The notes under the pieces: model-generated
What the model was told of the DNA's origin: nothing
What the model saw: the letters and a program-made list of their open reading frames with translations, nothing else
Databases searched by the model: none
Made by a program: the position numbers and the translations under genes
Assembly: GCA_947628925.1 (NCBI GenBank)
Contig: CANRBU010000003.1
Coordinates: forward strand, 1-33,115
Direction: 5' to 3'
Length of the DNA stretch: 33,115 nucleotides
DNA from: an uncultured Clostridia bacterium
Lineage (GTDB): Bacteria; Bacillota; Clostridia; TANB77; CAG-508
Shown: piece by piece, positions 1 to 33,115 of the stretch
Layout: every line of letters starts with the position of its first letter
Position numbering within the stretch: the stretch's first letter is position 1

Positions 1-10000: not shown

Positions 10001-13000
10001 TCATCTTGATTTCTTAGTCCTTCTAATACTGTAACTGATTGAGGATAATCGCTTTTTGCTTGTTCTGGCACAATTGCATATTCTCTTACAACTTCTGCAA
10101 AACCTTCGTCAAGTTGCTGTGTTCTAGGAGCGTCTTCATATCCGCCATGTTTTTTTACTGCTTCTAATAATTCAGAAGAAATGCTTTCTTTATCTATATT
10201 TATCCTGTTTCCTAAGTCTAAAGCATGTCCAACTTCATGAAGAACATTGTCCATATCCTTATACTCTTTTACTCTTATAACATCTCTTGTTGGTTTGTAT
10301 AGACCATATGCTCTTTCTCTAAAATGACCTTTCTTTAAGTTTAAGCCTAGATAATCTTCTATAGTTTTTCTAATGTCACTACGACTTGTTACTGGAATAT
10401 CCTCATCCCAATCGCCAGTTTTTTCAAGAAGTTCTATTTGTTGCTCAATAAATCTGTCTGATCCTTCTGCATTTGTCTTAGCGTCATTTTCTACATTGTT
10501 GTTTATATCCTCAGCTCTATAAGATTCTTTTCGTATTTCGTCATTATTGTATAAACTCAATAATGTTTGGTCTATAAAGTCATTAGGTTTTCGTTCGTCA
10601 TATGGTGTGTAAGAAGTATCAGTATTTACTTTTGACTCTTTTTGTGGTATACTTATATTAGAAGTCAAGTTGCCTCTCGTCTTGGACGTTGAACTAGGAG
10701 CATTATTGCTATTGGTTAAAGCAACGGCTTCTTTTTTATTTTTTATTGGCTTTTTCCACATAGTTTTAACGTATAAAGAGTTATTATCTAAATTTGGAAT
10801 AACCTCTACAACATATGAAATATTATCATTGTATTTTTTAATATAACGTATAGTATTTCCTTGTTTATTATCAGAGCCTTTTATAATTTTATCGTAATTG
10901 TTTATTATATCTGGTATCTTTTCTATATCTTTTACTGTAATTGCTATTTGTCCTTTTTTCTTTTCCATTTCAACATTTCCGTGTTGCTTAATAATGTGTC
11001 TTATATCATAATCTGATATAATATGATTTCTGCCAGATATATCAATACCATATAATTGTTTGACTTTATCTACAACATTTTGTGTAGCAATACCTAAAAA
11101 AGTATTTTTTCTTGAGTTTTTACTTATAAGAGCATTTTGTATTCTCTTATGTAATTCTTTTTTTATTTCTTCATTCGTTGTAGTTTGATTAGTTTTGCTT
11201 GTACTTGTCTTTGATTTTTTCATATAACGTATATCATCATTGGATGTTGGTGTTGTATTGTCTACGTTTTTAATTTGATTAGAATCAAAAGGTATAGCTA
11301 CTTGGTGTCCTATTCCTCCATGTTTGCCTCCTGTATCTAAAATACCATCATAACCATTAGCTTTTAATATATCTGTTACCCAGTCTGGTATTACAGTCCA
11401 AGCATGTGTTGTTCCTTCTTTTATATCATCATGTAATTTTTCTATCCATTTTTCAGGCTCTATATTAGATTTATCCCACATATCTGCACTATATTGTTCG
11501 CCAATCTTAGCTGTTTCTGAAGCACGTTCTAATTTTTTTATCATATCTTGTGAAATATTTGAAGTATCAAAAGGATTAGTAATGTTTAAATATACTTCAT
11601 ATACTTTACTATCATGTTTAAAAAGGTCTAAATAGGTTACATTTTCTCCTGTTACATAATCTAACACTTTTTTAAATTCTCCCATTTGCTCAGGAGTATA
11701 GTATCCACTATTTATGAATAAATCTACTAAAGCATTTATCGCGTCATTTCCATTATTTTTTAATAAATATTCGTATTCATTTCCAAAAGAATCTATAGAA
11801 GCATTATCTTTGAATTGCAAATTATAATCTTCATCAAATCCAACATTATAACCTTTTTCTCTTATTAAATTTTTCTTGTCTGTAGCTAACAATTTCCAAT
11901 AACTATCTAAACTCATATTGTTAATTTTAAATAAGTCTTTTTCTGATTCATATTCTCTTGATAAGCTTGTATCTTGCTTATCTACAGAATAATTTGTTGC
12001 AATATCTTGGTTATCTGTAAAAAAAGCCATTGGACCAGAAGTTGCTTTGTTTGGATCAAATACATTTCCAACTCTATCTGCTCTCATTGTTCCATGATAC
12101 ATTGTTTTTAAGTTACCTTTTGTATCTCTAATCTTACTATCTTTGAAAAATACTTGTTGCTGACGTGATAATTTTCTACCCTGGTTATCAACTTCATTTT
12201 GAACTTTAGTTGATTTTTTAGGTATTCTTTCAAAAGGCAAATAATCTTCGCTACTTTCCTGTGTTATAGTTTGATTATTTTGTGTATTATTTTGGTTTTT
12301 TTGCATAGACTTAGTATTATTACTACTATCATTTTTTTGACTAATAGAGTTGACATTTTTATTTTTTCGTGCTATATTAGTAGTAATAGAACTACCATTT
12401 GTTTTGGTAGCAGAGTTGGTGCGTCTAGGTAATTGTAACCTAGCCCCAGCAACTCCAGAGTTGGTGTGTCTAGGTAATTGGAACCTAGCCATATCAACTT
12501 TTTTTATTACTCCCCTATCTATGTCATATAAAATTTTATCATTTTCAAGATTCTTTTTCATGAATTCATCATAATTGTCTTTACCATAAGCACTAGTCAT
12601 TACATTTGTGTTAATTTCTACATCATTTATTTGTCCTTTACCATCTATCTTTATACTTGCTATTATTGTTCTATCTTGATTATCTGCTAAATAAGTTGTT
12701 AGTACAACGCTATCACTCCTTGTATTTGATTCTACAATGTCTAAAGGATTATTTATTGCTTCTGGAAGCTGTTTTATAATGTCTATTCCTAATCCATGAT
12801 AGTTAGCGTTAGTATCTGTTCCATTACTTTCCATTATTGTATGTAAATGTTTTTGTGTCATCGTAATTGGTAAATTAGTTAAGCCTATATCAATAAGTGG
12901 TTGAGGTGTCTTTGATAATAAAGTCAACATATCATTTTTAGAAAATGTACCTTCTATTACAGCGTCTACTTGTCTACTAAAATTTTTGATGTCTTTTTGT

Positions 13001-15651
13001 AAATCACTTTTTCCTTTTGTTTCTATTTCGTTTCCTTCAATGTCAAGTTGTCCTTCTACAGGTCTATTTTCATTAAGTGTCATTTCTTTTATTGCGTCTT
13101 GTACTGCTTGTCCTGATATTTTTCCATCAACTGCTTTTATAGTATTGCTTTGTACTACGTTTCCGTCAGTATCCCATTGTTCCACAACAACATTATCGCC
13201 TTGCTTTGACAACGCAATTGAACCTGTTTCATTTCCGTTTTCGTCATATGTAGTTACATCTGATATATCCCAGTCATAATCGTAAACATCTTCTATTTCA
13301 TCTGCCGTGTATTGTATATTACTATCAAACATGCCTATTGTTTTGTTTATATCTTGTAATGTATAGTCATGATTGCCAGTATGAAATTGACTGTCTTGTG
13401 CTTGCATATTTTCGCTTTGAGATACATTATTATTGCCAGGCATATAATTTGTTACCTCATTATTCAAATTGTCTGTATTTTGATTTACAGGTGTCTGAGT
13501 GGCAATAATATTATTGATTTCTTGTCCTAAATATTGTCTGTTTTTAATCTTATTGCTATCTATACCATAATTGTTTAATATTTGTTTTGTTTCATCAGTA
13601 GAATATAACTTATCTTGCTCAGCAATTTCTTGTATTTGATTTTCATTTGATATAACATTTTTATTATTGCTATTTTCTCTTTGTTTCATTTCAGTACTTG
13701 CTTCATTAAGTATATTTACAATATTGCTTTTAATATTGTATCTTGCCTTGCTTACTTCTTCATTAATACTTTTTACTCGTAAGTCAGATAAATTTTCTAC
13801 TTTTTCATTAAATGCTAGTTTTGCTTCCAATGCATTTTCAAAAGGTGTATCGTCTAATAAAATTCCAGTATCTTTATCAATTACATTAAAATAATCATTT
13901 TGAGTTAATACAACTACTGGAGATACATCTAAATTATTATTTTGATTTGCAAATTCTTCTCCAAATACGCTTGAAACATTTTGAATTTTCCCTTTATCAT
14001 CTGGTGAAAATTTAATATTGTAATATGTCTTTATTCCTTCTTTTTCCAATATATTGTTTTGATTAGCATTAAGTGATAGGTCTTCTTGTTGTACTATTTG
14101 TTCTGCTTGATTTACCCAATAATTTGCTTCTACATCTTTAAAATCGCCTCCACCTATACCTAACATATTCATAATTATTGTTGATAAGGTTGTCATTTTT
14201 GCTGTTTCAGTTTGTTCTTTCCACCACTGCTCAAAACTTGGTAATTCTTTATTATTTACTAGTTTATCTATAATGTAATCTAAATTGTTTTCTGTAAATT
14301 CCTCTATATTTTCGCCTATTATTCCTCGTGTTATATGAGCAATTTGTCTGCCTGCATTACTTTTGAATCTGTCAGCAATAAATTTTGTTACTCTATCTGA
14401 AATAGCTGTTCCAGGTATTTTAGTTTTACTTGTACCTCTTGTTAAAATATCTGTATCAAACATTTCTTCTGTTTTCTTAGAAACATAACCTTTTGCAGTA
14501 CCAGTTATAAAAGCCTGAACAATATTATCTGGGTTTTCATTTAAGACTTCTTGTGCAGCATTTCCACCTACAGAAATACCTTGAGCATTCGTTCCTGACA
14601 TTCCTGTTGCTGTTCCTATTGCCCAATCCGCTAACATATAAGAAATAGTACTAGATATTTCGCCAGAAGCTCTTACAAATTCATTTTCTACATTACTATT
14701 CTTAAATTCTTCATGATGAGCCTTTCCATATATAGTATTACCAGTATCTACAATGTTGTTATATAGATTATCTAAATTTTCGCCAGTTTCATCGAAACCT
14801 AAATATTTTGTTATATCAGCAACAGCTCTTATTCCTAACGCTGCTACAGTAGTCACAACGTTTGCAAATCCTCCAGCAGCAGACATTGCACCACCTTTGA
14901 TATTATTTAAAGTAGTTTCAGCCCATTCATTAAAAGCGTCTACTCCTCCTTTTTTTATATTTTCATTTTTTTGTTCAGCTTCTACTTGAGCTTTAATTTC
15001 AGATTGTTTCGTGGCAGTAAGAGGTTTAGCATTTTTTATTTCTTCCGATGTTGATAATCTCATTTCTGTTTTATTTGCTTTATCTTGTGGTGTTTGTGTT
15101 ACTGTTGGTATAGAGGATTTTTTTAACTCTTGTTCTAACTTTGCTTTTTCTTCTTCTGACATTTCTTTTTGATTACTACTTTTTGTATTATTCAATCCAA
15201 AATTTATTGATGTTTCTAAAGAATCTACACTAGCTTTAACTAAATCATCCATTTGCTCTTTTGTTAAGGTTTGTTTTTTATTTTCTTTGGTTTCTGATTG
15301 TGTAGATGTTTTTTCTATGTTTTGCTCTACTGGTGTACTATCAACATTATTTTGAGTAGTATTCCCTGTTGACAGATATTTTTTAAATTCATTACGTATT
15401 CCATCAAAATCTGTGATAAAGCCATCTTTATCTACCTGTGATGTAATATTGCCAAGGCTACCAAAATCGTCAAAAGTATCGCTATTAAAATCAATATCTG
15501 CTTCATCTACATTAAAATCCATATCTATATCATCAGGATTAGAATAAGAAATATATTTTTTAAATTCTTTTTTTATTCCTTCTGTATTAGTTATAAATCC
15601 GTCTTTATCACGTTTTTCGTCTTCGTCATCTAAAAGATAAAGTTTTGCCAT
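7066..15651 (-). CDS. Large polyvalent (probably virion-ejected) protein: MuF-C-like RNase, ART-PolyVal, PBECR-like RNase, zincin peptidase, LPD38-like C-terminus
   Basis: 2861-aa ORF. MuF-C-like ~12505-12985 (TPQPLIDIGL..LPITM..KHL...HGL...LPEAINNP...SAYGK); ART ~11220-12190 (YHGT...FFT...YLNITNP...GYDG...NQIK); PBECR3-like ~10750-11150 (IRHIIKQHG...GQIAIT..DIEKIPDII...KTMWK); HEVGH at 10225-10239 with EGFAE. Confidence 0.85.
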   Translation of the reverse strand: MAKLYLLDDEDEKRDKDGFITNTEGIKKEFKKYISYSNPDDIDMDFNVDEADIDFNSDTFDDFGSLGNITSQVDKDGFITDFDGIRNEFKKYLSTGNTTQNNVDSTPVEQNIEKTSTQSETKENKKQTLTKEQMDDLVKASVDSLETSINFGLNNTKSSNQKEMSEEEKAKLEQELKKSSIPTVTQTPQDKANKTEMRLSTSEEIKNAKPLTATKQSEIKAQVEAEQKNENIKKGGVDAFNEWAETTLNNIKGGAMSAAGGFANVVTTVAALGIRAVADITKYLGFDETGENLDNLYNNIVDTGNTIYGKAHHEEFKNSNVENEFVRASGEISSTISYMLADWAIGTATGMSGTNAQGISVGGNAAQEVLNENPDNIVQAFITGTAKGYVSKKTEEMFDTDILTRGTSKTKIPGTAISDRVTKFIADRFKSNAGRQIAHITRGIIGENIEEFTENNLDYIIDKLVNNKELPSFEQWWKEQTETAKMTTLSTIIMNMLGIGGGDFKDVEANYWVNQAEQIVQQEDLSLNANQNNILEKEGIKTYYNIKFSPDDKGKIQNVSSVFGEEFANQNNNLDVSPVVVLTQNDYFNVIDKDTGILLDDTPFENALEAKLAFNEKVENLSDLRVKSINEEVSKARYNIKSNIVNILNEASTEMKQRENSNNKNVISNENQIQEIAEQDKLYSTDETKQILNNYGIDSNKIKNRQYLGQEINNIIATQTPVNQNTDNLNNEVTNYMPGNNNVSQSENMQAQDSQFHTGNHDYTLQDINKTIGMFDSNIQYTADEIEDVYDYDWDISDVTTYDENGNETGSIALSKQGDNVVVEQWDTDGNVVQSNTIKAVDGKISGQAVQDAIKEMTLNENRPVEGQLDIEGNEIETKGKSDLQKDIKNFSRQVDAVIEGTFSKNDMLTLLSKTPQPLIDIGLTNLPITMTQKHLHTIMESNGTDTNANYHGLGIDIIKQLPEAINNPLDIVESNTRSDSVVLTTYLADNQDRTIIASIKIDGKGQINDVEINTNVMTSAYGKDNYDEFMKKNLENDKILYDIDRGVIKKVDMARFQLPRHTNSGVAGARLQLPRRTNSATKTNGSSITTNIARKNKNVNSISQKNDSSNNTKSMQKNQNNTQNNQTITQESSEDYLPFERIPKKSTKVQNEVDNQGRKLSRQQQVFFKDSKIRDTKGNLKTMYHGTMRADRVGNVFDPNKATSGPMAFFTDNQDIATNYSVDKQDTSLSREYESEKDLFKINNMSLDSYWKLLATDKKNLIREKGYNVGFDEDYNLQFKDNASIDSFGNEYEYLLKNNGNDAINALVDLFINSGYYTPEQMGEFKKVLDYVTGENVTYLDLFKHDSKVYEVYLNITNPFDTSNISQDMIKKLERASETAKIGEQYSADMWDKSNIEPEKWIEKLHDDIKEGTTHAWTVIPDWVTDILKANGYDGILDTGGKHGGIGHQVAIPFDSNQIKNVDNTTPTSNDDIRYMKKSKTSTSKTNQTTTNEEIKKELHKRIQNALISKNSRKNTFLGIATQNVVDKVKQLYGIDISGRNHIISDYDIRHIIKQHGNVEMEKKKGQIAITVKDIEKIPDIINNYDKIIKGSDNKQGNTIRYIKKYNDNISYVVEVIPNLDNNSLYVKTMWKKPIKNKKEAVALTNSNNAPSSTSKTRGNLTSNISIPQKESKVNTDTSYTPYDERKPNDFIDQTLLSLYNNDEIRKESYRAEDINNNVENDAKTNAEGSDRFIEQQIELLEKTGDWDEDIPVTSRSDIRKTIEDYLGLNLKKGHFRERAYGLYKPTRDVIRVKEYKDMDNVLHEVGHALDLGNRINIDKESISSELLEAVKKHGGYEDAPRTQQLDEGFAEVVREYAIVPEQAKSDYPQSVTVLEGLRNQDDDFNNFISTVQEQIYNYIHQTPRNRQLGNQSIGTEKVSLSKDGVKEYLVKHIWDKDYALKVVNEEFAKAQGKKASEIEASKNIYYMTRLLNGADSKAISMLTDGYIDLNGEYLFPGLNQLGEILGNDEERWNDLRAYLVAQRDLEYKAKRLKTGLRTRDSKAVIEQFSSDAEIQEAADLVHATLDGVLQYAVNNRLITQELADNLRKSNAMYVPMQRNLEDNLSSQQARKKGIKSIFNKRTGSELDIKDVLENVLDNSVKMIKQVETNNVLKSIYKSGEEAGLTGAVYDKIEAPMKKIGKQSLEMWKNELERQSIDTSKLDLDKNMEIFAPNTNVNYKELITSFIDDNGKRVYLQFYDSDVFTSLMGADQNTASTLLKITSFLNKPLRFGATTGQIGFAIPNMISDTMQAAVYSEANFIPFVDTAIGVIDVLAARNSTMQKLLKAVAPNYLEGKAELYKLYQQSGATSSKRMSQYRKSIQEQMGEVYGIKGSTLGVERKFRPLKGLMDMLSYIPELSEEATRFKVFEKNYDYYNQKGETETNARILAALQSRDATQDFSRMGTLTSEINKVIPFSAARVGSSYTFAEKIKNNPQRVGAKLGLLITLGMMIKAIGADDDEINELNQRKKDDNFVFRVGDTIITLKKPQGILRSMINLSDYIIDLASGNIDEGKEGERLEEWLKNAIMDNMPADSITGAVPSAVLPWIENAVNKDFYYNTDIVKSYDLELPNSEQYYDYNSQLAIWLGKVLNYPPAKIDNLINGYFAGLGTDFTRLIDSGLSALGVIPEKPDMGAEQDPIGKRFVVNVNSNSQSVDDIYNLKTELKQKENGGTITEKESAQLDKITQAIKQLSSINKEIKAIKADENLSGKEKADKIRILQSEKTDTARVALGKKVINENNSSKIETRKFYPSSSTLKQNGLTLEMTTAMQEEYGNIASQMYMKYKNQGLYAQDKLESKVKDYAKKYMLQKYKSQLKKVS
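10625..10653 (+). promoter_or_regulatory. Antisense sigma-A promoter inside polyvalent gene (after PBECR domain)
   Basis: TTTACT-N17-TATACT with extended -10 TG. Confidence 0.55.
10660..10737 (+). ncRNA. Candidate ~78-nt structured antisense small RNA
   Basis: 5' AGAAGTC..GTTGC pairs with 3' GCAAC-GGCTTCT, followed by a T-run; starts 7 nt after the -10 box. Confidence 0.45.
12350..12378 (+). promoter_or_regulatory. Antisense sigma-A promoter inside polyvalent gene (after MuF-C domain)
   Basis: TTGACA-N17-TATATT with extended -10 TG. Confidence 0.65.
12385..12505 (+). ncRNA. Candidate ~120-nt antisense small RNA with two repeated hairpins and a terminator
   Basis: 35-nt direct repeat (12411-12445, 12456-12490; 2 mismatches), each with a CTAGGT/ACCTAG stem inside a GAGTTG/CAACT outer stem; ends in T7. 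Confidence 0.5.
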
Positions 15652-15664
15652 TATATCTTCCTCC

Positions 15665-17140
15665 TTATTGAATATAAGATGATAAATCTACACCTATGCT
15701 TTTACCCCAATTAAGTACAATATTAGGATTTACTCCAGCAGTCATCTGTAAAGTGTATATTTTTCCATTTTTTACAACTTTTATTAATCCATCTTTTATT
15801 GAGATACTATTTGAAGTACTGTTTTTATTTGAACTATTTGAGCTACTTGAATTATTAGATGATGTTGAAGTGCTATATTTATTTTTCATTTGATACTCAT
15901 ATTCTGTAAGTTCTTTACTTCTTTGAGTTTGTAAATCACTTTCATATTTTGCAAGTTCTTTGCTTTTTTGTGTATTTAAAGCACTTTCATATTCAGCTAT
16001 TGCTTTGCTACGTTGTATATTCAAATTGCTTTCAAACTCTGCTAACCTTCTATTGTTTTCATAATCTAATTCACTCTTTAATCTTGCTAAGGCTTCTTCA
16101 TTAGCTCTTTGAATTTCAAGTTGTTCTCTCATTTTCTTTAGTTCAAACTCCTGCTGTTCCTTAGCCATACGTGCTTCTCCTGATAGAGTTCCTACAGCTA
16201 CACCTAATACTTGACTTGCTTCATTATCAACATATCCTAGCTCATCTACTCTTTTCCAAGCATTTTCTAGTGCTTTTTGTTGCTTTTCAAACTCGAACTT
16301 TTTATTTTCAAATTCTCTGTCCTTTGCGTCTTTCCAATAAGTAAATTGTTGAGTATCATAATCCATAACTAGTTGAGCTGTTGTTGCTAATTGATTTAAG
16401 TATTCCATATATCTGTCATGTGCTTTTTCTTCATATTGTGGTATAAGCTCAGATACAATTCTAGCAACTCTTTCTGCTGTTGCTGTACTATTTAAAACAC
16501 CACTTCCAGCTAAGCTTTGCAATGTGCTATTAGCTGCATATTCTGTTGCCATCTGTAATGCTGAATCCTGTGTAGGATCATATTCAAAACCTGAATTAAG
16601 TCTTTCTATCATTTGAGCTATTAAAGAGTTTATTGTATCAGCATATGCACTTTGATACTGACCTTCTACTGAATTAAGATTTGATGTTGTTGGTGTAACA
16701 ATAGTTGTATTGAAAGATGTTTTCTTTACGCCACTTGGATTGCCGTTACTTGGATTTGTTCCGTAATTGCTTTGATAACTTGAATATATATCGTTAAAAT
16801 CAACAACATTATTATTTTGTGTTCCTTGATACTGTTGTGGACTTGGAGCATTATTGCTTTGGTTAGTATTTTGTTGTGGTTCATTTGAAATAGTTGCAAT
16901 ATTATTATTTTGCCCTACATTTTGTTGTGGTGTTGAGGGAGCTACTTGAGGTTGTATTTGTATAGGTATTGTAATAGGACTTATATTTTGATTATTGCCT
17001 TGTGTAGGTTGTACTCCCTGGGTAGTATTAGCATTTGGTGTGACAGGTTGTTGATTTTGTACTTGTGCTGCATTTTGTGTAGGATTATTACTTACTTGTA
17101 TTGGTTGCCTTCCAGCTACATTTAAAAATGTATTTGGCAT
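15665..17140 (-). CDS. Putative DNA-ejection/internal virion protein
   Basis: Q/N/P-rich disordered N-terminus, long coiled coil with 15-aa repeats; lies between nozzle and polyvalent gene. Confidence 0.6.
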   Translation of the reverse strand: MPNTFLNVAGRQPIQVSNNPTQNAAQVQNQQPVTPNANTTQGVQPTQGNNQNISPITIPIQIQPQVAPSTPQQNVGQNNNIATISNEPQQNTNQSNNAPSPQQYQGTQNNNVVDFNDIYSSYQSNYGTNPSNGNPSGVKKTSFNTTIVTPTTSNLNSVEGQYQSAYADTINSLIAQMIERLNSGFEYDPTQDSALQMATEYAANSTLQSLAGSGVLNSTATAERVARIVSELIPQYEEKAHDRYMEYLNQLATTAQLVMDYDTQQFTYWKDAKDREFENKKFEFEKQQKALENAWKRVDELGYVDNEASQVLGVAVGTLSGEARMAKEQQEFELKKMREQLEIQRANEEALARLKSELDYENNRRLAEFESNLNIQRSKAIAEYESALNTQKSKELAKYESDLQTQRSKELTEYEYQMKNKYSTSTSSNNSSSSNSSNKNSTSNSISIKDGLIKVVKNGKIYTLQMTAGVNPNIVLNWGKSIGVDLSSYIQ

Positions 17141-17153
17141 GTTTTTTCCCTCC

Positions 17154-17387
17154 TTATTTGTTGTATATTTGGTTCAATTTATTTTGCCAGTTATATATAG
17201 TGGCTTCTGGTGTTGAGTATGTGGTAAATGTGATACTTCCTATATTCGTATTTAAAATACTTTTCCAGTGGTCTAATGTTTGTTCTATAGTAGGATATAA
17301 AGGATAGTTGCCTTTGTTACTTACATTAAGCTGTCTTGCCCATTCTTTTAAAGTTGCAGAATTATCGTCGTATTGTCTAAAATACAT
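17154..17387 (-). CDS. Small phage protein with three T-L/I-x-x-W-x-x-x-L-N repeats
   Basis: 77 aa, AGGAG RBS, in the tail operon. Confidence 0.7.
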   Translation of the reverse strand: MYFRQYDDNSATLKEWARQLNVSNKGNYPLYPTIEQTLDHWKSILNTNIGSITFTTYSTPEATIYNWQNKLNQIYNK

Positions 17388-17401
17388 TATTCTACATCTC
17401 C

Positions 17402-18955
17402 TTATCTTGGATTTGTTCTATCAACTCTTTCCATACCATAGATTACAAAATTGCCTTTTCCTGAAATTTCAAAGGTATAACTAAATACATTTTGAATATC
17501 ATAAGGAAGTTTGATACAATGAGTTATGTTTTTTCCTGTTGGTAGTACATTTTTGTGTTCGTATGTTTTACCACTATTCGTTGTTATAACTAAATCAACC
17601 TGTCCATTATCTGCTAAATCATAATTGAACCACACTTCTGAAATAGATTTTTTCTTACTTAAAACTCCATTTTTAAACTCTTTTGTTTTTAAATAGAATG
17701 GTATTGGTTCTTTATGAACTATATCCTCACTATTTGTAAATTCGTCTTCTCCATATGTTTTGATATAATTGTTCCCGTCCTTCCTTCCACCTGTTAGTTC
17801 ATATATCGTTCCATTTGCTGTTAAAGCATAAATAGGATTTGGAGTTTGACTAAAGTTCAAGTCATTATATGCGTCACATATAGTTATGTATTTTAATTCA
17901 TCTTTTACATTGTCAGGTTGCAATTCTTTTGTCCATTTTCTTAGTCTTTGGTCAAAAACAAGAAAAAATGAATAATCAGGAAACCAAAAATATATTTTAT
18001 TTTCACTACCTGCTACACTTACATTTTTAGCTTCATTAATTGTTATTCCATCAATGTAACCTTTTACTCCACCTGTCATACCATTATTTGAATTTGGCTC
18101 TTGAATACCTCTTATTGTACTTCCGTCATATTCGTATATATTACGCCCATATAGCCAATATAAAAACGAGTTGTGTACTTTTATTGTTGCCTGATCATAA
18201 CAGCCTATATTGTTATCTAATGAAACACATGTATATGTATCTGAATTCCCTGCAATTACATTACTTCCATAATACAAGTGCATATTCTCTTCACTGAATA
18301 CAATCAATTTATCATCGAAACTTACAAGCCCTGTTATTTGATGGCAGTTTGGTACTCTATCTATTCTTGAATTTTCTGTACTAGTCCAGTCCATAGGATT
18401 TTGTAAGCCTGAGAAATACAACATATTTCCTTTACTTCCAATCATCCTATTTTTGTGATAACACATATGTTCAAAAACTATGTCATTAGAATCGTCATCT
18501 TTTGGCAATGTCAAATATTCTGGTACATTTACTGGAGATAACGGCAACTTATGTCGTGTTGGTTTAACACCTTCTCCATATAAAACAAGATATTCACTAT
18601 TTCCATCGGCATAGTAGACATGATTAAATTTGTTTCCTGTTATATCTTCTGATATTACTGTTCCTGTCATGTCTTTTAATTGTGTTCCTTGTATATAAAA
18701 TAAATAGTGTGTACCTGCTACACCAAAATATTTTATTTGTTCTCCTTTTAAGCCAGGGTTTCTAACCATTGTTCGTCCTATTCTTGTCCTAATTGCTGGG
18801 TAATTATCAAGACACATGTTATACATATCTTGAACTTCATCGTCTTGTATATTCTGTGGAGGATATATATTGCTAATACCACCAGCCAAGTAATTTATTT
18901 GATTGTTACTTTTTACTTGAATATTATTCAAATATGGATTTTGTTGCAATATCAA
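17402..18955 (-). CDS. Tail nozzle/stabilisation protein (P22 gp10/T7 gp12-like)
   Basis: 517-aa beta-rich protein (LYFS...NPMDW, ITGL...LIVF, IGC) following the adaptor; typical podovirus order. Confidence 0.7.
   Translation of the reverse strand: MILQQNPYLNNIQVKSNNQINYLAGGISNIYPPQNIQDDEVQDMYNMCLDNYPAIRTRIGRTMVRNPGLKGEQIKYFGVAGTHYLFYIQGTQLKDMTGTVISEDITGNKFNHVYYADGNSEYLVLYGEGVKPTRHKLPLSPVNVPEYLTLPKDDDSNDIVFEHMCYHKNRMIGSKGNMLYFSGLQNPMDWTSTENSRIDRVPNCHQITGLVSFDDKLIVFSEENMHLYYGSNVIAGNSDTYTCVSLDNNIGCYDQATIKVHNSFLYWLYGRNIYEYDGSTIRGIQEPNSNNGMTGGVKGYIDGITINEAKNVSVAGSENKIYFWFPDYSFFLVFDQRLRKWTKELQPDNVKDELKYITICDAYNDLNFSQTPNPIYALTANGTIYELTGGRKDGNNYIKTYGEDEFTNSEDIVHKEPIPFYLKTKEFKNGVLSKKKSISEVWFNYDLADNGQVDLVITTNSGKTYEHKNVLPTGKNITHCIKLPYDIQNVFSYTFEISGKGNFVIYGMERVDRTNPR

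Positions 18956-33115: not shown

Follow-up and report, generated by a model that had tools for sequence, protein, structure and literature searches.

A predicted antisense small-RNA gene in the linker that follows the MuF_C domain of a phage polyvalent protein

In type III toxin-antitoxin systems the antitoxin consists of direct RNA repeats encoded upstream of the toxin on the same strand, with a terminator between the two, and the toxin, having cut these repeats, remains attached to them and is thereby kept inactive. The toxins of type I systems are small (under about 60 aa) hydrophobic membrane peptides; pairing of the RNA with the toxin mRNA causes mRNA decay or a block of translation, and convergent overlap at the gene's stop codon is the usual type I layout in Firmicutes. 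CopA, RNA-OUT and Sok-type RNAs are built as a long imperfect hairpin with a 7-nt apical loop and a U tail. The proteins in question here are the polyvalent proteins of phages, which, in the available text of Iyer et al. 2017 (PMC5512222), carry MuF_C, ART, PBECR3 and LPD38 domains and are encoded beside virion genes, MuF-C being classed as a PBECR domain. That text deals with proteins only: it mentions no nucleic-acid element, linker conservation or RNA partner, the word "linker" occurs in it 0 times, and "hairpin" is used for protein beta-hairpins only. Nor is such an RNA partner described in the accessible portions of the literature on PBECR domains, polyvalent proteins and MuF antisense RNAs; the supplements of Iyer 2017 and of bioRxiv 10.64898/2026.08.28.747851 could bear on novelty.

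The locus described here lies in a window of 33,115 nt (the whole stretch of DNA that was analysed) from an uncultured Clostridia bacterium. Its polyvalent gene is flanked by genes for a terminase, a portal, a major head protein and an integrase, and is a temperate-phage gene. Pfam places MuF_C at residues 948-1042 of the 2861-aa product, ART-PolyVal at 1346-1469, PBECR3 at 1527-1639 and LPD38 at 2500-2680, and a scan of the whole protein returned only MuF_C, PBECR2/3, ART-PolyVal and LPD38; the set resembles the polyvalent proteins of Iyer et al. That MuF_C is an RNase, or toxic, is a prediction based on the Pfam match and on the available text of Iyer 2017 (PMC5512222); an AlphaFold model of MuF_C with its linker reached a mean pLDDT of 38, too poor for fold comparison. 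On the + strand, antisense to the linker just after MuF_C and inside the open reading frame, lies what appears to be a complete small-RNA unit, and a second one follows PBECR3 (Table 1).

Table 1. Positions of the polyvalent gene, its two predicted RNase domains and the two predicted antisense units in the window
Feature	Position	Strand	Basis or remark
Polyvalent protein gene, 2861 aa	7066..15651	-	ORF list, translation; carries the embedded units
MuF_C (PBECR-type, predicted RNase) domain CDS	12526..12810	-	Pfam, PF18819 match
PBECR3 domain CDS (second predicted RNase)	10735..11073	-	Pfam, PF18812 match
Antisense promoter after MuF_C: -35 TTGACA 12350-12355, 17-nt spacer, TG 12370-12371, -10 TATATT 12373-12378	12350..12378	+	
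Predicted antisense small RNA, ~120 nt	12385..12505	+	Folding; start inferred from the -10
5' hairpin SL1: CUACCA 12392-12397 / UGGUAG 12405-12410	12392..12410	+	Sequence, folding
Conserved hairpin copy 1, loop AAUUGUA	12411..12454	+	Repeat search, folding, model R1 54.3 bits
Conserved hairpin copy 2, loop AAUUGGA	12456..12499	+	Repeat search, folding, model R1 56.9 bits
T7 run directly 3' of copy 2	12499..12505	+	AAA AAA Lys codons of the sense frame
Antisense unit after PBECR3	10625..10744	+	RNA motif differs from that of the MuF_C-linked unit
Promoter of the PBECR3-linked unit, TTTACT-17-TGgTATACT	10625-10653	+	
Structured RNA of the PBECR3-linked unit, ~72 nt	10660-10731	+	-22.7 kcal/mol, z -2.88
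T6-A-T6 end of the PBECR3-linked unit	10732-10744	+	

The type I and cis-antisense RNAs (bsrG/SR4, txpA/RatA, SymE/SymR, hok/sok, CopA and RNA-OUT) resemble the RNA predicted for the MuF_C-linked unit in being short structured RNAs on mobile elements with a strong promoter, here a predicted one, opposite a gene that would be harmful, and in their long imperfect hairpin, apical loop of ~7 nt and U tail. In one relative (L211) the unit also convergently overlaps the 3' end of the gene, as in type I pairs. Unlike those systems, however, the "toxin" of the window is a domain in a 2861-aa protein (the shortest relative, L211, still has 199 aa), the RNA gene lies wholly within the coding sequence in an interdomain linker, several units can sit in one polyvalent gene, and each domain type keeps its own RNA motif across distances as wide as a class.

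With the type III systems (ToxIN, CptIN, TenpIN) the locus shares a protein of endoribonuclease type (predicted here), a structured and sometimes repeated RNA, and a phage-related element. The original prediction had invoked this class, but the likeness does not extend to family membership: the toxin domain is PBECR/MuF_C, with no ToxN/AbiQ-type family among the Pfam matches, and the RNA would be read from the opposite strand, downstream of the part that encodes the domain, with two repeats in the window and mostly one hairpin in relatives. Searches with Rfam 15 gave nothing at gathering score across the whole window, and between 11500 and 13500 only chance-level matches (E 4-10), none of them ToxI-like. 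The unit belongs to no known type III family. BECR toxins and their immunity partners (colicin E5/D, CDI, BECR-Tox2/Imm2), as presented in the available text of bioRxiv 10.64898/2026.08.28.747851, link an RNase domain to a neutraliser and exchange the two as a module, which would be the same logic; there, however, the neutraliser is a protein encoded downstream, whereas here an RNA is encoded on the other strand and there is no room for an immunity gene.

Both the promoter described in the original prediction as TTGACA-N17-(TG)TATATT and the small hairpin CTACCA/TGGTAG are present (Table 1). The promoter, which looks like a near-consensus sigma-A/sigma-70 type with an extended -10, matches 11 of 12 consensus positions plus the TG. 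It ranks first among the promoter-like sites of 7000-15700, which number 53, a total that is itself not above chance (48.2 +- 7.4 in shuffles). The two direct repeats downstream of it do recur with a 45-nt period and fold into the stems that had been proposed, an outer GAGUUG/CAACUC around an inner CUAGGU-7 nt-ACCUAG in both copies, while their length is 44 nt (89% identical) and not 35 nt. Their 19-nt core has two sites in the window, where 0.02 would be expected, with no third one at up to 3 mismatches on either strand of the 33-kb phage genome and no further copy in the organism's own genome (1.14 Mb, 77% complete). The fold of 12379-12510 reaches -52 kcal/mol on the + strand (z -6.16; 0/200 shuffles as good) and -43.5 kcal/mol on the - strand (z -5.70).

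Copy 2 and the T7 run behind it probably form a terminator-like end. The run is where it had been predicted, the hairpin ending 0-2 nt before it as judged by folding, with the same arrangement in relatives; a simple terminator rule, on the other hand, called 0 terminators at the unit (12350-12505), here as in the relatives L199 and L205, because the stems carry mismatches, and the hairpin with its T7 was recognised by folding. The last codons of MuF_C (..GVIKK) are at the same time the T-run of the predicted antisense RNA. The sense frame over the unit translates as MARFQLPRHTNSGVAGARLQLPRRTNS. The duplicated linker that had been read from this frame appears to be a side effect of the RNA element, since other loci translate that element in different frames.

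The layout of the unit is repeated in 13 related loci, all 13 of which have a run of T4 to T8 at the matching place, as do class-wide loci; the position of SL1 is taken either by the hairpin of the window or by another one, GUAGAUACA / UGUAUCUAC. Of 23 distinct related loci, 20 have a promoter at most 120 nt away from the hairpins, and promoter density near the hairpins is 8.0 per kb as compared to 0.36 per kb elsewhere in the loci, a 22-fold enrichment. In the relatives L199 and L205 the promoter matches 12/12 and 11/12 positions. Most relatives have a single hairpin without a repeat array, and some have tandem copies. The AAUUGNA loop persists together with the G/C-rich stem that carries it, even where the MuF_C domains themselves share no more than 30-50% identity. 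In L211 the MuF_C open reading frame is only 199 aa long and the unit convergently overlaps its stop codon.

Covariance model R1, built from the close relatives, gave only weak matches in class-wide MuF_C loci (E 0.05-0.7), 6 of 8 of them directly after a MuF_C domain, and is too narrow for a class-wide search. An exact-core scan of IMG/VR returned 116 loci, 115 of them scorable; only 11 adjoin MuF_C. In 10 of these, at least 8 of the 13 outer pairs can form and a T-run begins no more than 15 nt away. The remaining core loci look like chance matches, including L134, an unrelated terminator-like palindrome. A metagenome scan added only 7 loci, and locus scans that used a single protein gave little or nothing. 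For 11800-13000 no DNA match was found in GenBank phages or PLSDB plasmids, and for the MuF_C segment no protein-level match in either; the PBECR3 segment had no match among PLSDB plasmids and only 6 distant ones among phages (Burkholderia and Rhizobium phages and one fecal contig). As these phage and plasmid searches came back nearly empty, no cultured model was found. A search of sequencing runs for the sequence yielded 7 of DNA type and none of RNA, a result that is neutral as to expression.

Several observations indicate that the unit is selected as an RNA, on the antisense strand, and that the conservation is at the nucleotide rather than the peptide level. In relatives, the "linker peptides" are what the unit yields when translated in reverse: ARLQLPR corresponds to the hairpin, SIPQ to the -10 and NV to the -35. 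The first Arg codon of the motif is AGG in 23 of 23 instances (17 distinct), although AGG accounts for 10 of the 92 Arg codons in this open reading frame; the Gln codon is always CAA, and the two Leu codons covary (TTA..TTA vs CTA..TTG). The peptide varies in some lineages: the hairpin is read in another frame, as GQGYNYLD or GQGSNYLD, in L009, L151, L153 and several proteins, the -35 is read as xVN or MQ, and some amino-acid changes keep the base pairs (R to G in L147; L to V together with L to I in L027).

Conservation and covariation among homologs at the nucleotide level, fixed beforehand as a check on the original prediction, were found in two alignments of mutually related sequences. Alignment A2 holds 65 cells in which both sides of a pair have changed, as compared to 24 +- 4.2 in shuffles (0/500 reach the observed value) and 9-18 with slid partners; its pair 20-28 is CG in 9 cases, UA in 9 and GC in 2, and is never unpaired. 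Alignment A4, in which the first three pairs were also the selection criterion, holds 41 such cells against 12.7 +- 2.8 (0/500), slid partners again giving far fewer. With promoter, hairpins and T-run all conserved in relatives, the claim of a complete antisense unit hidden in the reading frame is supported. The strand signal was weak in a first set of 20 hairpins (G.U pairs, 9 sense vs 21 antisense; summed energies, -298 sense vs -307 kcal/mol antisense). Among the MuF_C and PBECR3 units compared, the antisense strand gives the more stable RNA in 14 of 17 and in 10 of 10, respectively, and the best folds contain 36 G.U pairs in antisense vs 10 in sense, and 43 vs 8. A DNA-level reading (operator palindrome, recombination site or cruciform) was rejected, because the outer arms of the tandem copies differ while each stays self-complementary and the G.U pairs are strand-biased. 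Mimicry of a CRISPR repeat was also considered, and no similar repeat occurs elsewhere in the organism's own genome, as was mimicry of a tRNA anticodon loop, which is expected to carry U33 and R37; the hairpin loop has neither.

In a class-wide sample, an antisense unit follows 19 of 24 MuF_C domains, in all 19 as TTGACA-17-TAnnnT followed by a hairpin RNA of 65-110 nt, with a run of at least five T behind it in 17 of the 19; the median fold z of these RNAs is -5.0 (n=17). Analogous units with other RNA motifs come after 18 of 19 LPD3 domains, and a unit with the core CGUYUYGGRCGU is found at 12 of 12 PBECR3 loci in long, polyvalent reading frames, including the one in the window. No unit was found after any of the 16 ART-PolyVal domains examined, nor after the 19 stand-alone PBECR3 genes examined. 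Each domain type has its own conserved RNA motif, over which peptide and frame vary, and a profile comparison detected no similarity between LPD3 and MuF_C (probability 0.26%). The unit travels with the nuclease module, as had been proposed, and is inherited with MuF_C in hosts from a whole bacterial class. The arrangement is found in many gut phages that are unrelated to each other, which gives it the look of an RNA regulator or antidote built in alongside the domain.

The PBECR3-linked RNAs combine the core with an AGGR hairpin and have a Shine-Dalgarno-like AGGAG or AGGG inside a hairpin. A MAFFT/RNAalifold consensus failed for them (6 pairs, -1.9 kcal/mol), and the three-way-junction architecture assigned to them comes from single-sequence folds.

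The explanation that we tentatively prefer, and which may well be correct though we stop short of expecting it to be, is that the unit encodes a cis-antisense RNA that uses base pairing to regulate the RNase module or to serve as its antitoxin. Host RNA polymerase would make the RNA constitutively, both in lysogens and straight after DNA entry, and the product would match the polyvalent mRNA, as its exact complement, immediately 3' of the stretch that encodes the RNase. With a long bulged hairpin and a 7-nt apical loop, predicted to be built like the classical antisense control RNAs, it would pair with the polyvalent mRNA starting by loop-loop contact with the mirror hairpin, and the duplex would be cut or would block translation. 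As the upstream piece of a cut mRNA would have no stop codon, the nascent RNase domain would be tagged and degraded, and the downstream effector domains would lose ribosome entry. The RNA would in this way be a type I-like antitoxin or silencer: leaky expression of the toxic effector, which the virion delivers, would do no harm until late transcription became strong enough to overwhelm the RNA.

The RNA is by construction perfectly complementary to the sense mRNA. An RNA located 3' of the RNase-coding part cannot, however, stop translation of that part, a problem of position that the proposed tagging step would resolve. Pure antisense pairing also needs no conserved sequence, yet the AAUUGNA loop and stem are kept; together with a separate motif for each domain type, this is better accommodated by recognition of a specific partner. 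We consider type I-like base pairing at least as likely as action as a decoy.

Such a partner could be the RNase-like domain itself. A protein-binding RNA antidote or decoy, comparable to those of type III, would bind the adjacent domain, either posing as its substrate or inhibiting it, and so neutralise it in the producing cell or the lysogen, or soon after an injected effector had done its work; as each RNase-like cassette would carry its own RNA, the pair would stay linked during domain shuffling. In its full form, this explanation extends to all RNase-like domains, with LPD3 and some unannotated ones probably joining MuF_C and PBECR3: each would overlap, in its C-terminal linker, the gene of a structured RNA that binds the domain and switches it off, and host polymerase would make this RNA at once from incoming DNA and continuously in lysogens. 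We regard both the general and the full form as less likely than not, although a protein-binding RNA is a strong rival of the base-pairing reading. The restriction of units to some domain types, with none after ART-PolyVal, is in line with it, as are the motif proper to each type (the AAUUGNA loop, the CGUYUYGGRCGU core with its AGGR hairpin, and others) that persists through changes of peptide and frame, the tandem hairpin repeat in the window and in some relatives, and the unit that accompanies the stand-alone MuF_C of L211, where there are no downstream domains to silence.

RegB of phage T4 cuts at GGAG, and the Shine-Dalgarno-like motifs in the hairpins of the PBECR3-linked RNAs may be counted in favour of such a pseudo-substrate. 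We know of no RNA antitoxin of this protein-binding kind that is encoded antisense to its own toxin. According to the available text of Iyer et al. 2017 (PMC5512222), RegB is a BECR-fold RNase whose targets are the phage's early mRNAs; the BECR toxins treated in the available text of bioRxiv 10.64898/2026.08.28.747851 are, however, neutralised by immunity proteins. Further points against an antidote of this kind are that most relatives have one hairpin instead of an array, that the stand-alone PBECR3 genes lack the RNA, that LPD3 has no known nuclease activity and no similarity to MuF_C, and that physical linkage by itself makes a domain and its RNA co-inherit.

It is improbable, in our judgement, that the RNA is real but acts elsewhere, as a trans regulator of a host or phage target, in superinfection exclusion via the mirror hairpin in related mRNAs, or through antisense transcription that hinders read-through of the late operon. 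Such a role would suit a strong promoter of constitutive appearance and a conserved apical loop, as well as a core that would be complementary to the same region of related incoming phages; on the other hand, the phage genome has no other core site and the organism's own genome has no further copy, exclusion would select incoming phages to drop the core, yet it is kept, and the restriction of units to particular domains would be left without explanation.

Very little likelihood is assigned to an element of the sense mRNA, in which an A7 run (A AAA AAA) and a long hairpin would cause a programmed -1 frameshift or pausing and give a short product ending after MuF_C. The sense strand of the window does present the A7 run and then the hairpin, the -1 frame reads AGT TGA, the A-run is kept in most relatives, and the sense strand folds well too. 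The hairpin, however, starts 0-2 nt after the run, where frameshift signals usually leave 5-9 nt; second hairpin copies have no slippery run, and the -1 frame of homologs does not stop at once. The excess of G.U pairs in antisense and the greater stability of the antisense strand in 24 of 27 units point to the other strand, and the conserved antisense promoter would go unexplained. Least probable, and close to refuted, is that only a peptide motif (ARLQLPR and the like) is conserved, for instance as a cleavage or docking site of the linker, with promoter and hairpins as side effects of AT-rich codons: 85 of 120 long homologs have the motif no more than 45 aa behind MuF_C, most copies are in the same frame, and a polyvalent protein's own peptidase is proposed to split it into domains (Iyer et al. 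2017, PMC5512222, available text), but the rare AGG codon used without exception, the covarying synonymous positions, the amino-acid changes that preserve pairing, the alternative frames and variable -35 peptide, the promoter enrichment at the site and the strand-specific G.U excess all argue against it.

Taken together, these results suggest that what look like conserved "linker peptides" in phage polyvalent proteins in fact reflect small-RNA genes of the opposite strand, with their promoter, hairpins and terminator, and that such genes are invisible to gene-centred annotation and to motif searches limited to intergenic regions. At least three such RNA families (after MuF_C, PBECR3 and LPD3) are widespread in phages of gut Firmicutes, each tied to one domain type, and they would be a clear natural case of dual coding, in which one strand encodes a protein linker and the other a structured RNA. 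They may offer a first handle on how multi-toxin effectors stay harmless to the producing or lysogenic cell. Should the protein-binding reading be true, the units would make up a new class of toxin and antidote, a BECR-type RNase with a cis-antisense-encoded RNA, and would account for the movement of toxic domains between polyvalent genes with no immunity gene of their own alongside.

The window is a single 33-kb contig and codes for a temperate phage, with small and large terminase, portal, major head protein, tail proteins, an M23-type peptidase and an integrase; the early region of this phage includes a MazF-like growth-inhibitor gene (30638-31054, minus strand; phrog_1936, E 6.7e-26). The predicted small-RNA gene considered here, the MuF_C unit, lies within a polyvalent ORF of 2861 aa (7066-15651, minus strand) and is antisense to it. 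According to an excerpt of Iyer et al. (2017; PMC5512222), MuF-C belongs to the PBECR domains, which are predicted RNases with the Barnase-EndoU-ColicinE5/D-RelE fold. Between PBECR3 and LPD38, where no Pfam domain was called, the translation carries an HExxH motif (..LHEVGHALD..) resembling that of the zincin-like peptidase which reportedly processes polyvalent proteins (Iyer et al. 2017).

Domains of the polyvalent ORF (residues of 2861 aa) and parts of the two predicted antisense units (window coordinates)
Feature	Position	Strand	Details
MuF_C	residues 948-1042	-	Pfam
ART-PolyVal	residues 1346-1469	-	Pfam
PBECR3	residues 1527-1639; coding 10735-11073	-	Pfam
LPD38	residues 2500-2680	-	Pfam
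MuF_C unit, -35 TTGACA	12350-12355	+	followed by 17-nt spacer with TG
MuF_C unit, -10 TATATT	12373-12378	+	preceded by TG
MuF_C unit, small hairpin CTACCA/TGGTAG		+	5' of the repeats
MuF_C unit, two repeats	12411-12454, 12456-12499	+	44 nt each, every copy a hairpin; 89% identity, 45 nt apart
MuF_C unit, T7 run	12499-12505	+	
PBECR3 unit, promoter TTTACT-17-TGgTATACT	10625-10653	+	after PBECR3; score 9/12
PBECR3 unit, RNA of ~72 nt	10660-10731	+	-22.7 kcal/mol, z -2.88
PBECR3 unit, T6-A-T6	to 10744	+	closes the unit

The original prediction had described an extended promoter, a small hairpin, two repeats and a closing T7 on the plus strand. The promoter, hairpin and T7 were all present as described, and the repeats are indeed two hairpins at the claimed spacing, their length being 44 nt rather than 35 nt. 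The promoter (12350-12378) agrees at 11 of 12 positions plus TG and is the top promoter-like site of 7000-15700, an interval in which such sites show no excess (53 in total vs 48.2 ± 7.4 expected). Folding of 12379-12510 gave -52 kcal/mol (z -6.16) for the plus strand and -43.5 kcal/mol (z -5.70) for the minus strand. The terminator rule of the promoter/terminator scan made no call at the window's MuF_C unit, an Rfam search of the window returned no match for it, and no further copies of its hairpin were found in its own genome (a bin of 1.14 Mb, 77% complete). The sole CGC among the 92 Arg codons of the ORF sits in hairpin copy 1 (AGA CGC ACC), where it adds to the stem.

In long homologous proteins, ARLQLPR or a variant of it occurs no more than 45 aa past the end of MuF_C in 85 of the 120 listed homologues (122 proteins were found). 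DNA of relatives was retrieved by patterns inside MuF_C (18 genome, 7 viral and 7 metagenome loci), and since these patterns lie in MuF_C itself the sample is unbiased as to the linker. The first Arg of the motif is AGG in all 23 instances (17 distinct), a codon that accounts for 10 of the 92 Arg codons of the window ORF, and the Gln is CAA without exception. The two Leu codons switch jointly, TTA..TTA or CTA..TTG, so that a base pair is kept, and the outer stems, wholly different among loci and among tandem copies of one locus, are still self-complementary. Alignment A2 (20 distinct hairpins) contained 65 cells with both sides changed, vs 24 ± 4.2 when shuffled (none of 500 shuffles reached 65) and 9-18 in a slid-partner control; its pair 20-28 is CG in nine hairpins, UA in nine and GC in two, and one position is mismatched in every hairpin. 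Certain amino-acid replacements leave the pairing intact (R to G in locus L147; L to V together with L to I in L027), and in L009, L151 and L153, as in several database proteins, the hairpin is translated in a different frame, giving GQGYNYLD or GQGSNYLD. Taken together, the codon choice, the joint Leu-codon change, the self-complementary stems, the covariation and the change of frame show that what is conserved after MuF_C is, as judged from these alignments, the nucleotide sequence; the conservation and covariation that the original prediction had asked for among homologues were thus both found, and a mere peptide motif, as the recurring ARLQLPR might be read, is a lesser alternative.

All 13 related loci examined share a common order on the antisense strand: a -35, a TG-extended -10, a 5' hairpin, for which at least two unrelated sequences occur, the conserved hairpin in one or two copies, and a T-run, which is supplied by the Lys codons ending MuF_C (..GVIKK). 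The window unit is this MuF_C type with its hairpin duplicated. Of 23 distinct loci, 20 have a TG-type promoter no farther than 120 nt from the hairpins (among the other three, two stop too early; a smaller, earlier tally gave 13/14), at a density of 8.0 per kb vs 0.36 per kb in the remainder of those loci. I154 and V161 of alignment A1, the sole nearly invariant residues of an otherwise unconserved linker, correspond to the -10 and -35 read in reverse; the -35 is translated in two frames, as xVN/K and MQ. One polyvalent gene (protein P0018; loci L009, L025, L026 and L058, L059, L093, L125, L126, L140, two IMG/VR contigs) has two MuF_C domains ~2.4 kb apart, each trailed by its own hairpin pair, and in another contig, G151:C4 (L200, L215), a unit also follows each of two MuF_C domains. 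Locus L012 holds near-identical hairpin copies 406 nt apart (1830-1876 and 2236-2282) amid short open frames (304 and 54 aa); a rule-based search found no promoter at them, and L012 may represent a copy that is decaying or has been rearranged.

MuF_C was detected by Pfam search in 23 of 400 genomes of the class, and at 19 of 24 MuF_C loci (own genome excluded) TTGACA-17-TAnnnT is followed by an RNA of 65-110 nt. Nearly all of these 19 RNAs are long bulged hairpins; 17 units are closed by a run of at least five T, and 17 have an AAUUGNA-like apical loop atop a covarying G/C stem. One of the 19, L211, has a MuF_C ORF of 199 aa with its stop codon inside the unit. By the class-wide criteria no unit was found at L201, L206, L213, L214 and L216; L201 carries the hairpin according to covariance model R1, built from the hairpins of close relatives. 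Among the loci left over from the first sets, the unit was present at L003, L011, L013, L014 and L021 and absent from L023. Alignment A4 of the apical stem (35 sequences, chosen partly on whether their first three pairs form) had 41 cells changed on both sides vs 12.7 ± 2.8 when shuffled. The median folding z was -5.0 (n=17, the two units without a run of at least five T being skipped), and 14 of these 17 fold better as antisense than as sense (G.U pairs 36 vs 10); the signal in the first, closely related set was weak (G.U-type pairs 21 vs 9, -307 vs -298 kcal/mol). The better antisense folding and the G.U excess therefore point to an RNA of the antisense strand, rather than a DNA structure, as the selected molecule. 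In IMG/VR exact-core scans (116 loci, 115 scorable) the hairpin context adjoins MuF_C only, save for one unrelated palindrome. On the sense strand, 12499-12512 presents an A7 run immediately before a long hairpin, a frameshift-like site at which a -1 slip (AGT TGA) would terminate the protein right after MuF_C; the strand evidence weighs against a role for this arrangement on the sense strand, and a frameshift signal appears a lesser alternative.

The window's second antisense unit (10625-10744) has a predicted RNA with core CGUCUUGGACGU and a CUAGGAG hairpin within a closing stem, and differs from the MuF_C-unit RNA. PBECR3 was detected by Pfam search in 38 of 399 genomes, and 12 of 12 long-ORF PBECR3 loci of other genomes have an antisense TTGAC(A/G)-17 promoter and then an RNA of 70-90 nt (163-164 nt in L156 and L157), followed by a T-run in 11. 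These RNAs share a long closing stem, the core CGUYUYGGRCGU, translated in at least two frames (TSKT/TPEA and YVQDV/YAQNG/HARDV), and an AGGR hairpin; their median z is -4.3, and all 10 units compared are more stable on the antisense strand (G.U pairs 43 vs 8). A unit was absent from all 19 small PBECR3 genes that stand alone. Four whole polyvalent genes of other genomes hold two to three antisense consensus promoters apiece and no sense-strand one; the window gene has one at the consensus threshold, its second unit scoring below at 9/12, and no sense one. Such promoters sit directly after MuF_C, PBECR3, LPD3 and some unannotated domains. After LPD3, a domain of unknown function, 18 of 19 domain ends class-wide (seen-before L252 and broken L259 excluded) have an antisense promoter and then a stably folding stretch, mostly with a long closing stem, whereas ART-PolyVal, the control, had a unit at none of 16 domain ends (those of 25 rows whose matches reach the profile end). 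The LPD3 units (L241-L261; L189 ~11685-11868; L190 ~11821-12026) are a third kind, several with a common motif GCUAAG...CUGAAC, and profile comparison revealed no similarity between LPD3 and MuF_C. Among antisense consensus promoters after Pfam-unannotated domains (L188 7506-7576; L191 609-752 and 5006-5109), L191 5006-5109 yields a clear closed hairpin RNA with a T-run, and L188 7506-7576 is short with little structure. These comparisons show a family of predicted small-RNA genes that sits antisense in the linkers after particular polyvalent domains and is selected as RNA.

The MuF_C-unit RNA may well act by base pairing with mRNA, a reading that we hold tentatively. Exactly complementary to the mRNA and built like classical antisense control RNAs, the RNA would pair with it and could induce cutting immediately 3' of the stretch that encodes the RNase; the 5' fragment would be a non-stop message, its product tagged for degradation, and the domains beyond the cut would lose translation. 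The original prediction had proposed instead that the RNA recognises the neighbouring RNase-like domain. The RNA motifs are specific to the domain type and retained over class-level distances, ART domains are without the unit and one stand-alone MuF_C has it, and these observations fit a domain-recognising RNA; we regard protein binding as a serious rival, less probable than base pairing. A trans-acting or exclusion role is a lesser alternative.

Acting through mRNA pairing or otherwise, the MuF_C unit would work like a type I or type III antitoxin and is, on our analysis, a member of neither, because no small peptide toxin (type I) and no ToxN-type toxin (type III) is found at it, because the position and strand of its RNA differ from those of type III, and because most relatives lack a repeat array; the type III likeness originally proposed thus does not extend to family membership. 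In the passages covered, the publications name no RNA that partners PBECR or MuF_C domains and no antisense genes in polyvalent linkers. The unit is less likely than not to be a protein-binding RNA antidote of BECR-type RNases, which would be a new category; an RNA encoded antisense in cis to a toxic gene would be of an already known kind.

Follow-up and report, generated by a model that had tools for sequence, protein, structure and literature searches.

Positions 10625-10744 (+) of the window, by which we mean the whole 33,115-nucleotide stretch of DNA from an uncultured Clostridia bacterium analysed here, probably hold a conserved small-RNA gene on the strand opposite the codons for the tail of a PBECR3 RNase domain, and we moderately favour the view that its RNA is a type I-like antidote to that RNase. 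Comparison of related loci establishes, at the level of sequence, that promoter, fold and predicted terminator are conserved, that the antisense strand is the functional one, that the unit is linked to PBECR3 and that its maintenance is independent of protein coding.

The unit is embedded in the gene of a 2861-aa phage polyvalent protein (7066..15651 (-); ORF list and Pfam). MuF_C (aa 948-1042), ART-PolyVal (1346-1469), PBECR3 (1527-1639) and LPD38 (2500-2680) domains are each found above their own Pfam cut-off, together with an HExxH peptidase region; the motif HEVGH is seen in the translation. The gene is surrounded by genes for head, tail and internal virion proteins, in a temperate phage that also has integrase, terminase and portal genes, and the combination of multiple effector domains with a block of virion genes assigns the host gene to the polyvalent proteins. 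In the sections of Iyer et al. 2017 available to us (PMC5512222), such proteins of phages and conjugative elements are described as mosaics thought to be cleaved into units by their own peptidase domains, and PBECR3 as a predicted RNA-cleaving domain of the BECR fold. Its toxicity is predicted from family membership. The PBECR3 domain of the window is encoded at 10735..11073 (-) and matches PF18812 with 92.9 bits (cut-off 30), with the end-motif KTMWKK in the translation of 10750-10767 (-). A programmed frameshift at AAA AAG in KTMWKK was discarded, the codon context not being conserved (AAG AAA in relatives). In a 187-aa AlphaFold2 model the pLDDT stays above 90 through about 10 residues beyond KTMWKK and is below 50 at residues 144-180; the protein linker or tail after PBECR3 (aa ~1640-1682, 10606..10734 (-)) is predicted to be disordered.

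On the strand opposite this tail, the sequence-only reading had described a promoter with a 17-nt spacer, an RNA with paired ends and two internal hairpins, and a T-run, and all these elements are found at the positions it gave. The -35 element TTTACT (10625-10630 (+)), a weakened form of the family TTGAC(A/G), is the reverse complement of K-V-N codons. Seventeen nucleotides separate it from TATACT (10648-10653), the end of an extended -10 element TGTGgTATACT (10643..10653 (+), TGTG at 10643-10646), which read on the other strand gives the S-I-P-Q codons AGT ATA CCA CA. The TRTG "-16 region" is a feature of Gram-positive promoters. The promoter had been read in protein as SIPQKESKVN, correctly, since the minus-strand translation here is SNISIPQKESKVN, residues ~1660-1676 of the 2861-aa ORF. 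An overlapping alternative promoter match, TTGACT-16-TATATT (10632..10659 (+), 10/12), appears to be specific to the window copy. The predicted small RNA of about 80 nt (10660..10744 (+)), whose 5' end is placed from the -10 element, would be closed by helices P1 (AGAAGUC/GGCUUCU, 10660-10666 with 10726-10732 (+)) and P1b (GUUGC/GCAAC, 10669-10673 with 10721-10725 (+)). These enclose hairpin P2 (CGUC-UUG-GACG, 10678-10681 with 10685-10688 (+)) and hairpin P3 (10692-10697 with 10712-10717 plus AGCA-UUAU-UGCU, 10699-10702 with 10707-10710 (+)), and a U-run, the T-run of the DNA, follows at 10732-10744 (+). RNAfold returns exactly this P1/P1b/P2/P3 fold at -22.7 kcal/mol, and the window RNA has no overlap left with the codons of the PBECR3 domain. 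The tRNA-like character noted for the RNA is not supported: ARAGORN finds no tRNA or tmRNA gene in the window, and in place of a cloverleaf the fold has two hairpins enclosed by a closing stem.

Judged from the window sequence alone the PBECR3 unit is at chance level, and it exceeds chance only through its relatives. Promoter-like sites in 7000-15700 number 53, versus 48.2±7.4 in shuffles; the promoter at 10625 scores 9/12 with TG and only 4/6 in its -35; the fold has a z-score of -1.77, with 14 of 200 shuffles folding equally well; and an antisense z-score scan along the gene places the region 26th among 425 windows. Such figures are what one would expect if an AT-rich gene yielded promoter-like hexamers and a modest hairpin happened to stand behind one of them. 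The sequence-only reading had itself named, as grounds for giving up the unit, promoter matches equally frequent throughout the gene combined with no detected transcript; within the window taken alone such matches are as common as in shuffles, but the comparison with relatives refutes chance, which we consider negligible as an explanation. A simple terminator (hairpin) scan makes no call at the PBECR3 unit because P1 closes a multi-branch fold. The U-run lies directly 3' of this closing stem in every variant folded and in the alignment, and termination would occur at P1 and the U-run.

The relatives were found with an alignment query rather than with a single protein; single-protein scans of viral contigs gave none, and a nucleotide search of 9800-11600 in phage and plasmid collections had no match. 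R1, a covariance model derived from 17 relatives that do not include the window, matches the window at 10649-10750 (+) with 58.4 bits (E 3.9e-11). This independent match, together with the conservation of promoter and structure in 34 related loci of 25-49% GC, is what refutes chance and supports the reality of an RNA unit that has a promoter and a putative terminator of its own, antisense after PBECR3. It is the only match in the window at E<=10, in line with the earlier remark that no such unit follows the ART or peptidase domains. All 34 fetched PBECR3 loci (L007-L040) are matched by R1, in each case on the antisense strand. Among 151 genomes of the window's order, three have a match, the window's own genome included, a pattern that fits a sporadic mobile element.

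The family RNA has a predicted length of ~80-110 nt (~80 in the window, 100-110 in most relatives) and consists of four covarying helix segments with the U-run right behind the closing stem. For 17 sequences aligned with MAFFT, RNAalifold predicts 20 pairs, of which 12 show compensatory changes; 94.6% of the pairing cells pair, versus 80.1±1.3% in shuffles, and the covariation score is 0.518 versus 0.231 (0/500 shuffles reach either value), while slid controls of the same alignment pair at 33-48%. In the 34-row alignment, pairing reaches 95.1% versus 76.9% in shuffles and the score 0.592 versus 0.242, with compensatory changes in 16 of 20 pairs, shuffle statistics that overstate the case because this alignment is fitted to the model and its sequences are kin; the slid controls and the MAFFT-based alignment A3 are the fairer tests. 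The closing pair of P2 is G-C in 34/34. P1 has variants, the window copy among them, in which unrelated sequences stand in its place, still pairing and with the U-run still immediately behind. In some canonical copies an AUG in the 5' arm of P1 opens a 14-codon frame; a small peptide was rejected, as UAG directly follows the AUG in L009 and L036 and high-GC copies have no AUG. An internal loop rich in purines (AGGAG or AAGG) is also conserved and exposed in the family RNA. A Shine-Dalgarno role of the conserved ACUAGGAG was likewise rejected, there being no start codon behind it. The antisense strand was taken as the RNA strand on the basis of wobble pairs, 46 cells being G·U and 4 A·C; pairing is 95.1% on this strand versus 88.6% if the sense strand were the RNA.

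The promoter is conserved as TTGAC(A/G)-17-TGnTAyAnT, and the position homologous to the window's TTTACT reads TTGACA or TTGACG in relatives. Window and family copies both have the parts of a sigma-70/sigma-A promoter (a -35 element, a spacer of 16-18 nt, a -10 element and an optional TG). Matches whose -10 end adjoins the RNA start reach at least 9/12 in 27 of 31 loci, at least 10/12 in 22 and carry the TG in 21, against a background per 61-nt window of 0.20, 0.042 and 0.023, respectively. The promoter is retained in loci of 38-49% GC, and its 17-nt spacing is invariant while the spacer codons vary. Codon choice in relatives is narrow: S is AGT (8/8), I is ATA (11/11), Q is CAA (9/9), and V is encoded by the rare codon GTC in 8/10. 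In locus DNA, most aligned rows have NCA directly after S-I, and among the tails from the protein database 48 of 49 have one of the residues A, S, P and T at this place. Synonymous identity is 0.715 in the overlap versus 0.568 in the domain, and higher in 74 of 91 pairs. The motif SI.Q....VN occurs in 49 of 51 distinct tails of the protein database, which, with the promoter counts above, bears out the proposal that such linkers after PBECR domains generally encode an antisense promoter. For the invariant ACG TCC codons we also weighed a rare-codon pause site and a recombination junction, ideas that were dropped in view of the covariation, the asymmetry between the strands and the solo copies in which the stretch is non-coding.

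The unit moves together with the RNase module: in L031 two PBECR3 domains are accompanied by two copies of the RNA, and the G002 homologue has neither domain nor RNA. The pairing is not universal in the family, since a distant PBECR3 of Burkholderia phage phiE131 (34% identity) gives no model match with filters off and has no obvious promoter. In 8 of 32 loci the PBECR3 ORF ends within the RNA gene, before the RNA 5' end is reached; in seven of them the RNA keeps a model score of 78-107 bits (L006 only 24.9 bits). With L027 added, whose stop lies 3 nt past the modelled 5' end, the nine solo rows have 159 paired cells out of 169. The solo proteins have 150-190 aa. Full-length solo genes (L006, L015, L020, L022, L030) are flanked by housekeeping genes, and beside L006, L015 and L020 there is neither room for nor sign of a protein partner; several other "solo" ORFs (L013, L017, L019, L027) span only part of the PBECR3 domain and may be decayed copies. 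Since promoter and RNA persist beside solo PBECR3 genes, the peptide motif of the linker appears as the shadow of the RNA gene, and the sequence of the tail is, on this comparative evidence, dictated by the gene on the opposite strand. The conserved low-complexity peptide TNS..PSSTSKT....SI.QN..NVK is thereby explained as the reverse-strand image of a predicted RNA gene, and would be a clear example of protein sequence being set by an RNA gene.

The same data bear on the possibility that there is no antisense RNA and that the conserved stretch is a sense mRNA structure (a pause or processing site), a recombination junction or a conserved peptide, e.g. a protease cleavage site. The sense strand does fold (-16.9 kcal/mol, z -2.30), the tail is conserved whichever domain comes next, and cleavage of mosaic polyvalent proteins into units by peptidases is envisaged in the consulted part of PMC5512222. 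However, the excess of G·U over A·C cells favours the antisense strand, the promoter with its exact 17-nt spacing and the U-run are oriented for that strand, and a recombination site is not expected to covary. The element also survives in non-coding copies, so that a peptide motif is excluded as its cause. We hold this explanation to be very improbable. A real RNA with another job, such as regulating phage or host genes in trans or interfering with transcription (as a roadblock) in the late operon, is unlikely to a lesser degree. Its strong constitutive-type promoter, its stable-looking fold with paired ends and the exposed purine-rich loop would suit a trans-acting small RNA, but the strict one-to-one linkage to PBECR3, including tandem copies and minimal solo modules among housekeeping genes, is expected of a cognate partner and not of a general regulator.

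We return to an antidote of the RNase. The simplest form of the unit is an insert of two genes in a bacterial chromosome, a 150-190-aa PBECR3 gene and, convergent with it, a predicted RNA gene that overlaps its 3' end. In the window, transcription of the RNA would begin at ~10660, from a promoter of the host's sigma-A/sigma-70 type (-35, 17-nt spacer, TGTGnTATACT); the RNA ends would pair in the closing stem P1 and P1b around hairpins P2 and P3, and the U-run directly behind would end the transcript. Made constitutively by the host RNA polymerase, the antidote RNA could base-pair with its complement in the toxin or polyvalent-protein mRNA, leading to cleavage or decay of the mRNA or to blocked completion of the RNase reading frame, so that leaky expression from a prophage or chromosome would be harmless. 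In polyvalent phage proteins the cassette would be re-used, the RNA gene being read through on the other strand to give a disordered inter-domain linker. The overall logic would be that of a type I-like toxin-antitoxin system with an enzyme as toxin. Transcription, the RNA ends, the antidote role and its mode are what we infer from the comparative data, and mRNA pairing is at least as likely as action as a protein inhibitor or substrate mimic.

The latter was the idea of the sequence-only reading: the same RNA gene would yield an RNA that binds the PBECR3 RNase itself as an inhibitor or pseudo-substrate, in a type III-like manner. A second unit in the window is relevant here. After MuF_C, 12350..12510 (+) holds a promoter TTGACA-17-TGcTATATT (12350-12378; 11/12 with TG) and a predicted RNA with two tandem CUAGGU...ACCUAG hairpins and a U-run (MFE -53.9 kcal/mol, z -6.59, 0/200 shuffles as good); it comes first among all windows of the antisense z-score scan. 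The layout recurs after MuF_C in L003 and L022 and the RNA differs from the PBECR3 RNA, as anticipated by the claim of the same architecture with a different sequence. Each of these two BECR-type families has a separate RNA family, a point in favour of protein binding. PBECR3 is, moreover, a predicted RNA-cleaving and hence RNA-binding domain (PMC5512222, in the text available), the window RNA overlaps none of its codons, and the invariant P2 closing pair is compatible with protein recognition. Sequence and fold are kept over 25-49% GC, including the non-coding stretches past solo ORFs; conservation outside the ORF exceeds the need of a purely antisense-acting RNA and so favours protein binding. 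On the other hand, covarying stem-loops are equally normal in antisense-acting RNAs, and the layout is unlike that of known type III systems, with their repeats upstream on the toxin strand. The mRNA of solo toxins also probably spans the whole RNA gene (the first sense-strand terminator of L015 lies ~370 nt beyond the stop), so full antisense pairing would be available anyway. On balance protein binding appears to us possible and rather doubtful. During infection by a phage, such binding might silence the injected RNase as early transcription sets in: the RNase would act first, and host-polymerase transcription of the incoming genome would then yield the RNA that turns it off. With the same reserve, we can tentatively picture each BECR-type module (PBECR3, MuF_C) as accompanied by a structured RNA of its own, which co-evolves with the enzyme and binds and silences it directly; the linkers would be overprinted antidote genes. 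If true, one DNA stretch would encode both the tether of a weapon and its safety catch, and a new class of RNA-protein toxin-antidote pairs would be defined together with a new route by which RNA genes shape protein sequence.

In either case, the type I-like antidote that we favour or an enzyme inhibitor, the data suggest that predicted RNases of the PBECR3/MuF_C type are toxins paired with RNA antidotes rather than protein ones, which would explain why no immunity gene is found beside them. The unit defines minimal two-gene modules that are easily tested, a possible control point in phage effector genes of 8-9 kb and a marker for module boundaries of mosaic polyvalent proteins. Rfam 15 gives on 10300-12700 only two chance matches to snoRNAs elsewhere in the stretch (E 1.4 and 6.9) and, on seven related loci, no match on the element at E<=1; the predicted PBECR3 RNA would add a small-RNA family for which Rfam has no model. 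No description of a PBECR3-linked small RNA was found in the published literature searched: "antisense" and "linker" do not occur in the portion of text available for the polyvalent-protein paper (PMC5512222), nor "antisense" in a 2026 BECR preprint and the MuF-toxin paper.

Set beside the proteins of Iyer et al. 2017 (PMC5512222), the host gene is a typical case, with MuF_C, ART-PolyVal, PBECR3, a metallopeptidase and LPD38 next to a virion-gene block; the domains are treated in the available sections of that work as protein modules, and an RNA gene in an inter-domain segment is not described there. Among toxin-antitoxin systems, those of type III differ in layout, the PBECR3 unit being single, downstream, convergent and antisense, with its own promoter. 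Type III RNAs consist of tandem repeats located on the toxin strand, upstream of the toxin, which processes them. What ToxIN-like systems share with the candidate pair is a structured RNA set against an endoribonuclease toxin, neutralised by it in the type III case according to the review text consulted (PMC4147584); this was the model behind the proposed cognate RNA inhibitor. With regard to type I, a predicted RNA gene convergent with and antisense to the toxin gene lies over the PBECR3 3' end in 34/34 loci, and the candidate toxin is the PBECR3 RNase domain in place of the usual small hydrophobic peptide. SymE/SymR is a type I system with a nuclease toxin in which SymR overlaps the 5' end of the toxin gene, in contrast to the 3' overlap at PBECR3; the toxin folds are unrelated and the RNAs without similarity. 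Firmicute prophages offer bsrG/SR4 and txpA/RatA as type I systems with a 3'-overlapping antisense RNA. RalR/RalA of the rac prophage, as presented in the part of PMC4041452 at our disposal, is a type I system with a nuclease toxin and resembles the candidate pair in placing an enzyme toxin under small-RNA control in a prophage context; it differs in that RalA is trans-encoded with 16 nt of complementarity, in the unrelated toxin fold and in an RNA without similarity to the PBECR3 RNA. The yonT/SR6 system of B. subtilis SPbeta, in the excerpts of PMC5848175, is a type I system whose antisense RNA overlaps the toxin gene 3' end. There the toxin is a small membrane peptide and here it would be a BECR-fold RNase domain of ~115 residues; the PBECR3 RNA is, in addition, conserved in sequence and fold over a wide GC range and also embedded in giant ORFs as a linker, and its action on mRNA is a proposal. 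Common to both are a convergent RNA of ~100 nt with its own constitutive-type promoter (predicted here), the overlap of the toxin 3' end, the location in a prophage or chromosomal island and the absence of a protein antitoxin.

By computational evidence, the strand opposite the codons directly after the PBECR3 RNase domain carries a structured RNA gene that is conserved, has the signals of a promoter and a terminator, is tied one-to-one to PBECR3 and is independent of the protein frame. The window, a whole 33-kb contig from a metagenome-assembled genome of ~30% GC, encodes temperate-phage functions: integrase, small and large terminase, portal, major head, tail proteins and an internal virion protein. 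A single ORF (7066-15651, minus strand) codes for a 2861-residue protein with Pfam domains MuF_C (residues 948-1042), ART-PolyVal (1346-1469), PBECR3 (1527-1639) and LPD38 (2500-2680), and with an HExxH motif between the latter two; it thereby matches the polyvalent proteins described by Iyer et al. 2017 (PMC5512222). The element antisense to the codons following PBECR3 lies at 10625-10737 (plus strand). The regulatory end of the prophage also has a MazF-like growth-inhibitor gene (30638-31054, minus strand; PHROG 1936, E 6.7e-26), a second RNase toxin, of protein type.

All parts of the unit described in the sequence-only reading are present in the plus strand: a -35 TTTACT (10625-10630) followed by a 17-nt spacer, an extended -10 TGTGgTATACT (10643-10653), outer helices AGAAGUC/GGCUUCU and GUUGC/GCAAC, internal hairpins CGUC-UUG-GACG and AGCA-UUAU-UGCU, and a T-run (10732-10744). 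RNAfold reproduces the proposed fold at -22.7 kcal/mol. Judged by the frequency of promoter-like matches, the measure that this reading itself had chosen, the single-sequence case fails: such sites are not above chance across the gene (53 versus 48.2±7.4 in shuffles) and the proposed promoter scores 9/12. A simple terminator scan called no terminator, and the antisense fold of the element alone is not significant (z -1.77; 14 of 200 shuffles fold equally well), the sense-strand fold being no worse (z -2.30). The element region ranks 26 of 425 antisense windows scanned over the gene, the first rank going to the MuF_C unit. The -35 of the window copy is weakened relative to the TTGAC of its relatives because codons GTA AAT replace GTC AAx. 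An overlapping promoter-like match TTGACT-16-TATATT (10/12; 10632-10659, plus strand), located 6-7 nt downstream of the conserved promoter, may offset this weakness, and its existence makes the RNA 5' end in the window ambiguous.

A region search with residues 1510-1760 gave 233 proteins at E<=0.001, the best 120 of which are all large polyvalent proteins with PBECR3. The tail after KTMWKK, the end-motif of the domain, is conserved irrespective of the next domain: ...(V/L)TNS...PSSTS(K/E)T(R/K)G...SI.QN..NV(K/N). The linker signature 'SI.Q....VN', proposed earlier for survey, generalizes to [SNT][IV]x[QHKP]xxxx[VI][NK], found in 49 of 51 distinct tails with A (16), S (13), P (12), T (7) or Q (1) at the x residue. 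Longer tails (proteins P0083, P0081, P0105, P0091, P0103, P0116 and others) have ~25 extra residues, with 'TS.T ... SS' elements repeated ahead of the SI.QN..NV motif, which points to duplication of an internal segment in their RNA. The 34 loci analysed at the DNA level (4 viral, 12 genomic, 18 metagenomic) are kin to one another and come mostly from uncultured gut or rumen-type assemblies.

In the codon alignment of relatives, synonymous sites of the tail are frozen. Thr is ACG at two columns (15/15 and 12/12), versus ACA or ACT in the domain, and other fixed codons are S=TCA (10/10), S=AGT (8/8), I=ATA (11/11), Q=CAA (9/9) and V=GTC (8/10). On the opposite strand [S/N/T][I/V] reads TAyAnT and V-[N/K] reads TTGAC; the variable motif residue, an NCA codon in most aligned loci, gives TGn and the Q/H codon an additional TG, while the -35/-10 distance is exactly 17 nt with four spacer codons free to vary. 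The tail peptide motif thereby appears to be the shadow of a promoter, as in TTGACA-17-TGgTATACT (locus L009), TTGACA-17-TGtTATATT (L010) and, at 49% GC, TTGACG-17-TGcTACATT (L035). A strict pattern for this promoter is present in 23 of the 33 loci having the search anchor, plus the window; those missed are by eye mostly near-variants, such as TTGACT-17-TATCAT or TTGCAT-17/18-TGaTATAwT. The promoter expected behind the linker motif was also recovered with a generic scorer, at 9/12 or higher and with the -10 ending beside the RNA start, in 27 of 31 distinct loci (at least 10/12 in 22, TG in 21), the background per 61-nt window over 165,128 nt being 0.20 (at least 9/12), 0.042 (at least 10/12) and 0.023 (with TG).

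From 17 distinct sequences, none of them the window, aligned with MAFFT, RNAalifold predicts five helix segments: the closing stem P1 (GUGGAAG/CUUCCAC) and P1b (4 bp), a hairpin P2 of CGUC-UUG-GACG type and a two-part hairpin P3, with UUGUUUUUAUUUUU directly 3' of P1. In this alignment 12 of 20 pairs have compensatory changes, 94.6% of cells are paired (80.1±1.3% in shuffles) and the covariation score is 0.518 (0.231 in shuffles), neither value being equalled in 500 shuffles; pairing falls to 33-48% once the 3' partners are shifted by 1-3 columns. The covariance model R1, built from the same alignment, has a sole match in the window (10649-10750, plus strand; 58.4 bits, E 3.9e-11, a rough value owing to shortened calibration) and matches 34/34 PBECR3 loci, always on the antisense strand. 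The resulting 34-match alignment, biased to the model since it was made by fitting to R1, has 95.1% paired cells (76.9±0.9% in shuffles), 16 of 20 compensatory pairs and a score of 0.592 versus 0.242. Watson-Crick combinations fill 569 of its cells, G·U 46 and A·C 4, so that the antisense strand pairs better than the sense strand would (95.1% versus 88.6%). The clade of the window and L007 has lost the codons that normally form the P1 5' arm and gained seven others, which create a different closing stem (window, AGAAGUC/GGCUUCU; L007, AGAAGCU/AGCUUCU) with a U-run directly after; L006, L031a and L031b have still other P1 sequences. The RNA architecture is retained although the sequence has been replaced.

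The PBECR3 ORF ends before the RNA 5' end in 8 of 32 loci (L006, L013, L015, L017, L019, L020, L022, L030), and the ORF of L027 ends 3 nt past the modelled 5' end. These nine solo rows keep the promoter and the fold (159/169 cells paired versus 456/478 elsewhere). L013, L017, L019 and L027 contain part of the domain only and may be decaying. The five full-length solo genes (152-186 codons) are flanked by housekeeping genes: a ClpX-like ATPase and Trp/Tyr-tRNA synthetase, SpoIVA, ComM-like and SecDF, asparagine synthase, or NusB. No candidate protein partner gene fits between the neighbours in L006, L015 and L020. The L015 gene has a strong sense promoter of its own, and with no sense terminator until ~370 nt past its stop the mRNA probably spans the whole RNA gene. 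The PBECR3 domain with its tail, modelled by AlphaFold2, has pLDDT >90 to ~10 residues past KTMWKK and <50 for residues 144-180. Codon identity at shared amino acids is 0.715 in the RNA overlap versus 0.568 in the domain, the overlap being the higher in 74 of 91 homologue pairs.

PBECR3 and its RNA-bearing tail come or go together as one cassette. A polyvalent ORF in L031 has two tandem PBECR3 domains, each followed by an RNA copy (878-993 and 1491-1605, minus strand) with differing closing stems, and in the same-genus homologue L003 (G002:C8), compared with window 9900-11100, both domain and tail are absent and ART runs straight into the peptidase. No RNA of this kind accompanies a distant PBECR3 that ends a portal-fusion protein of a Burkholderia phage. 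The sister unit earlier noticed after MuF_C, a further BECR-type module, lies at 12350-12510 (plus strand): promoter TTGACA-17-TGcTATATT (11/12 with TG), then a very stable RNA of -53.9 kcal/mol (z -6.59) whose two tandem CUAGGU...ACCUAG hairpins are the reverse image of a duplicated R(F/L)QLPR(H/R)TNS peptide (RFQLPRHTNS / RLQLPRRTNS). This layout recurs, with different sequences, in L003 and in a solo MuF_C gene of L022. There (1150-2640) solo PBECR3 and MuF_C genes are adjacent, between a glycosyltransferase gene and nusB. A convergent small RNA of its own accompanies each, and the promoters of these RNAs are identical over ~50 nt. The 'LQLP' peptide is present too in composite tails of L012, L033 and L040. 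In L014, ~1.2 kb from the PBECR3/RNA locus, five evenly spaced 36-nt repeats (3006-3305, plus strand) resemble CRISPR-DR22 at 28-30 bits, under the gathering score of 50.

Host RNA polymerase would transcribe an RNA of ~80 nt in the window and ~100-110 nt in most relatives. In their minimal solo form the modules resemble toxin-antitoxin pairs that lack a protein antitoxin, and for this reason we prefer to see in the RNA a type I-like antidote that would pair with the mRNA of the toxin or polyvalent protein, to which it is complementary. Strong sequence conservation in RNA parts beyond the overlap speaks for the main rival, namely that the RNA binds the PBECR3 RNase directly in a type III-like manner, as the sequence-only reading had it with its cognate inhibitor or substrate mimic, but the gene layout is unlike that of type III systems. 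Rfam has no match to the element. 'Antisense' and 'linker' are absent from the main text of the polyvalent-protein paper (PMC5512222), and 'antisense' from the main texts of a 2026 BECR preprint and of the MuF-toxin paper, within the non-subscription literature. For an antidote acting on mRNA, the nearest layout is that of B. subtilis prophage systems such as yonT/SR6 (PMC5848175), with an antisense RNA overlapping the 3' end, and the nearest precedent for an enzyme toxin is RalR/RalA (PMC4041452). The element would then join a familiar class, in which a toxin has a cis-antisense RNA as its partner, and would be unusual in that the RNA gene doubles as a protein linker.
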